Source: a virus
Lineage: Duplodnaviria; Caudoviricetes
Direction: 5' to 3' (one strand)
IMG/VR virus record: IMGVR_UViG_3300007214_000006
Length of the DNA: 64,000 bases
Positions 1 through 64,000 of the stretch are shown one piece after another. How positions within the stretch are numbered: position 1 is the stretch's first letter; the number at the start of each line of letters is the position of its first letter. The translations under genes and the position numbers were made by a program. The notes beneath the pieces are model-generated. The model saw only the letters and a program-made list of their open reading frames with translations, was not told where the DNA came from and did not search any database.

Positions 1-21
1 CCATAATTTGGAGAATAAATA

Positions 22-168
22 ATGACTAACGAACTCAAAGAAACTATCCAAAATTTTCTTGTTGATTATGATAATACTGTAAATGACTTTGCAGGAATGG
101 CCGATTATGATTTGTGGATGACTACTGCTATTAATCTTTTGGAGCAGACTATCAAGGAGAATAATTAA
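22..168 (+). CDS. small hypothetical protein (48 aa), paralog of 384..539
   Basis: Not in ORF track; read manually as MTNELKETIQNFLVDY...KENN*; GGAGA SD; stop overlaps next ATG. Confidence 0.65.
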   Translation: MTNELKETIQNFLVDYDNTVNDFAGMADYDLWMTTAINLLEQTIKENN

Positions 169-383
169 TGAGTAAAAATGAACTAATCCAAACCATAGCA
201 AAAAAATACGAAAGGCCAGATCAAAATGCTTGGTATTATAGTATATATCCATCATCCTACGAACGTTTTGCTAAAGATATTATTGAAGAGTGCATCAAAA
301 GTGTAGAAAATAGGATAGATTATTTTGGCCCAACATCAGTATACGATATAAAAGAAACTATTAAAAATCATTTTAGAGAATAA

Positions 384-539
384 ATGATGAACAACGAACT
401 TAAAGAAACTATACAAACTTTTTTGACCACTTATGAAATGGCTAATGAACTTCCTATTATTAGACCAATGAGTCATAGTCAATGTAGTTATCTTTTGAGT
501 GTTGCTGTTTTTATTTTGCAAAATTTGGAGAATAAATAA
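384..539 (+). CDS. small hypothetical protein (51 aa), paralog of 22..168
   Basis: Not in ORF track; MMNNELKETIQTFLTTY...LENK*; fills the gap between 168..383 and 539..727 exactly. Confidence 0.65.
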   Translation: MMNNELKETIQTFLTTYEMANELPIIRPMSHSQCSYLLSVAVFILQNLENK

Positions 540-1273
540 TGAATCCCCTACAACAAGCAACTAAAACTTGGATAGAATCTGTCCAGAAGTTTTATGAGAA
601 TACTCCAAGGAATGAATTGACCCAAATTTATATGCGGGGCTATTTCTCTGGTTGGAGCGAAAGGGAAATATTGGAATTGGCCGAAAAACTACTAAAGAAT
701 GAAATGGATTATCCTTTGTATGAGTAATTATTTACCTATTAATGATAACAATAGCAGATTTGATCTAATAGAAATTAAAACTACTAATAGTTGTGATCCA
801 ACTCCTCATTGTAAGATTCATGGGGCTATGAACTGTGTAGCGATTCATCAGAATGGTAAACTTTGGCGTTGTATTCAAAGTAATATGTTAAAAGATTGTA
901 GAGCAGGATGTGAGGAAAGAATATAATGAAAGTTCATGTAATATTTGATTATCCTGGTATTGATCCAGATAGTGAAGAAGCGGACAATATTGTTGAATGT
1001 CTAGAAATAGACCTGGATAGTCTTGCAGAAGATACTGGTCAAGTTTGGTATATTGATGATGCTACTGAGGATTGATATGGAAGTTAATATCAAAACTGAA
1101 TTAGCCGCTCTTGATCGTAATGATTTTGACCAAGCAAATATTTTAGTCGGTCAAATAATGGAAGATATTAAGGAAACTATGGGCGATGACTATTTTATGG
1201 GCATGGCATTAATTGAGGACTATCTGTTTGATCTAATTAATCCAGACCTTTTGGATTTTAACTCAAGCGACAG

Positions 1274-1301
1274 TTGACAACTGCCGATAACATGGTATAA
1301 T
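1274..1301 (+). promoter_or_regulatory. sigma70-like promoter with GCCGAT spacer core
   Basis: TTGACA-actgccgataacatgg-TATAAT (16 nt spacer, extended -10). Confidence 0.8.
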
Positions 1302-2110
1302 CCCACTATGGTACACGTTTACAAATATCCTTGGAATATAAGTATGAATTACTATATTGAAAAGCACGATATGGAAATTATTCTGGATGCTCTTGAGAAT
1401 TTGGTCTTGAGCATGAAAAACACAGAGTCATTTGGTTTGCCTAATCGTAGGCCATATAGCATCGAAGATGTTGATGGTCTTTTTCAGAGTTTTGATAACA
1501 GTTTTGCGGAGGATAGCAAATGAAATCAATAACTGAACAAGTTGCGTCTTATATTTATGATCCGTCTGTTCCTTATGGGACTTATAATGTATTTGCTTGT
1601 TATGAAAGTCTAGAGGATTATGATAGTCGTAATGTGGATTACTATGATCTTTATGATAAGAGCGGATTGTGTGTGAATGAGGGTGATCCTTTTTATGATG
1701 TACCATCTTGGGATCAAGTTTATAAGTATTACTATCTTCCATCAATTAGAGAAGCAAGTAAAGATCATCCTAGAGACTTGAAGTTTGTATGAGTATTGAA
1801 ATTTGGTATAAAGACGGTGAATATCACTGGAGTATGTATGATGGGCCAGATGGAATAGATCATTTTACTGGCACAGCATTTAACCTGGGTGATGCTTTTG
1901 AGCAGATAATTAAACGTCAAATTATTAATAGTATGCAATATAAATGAACGAAGAACCTAGTCCTCTTGAGATTGTGGCAAGTTATATTGAGGATGCTAAC
2001 CAATATGGTTTAGTGCCAGAGGTTGTATATTTTGCTCTTAAATATATGAAAGATAATCCAAAATCTAGTATTGAGGATGCTTTAGATTACGGTTATTGGG
2101 AGTGGTGCAA

Positions 2111-2488
2111 ATGACGGGGATTAATATTCAAACTCCTTGGTCTAATATGTTGATTAATGGGGTTAAAACTGTTGAGACAAGAAAGTACCCTTTGCCACAG
2201 AAATATGTTGGCGAAACACTTGCTCTAGTAGAAACTCCCGGTAAAAGTAGGAGTTTTAAGAGTAGAATAATTGGCACTATTGTTTTTAGTCATAGTTTTA
2301 AATATCCAGATGAACAATGCTGGAAGAATGATTATAATAGACACAGAGTTAGTGAAGCGTGTCATTTTTATAATTGGGATGATAAACCCAAGTATGGATG
2401 GGTAGTTAGCCAAGTCACAAAATTTGATAAGCCTGTTGACATTCGTAAACGAAAAGGTATAATCTTTACAACAGGAGTGAACGTATGA
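2111..2488 (+). CDS. ASCH domain protein
   Basis: GINIQTPWSNMLINGVKTVETRKY matches the ASCH N-terminal signature; start moved to ATG 2111. Confidence 0.8.
   Translation: MTGINIQTPWSNMLINGVKTVETRKYPLPQKYVGETLALVETPGKSRSFKSRIIGTIVFSHSFKYPDEQCWKNDYNRHRVSEACHFYNWDDKPKYGWVVSQVTKFDKPVDIRKRKGIIFTTGVNV
2436..2463 (+). promoter_or_regulatory. sigma70-like promoter inside the 3' end of the ASCH gene
   Basis: TTGACA-16 nt-TATAAT, 22 nt upstream of ORF 2485. Confidence 0.65.
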
Positions 2489-2939
2489 ACAACATTTTTG
2501 ACGAATATACCGCTGTTGAACTAAGAAAGATTTTTAACGAACCAACTGATAATTGGCCTGAAAGTTTTTGTAGTTATGTAAATAGAGAACTTGCTGATAG
2601 TTTGTTGGATATTTGGCTTGAAAATCATGATGATAATGATTATCGAGATGAAGTAAGAGATATTATAGAAAACCTTACTTATGGATATACAGATGATGAT
2701 GGTAATGAAATGCTAGATTTTAACCCAAAGGAGAATGTCTGATGAGTCTTAGTGTTATTGAGCAAAATAAGAAGTTTGTGGTGGCTGAGAATGGTAAGCC
2801 TATCAATTTGCCTAAGAGTGATGGTCAAAGTATTGTGACCGAATTTGATTCTAAGGCAGATGCTGAAAAGTATATGAGTATTCTTTCTACTCTTAAAAAG
2901 CAAAAAAAGTACGCTTAAACAGTTTGTCTCAAGACGCTA

Positions 2940-2967
2940 TTGACAGATGCCGATAGTATGGTATACT
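2940..2967 (+). promoter_or_regulatory. sigma70-like promoter with GCCGAT spacer core
   Basis: TTGACA-gatgccgatagtatgg-TATACT, then GGAG SD and ATG 2987. Confidence 0.8.
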
Positions 2968-4793
2968 ACCGGAAAAGGAGAAATCTATGAACTGGACTAT
3001 GTTGCAATATACCAACGGTATAGCAGATTATATTGATGCAGAATATGATGGAGCAAATGAAGAATTGGGCAGTCTCACAGATGACGAGAAGTGGACTATT
3101 CGTAACATAGTTACTATGCACTACGAATCTCAAGACAGTATCAACAATACTGCTAATTATATCATGAATTATTTGGAAGAAAGCAGAAAATTTATGAATG
3201 ATCTTACGGAGGGTGAATAATGCCTAAGTTTTTGGTTAGTATGAATTATGTTGAGGCTCGCTCCGCCAAGTTTATTATTGAGGCAGAAGATGAGGACGCT
3301 GTTTATGAGGGAATTGGCAATATTGAATCAGATTTTCTTGAAGAAAATATCAAGTGGTATACTAGTGAATATGAGCCACCTGTTATTGATGATGTAAAGG
3401 CTATTCCAAACGATAGCAAAGATTATACCCTTAACAAGAAGATTCAGAAAGAGTTTGATAAGAGCATCAAGGAACTTAGTGAGGAAAATTAAATGACAGT
3501 TCAACAACTGCGTAATATGGGCTATAAGGTACGAGTTCTTCATAATCGTCTTTATAATGGCTATCACAAGTGGCAAGTAGGTGCAGTAGAATCTACCAAA
3601 CATCATTATGGGCCTATTGATCCAGATAGTAAGGGTGGTTCTACTCAGGTAGTTATTGATAGTCCAACTGGAGAGCATTTTCAGGGTCTGGCTATTTGTA
3701 GCAAGAAGGAAAATTACAATAAAAAACTTGGGGTTCGTATCGCTATTGGTAGATGCGGTATTGATCTTCTCAATGATGTTGGACGAAACGGAGTCAAGAT
3801 ATGAACTGGATTTTTATTGTTTGTCGGGATAATAGTGTCGAACAAGTTAAAACTTTTAAGGATTTTTGGGAAGGTGCAAATTTTACCGATAATTTTATTA
3901 AGAGAATAGAGCCTGGAGTTGGTGATCTTCCGGCATATAATCGTAACGAGTATTATAAGAATGGTGATCTGACCGTAGGATTGTATAAAGACGAGTGATT
4001 ATGAACCTAAAATTTAGTCCAGAAACTACTCCTGCAGGCAGCAGATTTCTTTACAAAGATAGTAGAGGCTTTTTAGAAGAAGGAACCATCAGAGAATGGT
4101 CTGATTCTGGACAGTATTTAAACTGGAATGGAAAATGGATGGCTCTAAAAGATTTAGAATATTTTACTCTGGTCGAAATACTACGAGTGGACGATTTGTG
4201 GCAAGATAAAACACCAAAATTTTACAGATGAAGGAACTATATGAAGAAGTTTATTGTGCCATTGATGGTCGGCCTTTGTTTTAGTGGTTATGTTGGTCAA
4301 ACTTTTGTTAATAGTGCTTATGCTATTAATGACAGTGATATTGATAAGATTCTAAAGGCTAAGGATATTGTGCGAAGCATGGTCAATTATCCAGATACTC
4401 TTGTATTCCACGAATTTTATACCAAGGTTAGTGGTAATACTGTTACTCTAAAGTTTACTTGCGAAAATGCTTTTGGAGTAAAGGAAACTCATGTTAAGGA
4501 TATTAGGGTGAACTAATGAGTTTAAATGAATATCTCAAACAACACTTAAATTCTGTGGCTATGATAACTTTTTCCACAGACGAAAAAGAAGTATTTCAAT
4601 ATAATCACTGGAACTATTTGACTAACGGAGAGTTTCATCTATTAAATGATGACTATACATTGGGTCATATCCTATATCCTGGTGATGTTACTATACGAGA
4701 TGATGGTGCTGTTATTTATTCATCGTTAAATCATAAACCCAACAAGGTAGTCTTGAATTTTTATTTTGGTGGGGCTGTTAATTAAAGATTGTG

Positions 4794-4822
4794 TTGACAA
4801 CCGCCGATAACTGTGGTATACT
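4794..4822 (+). promoter_or_regulatory. sigma70-like promoter with GCCGAT spacer core
   Basis: TTGACA-accgccgataactgtgg-TATACT (17 nt). Confidence 0.8.
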
Positions 4823-5689
4823 AAGTTTCTAACTCTTGGAGACTATTATGAACAAGTTCTTGCACGATTATCACTCTGCGGCAGAAGAATGTGCCACTTA
4901 TGTTTTTGAGAGCGAAAGCGAACAGATTGGTTATGAAGAATATATTCAGAGCGGTGGTGATCCTAGAGATCATATTATCTATCATGCTGCTATAGTTTTG
5001 GGCAAACAGAGCGAATTCCAAACTGATATAGATGAGTATGACAAAGATCAGAACCATAATGCTTGAGTATGATTTGATAGAAATTCATCATAATAAAAGA
5101 TTAAAAAACAAACCTTATCTTGTGAGGGTTTTCAGTTATAATAACAGCGATCCTCACGAATTAAGGCTGAATGAGGATGATTTGAAGAATTTGTATAAGA
5201 TTCTGAAAGAGTATAAATATCTATGAATCATAAAGTATCAAGTCAAGTTGTTCATTTCTGGAATAGCGTTCACTGGTATATTGAACAAGAATATCCAGAT
5301 TATTTCAAATACTTCATACCAGAAGATGCTTTGCCTTGGAACGATAAATCCACAGAAAAATATAAGATAGCAAATAAACAATTCAATAAAATTTGGGATA
5401 TGGTTTACTCTTATTACCTTGGAGGTAATGGGGCTGAAGATACTGCGGGCTTTATGGTAGAATATTTTAAAGGAAGAAAAAATGGCTGACCGATTTGATC
5501 TTGAGAGCAAAATCACGGACACTTATAACTTTATTAATCATCTAAACGATTTGAGCGAGTCCGTATCTAACGGCAATCTTGATGATGATGCAATTGTTAA
5601 TGCTCTTAATGGTCTTGCGGTTCTATTGAAGTGTCATACCGATAAACTGTTTGAGGTTTTTACTCAAGCATATAAACTTGACGATTACA

Positions 5690-5806
5690 ATGACCAAACC
5701 TTTATCTAGAGAATACTTAATAAGTAGGGGTAAATGTTGTTCACATAAATGTGTGAATTGTCCATACATTCCAAAGTGGATTAAAGGTAGTACGAAAGTA
5801 AAGTAA
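5690..5806 (+). CDS. small Cys-rich protein (DUF5522-like, 38 aa)
   Basis: Not in ORF track; MTKPLSREYLISRGKCCSHKCVNCPY...; RGxCCxxxCxxCPY motif; stop overlaps next ATG. Confidence 0.6.
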   Translation: MTKPLSREYLISRGKCCSHKCVNCPYIPKWIKGSTKVK

Positions 5807-6405
5807 TGATTACTCTTATAGGAGATGTTCACGGCAAATACGAGAAGTATCATCGTATACTTTCTCGACAAGATGAAAATCCGTACACTCTACAGATAGG
5901 AGATTTTGGATTTAAGTATGACACGTTGAAAAATGTTGACTCTACTAGACACATGATTCTTCCTGGGAACCATGATAATTATGATATTTGCTATAATTAT
6001 TCTCATTTTATGGGAGACTATGGATATACTAGTCTTAACAAAATAGAGTTTTTCTATTATCGTGGAGCATATAGTATTGATCGACAATATAGAACAGTTG
6101 GAATAGATTGGTGGGAAGAAGAACAAGTAACTATAGATCAGTTTATGAAAGCGAGGGAATTGTATAGAAAGGTAAAACCCAATATAGTTATTACTCATGA
6201 TTGTCCGCAAACTATTGCTGCTATGATGCTCAAGCCAGATCAAAGAATTTATGAAAATATTACTAGTTGGGCTTTAAATGAACTGTTTCATATTCATCAA
6301 CCAAAAATTTGGAGATTTGGTCATCACCACAAGAGTTGGAGAATGACTATTAACGGGACAGATTTTAGATGTTTAAATGAATTAGAAATAGAGATCTTAT
6401 CTTAA
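5806..6405 (+). CDS. calcineurin-like metallophosphoesterase
   Basis: Motifs GDVHG, GDFG, GNHD, THD, GHHH. Confidence 0.9.
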   Translation: MITLIGDVHGKYEKYHRILSRQDENPYTLQIGDFGFKYDTLKNVDSTRHMILPGNHDNYDICYNYSHFMGDYGYTSLNKIEFFYYRGAYSIDRQYRTVGIDWWEEEQVTIDQFMKARELYRKVKPNIVITHDCPQTIAAMMLKPDQRIYENITSWALNELFHIHQPKIWRFGHHHKSWRMTINGTDFRCLNELEIEILS

Positions 6406-6451
6406 TTGGTGTATGTATATATGTACCTATCCATGAATAGGAGATATAACT

Positions 6452-7255
6452 ATGGAAAAAACACTCAAACAACTCTTTTTAAAAGAGCAAAAGTCAGCGT
6501 CACAAATAGGAAAAATTATTGGATTAACCACAAACCAAGTATATGGACAATTAACTAAATACGGTATAAGAAAAAATAAACCTAAAATAACAGAATGGTA
6601 TAATCAAAAATTAAAAAATTTTACAGATGAGGAAATTTATATCCTTGGTTTTTTATGGGCAGATGGTTATTTGAATGGATCAGATAGAAAAAGAAACTTA
6701 CAATGTGAAATCGTATATAATGATTTTATTTGTTTAGAAAAAATCTTTGATAAAGTTGGTAGGTGGGGAAGGTTTAAAAGAAAAGCCTCTATTAAAAATG
6801 GGGTATCTAGACAATCTAGAATGTCACTAATAATTAGTGATACTAAACTTATAGATAAATTTTTTCTACTAGATTTCGATAAAAAATCTTTTGTCTGTCC
6901 ATATAAACTGTTAAAAAAAATACCAAAAAATAAACACTATCTTTTTTATAGAGGATATGTTGATGGAGATGGTTGTTTTTATATTACCGATAGAGCAAAA
7001 CAATTTTCTTTATCAAGTACATACGACCAAGATTGGTCACACATAGAAAATTTATTCAAAAATTTAAATATCAAAAAATATAAGATACAAAAAAATATTT
7101 CTAAACTTGGACATCAAGATTCAAGAATCAGAATATCAAATATTGATGATTTAACCAAACTTGTTAATTACCTATATCAAGACAGATTAGACATTGGATT
7201 AAAAAGAAAATACGATAAGGTAGCATCCTACATTTTGACTAAAGACTCCTATTGA
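6452..7255 (+). CDS. free-standing double-motif LAGLIDADG homing endonuclease with N-terminal HTH-like segment
   Basis: YILGFLWADG and FYRGYVDGDG motifs; Lys-rich; sits between two intact genes. Confidence 0.85.
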   Translation: MEKTLKQLFLKEQKSASQIGKIIGLTTNQVYGQLTKYGIRKNKPKITEWYNQKLKNFTDEEIYILGFLWADGYLNGSDRKRNLQCEIVYNDFICLEKIFDKVGRWGRFKRKASIKNGVSRQSRMSLIISDTKLIDKFFLLDFDKKSFVCPYKLLKKIPKNKHYLFYRGYVDGDGCFYITDRAKQFSLSSTYDQDWSHIENLFKNLNIKKYKIQKNISKLGHQDSRIRISNIDDLTKLVNYLYQDRLDIGLKRKYDKVASYILTKDSY

Positions 7256-7279
7256 CAAAGGCCGAATATCTGATATGAT
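7252..7279 (+). promoter_or_regulatory. sigma70-like promoter with GCCGA spacer core
   Basis: TTGACA-aaggccgaatatctga-TATGAT. Confidence 0.7.
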
Positions 7280-7285
7280 AACAAT

Positions 7286-7380
7286 GTTGATGCCGAAAGG
7301 TTGGGATCGCGGGTATTCCCATAATCAACTTCCGTAGAGTTTTAACGTCCAATTTTCTGTATAGATTGAAAAAGAGACTC
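7286..7380 (+). ncRNA. candidate structured 5' leader or small RNA
   Basis: GTTGAT/ATCAAC closing stem enclosing GCC-GAAA-GGT and TGGGA/TCCCA hairpins, starting near predicted +1. Confidence 0.35.
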
Positions 7381-7591
7381 ATATTTAATAGATATTATGA
7401 ATCAAAAACAAAAAGATCAAATACTTGAGGTTATAAAACTTTGTAACCAAAAAATCAAAGACCAAAAACAACATGAAAAAGATGCTGGATATGGTGAAGA
7501 TTATACTGATGGTAGAATTGTTGGTGGTGCTGCGTTGGCACGACGAATATTGGATATATTAAAAGAGTTTCAACTTTAAAAAGGATAAATT

Positions 7592-7774
7592 ATGAAGAGT
7601 AGTAATTATTTTATAATGGCCGCTTTTGCTAGTTTTGTTTTTAGTGTCACACTATGGTTTATGGGAGATACTTACAACGGTGCTTTCGGAGATGCTGATG
7701 TAAATAAACAACAGGCGATCTTTGTCGGACTTTGGGTTCCAAGTATTCTGGCACTTGGTAATTTGGTTAAATGA
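7592..7774 (+). CDS. small two-TM membrane protein
   Basis: Two hydrophobic stretches; AIFVGLWVPSIL. Confidence 0.65.
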   Translation: MKSSNYFIMAAFASFVFSVTLWFMGDTYNGAFGDADVNKQQAIFVGLWVPSILALGNLVK

Positions 7775-7926
7775 ATGATTTTATCATTTTCTTAGTAGGA
7801 CTAGTGGTAACTCTCATAACGGGTATGGGAGTTATTACTAGTCAAGTTTTCTTGGGCTATGCAAAACCTCGTAAAAGATATATAGAACAGGAATCAACAA
7901 CGTATGCTATGGATAAGTCTGCCTAA
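7771..7926 (+). CDS. small single-TM membrane protein (51 aa)
   Basis: Not in ORF track; MNDFIIFLVGLVVTLITGMGVI...; ATGA overlap with the previous gene. Confidence 0.6.
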   Translation: MNDFIIFLVGLVVTLITGMGVITSQVFLGYAKPRKRYIEQESTTYAMDKSA

Positions 7927-8110
7927 AGTATTAGAGATTGCCTGTGGCATATTGCTGGCCCGATCAATACTATATACTGTAAATAAAATCAAGAACTGAA
8001 ATAACAGTCGCCTTTGAGTTGATCGCCAAGGGCAGCATCCTGTAGCCTCTCCTTATATCATTTAAGTGACGCTCAATAATGGGGGTGCTTTCAATACAAC
8101 AGAGAAAAAT

Positions 8111-8659
8111 ATGAATCCTCACAGAAGATATAAAAATTATATGGGTATTCAAGACATATTACTAATAATTTTACCAATAGTTTTGGTATTATTTGCTGTG
8201 TTTGGTCTTAATCCTACTGATAAAAAGAACGCCGAAAAACTCAAACCAATTGATAGAACTAAAATAGTATCAATAGATATCAATGGAACAGTAGAAAGTA
8301 TTCATCCTTGGGGGCGAACAGAAGTTGTTCCCATGAAAAGTGTAGAGTTAGAATATTTTGAATATTGTGACCAATGGGTTATGTATGGAGATGTTGTTCA
8401 ACCAGATGGTCGTAAAGATTATTTTATGCCGGTGATGAGGGGGCATCTTGATCTTAATGTTAAACACATGACAGAAACATGGGTTGAGTATGGTAGTTAT
8501 GCTACTGGCCCACAAGAAAATGAGAAAACTTATGAAGATTTTAGAATGGCTCATATTAAAATAATAAACGCTAAAATTAGCGATATAGAATACTCTCATT
8601 ATAGACTATCTCCAAATAATACTTGGTCTATTATATGTTCTTGGCAAGCAAAATTTTGA
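8111..8659 (+). CDS. membrane-anchored hypothetical protein
   Basis: N-terminal TM helix ILLIILPIVLVLFAVFGL; ATG 8111 preferred over GTG 8066. Confidence 0.6.
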   Translation: MNPHRRYKNYMGIQDILLIILPIVLVLFAVFGLNPTDKKNAEKLKPIDRTKIVSIDINGTVESIHPWGRTEVVPMKSVELEYFEYCDQWVMYGDVVQPDGRKDYFMPVMRGHLDLNVKHMTETWVEYGSYATGPQENEKTYEDFRMAHIKIINAKISDIEYSHYRLSPNNTWSIICSWQAKF

Positions 8660-8662
8660 GAG

Positions 8663-8690
8663 TTGACAATTCTAATCTTTGTGCTACACT
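8663..8690 (+). promoter_or_regulatory. sigma70-like promoter
   Basis: TTGACA-16 nt-TACACT with TG extension. Confidence 0.55.
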
Positions 8691-8901
8691 TTATCTATGA
8701 ATAGACATTTACTTATTCTAGCCAGAGCAATAGACCACAGAGTTGGTAAAGATGACTATGATAAGCCAGATATTCCAGTTTTAACTCAACAAGAAGCATG
8801 GACAGCATTTAGCATCAAACTTAGTATTATTCTTATAAACTTTATTACTTGCTCTTTTATTATTGCAAATATTATACATCATTGGTAGTTTATGGATACT
8901 A

Positions 8902-8930
8902 TTGACAAACAAATGCAAGAGTTGTATAAT
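8902..8930 (+). promoter_or_regulatory. consensus sigma70 promoter
   Basis: TTGACA-17 nt (ending TG)-TATAAT. Confidence 0.65.
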
Positions 8931-8993
8931 AAAATGGGTTGGGGCAAGTATAGCAGTGTTGATCTTACCAGAAAAGAATATTTTTCAGAAACT

Positions 8994-9296
8994 ATGAAAA
9001 CCTTTAAGCACAAAACAGTTAAAGTAACTGATCGTATTTATTGTGATGTTTGTGGAGAATCTTGCACAAAAGGCGATGAAGATAATGGATGGATTGACCA
9101 TGAATATGCCACAATAGAGGCTACTTGGGGATATTGGTCAAAACAAGATGGAACTCAATATCATATTGAAATGTGTGAAAACTGTTTTAATGAAGTGTTA
9201 GAGTCTGTTAAGAAAAAACGCAAGAAGTTTTTGGGGCCATTCAAATATCCCCATGACGAAGATCCATTAACCGGAAAAAATTACTTTCCAACATAA
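8994..9296 (+). CDS. Zn-finger hypothetical protein
   Basis: CDVCG...CENC pairs; start moved downstream of the promoter at 8902. Confidence 0.6.
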   Translation: MKTFKHKTVKVTDRIYCDVCGESCTKGDEDNGWIDHEYATIEATWGYWSKQDGTQYHIEMCENCFNEVLESVKKKRKKFLGPFKYPHDEDPLTGKNYFPT

Positions 9297-9297
9297 T

Positions 9298-10113
9298 ATG
9301 TCAAAAATTCATATAATTTGTAATAGACATGACGAAAATCTTCTATCCTTGTATCAAGAGGCATTGAATATTGGATACGAAGTTATCCCGTTTTATCATC
9401 AAAAATACGACGATTCATTTGAGAAATTATATGAAAAGGTATCAATAGATGATTACGTCATGGTATTGCATACTAGTTTTGGTAGTGAATTGTTACATAA
9501 CTTAGTCAGCAGAATTAATTGCAAAAGGTTTCTAAATAGTATTCCATATAAAAATACTTTGATTGGAAACAAATTATTTCAGCAAAACAAAGTTAAAGAA
9601 TTTGATGAATCTATAACAATATCAACACACACAAAAGAAAATATAACTGGCCTCTCAGCACCGTTTATTGCTAAACCAATAGATAGTTCTTGCGGCAAGG
9701 GAGTATTTTTGTTTGAAGATAAAACTGTTATAAATAATGCTCCAAGCAACTATATTTTCCAGCCATATATACCAAATGATGGAGATTGGCGTGTTGTTGT
9801 TATTGGAGGAAAAGCAGTTAGCGCTATAAAAAGATTGGGCAAAGTCGGTCAAGCCACAAATAATATTGCTACCGGAAGTTTTGCTATTAAAGAAAATAAT
9901 ACATCCATACTAGATAAAATCTATAATATAGCAGAATCTGTGTCACAGCACATAAAGTTTGATTATGTTGGAATTGATATTATTAAAGATTCTACAAATG
10001 ATAAATATTATTTTTTAGAATCCAATGAAAGACCCACATTTGAGACTAGTCAAATTCTAACAGGAATAAATATAGCACAAAAAATTATACAAGAATTGGT
10101 AAAAAATGCTTAA
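9298..10113 (+). CDS. RimK-like ATP-grasp ligase
   Basis: FIAKP, FQPYI, DWRVVVIGG, NIATG, YVGIDII, LESNERP. Confidence 0.85.
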   Translation: MSKIHIICNRHDENLLSLYQEALNIGYEVIPFYHQKYDDSFEKLYEKVSIDDYVMVLHTSFGSELLHNLVSRINCKRFLNSIPYKNTLIGNKLFQQNKVKEFDESITISTHTKENITGLSAPFIAKPIDSSCGKGVFLFEDKTVINNAPSNYIFQPYIPNDGDWRVVVIGGKAVSAIKRLGKVGQATNNIATGSFAIKENNTSILDKIYNIAESVSQHIKFDYVGIDIIKDSTNDKYYFLESNERPTFETSQILTGINIAQKIIQELVKNA

Positions 10114-10837
10114 ACTAAATAAAAGAGCCAGATTTCATTACTGGAGTTGTTCTAGATTTGCTGATTGGATTAGAGGAACAAATAAACCTTTCGCATTAGG
10201 ACTAGAAGAGTGGGATACTTGGCGAAAAAATATTAAAAAACATAGCCCTTTCAGATATTGGCTTGCTGAAGAGGGATTGGATTTTTTGCAGGATATTGTG
10301 AACTTTCCACTGGACGTTTTCTATACCATAGAAATCTATGTGCGTAATCGTTATATTGATAAACTTCATTATATTCGCACTGGACTCAAGCCGGGGACTT
10401 ATTATGATCTGGATTGGAGAATTCTGAACGGTCTTTTTAATGAGTTGGTTCTTTTTGTGGAGAGCGAACAAGCCCATTTGATGAAAGCACACAAAGATAA
10501 ACAATATAAGTTTGTTAAAGGACGATGTAGGGAAGCAGGATTGGACTACCTAAAGTGGGCGGGTCAACAAAAATTGAATGAAGAATATGGCTTTAATCCA
10601 GATGATGAGGATTATAACAAACCAACAGCACAAGCAAAAGATTCAGTAAAGATTTTAGAACTTTACAATTGGTGGCTGGATCGTGAATATAGAGTTGACC
10701 CACACACTATCTATACAAAAGAAAAAGATGGAAAATACTATTATCGTAAAATAGCCAAGATGGAAGACGATTACGATAAAGAGGACACAAAAATGCTAGT
10801 TGAATTAGTTAAAATTAGGAGTTCACTATGGACTTGA
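10106..10837 (+). CDS. hypothetical phage protein
   Basis: 243 aa ORF coupled to both neighbours; no motif recognised. Confidence 0.7.
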   Translation: MLKLNKRARFHYWSCSRFADWIRGTNKPFALGLEEWDTWRKNIKKHSPFRYWLAEEGLDFLQDIVNFPLDVFYTIEIYVRNRYIDKLHYIRTGLKPGTYYDLDWRILNGLFNELVLFVESEQAHLMKAHKDKQYKFVKGRCREAGLDYLKWAGQQKLNEEYGFNPDDEDYNKPTAQAKDSVKILELYNWWLDREYRVDPHTIYTKEKDGKYYYRKIAKMEDDYDKEDTKMLVELVKIRSSLWT

Positions 10838-11959
10838 ACGATAGTTTTAATAAACCAGATCTAGAATATGATCTTCTTAATAACGAACGTATTGTAGCAA
10901 AGTGTGTTAATGGCCCACTCTACTGTAGAGATTTATACGGTGCTTTATGTAATAATCGTTTCTTTTATGGTGATAACGAATGGACTTGCTCATGGAGAAT
11001 GGCAGGAGCAATAATTGCGGATATACTAAAAAGTGGCGATTATATGGATTGGTATTGTTCTGGTAATGAAAGTGTTGTTACAGACGAAATTCGTCTTGAT
11101 TTGATGATGATGGGATGGACAGTCAAGCCTTATGAACCAAGATTAAAACCCGGAATTTATAGGAACGAATGGAAATGAAAAAGAAAACTACAAAAAAGAA
11201 GAAACCCATTAAACAAAAGATTGATATTGTTATAGATTCTTTAGTTAATCTTGAACAAAGAGTCAAAGAATTGATTAAAAGAGTAGAAGAGTTGGAACGA
11301 TTAAGTTTTGCACTATACTATAAAAATAGTGATAAAAAACAATATTGGCCCAATACTAATCCACCATTCAAATACGAAGGAATAATGTGGAACAAAGATG
11401 CAAATAGATATAACTAAAAACGAAGCATGGAAAATTATGGATGCACTACAGTCCTATAAGAAAGATTACGCCTTGACCGCACCAGTAATTAAAACTATAG
11501 ATAATATTACAAAGAAATTAAAAGAGATTACTAATGAAAGTAAATAATAAAGCACACGTTACTTTAAATGAAAATGATGTGAAGGATGCTATTATAAAGT
11601 ATCTCTATCAAAATCAAGGACTAAGTGGTATTTTTGATGTGCATTTCAAAATTGTAAATAAACCAATATTAACAAATCCCAGAGATTATATGGATCATTG
11701 GGTATTTGATGGTGCAGAAGTAACGGTGGACTTAAATGAAAAATGACAATATAAATTTTGTATTGATCTTGATAGCTTATTTTACTATCGGCTTACTATT
11801 ATCTGCTAATTATTATGCTAACAAGAATATTAAAACTATGAATAATTCTGTAAATAGATTAATTTTAACCGAGCTTATTTCTGAGCAACAACTCAAATTA
11901 TTGGACGATAGAATAGAAAACATTGAAAAACGATACTACAGAATTTCAAAAAACGATCT

Positions 11960-12934
11960 ATGAATAATACAATAGAAAAAATTCTTTTAGATCAAAAATA
12001 TACAGGATATAATCTTAATTTCTCTGTCAATAATTATGATTTTACAGACACAGAGAAAGTGCTATTTGAGTATGATCTAAACAATATACATTTTTTTATT
12101 CACCCTGAAGCATCCCAAGTTATAAAAATTAGAATAAATTATATATTGCCATATATACAAAAATATTTCTATTCTAAATCGCCAAACAAAAAAATTTCTT
12201 TTTTAGTTCACCTGGGAGACTCTAATCAAAAATATACAAACATAAATATACCAATTATTTCTTTTGCGAAAAAGAAATATCTGCCAGACATTCTAATTCC
12301 TAATGTCGATTTTTTTACTGGTCTATTTAAAACACTTTTAGGTCAAACAATTCATTATGATATAGAATTTGATCAAAAAATTACCGGCTCGTGTTTTGCT
12401 GGCAGTTCAACAGGACAGATGGAATGCAATAAAAGAATTCGGTATTGTTTATCTATGCAAAATAAGCCAAACACCTATGCTAAAATAACAAGTTTACTTC
12501 AGGGGTCATTAGATGAATGGTCTAAAATATTTCCCAATATAGTTAATATAATTGATCAAACTTATATGAGTATAGAAGATCAGCTAAAATATAAAGTATT
12601 AGTTAATATAGATGGAAATACTTTATGTTATAGTAGACTATATTGGCAGATACTATCGAACTCGATTCCTGTTTATATCGAACCAGACTCATCTTCTACT
12701 CAATTTTTTGATACCGATGAGATGAAAAAATATTATTTTATTTCTTCTATAGATGATACGACTAGTTTATATGAGTATATACTTAATAACAATCATCAAG
12801 AACAAATATTATTATCAAAACAAAAAGCAAAAATATATCTATACAATTGTTTTGATGATTACATGACGAATAGCGAAATATTTTTAAATAATATTTTTAC
12901 TTATATATTTGATAATCTATTAACCAACAATTGA
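11960..12934 (+). CDS. glycosyltransferase family 90 (CAP10/KDELC-like)
   Basis: EDQLKYKVLVNIDGNTLCYSRLYWQILSNSIPV matches the GT90 core. Confidence 0.75.
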   Translation: MNNTIEKILLDQKYTGYNLNFSVNNYDFTDTEKVLFEYDLNNIHFFIHPEASQVIKIRINYILPYIQKYFYSKSPNKKISFLVHLGDSNQKYTNINIPIISFAKKKYLPDILIPNVDFFTGLFKTLLGQTIHYDIEFDQKITGSCFAGSSTGQMECNKRIRYCLSMQNKPNTYAKITSLLQGSLDEWSKIFPNIVNIIDQTYMSIEDQLKYKVLVNIDGNTLCYSRLYWQILSNSIPVYIEPDSSSTQFFDTDEMKKYYFISSIDDTTSLYEYILNNNHQEQILLSKQKAKIYLYNCFDDYMTNSEIFLNNIFTYIFDNLLTNN

Positions 12935-13575
12935 TTATTATGTCACAAAATAATGAATTACCGATATTAGGAAATGCTATTAACGGTGATAATGAACCAT
13001 TTGGTGAAATCTATTTATTGGAATTTCCAGAATGGTATGAAATAGAATGAACGCATCTGTAGGTACATATATTATATTACTAATAGTTCTTCTATCACTA
13101 TTAATAATAATTTCTACACTGGCAGATATTTTATATTCAAACGAACATTATGAACCAAAAAAAGAACCAAATAAAAAAACCATTTTAAAATCTGACAAAT
13201 CGTTACAACAGTGGTTGGTAGACGAAAACTATCCAGTAATTCTTGAAGAGGATAACCTAGATGATACAGTTTGATGAATTTTTAAAAATCGTAGATCAAA
13301 CGTACAATAACCATGTTTTTGAATTAAGATATGGACAAACCGTTATGAATGTTCTAAATAAAATTTGGCCAGAAAAATATCATGAAATGACGACACTAGA
13401 ATATGACTGTTTTTATGATGACGGCTTGGTAAATCTAACTCTAGATAAATTGAAAAAAGAATGGACATAGATAAATTATATTAATGGCTTAATAAAAGAA
13501 AATAATCAATTAAAAAATAAAGAAGAACCTAAACCAAAAACGAAAAAGATCAATATTAATTGATTTTTTAAAGAT

Positions 13576-13604
13576 TTGACAACGTGCTGACGATAGGATA
13601 TACT
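13576..13604 (+). promoter_or_regulatory. sigma70-like promoter with CGAT spacer core
   Basis: TTGACA-acgtgctgacgatagga-TATACT. Confidence 0.75.
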
Positions 13605-14102
13605 AGGCTCAACCAAGGGAGATTCTATGAATACTATCACAGCACTGTCAATCATTCAAAATAGTTTGGAAGAAAAAGACCGATCAATTCGTGAAATTGA
13701 ACAAAAAAATGCTCAATTGACGAGAGTATTGTGTAATATACGCTCATCCTTGGAACGCAGTTTGAAGAACCATGCCCTACTTAATCAATCGGTATACGAC
13801 GCTATTGACCAGTGCAGGGCTAATTTTAAATACATGGACTACAGTTCTGGTCAAACTAAACAAGACCTTCCGCTAAACGAAAACGAAAAAAATCTACCAA
13901 TTTATGAGAAACAATAATAAGCATAAAAGATATATAAATAAAATAGGCTTCGAAAGAACATTACAATGCTTAATAGAGATTGTGGATGATTCTATATCAG
14001 ATCAACATATTGTTCCTATATGGAAACTTCGTCTTGTAGAAAGTCTTGAGCAGGCTTATGATGCTTATATGGATAAGGGTCAAGATGTTATGTGTGGAGT
14101 AA

Positions 14103-14726
14103 ATGATGCTTAATTGTAAAAAACAACCATATAATAGTGTTTGGGTTTGGGCGGATTCTCAGGAAGAATTGGGTCTAACATTTATGCGTTTTCAAGAACA
14201 CTATGAAAGTCCTAGTAAAGATTTTAAAGGCAAAATATTTACACAAGGTCAGTTAAGGCGTTGGTATTCCGAAACTTACGGCTCAAATTCTTATCATTTA
14301 CATTGGATAGGATTTAATATTCCTAGTAAAATTTTATCACCTTTTAAAGATGGATTATTTGATCCTCTAACAACAGAGGAACAAAGACTAATAGAATTAT
14401 TTAGATATCGTAACGATGATTTCTATATTATAGGAGCACAAAATAATAGCACCCTACGACACGAACTCGCCCATGCTTTATATGCTTCAAACATAAAATA
14501 CAAACAAGAAATAGACAAATTTTTATATAATAATAGGAACAAAATTAAACCTACAATAAAATATATACAAGATAAAGGCTATTGTGATGATGTATTATTT
14601 GACGAAATTCAAGCATACATTACAGATAATGATGATAATGAATTAATTAATATAACCTGTTCTGTTGTTTTGGCTGGTATAAACAAGATATTTAATAAAT
14701 ACAATACCGAGAAAGTAAAAAAATGA
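14103..14726 (+). CDS. putative zincin-type metallopeptidase
   Basis: HELAH (HExxH) with a downstream DEIQAY. Confidence 0.45.
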   Translation: MMLNCKKQPYNSVWVWADSQEELGLTFMRFQEHYESPSKDFKGKIFTQGQLRRWYSETYGSNSYHLHWIGFNIPSKILSPFKDGLFDPLTTEEQRLIELFRYRNDDFYIIGAQNNSTLRHELAHALYASNIKYKQEIDKFLYNNRNKIKPTIKYIQDKGYCDDVLFDEIQAYITDNDDNELINITCSVVLAGINKIFNKYNTEKVKK

Positions 14727-15179
14727 TGTGTAATGATAAAGACCAAACTATGTGCGATGAAGAAAAAAGTTACCATATTTGGGTAGCAAATAATTTAGAG
14801 TATATTAATTCAAATAAACAACACGTTAGCGTAATGAAAAAATTATATATGGAAGGGTTTGCTGCTGGATTTGAACACAAAAAACATTTTTTAGCACAAG
14901 AATACTTACAAAAATAATATATGTTCAAAATTACAGAAATTAAGAGTTGGGCCAAAACTTGGGGATATTCTATCATCAAAGAAAAAGACGACACAGAGAA
15001 TGGAGCAAGTTATTACTGGAGTAAAGATGATGATCCAAATGTTACTGGAGTTGCTTTGAGCGTAAGTAAAGTTGCAACCGCAATTTTTAACCATATGACT
15101 AATGATAAATACATAGATCATCAGCAACAATATCGAGAAAATCAAGAAACTAAAAAATTTACAACATCGGATTATTAAT

Positions 15180-15833
15180 ATGAATGTAAAATTAGTAAGC
15201 GTTACACCAGATGCAGAAAAAAATATAGCCTATTGTGCAAGAGTGAGTAATCCGAATAATCAAGACAATGATAATTATGCAAAACTTTTAAAGTATTGTA
15301 TAGACCATAAACATTGGTCGATTTTTGAAATGGCTTTTCTTACATTGGAAATTAATACCACAAGAGGTCTTGCTGCCCAAATACTTAGGCATAGGAGTTT
15401 TACTTTTCAAGAATTTAGTCAAAGATACGCCGATACCGGTTTGTTAGCAGAAGAAATACCAGTTTTTGAATTACGACGCCAAGACAATAAGAATAGACAA
15501 AATAGTATCGACGATATAGAGCAAGAGACGATAGTAAAATGGAATACTCAAATAAGAGAACATTTTTCTAAAGCCAAAGCAATTTATGATGGTATGATTA
15601 AAGATGGGGTAGCGAAAGAATGTGCAAGATTTGTTTTACCATTGGCTACTCCTACGCGACTTTATATGAGCGGAAGTTTAAGATCGTGGATAACTTATAT
15701 CGCATTAAGAGAAAAACATGGAACTCAAAAAGAACACATTACAATAGCAAAAAAATGTAAACAGATTTTTATTGAACAGTTTCCAATTATAGGAGCATCT
15801 TTAGGAGGTCTTGAAAAAGATTGGATTATATGA
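15180..15833 (+). CDS. thyX: FAD-dependent thymidylate synthase
   Basis: RHRSFTFQEFSQRY motif; HWSIFE; KECARFVLP. Confidence 0.95.
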   Translation: MNVKLVSVTPDAEKNIAYCARVSNPNNQDNDNYAKLLKYCIDHKHWSIFEMAFLTLEINTTRGLAAQILRHRSFTFQEFSQRYADTGLLAEEIPVFELRRQDNKNRQNSIDDIEQETIVKWNTQIREHFSKAKAIYDGMIKDGVAKECARFVLPLATPTRLYMSGSLRSWITYIALREKHGTQKEHITIAKKCKQIFIEQFPIIGASLGGLEKDWII

Positions 15834-16007
15834 AATTATTTAATATAACAGCACAGGTATATAAAAATACTGACAAAAGTAAACAAACTATACTTTTTAA
15901 TCAAATATTTAATGGATTCTCATCTGATAATGCAATCGAAAATTTTAAATTACATTTCCCTAATATCGAATACACTTTAGTAAAAATTTATAGTTCAGAA
16001 GAAATAG

Positions 16008-16637
16008 ATGATAAATATTCTGGTCAGACTTCATGAAAATATAGATAAGTTTGATAAAACTATTAATAGCATTTTTAATCAAACATATCAACACTATAAA
16101 ATTATAGTGTCCGTAGATAATCTAGAATTATTTTTATCTATCCGATCAAAATATCCTAGATGTAAATTTATTTATATTGATTCATCGGGGCTTGATCCAG
16201 GAAATAAAACCCAGGAAATAGATTCTAATTGCACTAATAGTAATAAAAATATATACGGCAAATTATTTATTCCAAATATTTATTTTAATATACTTCATTA
16301 TTACTCACAAGATGGATATATATTATATTTAGACAATGGTGATGTTTTAACAAGTAGTTCTATGTTTGAAGAATGTTCAGTTTTTTTTGCGAATAAAGAA
16401 AATATTATTTGGCAAATCATAACCAAAAACTATGAAATAAATCCATCAAATTGGCGTGGTTTTCCTATTTTATCAAATATAGACACTACAAATGTGATGT
16501 TTCACAAAGATTATATAGAAAATTGGTCTGGATATAGATGTGGCGATTTTAGAGTATATAAAGAGATATGCAAAAAAAATACCAATATATTTATTCCTAA
16601 AGTTTTTGTTGAAAAAGATCATGACGATATCCTTTAA
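16008..16637 (+). CDS. GT2-like glycosyltransferase
   Basis: SIFNQTY, IIVSVD, YILYLDNGD, IDT..VMFH. Confidence 0.6.
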   Translation: MINILVRLHENIDKFDKTINSIFNQTYQHYKIIVSVDNLELFLSIRSKYPRCKFIYIDSSGLDPGNKTQEIDSNCTNSNKNIYGKLFIPNIYFNILHYYSQDGYILYLDNGDVLTSSSMFEECSVFFANKENIIWQIITKNYEINPSNWRGFPILSNIDTTNVMFHKDYIENWSGYRCGDFRVYKEICKKNTNIFIPKVFVEKDHDDIL

Positions 16638-16646
16638 AGTTACGAG

Positions 16647-16674
16647 TTGACTTTTGACGATCTTGAGTTATAAT
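16647..16674 (+). promoter_or_regulatory. sigma70-like promoter with CGAT spacer core
   Basis: TTGACT-tttgacgatcttgagt-TATAAT; GGAGG SD; ATG 16696. Confidence 0.7.
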
Positions 16675-16695
16675 GGTGCTACCATCGGAGGTTTT

Positions 16696-17610
16696 ATGCG
16701 TTTTGGCTTGTGCTGTATCTCTTTGACTCTAAAAGAACAAGGTTTTAGTTTTCAGACTATGACCTACAAGCGTTTTTCTAGTTTGCCACGAGAAGAAGCA
16801 TTAGAGATCCTTGGTAGTAGAATTCATAATAATCTTATAACAACCGATAAGACTATAGAATTTTGTGCTGAACACAACTATGTTTATCGTGTCAGTAGTG
16901 ATATTTTCCCACTAATTACTTTTGATGAAGCCAATGTTTCTCTAGAAGATTTGCCTAACTATGACCTTATTCAGAATGAGTTTGACAATATTGAACAGAC
17001 TATCAAGAGAACCAGTGTTCGTGTTACTTGTCATCCTAGTGAATTTAATGTTCTTGCTTCGACTAATAGCAGAGCGGTGGATAAAACTATTACCGAACTA
17101 AATTTTTACAGTAGTTTCTTCGATAGAATCGGCTGCGAAGCAAACTATAATAATCCGATGAATCTTCATGTGCATAACAAAAATGGAACACACTCTGAAA
17201 TCATTGAAAGATTTATGCAAAATTTTAATCGTCTTGATCCTAATTGTAGGGCTAGATTGGTTATTGAGAATGATGACAAAATTAACTGCTGGAGTGTAGA
17301 CGAACTTGTTAATATATTTCATCCTGTTACCAATATTCCCATCACTTTTGATTATCTTCATCACAAATGCAATCCTAATGAATTAGATGAAGAAACAGCA
17401 CTTAAAATGTGTTACAATACATGGCATGGCTACAAGCCTCTTTTTCATTATAGTGAAAGTCGCCCAGGAAATAATCCAAGGGCTCATGCTGATTATACAG
17501 AAACTTCGTTTGAAACTTATGGATTAGATTTTGATGTTGATATGGAATTGAAAATGAAGGATTTGGCTATTGCCAATCACGAAGAACTAATAAAAGGAGT
17601 AATAGTATGA
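16696..17610 (+). CDS. uvsE: UV damage endonuclease
   Basis: MRFGLCC start, YRVSSDIFP, HPSEF, LVIENDD, FDYLHH, HYSES, HAD, MELKMKD. Confidence 0.92.
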   Translation: MRFGLCCISLTLKEQGFSFQTMTYKRFSSLPREEALEILGSRIHNNLITTDKTIEFCAEHNYVYRVSSDIFPLITFDEANVSLEDLPNYDLIQNEFDNIEQTIKRTSVRVTCHPSEFNVLASTNSRAVDKTITELNFYSSFFDRIGCEANYNNPMNLHVHNKNGTHSEIIERFMQNFNRLDPNCRARLVIENDDKINCWSVDELVNIFHPVTNIPITFDYLHHKCNPNELDEETALKMCYNTWHGYKPLFHYSESRPGNNPRAHADYTETSFETYGLDFDVDMELKMKDLAIANHEELIKGVIV

Positions 17611-17756
17611 GTGGTTGGTTAATAGCATTAACAGGTTGCATATACCTATATGTGGCTTTAGAACAATATATAATTCACCAAAATATTGGTATGCTTATCA
17701 CCTATATTGGTTACGCATTTGCAAATGTAGGACTATATATGCTAGCATCTAAATAA
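17607..17756 (+). CDS. small membrane protein (49 aa)
   Basis: Not in ORF track; MSGWLIALTGCIYLYVA...YAFANVGLYMLASK*; overlaps the uvsE stop. Confidence 0.55.
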   Translation: MSGWLIALTGCIYLYVALEQYIIHQNIGMLITYIGYAFANVGLYMLASK

Positions 17757-17901
17757 GGAATTTATTCTATGAAAGAGCCCAAAAGAATAAGACTAACGGA
17801 TTCTCCGCAAAATAAAACAGTTAATTTGACGCCTTTGCCATCAATTAAAGATTATCCAGATGGTATGGAGGATGATATTTATCATAGAACTTTGGAAAAT
17901 A

Positions 17902-18378
17902 ATGAAAATAATAACGAAAACAATTCGCAAAGCATACAACAATTGGAATCCGACGAGACTAATTAGATGCTACCATTATGCTGCGGCATTTGATGGTAAA
18001 AAGATGATAGCATTTAGTGCTAACAATCCAATTAAAACTAATGCAAGAGCATACAGAATTGGTGAACAATTTAATTTGCCTAAATATAAGGAATTCCCAT
18101 TTGTTCATGCTGAATCTCATCTTATTTCTAAACTGTTGGATAGGTATAATACCATTGATTCTAATTGGTCAATTGTTGTTATGCGTATTAATCGAAAGGG
18201 ACTAATTTTAGGAAGCAAGCCTTGCGATAATTGCAACAAAATATTACACGCTGTTGGATTAACTAATATATATTGGAGTGTTCTGGATAACGTATTTGAA
18301 AATAATGATGGGTGTATATTTCATGTGGATAAAACAATAATTAACCAATATGGGGCTTATGAGTATGTCACTGGATAA
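17902..18378 (+). CDS. cytidine/dCMP deaminase-like protein
   Basis: HAE and SKPCDNC zinc motifs. Confidence 0.8.
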   Translation: MKIITKTIRKAYNNWNPTRLIRCYHYAAAFDGKKMIAFSANNPIKTNARAYRIGEQFNLPKYKEFPFVHAESHLISKLLDRYNTIDSNWSIVVMRINRKGLILGSKPCDNCNKILHAVGLTNIYWSVLDNVFENNDGCIFHVDKTIINQYGAYEYVTG

Positions 18379-18720
18379 TTTATCTTCATTAGCAGCAATA
18401 TTTGCTACGATTGGTGGCGTTATAGTATCATTTTTGACTATGGCATTTGAGATTCACAAAAAGAATAAACTAAGTCTAGCAGCAGAAAAGAGAATAGAAT
18501 ATAAATTACGAATATATGAGATATTGATCGATGACACATTATCGTTTGATAGTATTGTTTCAAAATTTAATGCTAGTTCTCCATTCAAGCCAGTTGATCA
18601 AATAGAACTGAGAAAATGTATATACGAAATGATAGTAGAGGATAACATTGTGAGTTTTGACGATGGAACTTATACAGCAAATACCGCTTCGTCTGATGAA
18701 GAATAGTTAAAGATTCGTTA

Positions 18721-18748
18721 TTGACAACGCCGATGGTTGTGGTATAAT
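18721..18748 (+). promoter_or_regulatory. sigma70-like promoter with GCCGAT spacer core
   Basis: TTGACA-acgccgatggttgtgg-TATAAT. Confidence 0.8.
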
Positions 18749-18767
18749 CCAAGCAAAGGAGGATGCT

Positions 18768-18986
18768 ATGATCTGTATTTATTGTCAAAGTGTTATTCCG
18801 GCGGGACGAGCAGAATTTTTGATTGAAACTAACCGACGAGCAACTTGTCTTAGTTGTTCATCAGAATCAAAAGCAGTTGGATTTATGGATTGGGGACATA
18901 AAACTGCTCCTAGTCTTGTTATGGTTCCTAGTAATGCTACTCAAACAATTCGTATTCTTGATAGGGCTAACAGGAGGGCCAGATGA
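18768..18986 (+). CDS. DksA/TraR-type C4 zinc-finger protein
   Basis: CIYCQSVIPAGRAEFL...TCLSC resembles the CxxC-IP-R-L-CxxC finger. Confidence 0.55.
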   Translation: MICIYCQSVIPAGRAEFLIETNRRATCLSCSSESKAVGFMDWGHKTAPSLVMVPSNATQTIRILDRANRRAR

Positions 18987-19416
18987 ATAAAATGACTTGG
19001 CTTGATCTTTACAACTTTCTTTACGAAAGAGCAAACAATATTAATGCTATTGGTACTTTTGATTGGAATAAGCCAGTATTAGTTCACGATGCTGATACTG
19101 GAGACGAATTTGTTTGTGATACTTATTATATCAGTGACAATCGTGGAGATGATCGTTTGGTGCTAATCACTAACATCGAAAAAATATTTAATGAAAGTAA
19201 CACAAATGAATCTTGAAATCGAGAGTCTACTATTTAAACAAATTGATAAGCCTAAGCATCATCTTATGACAAAAATTATTAATGTGTGGGACAATCGTTA
19301 TAGAATAAATATTTATACAGAGATAGAAGAAGATAATCTAACTAAGCGTAAAATTCATAGTAGTTATTTTTGTCATTATAGTCCCGGCGAACTTAAAATA
19401 GTTGATGGAATAAAAA

Positions 19417-19821
19417 ATGAGCAAGCCTTGGATTCACGCAAAAAATAGTGCTAAGAAGTTTGGTGGACAACCAGAAGATTATATGAGTATTCATAATCTA
19501 ATGGATAGTAGTAAGGGTGTTATTGGAGACAACCGCCACCGAACACTCACCCATAACAGTTGGTTTATAAGTGCAGATGGCCCACTTGAAAAAATCTTTG
19601 GGCCGGTTATAATCAATAGTGATGGACGAGAAGTTAGTGTTCGTGATATTGGTGAACAGCATATTCTTGAGGATTTTGGGATGAAGTTTATTCCAACCGC
19701 TCAGGATTATTTACAAGAAATGGAAATTAAAAACTGGATGAATAATGGTAAGGAGGGTGTTCCTTCTTCCTTTAAGAAAATAGAGAAAACTAAAGTTAAA
19801 AAATTTATTAATCTAGATTGA
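19417..19821 (+). CDS. conserved phage protein (DUF6915-like)
   Basis: PWIHAKNSAKKFGG..EDY..IH..MDSSK...HR..TH. Confidence 0.65.
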   Translation: MSKPWIHAKNSAKKFGGQPEDYMSIHNLMDSSKGVIGDNRHRTLTHNSWFISADGPLEKIFGPVIINSDGREVSVRDIGEQHILEDFGMKFIPTAQDYLQEMEIKNWMNNGKEGVPSSFKKIEKTKVKKFINLD

Positions 19822-19828
19822 GGAAAAT

Positions 19829-20392
19829 ATGGTAAGCAAATCACTAGCAAAAAGGATGAGAGAACTTAATAGAGAGATGGATAAACTCCGTGATCAGATG
19901 ATTAAAGAAAGTAAAAAGACTTTTAAGACCGGAGTTAAGGAACTGTTTAACCAATATCCAGATCTAAATAGTTTCGCATGGGCTCAATATACTCCTTATT
20001 TTAATGATGGGAGCGAGTGTACCTTTGGTGCATATACGGAGTCTGTTTATATCAATGGAGATAGTGAGTCTGTTTATCCTTGCGAAATGGAAACTTTGCT
20101 AGATCATGTGAACAACAAAGAAAAAACCATAAAGAAACTTCTTAAAGAAATTGAAGATAGTAAAAATGACAAGTATGAATCGTCTTGGCGTAAAGAATAT
20201 AATGAAGCAAAAATTAAAGAAATAGAAGAGGCCGATCCAGACGAAATAAAAGAACAGACCAAAATGGTTAGAGATATTGTTGATTTTCTTCAGTTAATCA
20301 ACAGCGATACTCTGCGAGATATGTTTGGTGATCATGTTATGGTTACTGTCTCTAGAGATGGAATAGAAACAGAAGAATATGAGCATGACTAA
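19829..20392 (+). CDS. hypothetical phage protein
   Basis: WAQYTPYFNDG..C.F and FGDHV segments; coiled-coil-like N-terminus. Confidence 0.6.
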   Translation: MVSKSLAKRMRELNREMDKLRDQMIKESKKTFKTGVKELFNQYPDLNSFAWAQYTPYFNDGSECTFGAYTESVYINGDSESVYPCEMETLLDHVNNKEKTIKKLLKEIEDSKNDKYESSWRKEYNEAKIKEIEEADPDEIKEQTKMVRDIVDFLQLINSDTLRDMFGDHVMVTVSRDGIETEEYEHD

Positions 20393-20826
20393 TGGACGCT
20401 GAACTACAAAACAAACTTTATGAAAAATATCCTCAGTTCTTTACTAATAAAGATAAAGGTATACAGTATAGTTGTATGGCATGGGGGTGCGACTGCAATA
20501 ATGGGTGGTACGAAATATTAGCATCTCTTTGTTGGATGATAAAACAGCACGAAAATAATAAAGCATGGACAAAAAAATATCTTGAAGAAAACGATCCAGA
20601 AAAACTTAAACAAGAACCAGAGTATTTTCCTGTAAAATTTGATCAGATAAAAGAAAAGTATGGTGGATTAAGAGTCTATTTTAGTGGTGGCGACGATTAT
20701 GTAGAGGGATTGGTAAGCATGGCAGAAGCAATTTCATACAAAATTTGTGAAGTTTGTGGAAATAAAGGAGAACCAAATAAGGGTGGTTGGATTACAACTC
20801 TTTGTGAGGCTCATAGAAATTCTTAA
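20392..20826 (+). CDS. hypothetical phage protein with C-terminal Zn finger
   Basis: QIKEKYGGLRVY; CEVCG...TLC..H. Confidence 0.6.
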   Translation: MDAELQNKLYEKYPQFFTNKDKGIQYSCMAWGCDCNNGWYEILASLCWMIKQHENNKAWTKKYLEENDPEKLKQEPEYFPVKFDQIKEKYGGLRVYFSGGDDYVEGLVSMAEAISYKICEVCGNKGEPNKGGWITTLCEAHRNS

Positions 20827-20836
20827 AGAAACCCTC

Positions 20837-20864
20837 TTGACAAGACCGATTAGTATGCTATACT
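20837..20864 (+). promoter_or_regulatory. sigma70-like promoter with CCGAT spacer core
   Basis: TTGACA-agaccgattagtatgc-TATACT. Confidence 0.8.
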
Positions 20865-20900
20865 TAGAACGTATCCACTACTCAATCACAGGAGACAGCG

Positions 20901-21311
20901 ATGCCAAAAGGTAAAAAGACTTGTCCGAAATGTTCCAACGAAACAGGCCCGCGTGCCTATTGTTGCTCAAAATGCAACTATGTTTTTGTGTTCAAGCCCA
21001 AAAGCAAAGAGGCCAAAAACACTAAGATTATCCATAATATCAATTGGCGTGAACTAGTGAAAGGAGATAGAATAAAGGTTGGTGGTGGCCCATATTTTGT
21101 AAGCAAAGGTGAATTTATTCCTATGGGGTACAGAGGTCGCTTTGTTGTGGAAGGTCTTGATAAGAATGGAATTCTTGCTTGGGGACTTGACAAGAGCCAA
21201 GGTTTTTGCCATATTTATATGGGCGGGGATATTCAGAACAAAGAAACCGGTGTTTGGAAAACCAAGCATAAGTTGATTAAACTCAAGCAAAGAGAACCAG
21301 CAAATGTCTAA
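20901..21311 (+). CDS. Zn-ribbon protein
   Basis: CPKC...CSKC at the N-terminus; first gene behind an early promoter. Confidence 0.6.
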   Translation: MPKGKKTCPKCSNETGPRAYCCSKCNYVFVFKPKSKEAKNTKIIHNINWRELVKGDRIKVGGGPYFVSKGEFIPMGYRGRFVVEGLDKNGILAWGLDKSQGFCHIYMGGDIQNKETGVWKTKHKLIKLKQREPANV

Positions 21312-21584
21312 ACAAGATAGTCTCAATAAACTATTGGATTATAGAAATCAAATAGAACAGATATTGACCAATATAGATGCTGTTATGATGGTAGATTTCT
21401 CGGACGAATATTCTGTTGCTTATGAGCATTGGCTTCCTCAAATTAAAACAGCACTAAGAGATAATACGCGATGGTTGTCTAGAGGGCCATATAGCATGGA
21501 TTATACAATCAAGCGTATAGATGATAAAATCAATGGATCCAATGATAAAGGTGTAAGTAAATATATCAATTAATTGGAGAAAAA

Positions 21585-22007
21585 ATGAGCAAAAACAACA
21601 ACGAAGTTTATGCTATTACAAACCTTGAAGGATATGCTTCCGAAATGCGTGAAGCAGCGGCGGACGCATTTACTGACGATCATTCGGATATTGATACTTA
21701 TATATCATTAGATCAAATGATCAATCTTATCAAGAGTGAATGTATTGGTTTTGATGATCAAGATAGGCCACTTTTAAATGAAGATGCTAATGAACAAATT
21801 TATGAGTCAACAGTTACTTGGATAACAAATGTTGGGTTAGCAAAACTAGCAGCAGAAGGTTATGTAGAATGTGCTTGGGATGATCGTCAAAATGAAATGA
21901 TTTTTTGGGCAAATGAAAAAACAGTAGGTTATAATCAAAAGATAGGACAAAAGCCCAATGACAAACCAACCAAGCGAAGAAATAAAAAGAAAGATAAGGG
22001 ATCTTGA
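21585..22007 (+). CDS. hypothetical protein with C-terminal winged-helix-like motif, paralog of 42229..42657
   Basis: LAKLAAEGYVECAWDDRQNEMIFW aligns with LNSLVNKGLVETAYDSESNDFVFW. Confidence 0.6.
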   Translation: MSKNNNEVYAITNLEGYASEMREAAADAFTDDHSDIDTYISLDQMINLIKSECIGFDDQDRPLLNEDANEQIYESTVTWITNVGLAKLAAEGYVECAWDDRQNEMIFWANEKTVGYNQKIGQKPNDKPTKRRNKKKDKGS

Positions 22008-23007
22008 AGATAAGATCCATGATTGTAAAGCATATATATCATCTGATTTTTGTATAAGTTGCACAGAAATGTATGAGAATATTCAAAGATATGAAGCAGA
22101 AATAACTGTCCTAAAAACATTGAACACAAATGAATAGTTTTTGGGGAAATTCTTATACAAAAAAATATTTTGTGCATAAATTACTAAATGTTCTAAATAA
22201 ACAAAAACAAAAAACAAAAAATAAAAAAGATTTACAAAGAATAAGATTATGCTACAAAATATTATCTAAAAATATCAATGAAAATATATACGACATACAG
22301 GACTTAGGAGATATTGATAAATATTTAATGGAACTGAATAATAAGAAAATAAATAAACAAAAATATGTAGAGTTATTTGCAAAAATATTAGCACAATATA
22401 TTTTATATGGTCAAGAATAAATATTTTATTGACCCAAAAGAATGTATATTCTAGTATAGATATATAAATAAAATGTCTCTACTAAACAAGGAAGTATTAT
22501 GAAATCACATATTTATAGTTCTATATTATTGATATTAACTATTCTATTAACTACGTCTTTTAGTTTTAACATAGTTTTTTACAATAGGATTAGTCAGTTA
22601 GACACAAAAATCTTACACACAACGTCGCCAGTATCTCAAGAAAAAATGGAAGAATTTAAAAAAGAAATAAATAGATTATCAAATATTCAATATGATACAA
22701 AAACAAAACAACCAATATGCAATGATCTATTCGATACTAAAAAATAGACAATGGATTAAAAAATATTGTTTCTTTAAAAGAAATTGCTATTTAACTGGAA
22801 AAAATTTACAATTCAAGATTTGTTATGTTGGTAGACGAAAAATAAATAATATAGCAAATCATAATTATAACAATGATGATATTTGGATAAGTAAAAATGA
22901 ATACCAAAATATAATTACATTTAATGTGGTGTAAAACATACTAGCCCTCCTTTTTTTCATTAGTCTTAAATAAAGACTAACACGCCTAAATAGAAAGAAG
23001 TCATAGT

Positions 23008-23184
23008 ATGAGAATTAGATTATTATTTATCTTTTTACTAGCCATATTAATAGGATCATTATCTTTTAATGTTATTCATTCAGAATCGCTAGAATTAGCA
23101 AAACAAAATATAGAATCGGACGAAAAAATATATCAACAAATAGTTGGAATATTACATGAACGAATAATAGAACTAGAAAATTAG
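23008..23184 (+). CDS. small signal-anchored protein (58 aa)
   Basis: Not in ORF track; MRIRLLFIFLLAILIGSLSFNV...; the G of its TAG is G1 of the tmRNA. Confidence 0.55.
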   Translation: MRIRLLFIFLLAILIGSLSFNVIHSESLELAKQNIESDEKIYQQIVGILHERIIELEN

Positions 23185-23540
23185 GGGGCGATATAGATTC
23201 GACTGGATATAAAAGATTATATTGGCAAGTAGTGGTTGGTCTGGAGGCCACTTTAAAACCAGATCAAATGCTATAACTGGCACTAATCAGTTAGCACTTG
23301 CTGCCTGACAAAAAAGGGCAGTAACAGGTTGAGATTGCGAATGAGGGTAGCGATCAAAAGCCTGTCGTTAAATCCCTCTGCACTTACAATATCCAACGGG
23401 TTGTAGGTTAAGAGCAGTTGGTAAGATAAGAAGAATCTTGTTTGTTCTATATTCTTATTTAATTCATGAACAAAATAAACTTGTAGAAAATATAATCAAT
23501 TTTATCACAGGACGAGGGGGGCAGTACCCCTCCGCCTCCA
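23184..23540 (+). ncRNA. ssrA: tmRNA, one-piece, tag (A)GTNQLALAA
   Basis: Acceptor stem GGGGGCG/CGCCTCC with G3:U70; ATTCGAC near 5' end; pk1 (AGTGG/CCACT and TGGTCTGG/CCAGATCA); ATAACT before resume codon; GGC ACT AAT CAG TTA GCA CTT GCT GCC TGA; CCA not encoded. Confidence 0.93.
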
Positions 23541-23547
23541 TTAAATT

Positions 23548-23904
23548 ATGAGTAGAAAAATTTGTTCATATTGTGGAAAAAGAAAAAACAAAGGAAGTTT
23601 TTCTAAACATAGTATGTATAAAGATAATCTAGACACAAGATGTAAAAAATGTGTTAAGAAACAATCCAAAGTACGAGTAAAATTACACAAAAAAGCACCA
23701 CCCAAACCAAAAGTTTGCGAGTGTTGTAAACAAATACCAATTAAATGGGTTTTAGATCATGATCACTCCAATGATTCTTTTAGAGGATGGATATGTGACA
23801 GGTGTAATACTGGGATAGGAAAATTAGGAGATAATATACAAGGGATAGTGAATGCTATGAACTATCTAATAAATCATTCTATTCAGAGTCAAAGAAATAA
23901 ATGA
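23548..23904 (+). CDS. endonuclease VII-like (His-Me finger) nuclease
   Basis: CECC...LDHDH....RGWICDRCNTGIGKLGD. Confidence 0.85.
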   Translation: MSRKICSYCGKRKNKGSFSKHSMYKDNLDTRCKKCVKKQSKVRVKLHKKAPPKPKVCECCKQIPIKWVLDHDHSNDSFRGWICDRCNTGIGKLGDNIQGIVNAMNYLINHSIQSQRNK

Positions 23905-24716
23905 AAATTATACAAAGTTTCTTTGCTAATGATATAAGTAGACCATTAAGAACAAATATAGATATAGCATCTAAGCAAGCAAATATTTCTAATAAGTTTC
24001 TCAAAAAACACAATTATGACACGATTCTGTACACTGACCAACAATCGGCAAAATATTTTTACCATATAAAGTATGATGAAATAAAAATTATAGATTTAAA
24101 AGAATTTAATATAAAAGATAAACTTAATTTTTGGTCTATTACAAAATTGTTATGCTCTTCACTTATAAAGGAAAATTTTTTACATATAGATTTGGATCTT
24201 TTTTTGATACAAGATATAATTAAGGGTCATGAAAATGAACAATTTATTTGTTTACATCATGAACCTTGGATGACTCAAATTTTTTATAACGAATTATCAC
24301 AAGAACAAATTAAAAAATATTTTGATATAGATCCCAAAAAGGCTAAATCGTATAATTTTAGTATTTTTGGTGGAAAAAATAGTAATATTATCAACAATTG
24401 TATTGTTAAATTAAATAATTATATTGATAATTATAATAATGAAATTGATAATCTTTTATTAGAAGTAAAAAAATATAATCTTAAAAAATCAGTATTTTTA
24501 GAGCAATATATTTTTCCATCATTAATTAGTAAAGATTTGAATATTGATACTTTACCCGTTTTAGTATCAAGCTCTATAGATGCTAAAGGACAAACAGAAA
24601 TTAGAATAAAGCTAAAAGAACAAAACATTATTCATATTTGGACACTAAAAGAAACGATAGAAGATTTTATTGGAATAAACCTGTTTTTAGATATGATAGA
24701 TAAATATTATTTTTAA
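23901..24716 (+). CDS. putative glycosyltransferase-related protein (DUF6734-like)
   Basis: WSITKL...FLHIDLDLFL DxD-like motif; first gene of the glyco island. Confidence 0.5.
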   Translation: MKIIQSFFANDISRPLRTNIDIASKQANISNKFLKKHNYDTILYTDQQSAKYFYHIKYDEIKIIDLKEFNIKDKLNFWSITKLLCSSLIKENFLHIDLDLFLIQDIIKGHENEQFICLHHEPWMTQIFYNELSQEQIKKYFDIDPKKAKSYNFSIFGGKNSNIINNCIVKLNNYIDNYNNEIDNLLLEVKKYNLKKSVFLEQYIFPSLISKDLNIDTLPVLVSSSIDAKGQTEIRIKLKEQNIIHIWTLKETIEDFIGINLFLDMIDKYYF

Positions 24717-24726
24717 TGAAAATTTT

Positions 24727-25476
24727 ATGAAAAAAATACCTATATTTTGTATAAACTTAGAAAGAGCATACGAAAGAAAACAAAAAATACAAAAAGAATG
24801 GATAGATAATTTAAAATTTGATATACAATTTTGGAAAGCATATGATAGAAGATTGTTAGAAAATAATTTACCTCCATATTTTTATGATAAAAATATAGCT
24901 AAAAATATTTTTGAAAGAGAATTAAGTAATGGAGAAATAGCATGTACTATTTCTTTATTTCAAGTATTTGAATATATTTTATCTAACAATATAAACGAAG
25001 CTATTATTATAGAGGACGATGCTATTCCAATAATAAAAAATAAACAAATATTATTTGATAAAATTTGTGATGCAAAAATCGAATTTCCAGATATCAAACT
25101 ACTTTATATGAATGATTTGCATCCTAAGCAAAAAGATAGACAAAATTGTAATAAAAAAAATATATATTACTATGAAAATATTTTTAATTTAAGAAAGAAT
25201 ACAGCATCTCTGAGCAAAATATCTCCTTGGGGAAATCAATGTTTTTATATAGAACAATCTGCAATATTAACTATGTTTGAGAATATAGAAAAAATTAATG
25301 GTAAACCTATAATATATTTTCCTGCTGATCATTTTGCAAATTACACTAAACTATGCGAAAAAAATATTGTTGGAATACTTAATGAACCAATGTGTACACA
25401 TGATTGGATGGGTCCAGAATCAGTAACTTATATTGGTAACGAATTAAGGAAAACCAATAGAAAGTTTATAGAATGA
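24727..25476 (+). CDS. glycosyltransferase family 25
   Basis: IFCINLERAYERK, LSNGEIACTIS, IIIEDDA. Confidence 0.85.
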   Translation: MKKIPIFCINLERAYERKQKIQKEWIDNLKFDIQFWKAYDRRLLENNLPPYFYDKNIAKNIFERELSNGEIACTISLFQVFEYILSNNINEAIIIEDDAIPIIKNKQILFDKICDAKIEFPDIKLLYMNDLHPKQKDRQNCNKKNIYYYENIFNLRKNTASLSKISPWGNQCFYIEQSAILTMFENIEKINGKPIIYFPADHFANYTKLCEKNIVGILNEPMCTHDWMGPESVTYIGNELRKTNRKFIE

Positions 25477-26027
25477 AATATATTTTAATAGCCAATAATA
25501 TAAAGATTAATTTAGAAAAAATCACTTTAGAAAATGATGATCTAGTCATATTGTTCGGTGGTCAATGTCCACTTGAATCAAATAAAATTAGAAACCATAA
25601 AAATAAAATTCTATTTCTAAGAAACAGACAACATCACAATAAAAAAGGAGATATAAATACAAATCATCAAGATACGCTAATAACAAATCATCAATTGTAC
25701 AAACAAATTATCATATATCCAAGAAATAATATACAAACACTAATAAATAGCATTAATGATTTTGATCATAATAAAATTATAGATATATATGATAAGATTA
25801 ATATCTTGACAGAATATAAAAATTTTCCATCAGATTATGTGCCAACCACAGGGTTTATAGCATATTTATACGTTAAGTATTACTTAAATAAAGATAAATC
25901 AGAGATTGTTCTCTTTGGTTTTGATGGTATAGACCTTTGGTACAAACATAGTGGATCATATGAAGGTGTTTTTTATAGACAAGAAATATTAAAAAATAAT
26001 AATCTTGTATTAGATATGGGATATTAA
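25473..26027 (+). CDS. GT29/sialyltransferase-like protein
   Basis: PTTGFIAY, VLFGFD and H-x4-E (HSGSYE) resemble sialylmotifs S, III and VS. Confidence 0.5.
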   Translation: MKYILIANNIKINLEKITLENDDLVILFGGQCPLESNKIRNHKNKILFLRNRQHHNKKGDINTNHQDTLITNHQLYKQIIIYPRNNIQTLINSINDFDHNKIIDIYDKINILTEYKNFPSDYVPTTGFIAYLYVKYYLNKDKSEIVLFGFDGIDLWYKHSGSYEGVFYRQEILKNNNLVLDMGY

Positions 26028-26029
26028 TT

Positions 26030-26635
26030 ATGAATCTAAAAAAATGTTTTATTGATTGTGGAGCTAATATTGGTCAAAGTATTGAAAATTTTCAAAAACG
26101 ATGGCACGATTGGAAGGAATACGAGATTCATTCATTTGAGGCAAACCCAAATTTGTCAAAACATTTTGAAAAATTTAAAACCAACAGTAATTTTTATTTT
26201 TATGAAAAAGCAATTTTTATTTCCGATAACGGTGTTGACCTTTATTTATCTACAGAAAGTTTATTAGGATCATCAGTTTTAAGCAATAAAAAAACAGGAA
26301 AACTATCCAAAACTCCTATTTTTGTCGAATCAATAGACTTTTCACGCTGGGTAATTTCTAAATTTTCAAAATATGATTATGTTATAGTAAAAATGGATAT
26401 TGAAGGAGCAGAATATCAAGTTGTTGATAAAATGATTAAGGATCGAGCATTTGATTGCATCAGTGAATTTTTTATTGAATTTCATTCCCATAAAATTGGA
26501 CTATCAAAAAATGATGATCAAAATATTTTAGACAGATTAAAAGAGTTTAAAACAATTGTTCATGTTAGCAGAGGGGAGTATAGGGACAAGAAAAACTTAA
26601 CGAAATCTTTTTTCCATTTATCTTCCAATAATTAG
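26030..26635 (+). CDS. FkbM-family methyltransferase
   Basis: FIDCGANIG, SFEANP, KMDIEGAEY. Confidence 0.9.
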   Translation: MNLKKCFIDCGANIGQSIENFQKRWHDWKEYEIHSFEANPNLSKHFEKFKTNSNFYFYEKAIFISDNGVDLYLSTESLLGSSVLSNKKTGKLSKTPIFVESIDFSRWVISKFSKYDYVIVKMDIEGAEYQVVDKMIKDRAFDCISEFFIEFHSHKIGLSKNDDQNILDRLKEFKTIVHVSRGEYRDKKNLTKSFFHLSSNN

Positions 26636-26648
26636 GTTATATTTGATT

Positions 26649-27326
26649 ATGAATAAAATTTTTATAGGATGGGATAGTCGTGAGAATATTGCTTACGAAG
26701 TATGTAAGTTCTCGATAGAGCGACACAATAAAAATAGAAATGTTGCTATATACGCACTAAAACAAAATGATCTAAGAGAATTAGGAATATACACTAGACC
26801 AATAGATAACCTTGCTTCTACAGAATTTTCATTAACTAGATTTTTAGTTCCGTTTTTATCTGATTATATGGGATTTTCTATATTTATGGATTGTGATTTT
26901 TTGATACAGTCAGATATACAAGAATTGTTTGAAACTATAGATAAATCGAAAGCGGTTAGTGTTGTTAAGCATAATTTTATTCCAAAAAATACTACTAAAA
27001 TGGATGGAAAAACTCAACATATATATCCAAGAAAAAATTGGTCATCACTAATGGTTTTTAATAATAATCATCCATCAAATAAAAAACTAAATATAGAATT
27101 GATCAATAACGAATCGCCTCAATATCTACATAGACTATCTTGGCTTGAAGATAAAGAGATAGGTGATATAAATCATACATGGAATTATCTGGTTGGTTGG
27201 TATAATGATTTAGAAAAACCAAAAGCAATACATTATACAGATGGCGGGCCGTGGTTTAATGACTATTATAATTGTGATTTCAGTAAAGAATGGTTACATG
27301 AATACTATTTAGCCCATAAACAATGA
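26649..27326 (+). CDS. GT8-like glycosyltransferase
   Basis: IFIGWDSRE, STEFSLTRF, FMDCDF, YPRKNWSS, HYTDGGPW. Confidence 0.85.
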   Translation: MNKIFIGWDSRENIAYEVCKFSIERHNKNRNVAIYALKQNDLRELGIYTRPIDNLASTEFSLTRFLVPFLSDYMGFSIFMDCDFLIQSDIQELFETIDKSKAVSVVKHNFIPKNTTKMDGKTQHIYPRKNWSSLMVFNNNHPSNKKLNIELINNESPQYLHRLSWLEDKEIGDINHTWNYLVGWYNDLEKPKAIHYTDGGPWFNDYYNCDFSKEWLHEYYLAHKQ

Positions 27327-27658
27327 ATAAAGAAAAAAAATCTTGGGGATTAACCCAGCAAATATTAAAATATAATAATGTTTCTATACATAGAATAGAA
27401 ATTTTTAAAGATAACTTTTGTTCAAAACATTATCATGACCATAAATATAATTTATTCTATATAGAAAATGGTTCTATTAAAATAGAAGAATGGAATAATA
27501 ATTTAGATCAAGTCAAAGAAACTATTTTATTGACTGGTGATCAATACATAGTTCCACCAAAAAATTATCATAGATTTATTGCTCTAGAAGATAGCGTAGT
27601 ATACGAAATATACTATACAGAATTAAGAGACGACGATATAATTAGAATGACGCATTAA
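27323..27658 (+). CDS. cupin protein (sugar isomerase-like)
   Basis: KSWG, CSKHYH, VPPKNYHRFIALEDS.VYE. Confidence 0.8.
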   Translation: MNKEKKSWGLTQQILKYNNVSIHRIEIFKDNFCSKHYHDHKYNLFYIENGSIKIEEWNNNLDQVKETILLTGDQYIVPPKNYHRFIALEDSVVYEIYYTELRDDDIIRMTH

Positions 27659-27683
27659 AGTTTTTTTCAAACATTGTCGATAC

Positions 27684-27711
27684 TTGACAATAGTGTTCGT
27701 TGTGGTATACT
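27684..27711 (+). promoter_or_regulatory. sigma70-like promoter for ligase
   Basis: TTGACA-atagtgttcgttgtgg-TATACT. Confidence 0.8.
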
Positions 27712-27734
27712 AGGACTACACAGGAGACTAAAAA

Positions 27735-29048
27735 ATGATTCACGATTTTGATTATGTTTGGGGAATGGTGCGTGATCTTAGGGCTACTAGCAGTACCAAA
27801 GATAAAGAAAATATTATTGCGGATTATTGCGGATCAAACTCTGCCGCATCCATCTTTGCTAAGAATATTCTTCTCTATACATATCATCCCGCTTGGCAAT
27901 ATTATATTACAAGTGATAATCTAAAGAAAAAGAGTCATCTTGTAGCCAGAAAGAATGAATATAAAAATTTCTTCGATCTTCTTAATGATTTGAAAGCCAG
28001 AGTTATTACTGGTCACGATGCTATTGCTGCGGTAAATAGTTTTATCGAACATCATAACGATTACGAAGAACTTATCCATTGTGTTATAGACAAGGATTTG
28101 AAAACCCGTGCTGGTGATAAGATCATCAATAAGGCTATAGAGGATCATATTCCAGAGTTTAGTGTTGCTCTTGCTGATAAGTATGAACCTAAATTGGTCG
28201 ATTGGAAAGATGGATGGTATGTTAGTCGAAAGATTGACGGAGCCAGATGTATCGCTATCGTTGATGAAAGTGGAGAAGTTACTTTTCTTTCACGAACAGG
28301 CAAGGTTTTTGATACTCTAGGAATAGTGGCTGATGGCATCAAGGCTCTTGGACTTAATAGTATAGTTCTTGATGGCGAACTTTGTCTTGTTGATAAGAAT
28401 GGTAATGAAGATTTTCAAGGAGTAATGAAAGAACTTCGCAAGAAGGATCACACTATTCCTAATCCTTCTTTCAAGATTTTTGATATCATAACACCAGAAG
28501 AATTTTATTCTAAGAAAGGCAAGAGTAATAGACCATATTCAATACGATATGCTGATCTTATCGAAACCATGAAATACAATCAATGCCCATGCTTGACTGT
28601 GCTTGAACAAGATAGGATTAAGGATGACTCTCATTTTAACGAGTGGATAGCCAAGTCTACTAAAAATAAATGGGAAGGTCTTATGCTTCGTGCCGATGAA
28701 CCATATAAGGGGAAGAGAAGCAAAGATTTACTCAAGTATAAGAGTTTCTTTGATGATGAATATGAAGTTATAGACACAGAAATGGGGCCATTTCGTTATG
28801 TTCTAGATGGAAAAGAGCATGAGGAAACTATGTTGAGTTGTGTTATGATTCAACATAAGGGACATACTGTTAGAGTTGGTAGCGGATTTACCATTGAACA
28901 GCGTCAAGAATTTTATTGCAATCCGCGTAAGATTCTTGGCAAAATTATTACTGTCCAATATTTTGAAGAAACAAAAAACCAAGATGGAGGTATCAGCCTA
29001 AGATTTCCTACATTTAAAATACTTCATGGATTAAATAGAAATATATGA
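27735..29048 (+). CDS. lig: ATP-dependent DNA ligase
   Basis: KIDGARC (motif I), LDGEL, FDI, EGLMLR, LLKYK, RFP. Confidence 0.95.
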   Translation: MIHDFDYVWGMVRDLRATSSTKDKENIIADYCGSNSAASIFAKNILLYTYHPAWQYYITSDNLKKKSHLVARKNEYKNFFDLLNDLKARVITGHDAIAAVNSFIEHHNDYEELIHCVIDKDLKTRAGDKIINKAIEDHIPEFSVALADKYEPKLVDWKDGWYVSRKIDGARCIAIVDESGEVTFLSRTGKVFDTLGIVADGIKALGLNSIVLDGELCLVDKNGNEDFQGVMKELRKKDHTIPNPSFKIFDIITPEEFYSKKGKSNRPYSIRYADLIETMKYNQCPCLTVLEQDRIKDDSHFNEWIAKSTKNKWEGLMLRADEPYKGKRSKDLLKYKSFFDDEYEVIDTEMGPFRYVLDGKEHEETMLSCVMIQHKGHTVRVGSGFTIEQRQEFYCNPRKILGKIITVQYFEETKNQDGGISLRFPTFKILHGLNRNI

Positions 29049-29719
29049 TAATATATTTTCACTCAAATAATAAACCCATAAAGAATTTTGCTATTATGGC
29101 AGAAAGACACTGTGGGACAAAATTTATCACTAAATATATTATAGAAACATATAGTATACCAAATAACGAATCATTTGGATACAAACATTTTTTTGGATTT
29201 AATAATGAATATATAGAGAATAATTCGGCCAATACACTAGTGATCGGAATAGTTAGAAATCCATATAATTGGATTATGGCTATGAATAAAAAGCCGTGGC
29301 ATATGAGGGAATATGACGGTCATCCAGATCCGATTGATACACTAGAAAAATTGTTACACAACGAAATAAGAAATTTTTGGAAAAAAAAAGAAACAAATAA
29401 TGATAAACATATTCTAGAAAATAGAAGATATAAAAATATATTTGAGCTAAGAGAGGATAAACATAATTATCTAATAAACATATTACCAAAAATTGTTCAA
29501 AATTATATATTAGTTAATTATGAGACATTATATGAGAATATCAGATTATTTACCAGCAGTATAAACAAATATTTTGATATAAGAGAATCCCATAAGGATA
29601 ATAAATTTATTCCGAATGAATATATTATTCCAGATATTGAAACTCTTAATATAATAAATAATCAATTAGTATGGACTACAGAAAATAAATTGGGGTATTT
29701 TATGAAGAATACTCTTTAG
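29045..29719 (+). CDS. sulfotransferase-like protein
   Basis: ERHCGTKF PAPS-loop-like motif; KHFFGF; IVRNPYNW; VNYETL. Confidence 0.6.
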   Translation: MIIYFHSNNKPIKNFAIMAERHCGTKFITKYIIETYSIPNNESFGYKHFFGFNNEYIENNSANTLVIGIVRNPYNWIMAMNKKPWHMREYDGHPDPIDTLEKLLHNEIRNFWKKKETNNDKHILENRRYKNIFELREDKHNYLINILPKIVQNYILVNYETLYENIRLFTSSINKYFDIRESHKDNKFIPNEYIIPDIETLNIINNQLVWTTENKLGYFMKNTL

Positions 29720-29734
29720 TATATATGAAAAATA

Positions 29735-30418
29735 ATGTTTCTATATAGAAAAACTTTAAATATTCCATCGAATTTTATATTGTATGGAGAAAGACATTCT
29801 GGTACAAAATTTTTTGCAAATGTCATACAGTCTGTATTTGGTTTAAAAAATAACCATAATTATGGACAGAAACATTTTTTTGGATTTGCTAATCATAAGC
29901 AAATTTCTATGGATGAAAAATCAATATTTTTTTGTATAATACGCAATCCCTATCATTGGATTGCGGCGATGAATGATTTGCCTCATCATGTTCCGCACAG
30001 TCTGCTGCCATTATATGATCACTTATTTGATGAATGGTATAGTATTGATCAATACTGGAAACTGTGGGATAAAAAACCAGTAACATTAGTAAATAATGAA
30101 ATAATGGAAGATAGACATCTTATATTAAATAGAAGATATCAAAATATATTAGAGTTAAGAAATACAAAAAATAATTATTTACTAAATATTTTACCAATAT
30201 ATGCACAAAATGTAGTAATCATAACTTATGAAGAATTGACAGCGAATTATGATGCGGTAATGGGTATGATAGCAAAATCTTTTTTACTACCTTTTTATGC
30301 TCGTAAAGTACAAATAACTCCTTCAAATAATAGACATATACCAGATGATTTGATACAACAGATAAATCCTTTTTTAAATTGGCCAATAGAGAATATGCTT
30401 GGCTACACAAAAATTTAA
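29735..30418 (+). CDS. sulfotransferase-like protein (tandem paralog)
   Basis: ERHSGTKF; KHFFGF; IIRNPYHW; ITYEEL. Confidence 0.6.
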   Translation: MFLYRKTLNIPSNFILYGERHSGTKFFANVIQSVFGLKNNHNYGQKHFFGFANHKQISMDEKSIFFCIIRNPYHWIAAMNDLPHHVPHSLLPLYDHLFDEWYSIDQYWKLWDKKPVTLVNNEIMEDRHLILNRRYQNILELRNTKNNYLLNILPIYAQNVVIITYEELTANYDAVMGMIAKSFLLPFYARKVQITPSNNRHIPDDLIQQINPFLNWPIENMLGYTKI

Positions 30419-30428
30419 GATACTAGGC

Positions 30429-30457
30429 TTGACAAGACGATACCTTTAGTGTAGAAT
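30429..30457 (+). promoter_or_regulatory. sigma70-like promoter with CGAT spacer core
   Basis: TTGACA-agacgatacctttagtg-TAGAAT. Confidence 0.75.
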
Positions 30458-30486
30458 CGCAGCATACACACTTTTGGAGAAAACTT

Positions 30487-31188
30487 ATGATTATTAAAAA
30501 CACAGTTATACAAGTTCAGAATACCACGTTGGATAAAACTAAGGCTGATATTTTCTTTGAAAACTTTCCTAAAGACAAGGTTGTTTCGTATAAGGAATAT
30601 TGGGAAAGTGTGCGTCCTCAGAATGTTGATGATATTTTTCGACGATATTTGTTTAGTTTTATGAGTGTTCATACAACATGGAAAAGTAATGTTAATGGGT
30701 ACAACGCTATCAAAGACTTCGATGATTGGATTGACGATAAAGAACTACTCAGAGAAAAAATCAAGAATAGCGGTTGCGGACTTTATAATAATCGTACAAA
30801 ATTTATTTGGCAGTTTAAGGACAAATTCTGGAAAAATCCTAAACAATTTTATCTAACTAGTAAAAAGTATCATGTAAAGAAAAGAGATCAGATTGTTAAT
30901 AATATCTCTGGTCTAGGAACTGCTAAAGTTTCGTTTGCTTTGGAACAGTGCCATCCTAATGAGTGTAGGGTTTTTTGTGGAGACACTCATATGTTGGAAT
31001 TGTATGGTATGAAAACACTGACATATCAATCAAAAAAAGGTCTTGATCAGTATAAAAAGATGGAAAGACACTGGAGCGTTAATTGTGGTAAACTAGGAGT
31101 TCCAGCATATATTGCTAGATGTATATTTTGGGACGCAAAACAAAATAAAACCGATTCTCGTTATTGGTCATATGTATTTGAAAAATAA
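30487..31188 (+). CDS. HhH-GPD DNA glycosylase (OGG/N-glycosylase-lyase-like)
   Basis: ISGLGTAKVSFAL hairpin with Lys; GDTHM with Asp. Confidence 0.7.
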   Translation: MIIKNTVIQVQNTTLDKTKADIFFENFPKDKVVSYKEYWESVRPQNVDDIFRRYLFSFMSVHTTWKSNVNGYNAIKDFDDWIDDKELLREKIKNSGCGLYNNRTKFIWQFKDKFWKNPKQFYLTSKKYHVKKRDQIVNNISGLGTAKVSFALEQCHPNECRVFCGDTHMLELYGMKTLTYQSKKGLDQYKKMERHWSVNCGKLGVPAYIARCIFWDAKQNKTDSRYWSYVFEK

Positions 31189-31230
31189 AATATTTTTGGT
31201 GTATATAATAAGCAAACAGAGTATACGCCA

Positions 31231-31848
31231 ATGAAAAAACAATGTAGTAAATGTAATAAAAAATATAATATAGACAACTTTCATAAGCAAAAAACATCAT
31301 CAGACGGAAGATCGTCATATTGTAAAAACTGTCATAAAGAATATTGTACAAAATGGAAACTAAAAAATAAAAAGAAAATTAAAAAACAGCAACGTAAATA
31401 TCAAGCTGAAAATAAAAACAAATTAAATGAATATAATAAAAGATGGAGACAGTCGAATCCAGATAAAATTTATGCAATTCGTAGAAAACACAGAGAAGAA
31501 CACAGAGAAAAAATCAACAAAAGACGACGAGAGAAACGCAAAGAAAATATAAATTTTAGACTAAGAACTATCATTAGCAATCGTATTAGAATGGCTTTGA
31601 TACGAGGATCAAAAAATAACACATCATATGATTTAACTGGTTGTTCTTGGGACTATCTAAAACTATATTTAGAGAATCTTTTTGTTGATGGTATGAATTG
31701 GGAGAACTACGGGAAATGGCATATAGATCATATAAGACCTTGTGCTAGTTTTGATCTAACAAAAAGAAAAGAACAGAAAAAATGTTTTCATTATAGTAAT
31801 TTACAACCACTATGGGCTATAGATAATCTTAAAAAATCTGATAAATGA
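31231..31848 (+). CDS. HNH endonuclease with N-terminal Zn finger
   Basis: CSKC...CKNC; WHIDHIRPC...HYSNLQPLWAIDNLKK. Confidence 0.85.
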   Translation: MKKQCSKCNKKYNIDNFHKQKTSSDGRSSYCKNCHKEYCTKWKLKNKKKIKKQQRKYQAENKNKLNEYNKRWRQSNPDKIYAIRRKHREEHREKINKRRREKRKENINFRLRTIISNRIRMALIRGSKNNTSYDLTGCSWDYLKLYLENLFVDGMNWENYGKWHIDHIRPCASFDLTKRKEQKKCFHYSNLQPLWAIDNLKKSDK

Positions 31849-32902
31849 ATCAAAGAGACTGCATGACTAAACAAAAAAACAAAAACTGATACTGGAGGAT
31901 TAATATGAAATATAATGTGTATATTCAAGATAATTTTGTTTCTAAAATAGAAGCACAAGATACCGATGATGCAATAAGACTTGTGTTATCTAAAATACAT
32001 AGCGGGGATATCGTTTATGATGAATCGGTTTCTATGGATTTGAAATTGGAACCTATCAATGAGTAATGGAAAAGGAAGTAAACAAAGACCTAAAAGTGTA
32101 GACTATAAAACTTGGGAAAAAAATTACAATAATATTTTTAGAAAAAATGAAAAGTCTAATAAAATTTCAAAATCAAAATGAAATATTATTTTTTATATGT
32201 AACTGTTATAATGAAGTTTTAGTTATCAATTATGACAAAAGCTATAAAATAGCTGATTTGTGTATTTATGAAAGTTATAATTCATATTCTCATAAGCTGT
32301 CATTTTGGCATAAAATTAAAACCATATTGCATATTTTAAGAACAGGTAAAATATATAGTGATCAAATTTCATTGGATTCTGATCAAATAGAAAAGTTAAA
32401 GATGTATTTATCATACCTTTAGGTGTAATAAAACATATCTAATTCCATTACCTATTAGGAGTTTGATAATGATAATGAAAAATTTTGTTTCTAATGAAAT
32501 ATCAGAAGATATTTATTTTGCTAATAAATTATTGCAAACTCTAACTAACACAATAGATTTTTTAGAAAAAGAAAATAACGCTTGGAAAGACACTTTTGAT
32601 AATCTAGTGTCTATAAATTATCAAGATTATGATACTAGTTATGGTGAATTAAGTGACACAAAATACGCACATTCGGCGTAAAAATAGTGTTATAATAACT
32701 CAGATTAATAATACTGAATACTTAATTGAGGGCAACTTTGATATAAAACTTGGTTGCGTTGTTGATCCTGTCATAGTTTATGCAAATATCATAAACGGTC
32801 CATTTATTCATGTTGGAAAAGATTTTCTTGGTAAGGGATCGGTATCAAATATTGATATAATTGAAAATACAAAAAACAATATCATAATTAAAATAAAATT
32901 AT

Positions 32903-33091
32903 ATGAATAAACTTTATAAAAGTAAATCAAATAAAATATTTTTTGGTGTTTGTGCTGGTCTTGGTTACTCATTCAATCTTGATCCAGTATTAATTAGAAT
33001 TTTTTTTATATTAGGAACTATTTTTAGTGGAAGTTTATTGTTTTGGATATATCTAGTTTTAGGACTTATTTTGCCAACACGCGACGAATAA
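32903..33091 (+). CDS. pspC: PspC domain protein
   Basis: KLYKSKSNKIFFGVCAGLGYSFNLDPVLIRIFF plus TM helix. Confidence 0.85.
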   Translation: MNKLYKSKSNKIFFGVCAGLGYSFNLDPVLIRIFFILGTIFSGSLLFWIYLVLGLILPTRDE

Positions 33092-33128
33092 ATTTCTCGC
33101 AAGGTCAAAAAAATTCAAGGGTCGGCTA

Positions 33129-33156
33129 TTGACAAGCCGATAGAGTAGGATAGAAT
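33129..33156 (+). promoter_or_regulatory. sigma70-like promoter with GCCGAT spacer core
   Basis: TTGACA-agccgatagagtagga-TAGAAT. Confidence 0.8.
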
Positions 33157-33233
33157 GAAAGAGTTGATGCGAGAGGTTCAATCGCTTGATTGACTTGCAC
33201 CAATAGGAATTGGAAATGATTTGGAGGTTGATT

Positions 33234-33515
33234 ATGGCTGAAGTTACTACGGTTGAGAAGCAGAAGCGTGTTCGTTGCAGCGATGAGCAGTTTCTTGAGG
33301 CTGTTTTTTCTAGCAAGACTTATGCTGAGATTGCTACTAAAACAGGACAGAAGATCGCTAGCACTATGGCTCGTTATGCCAGAGTGAAGGCGGCTCTTGC
33401 TAAGAAGGGTGAAACTCTGCCCGCTATGGAGCGTGCGAAGCCTGCCAAGACAATTGATAATGTTGAGGCTATGGCAGATGTTGTTCGTCGCCTCAAGGCT
33501 CACGCCAACGGCTGA
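33234..33515 (+). CDS. small basic helical (HTH-like) protein
   Basis: GGAGG SD before ATG 33234; TYAEIATKTGQKIASTMARY; biased codons (GCT, AAG, CGT). Confidence 0.65.
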   Translation: MAEVTTVEKQKRVRCSDEQFLEAVFSSKTYAEIATKTGQKIASTMARYARVKAALAKKGETLPAMERAKPAKTIDNVEAMADVVRRLKAHANG

Positions 33516-33528
33516 TTTTTAAATTAAC

Positions 33529-33607
33529 GATAGTCGGCCACAGTGGTCTAAATGGTAGAGGCACACACTAATCAACCTCTAATCATGGATCGCTGTGGTC
33601 GATTATC
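33529..33607 (+). ncRNA. candidate structured RNA (17-bp stem with inner hairpin)
   Basis: GATAGTCGGCCACAGTG pairs with CGCTGTGGTCGATTATC using three G-U pairs; inner TAGAGG/CCTCTA. Confidence 0.5.
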
Positions 33608-33611
33608 TTAT

Positions 33612-33899
33612 GGGGAATTGGCGGAATAGGCAGACGCAACGGACTTTTTAATTGGAGTGCTTAAAGGGAAACTTTTAATGTAGAACCTGTCAAAGTCGGT
33701 GAAACCTGTAAAATGGCAATACCGAACCAAACCTAATTTATTAGGGAGGCGTAGAGACTTGACGGCAGGAGCCTAAAATATGAAAAATATTATGGCTAAG
33801 GTAAAGTCCAGACCACAAACTGTAAAGGTAACGAAAGTTATAGTGGTAAGAAAATCCGTTGGGAGTAATCCCGTGTGGGTTCAAGTCCCACATTCCCCA
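33612..33899 (+). tRNA. trnL: tRNA-Leu(UAA), intron-containing (exons 33612-33646 and 33851-33899)
   Basis: Acceptor GGGGAAT/ATTCCCC; anticodon stem ACGGA/TCCGT with loop CTT|AAAA; long variable arm; GTGGG-TTCAAGT-CCCAC T-arm. Confidence 0.93.
33647..33850 (+). mobile_element. group I self-splicing intron (204 nt, no ORF) in the tRNA-Leu anticodon
   Basis: 5' site after U with P1 ACUU/GAGU; P AAAGTCGGTGAAA, Q AATACCGAAC, R GTAGAGACTTGAC, S AAGGTAAAGTCC; P9 TAAC-GAAA-GTTA; terminal G. Confidence 0.9.
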
Positions 33900-33974
33900 C
33901 TGTAGTATAATAGTAGAGAAATAAATCCTTTTGGTGTATGTTACTTTGAACTACACCATTAGGAGTCTACTATA

Positions 33975-34445
33975 ATGAACATATGTCGTAAATGCGGATC
34001 AGAATTCAAAAACAGAGTAAAAATTAAGGGATCAATAAAGGTTTTAAATCGTCGTAAATATTGTTTAGATTGTTCTCCGTTTGGAAAAAGAAATACCAAA
34101 AGATTGCATTTACCACAAAGAAATAAAAATTCAAAAAAACAATGCACACAATGCGGTAAAGAATTTAAGTGGAATAAAAATAATGTATGCTGGACTTGCA
34201 GATCGTATAATAGAAGAAAACAAAACAGAAACAAAGCCATAACCCATCTTGGTGCAAAGTGTGGGGATTGTGGATTGGAAGATAAAGATGTTTTAACATT
34301 TCATCATATAAGCCAAGACAGTAAATATGATAATCTTTCTAGTTTGTGGCACAGAAAGTGGTCAGTAATAGAAAAAGAAATTAATAAATGCAAAATATTG
34401 TGTGCTAATTGTCATATGAAACTACACAGAAAGGAAAACAAATGA
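33975..34445 (+). CDS. HNH endonuclease with N-terminal Zn fingers
   Basis: CGDCG...LTFHH...KCKILCANCHMKLH. Confidence 0.85.
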   Translation: MNICRKCGSEFKNRVKIKGSIKVLNRRKYCLDCSPFGKRNTKRLHLPQRNKNSKKQCTQCGKEFKWNKNNVCWTCRSYNRRKQNRNKAITHLGAKCGDCGLEDKDVLTFHHISQDSKYDNLSSLWHRKWSVIEKEINKCKILCANCHMKLHRKENK

Positions 34446-35309
34446 GCAAAAACGTAATCGAATTGAACAAGATCGGTAGCAAGGTTAAGTTAACGGATGA
34501 TGTTTATGGAACCATAGTTGGTATTAATATTTCTGGAGAAAATACTGTTACTTATAAATGCGGGTGGTGGAATGGTCGTTCGTATTCAACAGAGAGTTTT
34601 TCTCCTAGCGAAATAGAAGTTATGGTTGCTGAGAAGTTTAAGATAGGCTTCGGAACATGAACGAAATTACAGATCCTTTGGATTATCTCATTCAATGTTG
34701 TGAAAGTGCTATTAATACTGGTAAGTGGCGACTTACTAAATTCACTATTCTTAACGCTAAAAACGAACTTTCTAAGTTGAGACAAACCAAGAAAGATTTG
34801 GCTAAAGAACTATTTGACGCTAATCAATCTCTGGTAGAAGAAATTAATCGTGATTTAGCATTTAAAAATGTTGCTTGGGCAACTATAAATGGCAGGGGTG
34901 ATATGTTTAACATCAGTATGATATACAATCAATATGCTGATCCTAAGTCCACCATTCCTTTGTATCGAAACGAAAAGGAGTATAAAGAAAAATATGGTAA
35001 GTTATCCAAATAGATTATTTAGAGGATGGTGTTCTAATGAAGGTAATTCACGATCTCATATTCTTCATTATCATATTTATACTATTAGAGACATTAGTGA
35101 CTATAATGGCGGAACGATTCCAGAAGAAGTAGATTCATTAGAAGAGTATTTCAATACAGATCTTTTGTCAGTAGACGATCCATACTACGCCGTTTATGCA
35201 ACATTTAAGATGGATATCCCAAGAGGGCCAATCAAAATTTTTGAAACTCCAGATTTAAAAGTAGCAGTTTATATTGTTGAACAACTAAGCGGCAATAAGG
35301 TTAAAGAAG

Positions 35310-35849
35310 ATGAAATACACAATTGATATTAATTATTTTGATGAGGGTGGTAGTGCTGAATTCTATCATATAAAAGAAGATAAAAATCTTGGATTTAAAC
35401 AATTCCGAAATAAAAAATTCGCCAATACTGCGTACAACAAACAAAAATTATTGAGCAAATTCGGTCTTGCTCCTAAAGTTTACGGCAAGGTTTGTAGGCT
35501 AGAGATGAAGATTGAAAATTTTGGTGGTGAAGGACACGATTATTTGGATTATACTAATTGGGGATATGTTACAGAAAAAGCGAGGGTCGCTGATGAAAAA
35601 GTAATGAAAAAAAGATTACGAGAAATACAATCTCTTGTTGAGTCTATTGAGAAAAAAACCAAACTAAAATTCTGGGATTGTCATTACTATAACATGGGTT
35701 ATATTAAACGAAATAATAAGGCTAAATTAGTTTGCATTGATACTGGAATTGAAAGTTTTAATCGTGATGTGGACGCTTGGGGAATGGGAACTCCTGGCCC
35801 AAAATGCAGTTATTGTAAAAAGTATCAATGCAGATGTAGCATATACTAA
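35310..35849 (+). CDS. protein kinase-like (PKL fold) protein
   Basis: GGSA loop, Lys in GFKQF, LAPKVYG, DCHYYN catalytic-loop-like, IDTG as DFG equivalent. Confidence 0.65.
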   Translation: MKYTIDINYFDEGGSAEFYHIKEDKNLGFKQFRNKKFANTAYNKQKLLSKFGLAPKVYGKVCRLEMKIENFGGEGHDYLDYTNWGYVTEKARVADEKVMKKRLREIQSLVESIEKKTKLKFWDCHYYNMGYIKRNNKAKLVCIDTGIESFNRDVDAWGMGTPGPKCSYCKKYQCRCSIY

Positions 35850-35881
35850 TGGTGTATATCCTTAATATAAGGAGATACATT

Positions 35882-36241
35882 ATGTCAAGAGAATTTGATC
35901 AGATAATTAGAGAAATTAACAAACAAAATAAAGAACTTCATAGTATAGATAGCCAAATTTCCAAAGAGGTTATCAAGGATATTTCTGATGTTAAAAAGTC
36001 TGTAAAAACAATAGAAAACAAAATTGTATTGATGGAAAAGGTTCTGAACCAATTATTTGAACTGATCAATAATATAACCATATTTATAGACGATGCCGAA
36101 GATATAGTGGATGGTATAGATGATGAAGATGAAGAGGATTGGACTCCTTATGATGAGCGTAATTTCCAATATGAGGATGACAACGACGAAGAAGATATAG
36201 GTGGAGACAATTATTGGAGTAGCCATGAGGATGAAAGTTAA
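35882..36241 (+). CDS. coiled-coil protein with acidic tail
   Basis: Heptad-like N-terminus, D/E-rich C-terminus; GGAG SD before ATG 35882. Confidence 0.6.
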   Translation: MSREFDQIIREINKQNKELHSIDSQISKEVIKDISDVKKSVKTIENKIVLMEKVLNQLFELINNITIFIDDAEDIVDGIDDEDEEDWTPYDERNFQYEDDNDEEDIGGDNYWSSHEDES

Positions 36242-36498
36242 TGGGTAGTTTAGCACTTGCAGCATCAGTGATAGTATTGGTTACGATTATAATTGGGCCA
36301 CTAACATATTTATTGGCTAAGTTAGGAACTCCAAGGATTATTATTTATCTATTAAGTATATTTTCTATATTTTCGGGAATATCTTTTTGCACACTCGCTA
36401 TACCGATATGGTATATAGGATTAATTCCGATATATTTTGGATACATAAGCATACAAAAAACCAATAGCCTCAAGGCCAAAAAACTAAAGGAAGGCTAG

Positions 36499-36526
36499 TT
36501 GACAAGCCGATAACGTATGGTATGAT
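36499..36526 (+). promoter_or_regulatory. sigma70-like promoter of rIIA with GCCGAT spacer core
   Basis: TTGACA-agccgataacgtatgg-TATGAT. Confidence 0.8.
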
Positions 36527-36568
36527 GGAACTATCACAGGAACGATTCACAGATTTTGGAGAAAAACG

Positions 36569-39235
36569 ATGAAGTTGGCAGATCGTGTTATTGAGACTCA
36601 TAGTGCTGGTGTTCAGAGTGCGTCAGGATTCACAATCGCACAAACCAGTAAAATGTTTAAGATCCTTTCGGATTCTCTGTATTCCGATAAGGTTATGGCA
36701 GTTATTCGTGAACTGTCTACAAATGCTTATGATAGCCATATTAGTGCTGGCAATAAGAATCCATTCAAAGTAGTTTTGCCAACCGCCGCCAATCCTAATT
36801 TTAGTGTGCGTGATTATGGCACTGGTCTTAGTCAGGCGGATATGGAGAATCTCTATACAACCTACGGGGCCAGCAACAAGAATGATAGTAACGATTTTGT
36901 TGGTTGTCTTGGTCTTGGAAGTAAGAGTCCGTTTGCTTATACCAAGAGTTTTACCACAAGTTCATACTATAATGGTATAAAGTATACTTATATTGCTGCT
37001 ATTGACGATAGTGGTGTTCCTACTCTAAATCTCTTTAATTCCTGCGAAACTGATGAGCCTAATGGTCTTGAGATTAGTTTTGCTGTTAAGCAATATGACT
37101 TTACTGAATTTAGTCAGAAGGCTATTCGTATCTTTCATTACTTTAAGATGAAGCCGATTATTGAGGGTGGTGTTATTACATCCCTAAAGGATCATGCTTA
37201 TAGCAACAAGAATATTGTGATTAGTGGGGATGGTTGGAGAGTTTGTCGTTTGGCTAATGATAACAATCAGTATCCTAGTGTTTACCACAAGATCGACAGC
37301 GGTATTGTGGCTCTTATGGGTAATATTGCTTACCCTGTTAATGCAAACCAACTTATTGGCGAACAAAAGGCCGAACAACCCGATCATATTGCCAAGTGGA
37401 ATCGTGCTTTTGGCAAGGCAGATATTGATTCTTGGAAGAGTTTCATCACAGAAATTCTAAACCAAAACCTTTATCTTGAACTGGATTTTGGTATCGGTGA
37501 ACTTGAGATGGATGTTAGTCGTGAAGGATTGCAGTATACAAAAGCCGTTATCAAGACTTTGCGTGAAAAGACTCAGGGTATTTATCTTGAGATGAAAGAA
37601 GAATTCAGCAAAAAGATTCAAGCAGCAAAGACCAGAATAGAGGCTATTACCACATACTATCAACTGAATGATCTTGCTGGCGGTTGGGGTGTTGGTGCAT
37701 CTTGGACTGATGCTAATGGTAAGGCTCATAGTATCAATAGCGGAGAGGACTTGGAATATAAAATTCCAGCCGGTAAAAGTCTATATGTTTTTAACTATAG
37801 AACTGCTGGGTATCGTTCTCGTCGCATGGTTTATCTAACAGATAAATTGCATCACAATACTCTTACTGGTAAGGGTGAATACTATTGGAATAGTAGTCGT
37901 AAAACTGGACCGCTAAGTTTCTTTGTGTGTGATATTAAGAGCGAAGAAACAGCCAAAAAGATTGTGACTCGTTATTGCAACGACAAGGACTGTTTTGCTT
38001 ATCTAATGGTTGATACCAAAGATATAACAAAGTCGGACAAAGGATTTGATGATCTTATTAATGACGTTGGAACAGATAAGATACTGAAAGTCTCAGACTA
38101 TAAAGATCTGATCAAGAGTAATAGTCCAAGAAAAGCGGGGACTCGTTCTAGCAAAGGTAGTGTTAGCGATCAAGATGTATTCTTTATTTATGGTGCATCT
38201 AAGGATAGTGATAGTCTTACTATCGAATACAATGATGCCCCTCATCTAAACACTCTATCAGCAGAAGAACTTGAAGAATTTGAAGATAGCAATGAAATTG
38301 TTTATGTTCCTATTACCAGATATGCTTCTAATGAAGGCGAAGGTTTGCCTAGCATAGAGAGTCTAGCCGTAATGTTTACTGATAATAGTTTGAGCGATCT
38401 TGTTAAGCAAATGTTTGGCAAGACTAAAATTTATGCTATCAAGAATAGCGTTGCAAAGAAAATGGTTGAGGATGGTGAACGTACTATGATTCCATTCAAT
38501 ACTTTCTTTAAGGATAAACTAAAGACTATTGCAAAAGATCACTTCAAAAAGGTTTCTTCCTTTAATGGTATCGTAGAATTTTGCAAGAAAGAAATGAGTG
38601 ACAGAGATACTGATAGTCGTTATTATTGGAACAATTATGGTGATGTTATTGGTCAGTTCTGTTTTCATGTTCTAAATTTCTTTGGTCTTGACTATGGTAA
38701 GTTTATGAAGAATGATAAATTGGTCAAAATCGTTGACAACTATTTGATTATGGAATTCTTTAGTGATACTGTGCATAGACATAAGTATGACATTGATCGC
38801 TTTAAGATGGTCGATTACTATAGTCATATCAATAATCTTCTCAATGGAATTGGTATCGATAGTATCAATGCCGAGGATATTAAGAAAACCAATGTCGCTT
38901 ATATTCAATTGAATAATCTTATTGAGCATAGGCTTTATGCAAAGTCGGATTCAAAGCAATATCTTGATATAATCTCATCAGACGATAAGACTAAGTATAA
39001 CTTGCCCAAAGCGAGTGAACTTAGAAAAACTATGAAAGCAGAGGTTGACAACAACCCGATGCTCAAGTATATTATGGGAACTGTCAGTGCGAAGGTTGGG
39101 ATTAGGAATTTGACCTCAAAAAATCCTATCGTCAATTCTACTGATGCTTATAATAGAACTAGCGATTGGTCTAGTAAGATGAGCGATGATATGGTTGATT
39201 TGTTTAAGATTCAATTAAGTAGTCTAATTAAGTAA
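36569..39235 (+). CDS. rIIA: rIIA-like protein (N-terminal GHKL ATPase)
   Basis: LSDSLYSDK..AVIRELSTNAYD, VRDYGTGLS, GCLGLGSKSPFAY; followed by rIIB. Confidence 0.9.
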   Translation: MKLADRVIETHSAGVQSASGFTIAQTSKMFKILSDSLYSDKVMAVIRELSTNAYDSHISAGNKNPFKVVLPTAANPNFSVRDYGTGLSQADMENLYTTYGASNKNDSNDFVGCLGLGSKSPFAYTKSFTTSSYYNGIKYTYIAAIDDSGVPTLNLFNSCETDEPNGLEISFAVKQYDFTEFSQKAIRIFHYFKMKPIIEGGVITSLKDHAYSNKNIVISGDGWRVCRLANDNNQYPSVYHKIDSGIVALMGNIAYPVNANQLIGEQKAEQPDHIAKWNRAFGKADIDSWKSFITEILNQNLYLELDFGIGELEMDVSREGLQYTKAVIKTLREKTQGIYLEMKEEFSKKIQAAKTRIEAITTYYQLNDLAGGWGVGASWTDANGKAHSINSGEDLEYKIPAGKSLYVFNYRTAGYRSRRMVYLTDKLHHNTLTGKGEYYWNSSRKTGPLSFFVCDIKSEETAKKIVTRYCNDKDCFAYLMVDTKDITKSDKGFDDLINDVGTDKILKVSDYKDLIKSNSPRKAGTRSSKGSVSDQDVFFIYGASKDSDSLTIEYNDAPHLNTLSAEELEEFEDSNEIVYVPITRYASNEGEGLPSIESLAVMFTDNSLSDLVKQMFGKTKIYAIKNSVAKKMVEDGERTMIPFNTFFKDKLKTIAKDHFKKVSSFNGIVEFCKKEMSDRDTDSRYYWNNYGDVIGQFCFHVLNFFGLDYGKFMKNDKLVKIVDNYLIMEFFSDTVHRHKYDIDRFKMVDYYSHINNLLNGIGIDSINAEDIKKTNVAYIQLNNLIEHRLYAKSDSKQYLDIISSDDKTKYNLPKASELRKTMKAEVDNNPMLKYIMGTVSAKVGIRNLTSKNPIVNSTDAYNRTSDWSSKMSDDMVDLFKIQLSSLIK
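39045..39073 (+). promoter_or_regulatory. possible internal promoter for rIIB
   Basis: TTGACA-acaacccgatgctcaag-TATATT with CCGAT core, inside the rIIA 3' end. Confidence 0.45.
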
Positions 39236-39255
39236 TTTTCACAGGAGTTATAATC

Positions 39256-40134
39256 ATGGCTGTTCCGTTTATGTTTGTTGATGGCAACCTCACGGTTGTT
39301 CTGAATAATAAGAGTTATCAGGTTCTTCCTGATCATATTAACTATAAGATGATCTTGGAAAAGTTGCCAACCGCAACCTCTGATGAGTTGCTAGAAATTG
39401 TTGATGTTCAAAAGGCTATTGCTGTTTTTAGCGATGGTCTTGTTGAGATCAAGAATGGTCAGGTAACTTATGAGGGCGAAGTTGTGCATGGGGCGATTAG
39501 CAAAAGGATTTTGGAGTTTATGAGCAAGGGTCTGCCTTTTCAGCCTCTTGTTAATTTCTTGAATAATCTAATGGAGAATCCTAGTATGCAGAGTCAAAAG
39601 GAACTCTATGATTTTCTGGAACATGAGCATCTGCCAATTACTGAGGATGGTCATTTTCTGGCCTACAAGGCAGTCAGAGCAGATTATATGGATAAGTATC
39701 GTGGCACATTCGACAATCATGTTGGAAAGATTTGTCAGATGACTCGATCAAAAGTTGATGATGATCGTGCTAGAGGTTGTTCCAATGGGCTTCATGCTGG
39801 AGCATTGAATTATGTGGCCGGCTATGGATCTCTTGAGGCTGGAGACAAAATTGTGATTGTTAAAATCAATCCAAAGGATGTTGTTAGTGTACCATCTGAT
39901 TGTAACTGCGAGAAACTTCGCACTTGCCGATATGAAGTGGTCGGAGAGTATCAAGGCGAACTTCTCAAGCCTCTTTATTCTTCAGTTTTTACTGAGGATG
40001 ATTATCGTGATGATGAGGATGATGATTATGATAATGATTATGATTGGGGATGGAATGATGAGGACGATGAGGAAGAAGCATACTATGACGACGAAGATGA
40101 GGATGACGAGTACGACAACTCTTATCCTGGTTGA
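39256..40134 (+). CDS. rIIB: rIIB-like protein with long acidic tail
   Basis: LAYKAVR.DY, CSNGLHAG, INPKDVVSVP.D, KLRTCRYEVV. Confidence 0.9.
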   Translation: MAVPFMFVDGNLTVVLNNKSYQVLPDHINYKMILEKLPTATSDELLEIVDVQKAIAVFSDGLVEIKNGQVTYEGEVVHGAISKRILEFMSKGLPFQPLVNFLNNLMENPSMQSQKELYDFLEHEHLPITEDGHFLAYKAVRADYMDKYRGTFDNHVGKICQMTRSKVDDDRARGCSNGLHAGALNYVAGYGSLEAGDKIVIVKINPKDVVSVPSDCNCEKLRTCRYEVVGEYQGELLKPLYSSVFTEDDYRDDEDDDYDNDYDWGWNDEDDEEEAYYDDEDEDDEYDNSYPG

Positions 40135-40144
40135 TTGAATTTTT

Positions 40145-40212
40145 AAAGGAACTGTCTGGTGACAATTCGATCCTGTGTGGAAAGATTTGGGGTTCGATTC
40201 CCCATTTCCTTT
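40145..40212 (+). ncRNA. tRNA-like element (non-canonical)
   Basis: TGGGG-TTCGATT-CCCCA T-arm; AAGGAA/TTCCTT acceptor-like stem; TGTC-TGGT-GACA mini D-arm; no canonical anticodon arm. Confidence 0.5.
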
Positions 40213-40282
40213 TTTATCGCTAATGATAGTAGAGGTTGCTATCCCGATAATTGGTTATTTATTTACAGGTAATAGGTGAAAT

Positions 40283-41506
40283 ATGTTTAAGATGGAACTT
40301 GGTTTTAATCCTTATGACAAGAGCAATAGTAATACTGGAAAGCGTCATGTAAATTCGTGGAGTAGAATTCAACAACAGTTTCTTGATTCTTTTCATCTTG
40401 CTGCTGGTCATATTTTTTGCTACAATGGAGATCCTCGTAGAAAGATTAGCAGCATGAAGCATACCAGCAATCTAGATGAAGTGCATGATGCTAATGAGAA
40501 TGGTAACTCTGATGCTTACTTCTATGTTAACGGAGGACGCAAGCAATATGCTATCAACACCATCAGTTGTTGTTTTGTGGATATTGATGCTGGACGAGAC
40601 TCTAGTGGAAACTATCTGCCAAGCAAGGAAGTAATGAACTTTAAGAGGTCAGCATTAGACAAGATCAATAACTTTGCTGTTAAGCCAAGTTGGGTAGTTG
40701 ATACTCGTAATGGATACCAGATTTATTGGATTCTGGATGATGAGAGTCGAACTCTTATCAATAAGACAACTTGGAATGGTATTCAGAAAAAGTTGGTCAA
40801 CTACTTTGGTGGTGATGCACGAGCCATCAAGATTAATCAGATTTATCGAGTTCCTTATACTTGGTGGCGTAAGTGCTGGGAGAAGAAGGCTCCGTATTTT
40901 ACTAGTGTCCTCACCGGCTCAACTGGTCAGAGCATTAATGTAAAAGATCTAATCTCTGCATTAAATGGTCAACCAGCAACAGTAACCATTGTTCCTAATG
41001 CTACTAGTGATGCTTGGTTTGAACAGTGGAGAAAAACCTACAAGAATTCTGATTCTACTGGACTTCCTGTGAGCGTGGATGCTGCTCAAAAGATTTTGAA
41101 TGAACTTTCAAATTCTATGGGTCGTTCTAATCCAAACCATCCGCAGTCTGTTTATACTAATTGTTGTGGTCAAAAGAATAGCAAAAGTTCCTTAAATAAT
41201 TTTAAGAGCAATGCTTGGGCAACATATAATCTTAAATATGAAAAGACTTCTGATAATAACCAGACTTGGGAAAAGGCTTATGGCGATCCTATGCCAGTTA
41301 ATCATGTAAATACCGGAGATATGGGTGTTCCGCATGACACTGGTGCTGGTTTAGTTCTCACTGGGGAGCAGGCCAAACTTTTAAAAACGGTGGTCGAGTA
41401 CCTCAACCAAGCGTCCACAGCGTTGTATTTCAGCAACAACCGATTCCTTTCTGGTGCTGCCCGTGACTTGGCAAACCAGATTAGCGATAAGTTTTGTGTT
41501 GGTTGA
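40283..41506 (+). CDS. RepB/AEP-like primase-polymerase domain protein
   Basis: FYVN, FVDID, VVDTRNGYQIYW, D......QIYRVP. Confidence 0.7.
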   Translation: MFKMELGFNPYDKSNSNTGKRHVNSWSRIQQQFLDSFHLAAGHIFCYNGDPRRKISSMKHTSNLDEVHDANENGNSDAYFYVNGGRKQYAINTISCCFVDIDAGRDSSGNYLPSKEVMNFKRSALDKINNFAVKPSWVVDTRNGYQIYWILDDESRTLINKTTWNGIQKKLVNYFGGDARAIKINQIYRVPYTWWRKCWEKKAPYFTSVLTGSTGQSINVKDLISALNGQPATVTIVPNATSDAWFEQWRKTYKNSDSTGLPVSVDAAQKILNELSNSMGRSNPNHPQSVYTNCCGQKNSKSSLNNFKSNAWATYNLKYEKTSDNNQTWEKAYGDPMPVNHVNTGDMGVPHDTGAGLVLTGEQAKLLKTVVEYLNQASTALYFSNNRFLSGAARDLANQISDKFCVG

Positions 41507-41518
41507 TTAAAACCGGAT

Positions 41519-41550
41519 CAGTCGGGGGATGCTTGTTGTGTCCCCGATTG
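41519..41550 (+). terminator. GC-rich hairpin after the primase-like gene
   Basis: CAGTCGGGGGATGC/GTGTCCCCGATTG; weak U-tract. Confidence 0.4.
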
Positions 41551-41574
41551 ATTCTGGCCTAGTAGGAATAAATT

Positions 41575-41847
41575 ATGGCAAGACACACAAATAAACTATT
41601 ACAGCATTTAATTGATAATGAATCTTCAAAAAGAGATTTTGTGGACTTGGTTCAAAAAACCAGCAGCAATTGGGAAATGGCTAAACTGCTAACAGAAGGT
41701 AAGTTTGAGAATACAACTTGGTATGTTAGTGGTCAAACAGTTGGCAATATCATGAAACGATTAGGATATCAAGGTAAGCGTGGACGCAAAGCCACTCGAC
41801 CAAATGTAGTTGCTAATACTGGGCTGAGATGGACAAAAAGGACTTGA
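41575..41847 (+). CDS. small basic HTH-like protein
   Basis: VSGQTVGNIMKRLGY followed by a basic tail. Confidence 0.5.
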   Translation: MARHTNKLLQHLIDNESSKRDFVDLVQKTSSNWEMAKLLTEGKFENTTWYVSGQTVGNIMKRLGYQGKRGRKATRPNVVANTGLRWTKRT

Positions 41848-42228
41848 TATAGTGAACAATCCAGACGATCCAGAATACAACGATGATCCATACAAATTCT
41901 ATTTTCAAATAGATACCGAATGGATACAAAAGTATATGGATAGTCTGATTAAAAAATTGTCAGAATCTTATCAAACTCCAGAAGGATTCAAACCGATTTC
42001 GTTACCTGTGAATAGTTGGATCTCCAGTATAGCGGGGGAGAATTCCTCCCTATACTTGGGGAACAACTATTGGAACGAGGGAGTGTGGAAAAAGAAACAT
42101 TTTATAGAGGATAAACTACAGAGGCAATATGTCAATCATTTACAAAGTCATGCTGGGTATTTTTTACACGAGCCTAGATATTATAAAGGTCTTTACGAAA
42201 TACTTAACTAGAAAGTATAAGGAATTTT

Positions 42229-42657
42229 ATGAATGAAGACAATAGTAATAGTTTTATTATAAAAGATATGATAGGATTCATAGAATCAACAAGAGCATTA
42301 GTATTCAATAGCTTTGGTAAAACAGAAAAAGATATAAAAGACGATATTAATCTTAATATAGACCCAATAGAAAAAGACGAGATAGATAAAGTTCTATCGT
42401 TCGACGAATCAGAAATAATATGTAAAGAGTTTCTAAAAAAACAAATAAACAAAAAAACAAAATCAATTAGATACATATTAACGGACGATATATTCTTATC
42501 TATAGTAGAATCTTTAAACGATAGAATGGTCAGTAATGTATTAAATAGCTTAGTCAACAAAGGTCTAGTAGAAACAGCTTATGATAGTGAATCGAACGAC
42601 TTTGTTTTTTGGGTAAAAGATAAAAATGAAAATGACCAAAAACCAGAAACCGACTGA
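42229..42657 (+). CDS. hypothetical protein with winged-helix-like C-terminus, paralog of 21585..22007
   Basis: Alignable with 21585..22007 over most of the length. Confidence 0.6.
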   Translation: MNEDNSNSFIIKDMIGFIESTRALVFNSFGKTEKDIKDDINLNIDPIEKDEIDKVLSFDESEIICKEFLKKQINKKTKSIRYILTDDIFLSIVESLNDRMVSNVLNSLVNKGLVETAYDSESNDFVFWVKDKNENDQKPETD

Positions 42658-43030
42658 CATTTCTCTTAGTCTTAAATATATTTGTCCAAATAAAAAATGT
42701 CGGTATGATCATTGGATCTCTTTAAGAGAATCCAAAATAAAAAATTTTAAAATAGTTTGTGATTGCGGCCATATATTCTGCCCAAAACCAATACAAAAGA
42801 TTTGTATAAAATATAAAAAGGAAATTAACCAGGTTCTTGAGGCCAAAAATAAAACTGTTACTGAACATATTATACCACAGGATTTATTAGAAAAATCTAG
42901 TAGAATTATGCAGACATTTGGTTTTAGAGCAAAAGAGGCTAAAGAACTTTTATCTCAATTTTATAAGACCAATCCGATTAATGATTATAAACAATTAGTA
43001 CAAAGCACTTTGGCTATTAATGGAGGTTAA
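42626..43030 (+). CDS. Zn-finger protein with RuvA domain III-like C-terminus
   Basis: CPNKKC...CDCG; SRIMQTFGFRAKEAKELL...KQLVQSTL resembles RuvA-III ALxxLGYxxxEA...LIRxAL; directly upstream of ruvB. Confidence 0.55.
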   Translation: MKMTKNQKPTDISLSLKYICPNKKCRYDHWISLRESKIKNFKIVCDCGHIFCPKPIQKICIKYKKEINQVLEAKNKTVTEHIIPQDLLEKSSRIMQTFGFRAKEAKELLSQFYKTNPINDYKQLVQSTLAINGG

Positions 43031-43031
43031 A

Positions 43032-43937
43032 ATGTCAAACTCAATGAGACCAGTATGTTTCGACGAAATCATAGGCCAGAACAGCGTTATAACTCGTTTG
43101 AGAGTCTCTGTGGCCGGTTGTAAAAACAGTGGCACGGTGATGCCTCACGTTTTAATAGATGGGCCTCCCGGCCTTGGTAAGACCACCATAGCGAGCGCTA
43201 TAGCAAATGAATTGGACGTTAACTTATATACTGTAAATGCGGCTAGCATAAGAAGCATAAAAAATATAATGCCATATATTATGGGATTATCTCCAAGATC
43301 AGTCTTATTTATCGATGAGATTCATAGGCTACCAAAAATAGTTGAAGAATTTTTGTATCCTGTTATGGAAGATTTTGCTATTAGTATAACTTCGAAGGAT
43401 GAAGAAGATAAGGATATTGTTGATCAAATAGATATTCCTTTATTTACACTAGTTGGAGCAACAACTAGTGGTGGTAGTTTAAGTCAACCATTTTATGATA
43501 GATTTACAATTAAAGAACATTTAACTTTTTATACCGACAATGATCTAGCTAAAGTAGCAAGGTTGAATTGTGACAAGTTAGGCATAGTCATAAGCGATTC
43601 AGACCTCTTTGAAATAGCAAAAAGAAGTAAAGGAACTCCAAGAATATTAAATGGTAGATTGCTTTGGTATAGAAATTATTTATCTTGCTACCCAGATTCT
43701 ACAGCATCTATTGACGAAATCTTTTCTATACAAGGTATTGACAAAAACGGATTTGATATATATGATAGAATGTACTTAGATGTTCTTAAAAAATCAAAAG
43801 GTAGTCCTCTTGGGCTAAAAAGCATATCATCAATTACAGGAATAGCAATAGAAACAATAGAGAATAGTATAGAGCCATATATGGTAAGAGCAGGCATCGT
43901 TATAAGAACATCAAAAGGAAGAATCATAAATGTTTGA
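43032..43937 (+). CDS. ruvB: Holliday junction branch-migration ATPase
   Basis: GPPGLGKTT, LFIDEIHRL, FTLVGATT, DRF, GTPR, winged-helix tail with GL...IEPY...RT.KGR. Confidence 0.93.
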   Translation: MSNSMRPVCFDEIIGQNSVITRLRVSVAGCKNSGTVMPHVLIDGPPGLGKTTIASAIANELDVNLYTVNAASIRSIKNIMPYIMGLSPRSVLFIDEIHRLPKIVEEFLYPVMEDFAISITSKDEEDKDIVDQIDIPLFTLVGATTSGGSLSQPFYDRFTIKEHLTFYTDNDLAKVARLNCDKLGIVISDSDLFEIAKRSKGTPRILNGRLLWYRNYLSCYPDSTASIDEIFSIQGIDKNGFDIYDRMYLDVLKKSKGSPLGLKSISSITGIAIETIENSIEPYMVRAGIVIRTSKGRIINV

Positions 43938-44709
43938 TATTATATTATCCACAAGAGATAATATAGAATGGATATCAATTTATTTAGATTCATACAAAAA
44001 ATATACAAAATTTATTAATAATTACAATTTAATAATTTTAGATTCTTCTATAGAAAATAATTATCTGAAATTAATAGATATTATAAAAAATTATTATGAT
44101 TTAAATATAACTGTTGTTAGATTTGATAGACATACACATTTTCATGATATATGGCTACAAGGTATAAGTTTAAGCAATAAAAGATATGTGTTAGTTACGC
44201 ATTCTGATATTGTATATTTAATGCCAAACTGGGATATTTTTTTGTTAAACAAAATACACGATGGGTACTCGCTAGTCTCTGTTTCTGTTAGAGAAAAAAT
44301 ATATCCCGAATCGGTATGGATTTGTTGTGAAAAAGAAATTTTTTTAGAATCAAAATTTGATCAATACATATACGAGGACAGGAGTATAGAACACGGAAAT
44401 ATCAAATATGTATATAATAAAAATACCACTAATAAAGAATTTTATATAAATCAATTAACAAACCTAAACAATAAATATGGGGATATAGCAATACTAGACG
44501 GTAAAGAATTTATATATCATAATTATTATTCTACTAGAATACAAAAAGATTCTTTGTGTCCAGTACCAGAAGGGGTAGAAACAATCTATCTTCATAACAG
44601 AGAGTCATTCGATAAAACAATAGAAAAAATTCGCCAATATCTTATTTTAGACAAAAACGATATATCTCTTGCAGAGTATTTATTGAATTATAATCAATTT
44701 ACCAAATAA
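43930..44709 (+). CDS. GT2-like glycosyltransferase
   Basis: LIILDSS; YVLVTHSDIVY DxD-like motif. Confidence 0.5.
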   Translation: MFDIILSTRDNIEWISIYLDSYKKYTKFINNYNLIILDSSIENNYLKLIDIIKNYYDLNITVVRFDRHTHFHDIWLQGISLSNKRYVLVTHSDIVYLMPNWDIFLLNKIHDGYSLVSVSVREKIYPESVWICCEKEIFLESKFDQYIYEDRSIEHGNIKYVYNKNTTNKEFYINQLTNLNNKYGDIAILDGKEFIYHNYYSTRIQKDSLCPVPEGVETIYLHNRESFDKTIEKIRQYLILDKNDISLAEYLLNYNQFTK

Positions 44710-44761
44710 TATAATAAATATATATAGGGTGTAATTATATAGCATAGTACCCGGAGGTAAT

Positions 44762-45457
44762 ATGGCTATATACAATATATTAATAGATAAATCAGATAAA
44801 TTTGATATTAATTTCAACCAATTTCAGAATACTCCTATATCAACTGGAAATATATCAAATAATATCTATATTAGATATAATAAGTCTTTTTATGATCAAA
44901 ATTTGAACCAAGAAATTTATAATGAAGGTCCAGGCACCACAAATAATTCAATAAGATCTATATACTCTACTCTGTCAGGAAAAGGTATTAGGGAAAATAA
45001 ATACGATATATTGACAGGAAAATGGGATAGTGGATATCCTCAAAATGCGTATTATGTTATATGTGATCAAAAACTATCAACAGTCTATAGTCTAGGTAAT
45101 TCTTATGTTAGTAGAGACGAAACAGTAGATACTGCTTTTCCTAGAAATCAGAATTATTCTTTTATAGAAAATAATATACATAATGATTGCGATAATAATC
45201 AGATAGCAACTCCAACACCAACTCCAACAGCAACACCAACTCCAACAGCAACGCCAGCACCAACACCAACTCCAACACCAACTCCAACGCCAACAGCAAC
45301 GCAAAACGCATTTTTAACTTTTGATAGGAACGATGGACTTCTAACCGTTGGAGAATATTCAAATAGTGTTCCACTAACTTATACAACCAGTGGGATCAAT
45401 TGGGGATTATTAAGATCAGTCATACCTTCTAATATTCCTAACTGGGGACAATCATGA
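44762..45457 (+). CDS. hypothetical protein with Pro-Thr repeat linker
   Basis: ATPTPTPTATPTPTATPAPTPTPTPTPTPTAT. Confidence 0.7.
   Translation: MAIYNILIDKSDKFDINFNQFQNTPISTGNISNNIYIRYNKSFYDQNLNQEIYNEGPGTTNNSIRSIYSTLSGKGIRENKYDILTGKWDSGYPQNAYYVICDQKLSTVYSLGNSYVSRDETVDTAFPRNQNYSFIENNIHNDCDNNQIATPTPTPTATPTPTATPAPTPTPTPTPTPTATQNAFLTFDRNDGLLTVGEYSNSVPLTYTTSGINWGLLRSVIPSNIPNWGQS
45206..45302 (+). repeat. Pro-Thr/Ala coding repeat
   Basis: Degenerate ACTCCAACACCA/GCAACACCA units. Confidence 0.85.
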
Positions 45458-48336
45458 ATAAATCTAAATATATTATAGTTTTAAATAAAAATTGTAATAA
45501 AGATGAATTTAAATCAGAATTACAAGGAGTATCCAATCAAGAATATATTCCAAATAGAGAATGCGAAATAGTAGACGATGTTGTGGATACCAGGGGTTTG
45601 GTATCAATTTTATCAGAACAAGAAGCGGTTCAATTGAGCAAAGACCCGAGGATTCAAGGCATTCAAAGAGATATGCCACAAATATTAACTAATATTCCTC
45701 CTATTCTTACGAATCATCAACTGTTAAATAGTGGATTATGTCCAAAATTAATAGATAAAAAAGTAAATAACGTAAGCATATTAAAAGAATATGAAAGTAA
45801 AGAAAAAATAAATGAAAACAATATAAATATTCAATCTCTTACACATGATGCTAGAATCAACGATTTACCAGACGGTTCTGGCGTTGACGTTGTTATTGTT
45901 GATACTTTAATTGGTTGTATCTTAAAGCATAATATAGATTGTAGTCCAGAATTTTTTGGAGTTTTGAATCCAGAACTAGTGTATCGTGCAATATATAGTG
46001 GAAATATTGTACATCCTGATCTCAGAGACAAAAACGGGAATTCTAGAGTAAATCATATTAATTGGAATTCTTATGTTGGAGAACCAGGTGAATACGATTA
46101 TGCTGCTATGGCATCCGGCTCACTTGATATACAAGATCATGGTTTACACGTTGCTGGAACAGCGTGTGGAAATCGTCAAGGATGGGCAAAAAATAGTCAA
46201 ATATATAATATCGCACCAAATTTAAGACAATTTAATAATACTCCATTTTTATTTAATAATTTTAAATTTTTAACAGCGATAAAAAATTGGCATCTTGATA
46301 AATCTAATCATCCAGAATCATCAGGTAGACCAACAATAACAAATCATAGTTATGGTTATTCTTCAGATTATTTTTATGATATAAGATCAATATTGAGTGT
46401 CACAATTAGTGGAATAGAAATGTTAGCACCAAGAGAAACATCGGTAGCTACAGTCGAAGCAACAATTAATAGTAATGGATTTATAGACTCATATACAGTA
46501 ACAAATAGTGGCGAGGGATATACTAACCTTCCAACTATATCTTTTAATGGCGGAGGAGGGGATGAGGCAGAATTTGTTATGGGTAGTGGATCAATTAAAA
46601 CAATAGTTGTAACAGATATTGGGTCCGGCTATGATCATACTAATCCACCAACAATAACATTTGATGCTTCTCCGGATGGAAATACTGCATCTGGTGTGTG
46701 TGTTGTTAATAGTGGAGATGGCAGTATATCAAGAATTATTATGTCAGACAGAGGAACTGGTTATTCAGAATCCTCTCCTCCGAATATTACTTTTTCCGAT
46801 CCTGTTTCTGGAACAACAGCAGCAGCATATTGTATTATAAAATCTAATTTTATTAGTAACATTAAAATTATTAACTGGGTAGATAATAACTATTGGAGAC
46901 CTGCGATTGGATTCTTTTGTGATCCACCACAACTTGTAATAGCAGGCGGATCTCCAACTAAAGAGGCTATGTGGAGAATTAATCCAGATCCTGCAGTAAA
47001 TGGAGGATGGCATACAGGATCAACAATGACTGACCTCGATACATTTTATGAAATAGTAGAAAAAAGAACTCAATTAACATCAACAAGTTTTAGTCAAAAT
47101 TTATTGGGCGGAGAATACCAAACAAAACCAGCAGCATCCTTTTCATATAATCTATTTAAATGTTTTCATGGTGGTCCTTATGCATGGGCTTCTATAGTTG
47201 ATGGAAAAATTGTTGCTGTTAGCGGAAACTGGCACCCGGATCCGGCAGGAGGGGGTTATTGTCAGCCAGGCAGCAGAGATTGTTTATCAGCAGAAGATTG
47301 TCCCTGTCCAGATACTGCTGAAGGATATCGCACTGATCCTGATTATTATAATTTTGACAATGATTTACTTAATCCAATTTCATGTCCATCTGGATGGTTT
47401 ACTAGCAATCCTCAAGTATATATTACTAATGGCGGAGGATTTACTGATCAATATTTACAAAATTTAGGAGTTAGAGTAAACACAGACGTTTACGCCTGGA
47501 CTTTTGCGGGAGATCGTTGTTTGACGATTAGTGATAAATATGTCACTAAATATATAGGATATCATAGCGTAAGAAATATTCTTATGGATTCTATTATAGA
47601 AGATTTAGTTGATAATGGTGTTGTCGTTGTTGGCGCTGCTGGAAATTTACCTGATATAGCATACAGAAGCGAAGATGATATGTTTAATACAAAATTAACT
47701 ATTAATTTTTGTTATTTTTTAAAGCAAAATCCAACAATTCCATGTGATGGAGATAACATGGTATATGAAGGTGATGCATCAATAGGGAGAACATATGCAA
47801 CATGGATGGGTGGGTTACCGTGGGGAGATAATATATATGATGATTATCCTTTGCAGGGATCAAGTCCTGGGGCAGCAAATGGATCTATTTGTGTGGGTTC
47901 ATACACAAGATCATCCAATCCAGAACAAAAAAGCTCATTTAGTGTTACTGGACCGCGCATAGATATTTGGGCTCCTGGAGAAAGCATAATATCTTCCACG
48001 TACATAAACAAACAGTGTAGTTACAACAATGTACCAAATAGTTCTATAAAAGATCATAGAAACTATATGCTTTTTGCAAATGATCCTGTTGATCAAAGAT
48101 TTGGCTTGGCTAGATTGAATGGAACAAGCATAGCTAGTCCTCAAGTTTGTGGTGCTATAGCTAGTTATTTTACTGATGGGAATGTTACAAGATCAAGCAA
48201 CATTCCTGAACAAGCACTCAATTGGTTAACTAACAGTGTAGTTAGTTATATAGCAGAATCTGGTTTTCCTAGAAATCTATCTGGTGGGACTAGCGGAATT
48301 TTACATTTTCCGGGAATCACAGTGACATATGCATAA
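45454..48336 (+). CDS. large subtilisin-like (S8) protease with inserted beta-repeat region
   Basis: VVIVDT (Asp), HGLHVAGTACG (His), GAAGN, GTSIASPQVCG (Ser); I9-like N-terminus; GxGY..PTITF repeats. Confidence 0.88.
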   Translation: MNKSKYIIVLNKNCNKDEFKSELQGVSNQEYIPNRECEIVDDVVDTRGLVSILSEQEAVQLSKDPRIQGIQRDMPQILTNIPPILTNHQLLNSGLCPKLIDKKVNNVSILKEYESKEKINENNINIQSLTHDARINDLPDGSGVDVVIVDTLIGCILKHNIDCSPEFFGVLNPELVYRAIYSGNIVHPDLRDKNGNSRVNHINWNSYVGEPGEYDYAAMASGSLDIQDHGLHVAGTACGNRQGWAKNSQIYNIAPNLRQFNNTPFLFNNFKFLTAIKNWHLDKSNHPESSGRPTITNHSYGYSSDYFYDIRSILSVTISGIEMLAPRETSVATVEATINSNGFIDSYTVTNSGEGYTNLPTISFNGGGGDEAEFVMGSGSIKTIVVTDIGSGYDHTNPPTITFDASPDGNTASGVCVVNSGDGSISRIIMSDRGTGYSESSPPNITFSDPVSGTTAAAYCIIKSNFISNIKIINWVDNNYWRPAIGFFCDPPQLVIAGGSPTKEAMWRINPDPAVNGGWHTGSTMTDLDTFYEIVEKRTQLTSTSFSQNLLGGEYQTKPAASFSYNLFKCFHGGPYAWASIVDGKIVAVSGNWHPDPAGGGYCQPGSRDCLSAEDCPCPDTAEGYRTDPDYYNFDNDLLNPISCPSGWFTSNPQVYITNGGGFTDQYLQNLGVRVNTDVYAWTFAGDRCLTISDKYVTKYIGYHSVRNILMDSIIEDLVDNGVVVVGAAGNLPDIAYRSEDDMFNTKLTINFCYFLKQNPTIPCDGDNMVYEGDASIGRTYATWMGGLPWGDNIYDDYPLQGSSPGAANGSICVGSYTRSSNPEQKSSFSVTGPRIDIWAPGESIISSTYINKQCSYNNVPNSSIKDHRNYMLFANDPVDQRFGLARLNGTSIASPQVCGAIASYFTDGNVTRSSNIPEQALNWLTNSVVSYIAESGFPRNLSGGTSGILHFPGITVTYA

Positions 48337-48988
48337 TAAAACTTTATGCTCATCGATACCTAATACAAAAATATTGATAATTGGCGGAACTCAAATGATT
48401 GGCAGAGATTTTGTAGAACTATGCATCGAAAATAATATATATCCAACTTTAGCAAATAGAGGGGTAACAAATACTAATTTATTTTTAGATTTAAAAAAAA
48501 TTTTTATAGATAGAAATGATAAATTTAAATGTTTTAATTTAAAAAATAAATATTTTGATATAGTTATAGATTTTTCTTGTTATAATGTAAATCAATTTTT
48601 AAATATTTATGATAATATTAAATACAATAAATATATAATTATTTCAACTTTATGTGTTTTTTCAGACTCGGTATTAAATGATGAAAGTCACTGGCTGCAT
48701 AATTATTGCAAAAATAAACAATTATTGGAAACTTATATAATAAATACAAAAATTAATAATATATGTATAGTTAGACCTTGTGTTTTATATGGGAAAAATG
48801 ATTATACAAATAGATTCTATGAAAAAAATAATAGCATATATTGGAAAAATTCTGATACTATAGTAATACCAGACAAGTACCATATGCCTGTTAGAAAATT
48901 TTCATTATATTTATTGCAATATATTTTAAATAATATTAATAATACCTTTATTCATATAGATAATGATGGATTACAAATTATTCAATGA
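48329..48988 (+). CDS. NAD-dependent epimerase/dehydratase-like protein (short)
   Basis: ILIIGGTQMIG, DIVID, YCKNK (YxxxK), IVRPCVLYG. Confidence 0.75.
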   Translation: MHNKTLCSSIPNTKILIIGGTQMIGRDFVELCIENNIYPTLANRGVTNTNLFLDLKKIFIDRNDKFKCFNLKNKYFDIVIDFSCYNVNQFLNIYDNIKYNKYIIISTLCVFSDSVLNDESHWLHNYCKNKQLLETYIINTKINNICIVRPCVLYGKNDYTNRFYEKNNSIYWKNSDTIVIPDKYHMPVRKFSLYLLQYILNNINNTFIHIDNDGLQIIQ

Positions 48989-49821
48989 AAACTTTATGCA
49001 TATTGACATACGAAAGAACGGGATCTGGTTGGCTATCTTCTGTTTTTGATGTTCAAAATACAATATCCCTGCATGAATTATTTAGCGACGATCCATTATT
49101 ATGGATGTCTAAATGCTATAAAATATTAGCAAAAATATATAATGTTGATACTGAATTAATGAATTTTTTATTATCAGTATATCATTATAATAACTTTTTT
49201 ATAGACACAAATAATTATAATAATATTAAAAACAATATTTTGAAAAAAAATATTTATAATCAAAGTATTTTAAAATTGTTTATTAATATATGTAAAAAAA
49301 ATAATTATAATTTAGTATTCAAATTATTTCCTCAGCATCTAAAATATATTTCTATAGATTTTTTATATGATAATATAGATTATATAATTTTAAATTATAG
49401 ACAAGATTTAATTAAAAATTACTATAGTCTAGAAAAAGCTATGGCTACTGGAGTATGGTTCTCCGATCAAAAAAATAGACAAAATACAAATAATAATACA
49501 GAAATAAAGTGGGATGAAACAAAATACAATATATATGTTAACCAAACCATAAAAAATATTGAACTTTTAATGAATATATATAAAAATTTTAACAAAACCA
49601 AATGCATAATATCTTATGAACAAATTCATGAAAAAGAATTTTTAAATAATAAAGAAAAAATTGAATTTTTACAAACAATATTGCATATTGAAAATTTATC
49701 CTTACCAGTGCAAAACAATGAATATTTTTTAAAACAAAATGATAAATTACAATTTAGTAATTATTTTGATTTTAATAAATCTATTGAGTCTAATAGACTA
49801 AAGAAAAAAATATGTTTATAG
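48985..49821 (+). CDS. sulfotransferase-like protein (Stf0-like)
   Basis: ILTYERTGSGWL, HELF, ILNYRQD...YYS, ISYEQ. Confidence 0.65.
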   Translation: MKTLCILTYERTGSGWLSSVFDVQNTISLHELFSDDPLLWMSKCYKILAKIYNVDTELMNFLLSVYHYNNFFIDTNNYNNIKNNILKKNIYNQSILKLFINICKKNNYNLVFKLFPQHLKYISIDFLYDNIDYIILNYRQDLIKNYYSLEKAMATGVWFSDQKNRQNTNNNTEIKWDETKYNIYVNQTIKNIELLMNIYKNFNKTKCIISYEQIHEKEFLNNKEKIEFLQTILHIENLSLPVQNNEYFLKQNDKLQFSNYFDFNKSIESNRLKKKICL

Positions 49822-50699
49822 ATCAACAAGAAATAATAATAAATCACAAATATATTTCTAATAATATAAATTTTAAATATTATAATAAACCATTTAATTA
49901 TTTAGTAATAGACAATCTATTTAATAGCGAAACATATTTAAAAATAAGTAAAAGATTTAAATCATTTATAGATAGAACAGTACCTTATAAAGATCAACCT
50001 GGAGCAACAAGCAACTACGAAGGTTACATATCAGGATTGTCAGAACAGGATTGTAATGAGGGATATGATTTTTTTATATCAAATGAGCTCAAAACATTCA
50101 CAGAAAAAACTTTTGACATTAAAGTAACAAAATATATGTCACCGTCTGCTCATTTTCATAAGTCTCCATCAAAAGATGGATTTATACATAGAGATATGAA
50201 TATATGTTCATTCAACAAAAATTATAAAAAAAAATTAATTCTCAATAATTGTTTTTATACAGATGACAGTTTAGGGAAGCAACCAGATTCAGAAAAAGTT
50301 ATACGCAGCATAGCTTTTTTGTATTACTTAAATAATCCTAAAAATTTAGAAGATTATTACGGCGGAGGTACTGGAATTTATGACGGATACAAGGGTAAAA
50401 AAATAGATGAAATTAAACCGGTAAATAATAGATTATTTATATTTGAAATTTGTCACAACAGTTTTCATGGTTATGTTGGTAGTAATTTTGATAGATCGTG
50501 TATTGTTGGCTGGTATCATTCGTCACCAGCATATATAGTTAACAGATACTGGAGGCACTACTATAAAATGGCTAAAAGAAATGAATCTTTAATAGAGAGA
50601 TGGACATCAAATCCAGAAGGTGGATATTGGCCAATTGAGAAAGATCCTTTATATCGTAATTATTTTAATGGTAGTCTAAATGACTTAATGAATAATTAA
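49812..50699 (+). CDS. 2OG-Fe(II) oxygenase, prolyl-hydroxylase (PHD/EGLN)-like
   Basis: HRD, LYYLN, GGT, KPVNNRLFIF...H...RSCIVGWY. Confidence 0.8.
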   Translation: MFIDQQEIIINHKYISNNINFKYYNKPFNYLVIDNLFNSETYLKISKRFKSFIDRTVPYKDQPGATSNYEGYISGLSEQDCNEGYDFFISNELKTFTEKTFDIKVTKYMSPSAHFHKSPSKDGFIHRDMNICSFNKNYKKKLILNNCFYTDDSLGKQPDSEKVIRSIAFLYYLNNPKNLEDYYGGGTGIYDGYKGKKIDEIKPVNNRLFIFEICHNSFHGYVGSNFDRSCIVGWYHSSPAYIVNRYWRHYYKMAKRNESLIERWTSNPEGGYWPIEKDPLYRNYFNGSLNDLMNN

Positions 50700-50733
50700 G
50701 TTAGGTGTAATCTTTTATATAGGATAATTATTT

Positions 50734-51039
50734 ATGGATATATTATCAATATTAATAGTATCATTGTTTATGTCTGTAAATATATTATTTTTTATACTTG
50801 GTTATTTTTTATGTTTTCTATTTAATAAAAATACCTTATCGATCAGCGGGATGAATAGTAAATCAGATAAAAGCAAAAAACAAACACTCAAAAATAGTAT
50901 AGATATAGATGATAAAAAAATTGTAACAAATATAAAAATAGATAATCTTGAGAAAAAATACGAAAACATAGCACAATCGACCACCTCAAATGAAAATATT
51001 TCATCATCAATAAATAAATTAAAGAGCATGAAAGGATAA
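50734..51039 (+). CDS. membrane-anchored small protein
   Basis: Hydrophobic N-terminal ~30 aa, basic/coiled C-terminus; directly upstream of the actin-like gene. Confidence 0.65.
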   Translation: MDILSILIVSLFMSVNILFFILGYFLCFLFNKNTLSISGMNSKSDKSKKQTLKNSIDIDDKKIVTNIKIDNLEKKYENIAQSTTSNENISSSINKLKSMKG

Positions 51040-51043
51040 AATT

Positions 51044-52048
51044 ATGTCAAAGGGTTTAGATGTAGGAACAAGTTTTATAGTTATGTCAGAAGAAACAAAA
51101 TCAGGAAATATATCATATAAAGATTTTAGAGATGCTTTTTATATTATTAAACCAACAACGCCAGTTGCAACAAAAATGATAGAAAAAGGATTGAGCGGAA
51201 AAATATTTATAAAAGATAGTGATGGATCATTTATATTATTAGGTAAAGACGCAATAGAAAAAGCAGTAGAAAGAAATGATACAGCACGGCGCCCGATGTA
51301 TAAAGGAGTGGTATCAGCAAAAGAAAAAGACGCTAAAAGAATATTGGCATTTATTTTGCAAGAAGTAGTACAGAAATCAGAACAAGGAGGAGAAAAACTA
51401 ATCTTTTGTATTCCAGCTCAACCAGTAGATCAAGAAGACGAAGATTTTGATGTTGGATATCATGAAGATGTTGTAAAAACAATATTATCTGAAATTGGAT
51501 ATGATGCAAAAGCTATAAATGAAGCAGAGGCTTTGTGTTATGCTGAGTTAGAGAATGACGATTATACTGGGATAGGAATAAGTTGCGGAGCAGGAATGAC
51601 TAATGTTTGTGTTATGTTAAATGGTGAACCAACGGTAACATTTAGTACTACTAAATCAGGCGATTGGGTTGATAGAATGAGTGCGGTTGCAACAGGCGAA
51701 CCAGACAGTGTTGTTCAAGCAGAAAAAGAGGCTGGTGGTTTTAAAATAGGAGAAACAAACGATAATCCTGTTCTTGCGGCAGTATCGGCTTATTATGAAA
51801 GACTTATTGATTATACGACAAAACAGTTGAGTCATGCTTTAACTGGACATAAATTATTGCCTAAATTTAAAAATCCATTAACAATAGTTGTTGCTGGAGG
51901 AACATCTCAGGCTAATGGATATATAGAAGAATTTACTAAAAAAATAAATGAAAATAATTTTCCTCTACGAATAAAAGAAGTTAAACACGCAAGTGACCCT
52001 CTGCACGCTGTTGCAAAAGGCTGCCTTATAGCGGCTAAAATATTATGA
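51044..52048 (+). CDS. actin-like (ASKHA; MreB/FtsA-like) ATPase
   Basis: GLDVGTS (phosphate 1), INEAEA, ISCGAGMTNV (phosphate 2), VAGGTS (adenosine), AVAKG. Confidence 0.85.
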   Translation: MSKGLDVGTSFIVMSEETKSGNISYKDFRDAFYIIKPTTPVATKMIEKGLSGKIFIKDSDGSFILLGKDAIEKAVERNDTARRPMYKGVVSAKEKDAKRILAFILQEVVQKSEQGGEKLIFCIPAQPVDQEDEDFDVGYHEDVVKTILSEIGYDAKAINEAEALCYAELENDDYTGIGISCGAGMTNVCVMLNGEPTVTFSTTKSGDWVDRMSAVATGEPDSVVQAEKEAGGFKIGETNDNPVLAAVSAYYERLIDYTTKQLSHALTGHKLLPKFKNPLTIVVAGGTSQANGYIEEFTKKINENNFPLRIKEVKHASDPLHAVAKGCLIAAKIL

Positions 52049-53541
52049 AATCATTTAAAATTCAATCAATAAATATACAAAATAATGCTGAAGGAGGTAA
52101 TTGCACATGCTCTAGTCAAAATTGCGTTTGGTTATGCGAAAATGGAAATTGGACAAAAACCAGCGAACCGTGTGGCTGTATAAGTTGTGTTGATATAAAT
52201 CAAACATTGCCATGCGATCAGAATAATGCAGGACAAACTTCTGTATCTATATGTATTGGTTTTGATAATGTATATAGATCATGTTTAAAAGGATATGATG
52301 CTAATGGATGTGCAATATTAGGTGATTGTTCTGGTCCTGGATGTATAAGACCATGCTCTGTCCAGAATCCATGTAATGATACGAATCCTTGTTGTAATAC
52401 TATTACAGTATGCGATAATTCGCCTGGTAGTCCAACATGCGGACAATGTGTTACTGAACAAACCGGTGAGCCTAGCGATTGTTTTAATTGTCCCGAATGC
52501 GATAGTTCTGATTGCGACCCAACTGATCCACCACCTTCACCACCTCCACCTCCTCCACCACCACCGCCCCCACCACCGCCCCCACCATCGCCACCATCGC
52601 CACCATCGCCCCCATCGCCACCATCGCCTAATCCGTGTGAAAAATATGCTACTGGAACATACGAGTATAGAAATTTAACTTGGGTTTGTGTCGATAAAAT
52701 AACTAGACAAGAAATAAGTGCTGATTGTTGCGATTTATTGCCGCCAGAGCCACAATATGCTTCTATTATAGTAACATGGTCCGAACAGAATACTGACCTA
52801 ATCGGATCGTGGTTCGGAAAGTGGAATCTTATAAAATACTCATCATCTGGACAATATATTCCATCGATTAATGAAGCACAAATTGGTACAGATATCGGCC
52901 CACTTATGTTAAGTTGTGCTGGAGGAACAGGAGACACATATGTTAGAGCATATTCTTCTGCTAGTCCTATTGTATTCAATAGAAAAATTGGAATAGCATC
53001 TGGTGATTTATTTCAAGTAAGTCAATCTAATAATCCGGTTACAATTGTTGATTTACCTTCAGGATATGTATCAGATACTCCTATTAGTGGATCTATGATT
53101 TTTAATAATGAATCTATTGACTCTGTTTTTGGCACACAACTAGATAATGGTCCAGTTATTGTCGCATATGATGGCTTTAACAATTCAATACTTTTTAAAT
53201 TAGAAGATACAGAATATCCTCCTCCTCCATCTCCACCTCCACCGCCGCCAACTCCAGAGCCAGAAATATTTGACCCATGTTCTGAATTACAAATATTAGC
53301 ACCAGTTATAGACAATATTGTTTTATTTGAAAAAATCTGTAATTGTAAATGTTATTCTAACTATAGGTGTTTCAATGGATTTTGTGTTCAAGATCCTAAT
53401 GGTAATTTTGATTCTTATTTATCTTGTTTGCATGCCTTGTGCGAAAGCGAGGATTGCGAAAATAATAATCCTTTGCCAGAACCAACTCCTTTACCAAAAT
53501 ATCCTTCGGTATGTCAAGACCCATTAATTATTGATCAATAA
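52045..53541 (+). CDS. Cys-rich protein with extensin-like poly-Pro/SPP repeats
   Basis: Many Cys-rich modules; PPSP(P)nSPPSPPSPPSPPSP and PPPPSPPPPP tracts. Confidence 0.8.
   Translation: MKSFKIQSINIQNNAEGGNCTCSSQNCVWLCENGNWTKTSEPCGCISCVDINQTLPCDQNNAGQTSVSICIGFDNVYRSCLKGYDANGCAILGDCSGPGCIRPCSVQNPCNDTNPCCNTITVCDNSPGSPTCGQCVTEQTGEPSDCFNCPECDSSDCDPTDPPPSPPPPPPPPPPPPPPPPSPPSPPSPPSPPSPNPCEKYATGTYEYRNLTWVCVDKITRQEISADCCDLLPPEPQYASIIVTWSEQNTDLIGSWFGKWNLIKYSSSGQYIPSINEAQIGTDIGPLMLSCAGGTGDTYVRAYSSASPIVFNRKIGIASGDLFQVSQSNNPVTIVDLPSGYVSDTPISGSMIFNNESIDSVFGTQLDNGPVIVAYDGFNNSILFKLEDTEYPPPPSPPPPPPTPEPEIFDPCSELQILAPVIDNIVLFEKICNCKCYSNYRCFNGFCVQDPNGNFDSYLSCLHALCESEDCENNNPLPEPTPLPKYPSVCQDPLIIDQ
52528..52629 (+). 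repeat. poly-Pro and (Ser-Pro-Pro)n coding repeat
   Basis: CCACCG/CCACCT runs then CCATCGCCA units. Confidence 0.9.
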
Positions 53542-54557
53542 TGAAAATTTTTAAACTTAACAATATATACCAAATACAAAATAATGAATCAGAAGACAGT
53601 ACATGCTCGCAATGCTGTGCTGTGCCAAAATTATGCGACGAGTATAGCAGTTCAGCGGGAGCCAAGGTATGCATACAGGCAACATCTAAAGCAGATTGTA
53701 CTTCTAAAAATCTAGAGGATTTCGATTTTGAAGAAGATCCTGATTTAATATGTGGTTTTTATAAAAGACCAACTTATGGTGGCATTGTGGATGGCGCATC
53801 AAGTGCGACTTGTTATTTTGATAAAGACGGTAACGGATGCTACAGTCTTTTAACGTGTCGGCAATTAAAAAAACAAGGAGAATCATATACGGAATGCGAA
53901 TGTAAAGAAGAATGCGAAGAAAGAGGAGGAGAATTTAGCCAGCTGCCACCAGGTGATCCAGGATCTCCATGTGCAGGGAATTTTATAAATGGACAGTGCG
54001 GAAATTGCGAAGATAAAGAAGAACCACCGATAGATGATCCAGGTGGAACTATACCGCCACCACCACCGCCGCCACCACCAGGAGTGCCAAGTCCACCATC
54101 CGCTCAAGATCCATCCCCAGAAAATCCTCCTACTTTTCCTCCGTACGCACCGCCTTTTTCGCCGCCATCCGGAGTTCCAGGCCCACCAAGTCCACCACCA
54201 GGAGGACCAGCACAAGAATGTCCTATACCAAAAACACTAGAAGTAGAATCCACAATAGGATTTGATCCAAACGGAGGAACATTAGATATATATGACTCAA
54301 ACAATAATTGGATAACCTCTGTTACATATGACTATATTTTTGGTAATTTATTTATAAATATAATAACCAGTAATTCTATATTAAATAATTATATTGTTAC
54401 ACAGTATATAGTAGCGACTCAACAAACAATTACAACAAAAGCCATAAATACAAGTACAATTGTATATACATCTTGTGGTAATGATATTAATGGAGATTTA
54501 ATATGTTGCCCACAAGGTTGGTCATATACTGACGGTAAATGTTGTCCGCCATCATGA
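53541..54557 (+). CDS. Cys-rich protein with Pro-rich linker (N-terminus similar to 52045)
   Basis: MKIFKLNNIYQIQNN vs MKSFKIQSINIQNN; PPPPPPPPGVPSPPS...SPPPGG. Confidence 0.8.
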   Translation: MKIFKLNNIYQIQNNESEDSTCSQCCAVPKLCDEYSSSAGAKVCIQATSKADCTSKNLEDFDFEEDPDLICGFYKRPTYGGIVDGASSATCYFDKDGNGCYSLLTCRQLKKQGESYTECECKEECEERGGEFSQLPPGDPGSPCAGNFINGQCGNCEDKEEPPIDDPGGTIPPPPPPPPPGVPSPPSAQDPSPENPPTFPPYAPPFSPPSGVPGPPSPPPGGPAQECPIPKTLEVESTIGFDPNGGTLDIYDSNNNWITSVTYDYIFGNLFINIITSNSILNNYIVTQYIVATQQTITTKAINTSTIVYTSCGNDINGDLICCPQGWSYTDGKCCPPS

Positions 54558-54569
54558 TTGGAGAATATC

Positions 54570-55337
54570 ATGAAATATTTTTATTTATTAGTTTTTTTAT
54601 TATATAATATATCTACTGCTATGTCTGGAACAATAGATCCTTTAAACCAAGATATAGAGTATATAAATTATGGAAAAAAATTTAATTATGTTGGTAAATT
54701 ATGTGGTATAGGTGGTGACGAAAAACAATATTGTGCTTCTGCTGTTGCTATAAGCGATAGATTTATTCTTACTGCTGCTCATGTTATAAAAGGAGCAAAA
54801 AGCTGTACAATAACAATAAATGATAAAATTATTAATATTGTTAGTTTAGAATATCCTCAAAATTTTAATCCTGATGATTTTGGACATAATGATATTGCAA
54901 TAGGTTATTGTGAAAATATAATTGGTCTAAATTATTATCCAGAATTATACGAAGAAACGGATGAAATAAATAAATTATGTAGTATGTCTGGTTATGGTCT
55001 AACCGGAACTTTTATTACTGGAGCTGTTAAATCAGATCAGCATAGAAGAGCAGGATCGAATATAATAGATGGTATACAAAATGATTTATTAATATGCTCA
55101 CCGTCCGGACAAGACAATAATAGAACATCTTTAGAATTTATGATAGCAAGCGGAGATAGTGGAGGGGGTTTATTTATTGATAATAAATTAGCAGGAATAA
55201 ATTCTTGTGTGATGGCATCTGATAAAAAACCAGACTCAACATATACAGACGAATGCGGCCATACAAGGATTAGCAAATTTAGTAAATGGATTAAAGATAG
55301 AACAATTAAAATTATGGAGAAATATAATGAAAAATAA
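54570..55337 (+). CDS. trypsin-like serine protease (S1) with signal peptide
   Basis: LTAAHV, NDIAI, GDSGGGL; hydrophobic N-terminus. Confidence 0.9.
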   Translation: MKYFYLLVFLLYNISTAMSGTIDPLNQDIEYINYGKKFNYVGKLCGIGGDEKQYCASAVAISDRFILTAAHVIKGAKSCTITINDKIINIVSLEYPQNFNPDDFGHNDIAIGYCENIIGLNYYPELYEETDEINKLCSMSGYGLTGTFITGAVKSDQHRRAGSNIIDGIQNDLLICSPSGQDNNRTSLEFMIASGDSGGGLFIDNKLAGINSCVMASDKKPDSTYTDECGHTRISKFSKWIKDRTIKIMEKYNEK

Positions 55338-56241
55338 AATAGGTTTATTGCCATATATAAGAGAAGATGTGTTTGGTATAACTACAGATACTCAACAAAC
55401 ATGTGGATGGGAAATAAAAAAGTTTAATATACAATCTTTATGGAATAAAACACAAGGAGAAGATGTTATTGTGTCAGTAATAGATACTGGATGCGATATG
55501 GATCATGAGGATCTTAAAAATAATATTATAGATAGTGCAAATTTTGTAGATTCTAGTAAAAAAGCAACAGATGTTGCTGGGCATGGAACTCATGTTGCTT
55601 CTACAATAGCGGCGGAAAATAATGGAACAGGAATAGTTGGCGTTGCTCCTAAAACTAAAATTATAGCAGTGAAGGCTCTTGGGGATAATGGTAATGGAAA
55701 TATTCGTAATATATGTAATGCAATAAAATGGTCAGCAGATAGCGGGGTAGATTTTATTACTATGAGTTTAGGATCTCATCAATCTTCTATTGATCTAAAA
55801 ACAGCTATAGATTATGCTGCAAATAAAGGTTGTATAATTTTTTGTGCTGCTGGAAATTCAGGAAAAGATACAGATATTATGTATCCAGCAAAATATGATC
55901 ATACTATCGCAATAGGAGCAGTAAATGAGAATTTAGAAAGAACAGACTTTACATGTAGTGGCGAATCATTGGATTTTTTAGCACCAGGATTCAATATATT
56001 AGGTTGTGTACCAGGAAATAGATATGCGCTGATGAGCGGTACAAGTATGAGCAATCCGTTTGTTGTAGGATGCGCGTCGTTGTTATGTTCTTACAACAAA
56101 AAATATAAAAAGTATCAACTAAATACATGTGAAGATTATATAGAAGTGCTTAAAACCCAAACAATAAAATTATCAAACCCATTATATCAATCTAAAAAAT
56201 ATCAAGGTTATGGTATTATCAGTATAAATAATTTATTGTAA
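55327..56241 (+). CDS. intracellular-type subtilisin (S8, ISP-like)
   Basis: VIDTG, HGTHVA, AAGN, GTSMSNP; short N-extension with LLPY. Confidence 0.9.
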   Translation: MKNKIGLLPYIREDVFGITTDTQQTCGWEIKKFNIQSLWNKTQGEDVIVSVIDTGCDMDHEDLKNNIIDSANFVDSSKKATDVAGHGTHVASTIAAENNGTGIVGVAPKTKIIAVKALGDNGNGNIRNICNAIKWSADSGVDFITMSLGSHQSSIDLKTAIDYAANKGCIIFCAAGNSGKDTDIMYPAKYDHTIAIGAVNENLERTDFTCSGESLDFLAPGFNILGCVPGNRYALMSGTSMSNPFVVGCASLLCSYNKKYKKYQLNTCEDYIEVLKTQTIKLSNPLYQSKKYQGYGIISINNLL

Positions 56242-57159
56242 AATAGTTAATTCTTCTAAGAAATTAAAAATAATATTAAACTGATTAATTGGTAAACAGT
56301 TGTCTACATACCATTCATATGCATTCTGTATTATATTTTCTTTATATTGTAAATTTCGAATTTCTTCTATTTTATTTAATATTTCTATATCTATATTTTG
56401 ATAATTTAAAATTTTATTTGTAATATTTTCATCTATAAAATTAATATAATGTATATTTTCTAGTAATGGATTATGAGTATTAGATTCAAATGGAGACCTT
56501 AAATTTAATACCTTGAGACCAAATAACTCCAAATCTCTATAACAGATATTAGCGGCGCCATTTAAACTCAACCCATATAAGTGTTGAGAAAGTTCATTAT
56601 AATAATCTTTTTTTTGTTTTATAGTATGTGGTTTAATATATATATTAAAATTATCATACTGTTTTAATACATTTAATATATTTTCTCTGATACCATGAGC
56701 CATTCCGGCAAAATAAATTTGTTCATAATTTTTGATATTGTTGTTAAAATTTGATATTAGATCATGATCGGACCAATTTTCTAAATAATATACGGATGGA
56801 CAAACATAAGAATATTTATCTATTAAAAATTTACTAATATTTGATACAGCAGAAAATTTTACAATATTTAATTGTCGTTTATTACACCATTCAATTGTAG
56901 CATTAGAGTAATCATACCAACTATGAACAAAAAACTTTTCTGTGTTTTTATTATATAGTATTAAATTAAACCAATTAAATAAACTATCAGAATTATTATC
57001 TAGCACATGATTAAATCTATTAGCAAATAACGATATCGGTTCATAAGTTAAATTAATATTAAGTTTGGATTGGATACTATTATGAAAATATTTATAAAAT
57101 TCACTAACATACCAGTCGTTATATCCTTGTTCGTAAGATATAATGTATTCTGAATTCAT
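56233..57159 (-). CDS. GT-B/exostosin (GT47)-like glycosyltransferase
   Basis: IYFAG...RE; YYNELSQHLYGLSLNG....CYRDLE. Confidence 0.55.
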   Translation of the reverse strand: MNSEYIISYEQGYNDWYVSEFYKYFHNSIQSKLNINLTYEPISLFANRFNHVLDNNSDSLFNWFNLILYNKNTEKFFVHSWYDYSNATIEWCNKRQLNIVKFSAVSNISKFLIDKYSYVCPSVYYLENWSDHDLISNFNNNIKNYEQIYFAGMAHGIRENILNVLKQYDNFNIYIKPHTIKQKKDYYNELSQHLYGLSLNGAANICYRDLELFGLKVLNLRSPFESNTHNPLLENIHYINFIDENITNKILNYQNIDIEILNKIEEIRNLQYKENIIQNAYEWYVDNCLPINQFNIIFNFLEELTILQ

Positions 57160-57160
57160 T

Positions 57161-58021
57161 TTAGTGCTCAGTACTATGTACTATACCTCCTCTGGGACCT
57201 GTTTTATATCCATTTGGAGTAAAAATTTTATTCCATATAGGATGAGTAAAGGAGATATCATAGCTATTAAAACCAGCTAAGTATGCAGATACCCCTATTT
57301 CAAAACCCTCCGCCCATGTACCATAAGAATAATCTCTATTTACTAAATAATCATGAAAAAATTTCCATTGTTTAACCATTTTTTTTAGTTTTTGGTTTGT
57401 ATTATAAAATAATAATAAATATTCTGCAGGGAGGCCGGCGTTACTCCACGGATGATTAGGATAATCTTTGATTATTTTGGTATTTTTATCAACTAAATCA
57501 TAATTAAATAATTTATGCCAAAAAATTGTACATTTATCATAATTTGGTTCTATTTTATCTAAATCCTGTAAACAATTTGATGCAAATGTATCTAGAACGA
57601 TTTGAAATTTTAAATCTGTTCTTGGGCCAAAGAAATCGAATTGTTGGTTTAGCTTATCATTTATAAAATTTATTACAATATCATTATCCCACCAATCGAA
57701 AGAATTATCACAGTCAGTAAAAATGATTAAAGCATCTTCAATATCTTGAACATGCTCTAAACATAAATATCTCATATTAAAATTAAAATCTGAAGAAGCT
57801 TTTTGTTTTCCTATTGGGAGCCTAACTTTTAAAGTTGATCTATCTATTTCTTTAATTTTAATTCTATCATGCTTGCCATAATGTTCTTCTATCACATACC
57901 TACAGTCGGTAGTGATATATATATCAATATTTGAAAGATTTAAGACATCTTCTATCATTCTTAATGTATAATCTCTTGTATAATTTTCGCCTAGACTGAG
58001 TGTTGTTATTATAATATTCAT
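57161..58021 (-). CDS. putative GT-A fold glycosyltransferase
   Basis: IIFTDCD DxD motif; within the glyco operon. Confidence 0.45.
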   Translation of the reverse strand: MNIIITTLSLGENYTRDYTLRMIEDVLNLSNIDIYITTDCRYVIEEHYGKHDRIKIKEIDRSTLKVRLPIGKQKASSDFNFNMRYLCLEHVQDIEDALIIFTDCDNSFDWWDNDIVINFINDKLNQQFDFFGPRTDLKFQIVLDTFASNCLQDLDKIEPNYDKCTIFWHKLFNYDLVDKNTKIIKDYPNHPWSNAGLPAEYLLLFYNTNQKLKKMVKQWKFFHDYLVNRDYSYGTWAEGFEIGVSAYLAGFNSYDISFTHPIWNKIFTPNGYKTGPRGGIVHSTEH

Positions 58022-58072
58022 AAATTAATTTTACCTTTTTGTATTAGTTGTATACCAGTAAGAAAGTTATGA

Positions 58073-58771
58073 TTAAAGATTATAGTTTGTTGTATATATA
58101 ATATTATATAAGCTTTGCATTATTTGACATTGTTTACTGGGATTATACTCTGTTTCTATTTTGCATCTAAGATGAAAATTATTACCAATATCTTTTAGTA
58201 TATCTTTATTAGTAGGAGGTTCTGTAAATTTAATCCAATTGGTACGTATAAGATTAATTTTATAATCGAATAATAGCTTACCAACACTCATATCATCTGG
58301 ATAACTATAATTCCATTTATTTTGGTTTTCTACTATATATTGCACTAAATCCCTACTTATAATATAAGCTGATCCAGTTGCAAAGTCTATATTTAAATCC
58401 TCTGTATGATATGGTATCGGATATCCTGCATAAAATTTATTTTTAGGTTTATCATTTAAAAAATTAATTAGATTATATAGATGTATGAAACTAGAGCTAT
58501 TGGTTCTTAAAATAAAATCAAATTCTTTATTTTGTAATAAATATTCAAAAGCTTTAATAGTTTTATGCCCTATATTAGAATAAGACTCTAAGCCATTTAT
58601 AAAAATATTATTGTTTAAACACTTAGTACTATTATTGTCTAATAATTTATTATAGTAAAAAAAAATTTCTGTAAAAGGTGTTTTGACGCCGCCCCAGGTA
58701 GATTTAATACAATCATCCATAACAGAAAAACCATTATTATTACAACTTAATACCAAAATTAAAATTTTCAT
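58073..58771 (-). CDS. GT31/galactosyltransferase-like protein
   Basis: FDFILRTNSSSF, FATGSAYIISRDLV, PDDMSVG. Confidence 0.7.
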   Translation of the reverse strand: MKILILVLSCNNNGFSVMDDCIKSTWGGVKTPFTEIFFYYNKLLDNNSTKCLNNNIFINGLESYSNIGHKTIKAFEYLLQNKEFDFILRTNSSSFIHLYNLINFLNDKPKNKFYAGYPIPYHTEDLNIDFATGSAYIISRDLVQYIVENQNKWNYSYPDDMSVGKLLFDYKINLIRTNWIKFTEPPTNKDILKDIGNNFHLRCKIETEYNPSKQCQIMQSLYNIIYTTNYNL

Positions 58772-59640
58772 AAAAATTGTTTTACTTTTTCTTTAAGATC
58801 TTGGTTATTTTTTAAAAATTCCATAAGTATTTTTTTTGAGTTTGTTTCTGTTTCTATAAATCTACCATGTCTAATTATTTCTCCGTAGTCAAAAACAAGA
58901 TAATTAGAACCTATTGGCCTATCATCAATATTATATGATAGTGGTGGATAATTAATTATTAAATTTGTAAAATTATAATCCAAAGATGTAATATCTGTTT
59001 CATCATAATAATTAGTTTCATAATTTAAATTACGATAATATCCTTTTTTATTTTTTATATTTGTGTTATCTAAAGAAGAAATTGATAATTCTGGATTATA
59101 TTCAAGTAATTCTATAAAAGATTGTTTTTTCCAGATGCATGGCTGGACAGAATATAAGTGCCTATAACTATTTGGAATTTTATATAATGTACCACCAGAC
59201 ATTTGAAACTTATTTAAATGTGTTTCTATTTTTGGCCACTCTAATATAATATGATCACAATAATTTAAACTAGCAAATGAAAAAAAATCACAATTATAAC
59301 TTTTAATTATATTTAATATTGAATAAAAATTATTAATATTAATTTTTGAATTTATCATATAATCATCACAAAAAAATAAAATATATTCTGTATTTATATT
59401 TCTAAGAGCTTTAAGCATAGATTGTGCAAAGTGATTGCCGGATGCAGAAAAGTTTACATTAGCATCAATAACATTTATTTCTTCAAAATTAATAGAAGTA
59501 TTTTTATTAAATTTATTTGTAACAACATATATATTTTTAGTAATATCTTTTAAATATTTTTTAAATCTTGGTAAAGTAATATTAAAAATATTAATATATT
59601 TTTCATTAGTAAAAATTATAGAGCTAATATTAGTGTTCAT
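58768..59640 (-). CDS. putative GT-A fold glycosyltransferase
   Basis: YILFFCDDY; SVQPCIWKK. Confidence 0.5.
   Translation of the reverse strand: MNTNISSIIFTNEKYINIFNITLPRFKKYLKDITKNIYVVTNKFNKNTSINFEEINVIDANVNFSASGNHFAQSMLKALRNINTEYILFFCDDYMINSKININNFYSILNIIKSYNCDFFSFASLNYCDHIILEWPKIETHLNKFQMSGGTLYKIPNSYRHLYSVQPCIWKKQSFIELLEYNPELSISSLDNTNIKNKKGYYRNLNYETNYYDETDITSLDYNFTNLIINYPPLSYNIDDRPIGSNYLVFDYGEIIRHGRFIETETNSKKILMEFLKNNQDLKEKVKQFL

Positions 59641-64000: not shown

What the first reader, a model, noticed from the sequence alone, without database searches (positions are those of the whole stretch)
42626..43937. RuvB paired with a Zn-finger/RuvA-domain-III chimera instead of a normal RuvA
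Seen: the gene coupled to ruvB (the ruvB GGAGG SD lies in its last codons) has a 4-Cys N-terminus and a ~45 aa C-terminus LLEKSSRIMQTFGFRAKEAKELLSQF...KQLVQSTL. This resembles RuvA domain III (EAVxALxxLGYxxxEA...LIRxAL). RuvB keeps the domain-I beta-hairpin (ISITS...DQIDIP) and carries SGG/FYDRF in place of the usual RAG/LRDRF. Established: RuvA domain III binds that hairpin to load RuvB, while the OB/HhH domains bind the junction. Inference: the junction-binding domains are replaced by a Zn finger, giving a new adaptor that could load RuvB on another substrate (forks, a specific site, a protein partner). No ruvA or ruvC is present in this window.
Basis: partly seen in the sequence, partly recalled or inferred. 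Interest (0 to 1): 0.8.

Follow-up and report, generated by a model that had tools for sequence, protein, structure and literature searches.

The report
Phage RuvB with zinc-ribbon mini-RuvA
An uncultured freshwater phage carries a RuvB DNA motor whose partner keeps only RuvA's RuvB-docking domain, joined to a zinc ribbon in place of the parts that normally grip a Holliday junction, so the motor seems to have been given a new targeting handle.

Summary

- **The pair.** Gene Z (42626-43030, 134 aa) has a 4-Cys zinc ribbon, a disordered linker and a C-terminal three-helix bundle. It sits 1 nt upstream of an intact RuvB, whose true start is probably 43032. The GGAGG lies in Z's last two codons.
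- **RuvA domain III.** Profile searches of PDB strengthen with alignment depth (E 0.067, 0.004, 0.00057). hhalign against bacterial RuvA gives P 3.6e-5. Foldseek, VIA-align and the ESM Atlas all rank RuvA domain III first.
- **Docking.** The modelled complex places the bundle on RuvB helix alpha3 and the presensor-1 hairpin, which is the published RuvA-D3 site. ipSAE is 0.76 against a best control of 0.09.
- **Linkage.** Z is followed at once by RuvB in 78 of 78 related phage contigs with downstream DNA.
- **Distribution.** The family has at least 476 clusters at 50% identity and is almost wholly viral.
- **No canonical partner.** Three complete relatives have no RuvA_N, RuvA_C or RuvC match.

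What the basic zinc ribbon binds is unknown. Two upstream genes, one of them winged-helix, are co-conserved with the pair. I rate this a new variant of RuvAB.

The parts
42626..43030 (+). Gene Z: 134-aa zinc-ribbon / RuvA-domain-III-like adaptor ('mini-RuvA').
   Evidence: ORF. The family has 14 hits, 126 in IMG/VR, and 476 clusters at 50% identity. The AF2 model has pLDDT 86.6.
42665..42811 (+). N-terminal 4-Cys zinc ribbon, residues about 14-62. Cys20 is at 42683-85, Cys25 at 42698-700, Cys45 at 42758-60 and Cys47 at 42764-66. Tyr18, His29 and Trp30 are also conserved.
   Evidence: The four Cys are invariant in 73 sequences. pLDDT is 89-95 when the domain is folded alone. Only weak generic zinc-ribbon matches were found, such as ZitP at Z 3.2. 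Net charge is +10 here and averages +5 across the family.
42812..42874 (+). Disordered linker, residues 63-83, variable in length.
   Evidence: pLDDT is about 51-75. Linker length ranges from 7 to 60 residues across the family.
42875..43021 (+). RuvA-domain-III-like three-helix bundle, residues 84-132. Its motif is (F/Y)-G-(F/Y)-x3-E, with G99 invariant and E104 conserved at 97%.
   Evidence: PDB profile E for 1ixs_A is 0.067, then 0.004, then 0.00057. hhalign gives P 3.6e-5. RuvA_C is the commonest Pfam hit, in 9 of 73 members.
43022..43026 (+). GGAGG Shine-Dalgarno for ruvB, inside Z codons 133-134.
   Evidence: Read directly from the sequence. There are 5 nt to the ATG at 43032, and the Z stop TAA is at 43028-43030.
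43032..43937 (+). Phage ruvB, 301 aa from the likely start. The ORF listing gives 43020, 305 aa.
   Evidence: Pfam RuvB_N, AAA_lid_4 and RuvB_C are all above cut-off. The best PDB hit is E. coli RuvB at 1.3e-64. The gene lies directly downstream of Z in 78 of 78 loci.
43245..43289 (+). RuvB helix alpha3 region, residues 76-90 in 305-aa numbering. It forms part of the predicted Z-docking surface.
   Evidence: Predicted contacts are residues 79-81, 84-86 and 88-89. R78, K81 and Y86 are invariant in the family. Published work places RuvA-D3 on alpha3 plus the PS1 hairpin (PMC9477746).
43374..43445 (+). RuvB presensor-1 beta-hairpin, residues 119-142.
   Evidence: Predicted contacts are residues 123-126, 135 and 137. 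Residues 135 and 137 align with E. coli I148 and I150. I137, P140 and F142 are invariant. Tip length varies between family members.
43455..43505 (+). Sensor-1 to arginine-finger stretch, GATTSGGSLSQPFYDRF. It carries the family-specific SGG and FY substitutions and keeps R161.
   Evidence: Alignment to E. coli RuvB. S150, G151, G152, F158, Y159, D160 and R161 are invariant or nearly so.
42229..42657 (+). o142: co-conserved upstream gene that overlaps the Z start by 32 nt. Its C-terminal half is winged-helix-like.
   Evidence: It lies upstream of Z in 80 of 80 loci. Winged-helix Pfam families recur across members: DsrD, HTH_56 and Cdc6_C. The Atlas structure search gives MarR-like matches. It shows no similarity to RuvA.
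41852..42211 (+). o119: co-conserved first gene of the four-gene block, with no recognisable fold or family.
   Evidence: It is present in 78 of 80 loci. No Pfam or PDB hit was found.

Best explanation
Z is a cut-down RuvA. It keeps RuvA's mobile domain III, the module that docks on RuvB, and replaces the OB and helix-hairpin-helix domains that hold a Holliday junction with a small basic 4-Cys zinc ribbon on a flexible linker.

Z is made together with a catalytically intact phage RuvB through translational coupling. Its three-helix bundle most likely binds the hydrophobic surface formed by RuvB helix alpha3 and the presensor-1 hairpin. By analogy with RuvA-D3, docking there would stimulate nucleotide exchange and ATP hydrolysis. 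It would also tether the motor to whatever the zinc ribbon holds.

The ribbon's partner is most likely phage DNA, meaning branched recombination or replication intermediates. A partner protein such as the co-conserved winged-helix protein o142 is also possible. The pair would then supply branch migration or fork remodelling for recombination-dependent replication in a phage that has no RuvA or RuvC of its own.

**Shown:** the architecture, the homology, the gene linkage and the absence of canonical RuvA in relatives.
**Predicted in silico:** the Z-RuvB interface.
**Inferred:** ATPase stimulation, the ribbon's ligand and the biological role.
For: - **Sequence homology to RuvA domain III.** The PDB profile E for 1ixs_A falls as the alignment deepens: 0.067, 0.004, 0.00057. 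Seven of the 11 hits are RuvA.
- **Pfam.** RuvA_C is the most frequent family among members, in 9 of 73, best E 0.00067.
- **Profile against profile.** hhalign against 8 bacterial RuvAs gives P 3.6e-5 across the whole domain III. Controls give P 0.31-0.86.
- **Reciprocal search.** With a RuvA HMM, 36 of the 40 hits among 3,111 ORFs are Z homologues. All match only through domain III.
- **Structure.** Supported.
- **Complex.** ipSAE is 0.76 against a best control of 0.09. Runs share at least 94% of contacts and partner pLDDT is at least 88. In calibration, 58 of 80 solved complexes and 2 of 110 mismatched pairs reached the mark.
- **Interface location.** The contacts fall on RuvB alpha3 and the PS1 hairpin, which is the published RuvA-D3 site (PMC9477746).
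- **Linkage.** RuvB follows Z at a gap of -41 to +5 nt in 78 of 78 loci. The same holds in independent ENA and Logan contigs.
- **No canonical partner.** RuvA_N, RuvA_C and RuvC are absent from three complete relatives. RuvB_N is found once in each of them.
- **Recombination context.** A RecA/UvsX-like gene is present in 3 of 3 relatives and an endonuclease VII-like gene in 2 of 3.
- **Intact motor.** All RuvB catalytic motifs are kept.
Against: - The window's own Z has no Pfam hit to RuvA_C, and the homology is only visible with profiles.
- Three-helix UBA-like bundles are common, and structural Z-scores of about 6.5 are modest for a 50-residue domain.
- The complex predictor may remember solved RuvA-D3/RuvB complexes, so a pass shows likeness rather than binding.
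- The zinc ribbon has no informative structural relative, so its ligand is a guess.
- Conserved gene order runs through this whole region from rIIA to RuvB, so adjacency partly reflects general synteny.
- No expression data were found.
- The rest of the window's own genome was not searchable.
Confidence: 0.75

Rival explanations
1. Z is the bridging subunit of a larger phage-specific assembly made from the o119-o142-Z-RuvB block. The winged-helix protein o142, possibly with o119, binds the DNA. The zinc ribbon binds that protein rather than DNA, so RuvB is sent to sites marked by o142 and not to junctions as such. This refines the best explanation and differs only in what the ribbon touches.
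For: o142 precedes and overlaps Z in 80 of 80 loci, and o119 precedes o142 in 78 of 80. The same four-gene order appears in independent ENA and Logan contigs. o142 members recurrently hit winged-helix families, and the Atlas structure search gives MarR-like matches. No plus-strand terminator-like site lies between o119 and the end of ruvB.
Against: The whole region from rIIA to RuvB is syntenic, so co-occurrence is not specific. Neither o119 nor o142 resembles RuvA domains I-II. The basic charge of the ribbon suits direct DNA binding equally well.
Confidence: 0.25
2. Z is a decoy or hijacker aimed at the host. Its domain III docks on host RuvB, either blocking host RuvAB or recruiting the host motor. 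The neighbouring phage ruvB would then be incidental or only a secondary target.
For: RuvA-D3/RuvB contacts tolerate cross-species pairing, as hetero-complementation is cited in PMC9477746. A RuvA C-terminal-domain protein is annotated in Bacillus phage Kirov, and the paper's text mentions no RuvB anywhere (PMC10454425). Z evolves fast, at 35-65% identity against 67-87% for RuvB.
Against: Z is never found without the phage RuvB immediately downstream, in 78 of 78 loci. The ruvB ribosome-binding site sits inside Z's last codons, which argues for matched production of a cognate pair. The model with the phage RuvB scores high. The host is unknown, so the host RuvB could not be tested.
Confidence: 0.1
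3. The C-terminal bundle is a generic UBA-like three-helix domain with no functional tie to RuvB, and the resemblance to RuvA domain III is convergent or chance.
For: UBA and CUE domains appear lower in the structural lists. UniProt names one family member 'UBA domain-containing protein'. The window's own protein misses Pfam RuvA_C.
Against: RuvA domain III ranks above UBA domains in both PDB structure searches, and RuvA or RuvA_C-bearing clusters dominate the Atlas structure list, which shows no UBA clusters. The sequence profile finds RuvA and not UBA proteins. The G and E motif positions of RuvA domain III are the most conserved positions in the bundle. Linkage to RuvB is strict. Controls for hhalign and for the complex model are negative.
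Confidence: 0.05

Closest known systems
Bacterial RuvA-RuvB branch-migration complex (structures 1IXS/1IXR and 7PBL; PMC9477746).
   Same: RuvB is an orthodox member with all its domains and catalytic motifs. The partner gene lies immediately upstream, as ruvA does in the bacterial loci examined. The partner's C-terminal three-helix bundle is homologous to RuvA domain III and is predicted to use the same alpha3 and PS1-hairpin surface.
   Different: There is no OB-fold domain I and no helix-hairpin-helix domain II, so none of the known elements for tetramerisation or junction binding is present. A 4-Cys zinc ribbon takes their place. No RuvC is encoded. RuvB carries the family-specific SGG and FY substitutions beside the arginine finger, and it lacks the bacterial N-terminal extension of about 17 residues.
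Isolated RuvA domain III as a regulator of RuvB.
   Same: Domain III by itself carries the RuvB-directed activities. PMC9477746 describes it as a nucleotide-exchange factor and ATPase-activating domain. Earlier biochemistry on the isolated domain is recalled from memory only.
   Different: Those were laboratory fragments. Here a natural protein consists of domain III plus an unrelated targeting domain.
Other RuvA_C-bearing architectures seen only as database annotations. [quoted passage not shown]
   Same: They suggest that domain III is a portable RuvB-docking module that can be joined to other parts.
   Different: None has the zinc ribbon. None is reported as paired with a phage-encoded RuvB, and none has been studied. 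Z found no match in 50,697 deposited phage records.
Mycoplasma RuvA/RuvB variants (PMC3364216, abstract seen).
   Same: They are a precedent for RuvAB systems with altered division of labour. There RuvB shows helicase activity but no branch migration.
   Different: Mycoplasma RuvA keeps the canonical three-domain architecture.

Membership tests
RuvB (AAA+ PS1-insert clade) | RuvB_N, AAA lid and RuvB_C winged-helix domains score above the Pfam cut-offs. | tested here: met
   Scores are 155, 32 and 63.8 bits against cut-offs of 27, 27 and 24.7. The protein aligns end to end with E. coli RuvB at E 1.3e-64.
RuvB (AAA+ PS1-insert clade) | Walker A, Walker B, sensor 1, arginine finger, sensor 2 and the trans-acting Glu-Asp pair are present. 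| tested here: met
   GPPGLGKTT 48-56, FIDEIHR 97-103, T149, R161, R208 and E117/D118 are all invariant in 26 family members. Assigning these positions to the named motifs rests on my reading of the alignment and on recollection.
RuvB (AAA+ PS1-insert clade) | A presensor-1 beta-hairpin serves as the RuvA-D3 docking site. | tested here: met
   The hairpin is present in all 26 RuvBs. I137, aligned with E. coli I150, is invariant. The tip varies in length.
RuvA | Domain I, the OB fold (Pfam RuvA_N). | tested here: not met
   No part of Z or of any neighbouring gene matches RuvA HMM positions 1-120. hhalign of the Z N-domain against RuvA gives P 0.82. The model shows a zinc ribbon instead.
RuvA | Domain II, two helix-hairpin-helix motifs (HHH_5). 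| tested here: not met
   No HhH match appears in Pfam scans of 73 members or in the RuvA HMM search. The residues between the ribbon and the bundle are disordered.
RuvA | Domain III, the three-helix bundle (Pfam RuvA_C) with the LGY-x3-E motif. | tested here: met
   The match is at remote-homology level. PDB profile E is 0.00057, hhalign P is 3.6e-5, and RuvA_C is hit by 9 of 73 members. RuvA domain III gives the top structural hits. The window's own protein is below the Pfam cut-off.
RuvA | Domain III binds RuvB alpha3 and the PS1 hairpin. | tested here: inconclusive
   The model supports binding at that surface, with ipSAE 0.76 against a best control of 0.09. The score may reflect memory of solved complexes, and no experiment exists.
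RuvA | Tetramer that binds a Holliday junction in the open square form. | not testable with these tools
   The domains that do this in RuvA are absent. The oligomeric state and DNA binding of the zinc ribbon are unknown.
UBA-like three-helix domains | UBA/CUE fold, with sequence profiles that match ubiquitin-binding families. | tested here: not met
   The fold class is shared, but UBA and CUE entries rank below RuvA domain III: Z 3.6-4.4 against 6.4-6.6. Only 1 of 40 members touched a UBA Pfam model.

The most novel reading that the evidence does not exclude
The o119-o142-Z-RuvB block is a phage-specific DNA-remodelling machine. RuvA domain III has become a portable handle for RuvB, and the zinc ribbon, perhaps acting through the winged-helix protein o142, directs the hexameric motor to a substrate other than a RuvA-held Holliday junction. 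Candidate substrates are stalled or reversed forks, D-loops of recombination-dependent replication, or particular genome sites. If so, RuvB would be a retargetable motor in the way adaptor-driven AAA+ unfoldases are.
Probability: 0.25. Interest if true: 0.8.

Novelty: new variant of a known kind. Interest (0 to 1): 0.66.

Why it matters
RuvAB is the textbook bacterial branch-migration machine. In every studied case RuvB is loaded and regulated by a three-domain RuvA tetramer that also holds the junction.

Here a large, diverse and almost wholly viral family keeps only the RuvB-docking domain and swaps the DNA-holding part. The family has at least 476 clusters at 50% identity. Nature has therefore separated the two jobs of RuvA: switching the motor on, and choosing the substrate.

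This gives a simple system for asking what domain III alone does to a RuvB hexamer, and how RuvB works without a RuvA core to push against. The current lever model relies on that tether.

It also fills in the recombination toolkit of a clade of 180-225 kb freshwater phages. This gene pair has no close counterpart in deposited phage records: Z finds no match there and the best RuvB match is below 40% identity.

Tried and rejected
- **Single-sequence scans of Z.** Pfam and PHROGs gave nothing useful.
- **Deposited phage records.** tblastn of Z found no match. Megablast of 20 kb of the window found none either.
- **Whole genome.** None is held for the window, so relatives G001-G003 served as proxies.
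- **T4 markers in the relatives.** T4 UvsW and T4 gp23 as single-sequence queries found nothing. This is uninformative, because there was no positive control and the phages are distant from T4. PF11637 turned out to be UvsW.1 and not UvsW. Whether these phages have a UvsW or RecG-type helicase stays open.
- **RuvA alignment.** The search for homologous proteins with Acinetobacter RuvA returned only near-identical Acinetobacter proteins. I built the RuvA alignment instead from eight bacterial fragments filed as 'phage' records.
- **Zinc ribbon fold.** Fold searches on the ribbon alone gave only weak, generic zinc-ribbon matches. The best were ZitP at Z 3.2 and LysW at Z 3.0. The top AFDB hit is a family member.
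- **'Split RuvA' idea.** The idea was that o119 or o142 are diverged RuvA domains I-II. hhalign gives P 0.51 and 0.86, so it is not supported.
- **o119 and o142 against PDB.** Profile searches found nothing significant.
- **Cellular genomes.** The scan found one 1.1-kb contig in a lake MAG, which is too little for host assignment.
- **Sequencing runs.** Only small-share freshwater DNA holders were found, and no RNA.
- **Promoter and terminator scan.** Counts do not exceed the shuffled controls, so I use it only as a weak hint about the operon.
Full report
**1. What is in the sequence**

The region holds two tightly packed plus-strand genes. Z runs from 42626 to 43030 and encodes 134 aa. The RuvB gene ends at 43937.

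Z ends ...AAT GGA GGT TAA. GGAGG therefore lies at 43022-43026 inside Z's last two sense codons, the stop is at 43028-43030, and an ATG follows at 43032 after a 5-nt spacer. The ORF listing starts RuvB at an upstream ATG (43020). Related RuvBs begin 'MS..IRP', so 43032 is the likelier start. That leaves a 1-nt gap and classic translational coupling.

RuvB matches Pfam RuvB_N (1.8e-45), AAA_lid_4 (1.1e-7) and RuvB_C (1.4e-17). It aligns over its whole length with E. coli RuvB (1.3e-64).

In 305-aa numbering the following are invariant in 26 family members:
- Walker A, residues 48-56
- Walker B, residues 97-103
- sensor-1 T149
- R161, which aligns with E. coli R174 (the arginine finger, by my recollection of the literature)
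- sensor-2 R208
- the trans-acting E117/D118 pair

The presensor-1 hairpin is kept in all members, with a variable tip.

**2. Z is a two-domain protein**

An AF2 model built on a 40-sequence alignment has mean pLDDT 86.6. It shows three parts:
- a small beta-rich zinc ribbon, residues about 14-62
- a disordered linker, residues about 63-83
- three helices, at 85-97, 102-115 and 121-132

Cys20, Cys25, Cys45 and Cys47 are invariant in 73 representatives at or below 50% identity. Tyr18, His29 and Trp30 are nearly invariant. In the bundle, G99 is invariant and E104 is 97% conserved. The ribbon is basic, at +10 here and +5 on average across the family. The bundle is roughly neutral, and the linker varies from 7 to 60 residues.

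**3. The C-terminal bundle is a RuvA domain III homologue**

Five independent lines agree.

(a) Profile searches of all PDB sequences put T. thermophilus RuvA domain III first. That is chain 1ixs_A, from the crystal structure of domain III bound to RuvB. E improves as the alignment deepens: 0.067 with 14 sequences, 0.004 with 40 and 0.00057 with 73. The match spans the whole domain. Seven of the 11 hits in the last search are RuvA, from Thermus, Streptococcus and E. coli.

(b) When each family member is scanned alone against Pfam, RuvA_C is the commonest family, in 9 of 73 members, best E 0.00067.

(c) hhalign of the family profile against eight bacterial RuvAs aligns Z 80-132 with RuvA 147-197 at P 3.6e-5. 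Four controls give P 0.31-0.86: reversed RuvA, the Z N-domain, and the two upstream proteins.

(d) The reciprocal search agrees. A full-length RuvA HMM was run against 3,111 ORFs from 80 related loci. Of the 40 hits with E below 1, 36 are Z homologues, and all match only through RuvA positions of about 120-200. In the window's six-frame translation the top hit, though weak, is Z.

(e) Structure searches agree:
- Foldseek against 350,542 PDB chains ranks RuvA domain III first: 7pbl_G at TM 0.79 and rmsd 1.7 A over 49 residues, and 1ixs_A at TM 0.76.
- VIA-align, which does not depend on Foldseek, places four RuvA entries at the top of 48,161 chains at Z 6.4-6.6. The next hit scores 5.3, and UBA and CUE domains score 3.6-4.4.
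- The nearest ESM Atlas structure clusters are viral family members, some flagged RuvA_C, and bacterial RuvAs, at TM 0.67-0.80.

No single score is strong, because the domain has only 50 residues. The agreement between methods is the argument.

**4. Predicted docking on RuvB**

I modelled RuvB 1-172 with Z 80-134. ipSAE was 0.76-0.77 in three runs, against 0.00, 0.00 and 0.09 for the controls. Runs shared at least 94% of contacts, and partner pLDDT was 88-89. In the tool's calibration, 58 of 80 solved complexes and 2 of 110 mismatched pairs reached the mark. Those counts hold only roughly here, because my own alignments were used.

The confident contacts on RuvB are Y70, S79-K81, M84-Y86, M88-G89, I123-K126, D135 and I137. 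These form a helix plus the two strands of the presensor-1 hairpin. D135 and I137 align with E. coli I148 and I150.

On Z the contacts are K90, R93, I94, T97-F100 (the F-G-F motif that aligns with RuvA's L-G-Y) and Y121-G133.

[quoted passage not shown] They assign D3 the roles of nucleotide-exchange factor and ATPase activator (PMC9477746). The predicted interface is therefore the canonical one.

One caveat applies. Because like complexes are solved, the pass may be memory. It shows likeness and does not show binding.

**5. Linkage and distribution**

Z has 14 relatives in the 5.8-billion-protein index and 126 in IMG/VR. An exhaustive profile search finds 476 clusters at 50% identity with E at or below 0.001, and 126 at or below 1e-30. 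The 150 listed hits are mostly 120-185 aa and matched over their whole length, apart from a few shorter, apparently partial ones.

In the 80 best IMG/VR loci, all 78 with downstream DNA have a RuvB homologue starting between -41 and +5 nt from the end of Z. Independent ENA and Logan contigs show the same arrangement.

RuvB is 67-87% identical to the window's copy, while Z is only 35-65% identical, so the adaptor evolves faster than the motor.

Z finds no match in 50,697 deposited phage records. In 185,579 species genomes the only hit is a 1.1-kb contig binned in a Lake Lanier alphaproteobacterial MAG. Read-set holders are freshwater, lake and reservoir metagenomes, at small shares only. Related contigs are 150-225 kb.

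**6. Is there a normal RuvA or RuvC elsewhere?**

No whole genome is held for the window. Three relatives that CheckV scores 100% complete (224, 223 and 178 kb) have no RuvA_N, RuvA_C or RuvC match at E up to 1. The same searches ring in 10-12 control bacteria. RuvB_N is found exactly once in each phage, which serves as a positive control.

All three relatives carry a RecA/UvsX-like gene, and two carry an endonuclease VII-like gene. The clade therefore has a recombinase, and often a candidate junction-cutting enzyme, but no canonical RuvA. Neither the window nor about 1 Mb of flanks around Z homologues contains anything that matches RuvA domains I-II.

**7. Neighbourhood**

Two upstream genes travel with the pair:
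- o119 (41852-42211) is present in 78 of 80 loci.
- o142 (42229-42657) is present in 80 of 80 loci, and its end always overlaps the start of Z.

The C-terminal half of o142 looks like a winged helix. Across members, DsrD hits 6 of 27, HTH_56 hits 6 of 27, and Cdc6_C, APAF-1 WHD and MarR_2 also appear. The Atlas structure neighbours are MarR-like. o119 matches nothing.

Upstream lie rIIA, rIIB and an optional primase-like gene. Downstream genes vary. Because the whole stretch is syntenic, co-occurrence alone does not prove a four-part machine. It is still the obvious place to look for the ribbon's partner.

**8. Mechanism and what stays open**

The best-supported reading has three steps:
1. Z and RuvB are made together.
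2. Z's domain III docks on alpha3 and the PS1 hairpin of RuvB subunits and, like RuvA-D3, promotes nucleotide exchange and hydrolysis.
3. The flexible linker and the basic zinc ribbon tether the motor to DNA or to a DNA-bound partner.

Steps 1 and 2 rest on sequence, structure and modelling. Step 3 is inference.

The ribbon has only weak, generic structural neighbours (ZitP Z 3.2, LysW Z 3.0), and nothing indicates whether it oligomerises. Current models have RuvB pulling DNA against an immobilised RuvA core (PMC9477746). How a motor with a monomer-sized adaptor gets purchase on DNA is therefore a real question.

**9. Prior knowledge**

Literature searches for phage RuvB, for RuvA-domain-III-like proteins and for related terms found no description of this architecture.

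The nearest traces are automatic labels:
- JGI calls one member 'Holliday junction resolvasome RuvABC DNA-binding subunit'.
- UniProt calls another 'UBA domain-containing protein'.

The Atlas also shows other RuvA_C fusions, such as HNH-RuvA_C. These hint that domain III is a portable module.

The same stretch was also noted in another first-stage reading of this genome (e1-5373668). That note is not independent support.

**10. Verdict**

This is a new variant of the RuvAB system, in a large uncultured phage family.

Noticed in passing
window 42626-42657: The 32-nt overlap between o142 and Z encodes two conserved peptide motifs from the same bases in different frames. They are the o142 C-terminal tail ...QKPETD* and the Z N-terminal ..KNQKPTD.. 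The overlap occurs in all 80 loci. One motif may be a passenger of the other, or the nucleotides themselves may be constrained, for instance for coupling.
   Followed up: partly
window 41852-42657: o119 and o142 form a conserved block with Z and RuvB. o142 has a winged-helix-like C-terminal half. o119 has an acidic N-terminus, an invariant C-terminal ILN, and no detectable relatives outside this phage clade.
   Followed up: partly
window 41525-41545 and 41824-41853: A terminator-like hairpin follows the primase-like gene, and a TG-extended promoter-like site lies just before o119. No plus-strand terminator-like site lies between o119 and the end of ruvB. This is consistent with one transcription unit, but the scan counts do not exceed the shuffled controls.
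   Followed up: no
window 43930-44709: The family-2 glycosyltransferase gene overlaps the end of ruvB by 8 nt here, but it follows RuvB in only 2 of 80 related loci. The region downstream of ruvB is a variable spot in this clade. Relatives carry thioredoxin, a Volactin-family actin-like gene or trypsin-like genes there (L101-L103).
   Followed up: no
L086 (CAKLQF020000007.1), L088-L095: Several GenBank 'phage' records that carry ruvA-ruvB look like bacterial chromosome fragments. For example, 'Acinetobacter phage MD-2021a' has purL, dgt, ruvA, ruvB and tolQ in a row. Nearly all full-length RuvB hits in the phage collection are of this kind, so true phage RuvBs appear rare among deposited genomes.
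   Followed up: partly
L096 (RFNS01000222.1): A 1.1-kb contig carrying a Z homologue is binned in a Lake Lanier alphaproteobacterial MAG. It is probably a mis-binned phage fragment and gives at most a faint host hint.
   Followed up: no
ESM Atlas clusters: Other proteins carry a RuvA_C domain in unusual company: a 95-aa viral protein, HNH-RuvA_C proteins in Myxococcota, and 110-130 aa HhH-RuvA_C proteins. RuvA domain III may be a widely reused RuvB-docking module.
   Followed up: no
L081, L082 (G001, G002): Endonuclease VII-family genes (open frames of 125 and 134 aa) are present in two of the three complete relatives and absent from the third. They could be junction resolvases or homing-type nucleases.
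   Followed up: no
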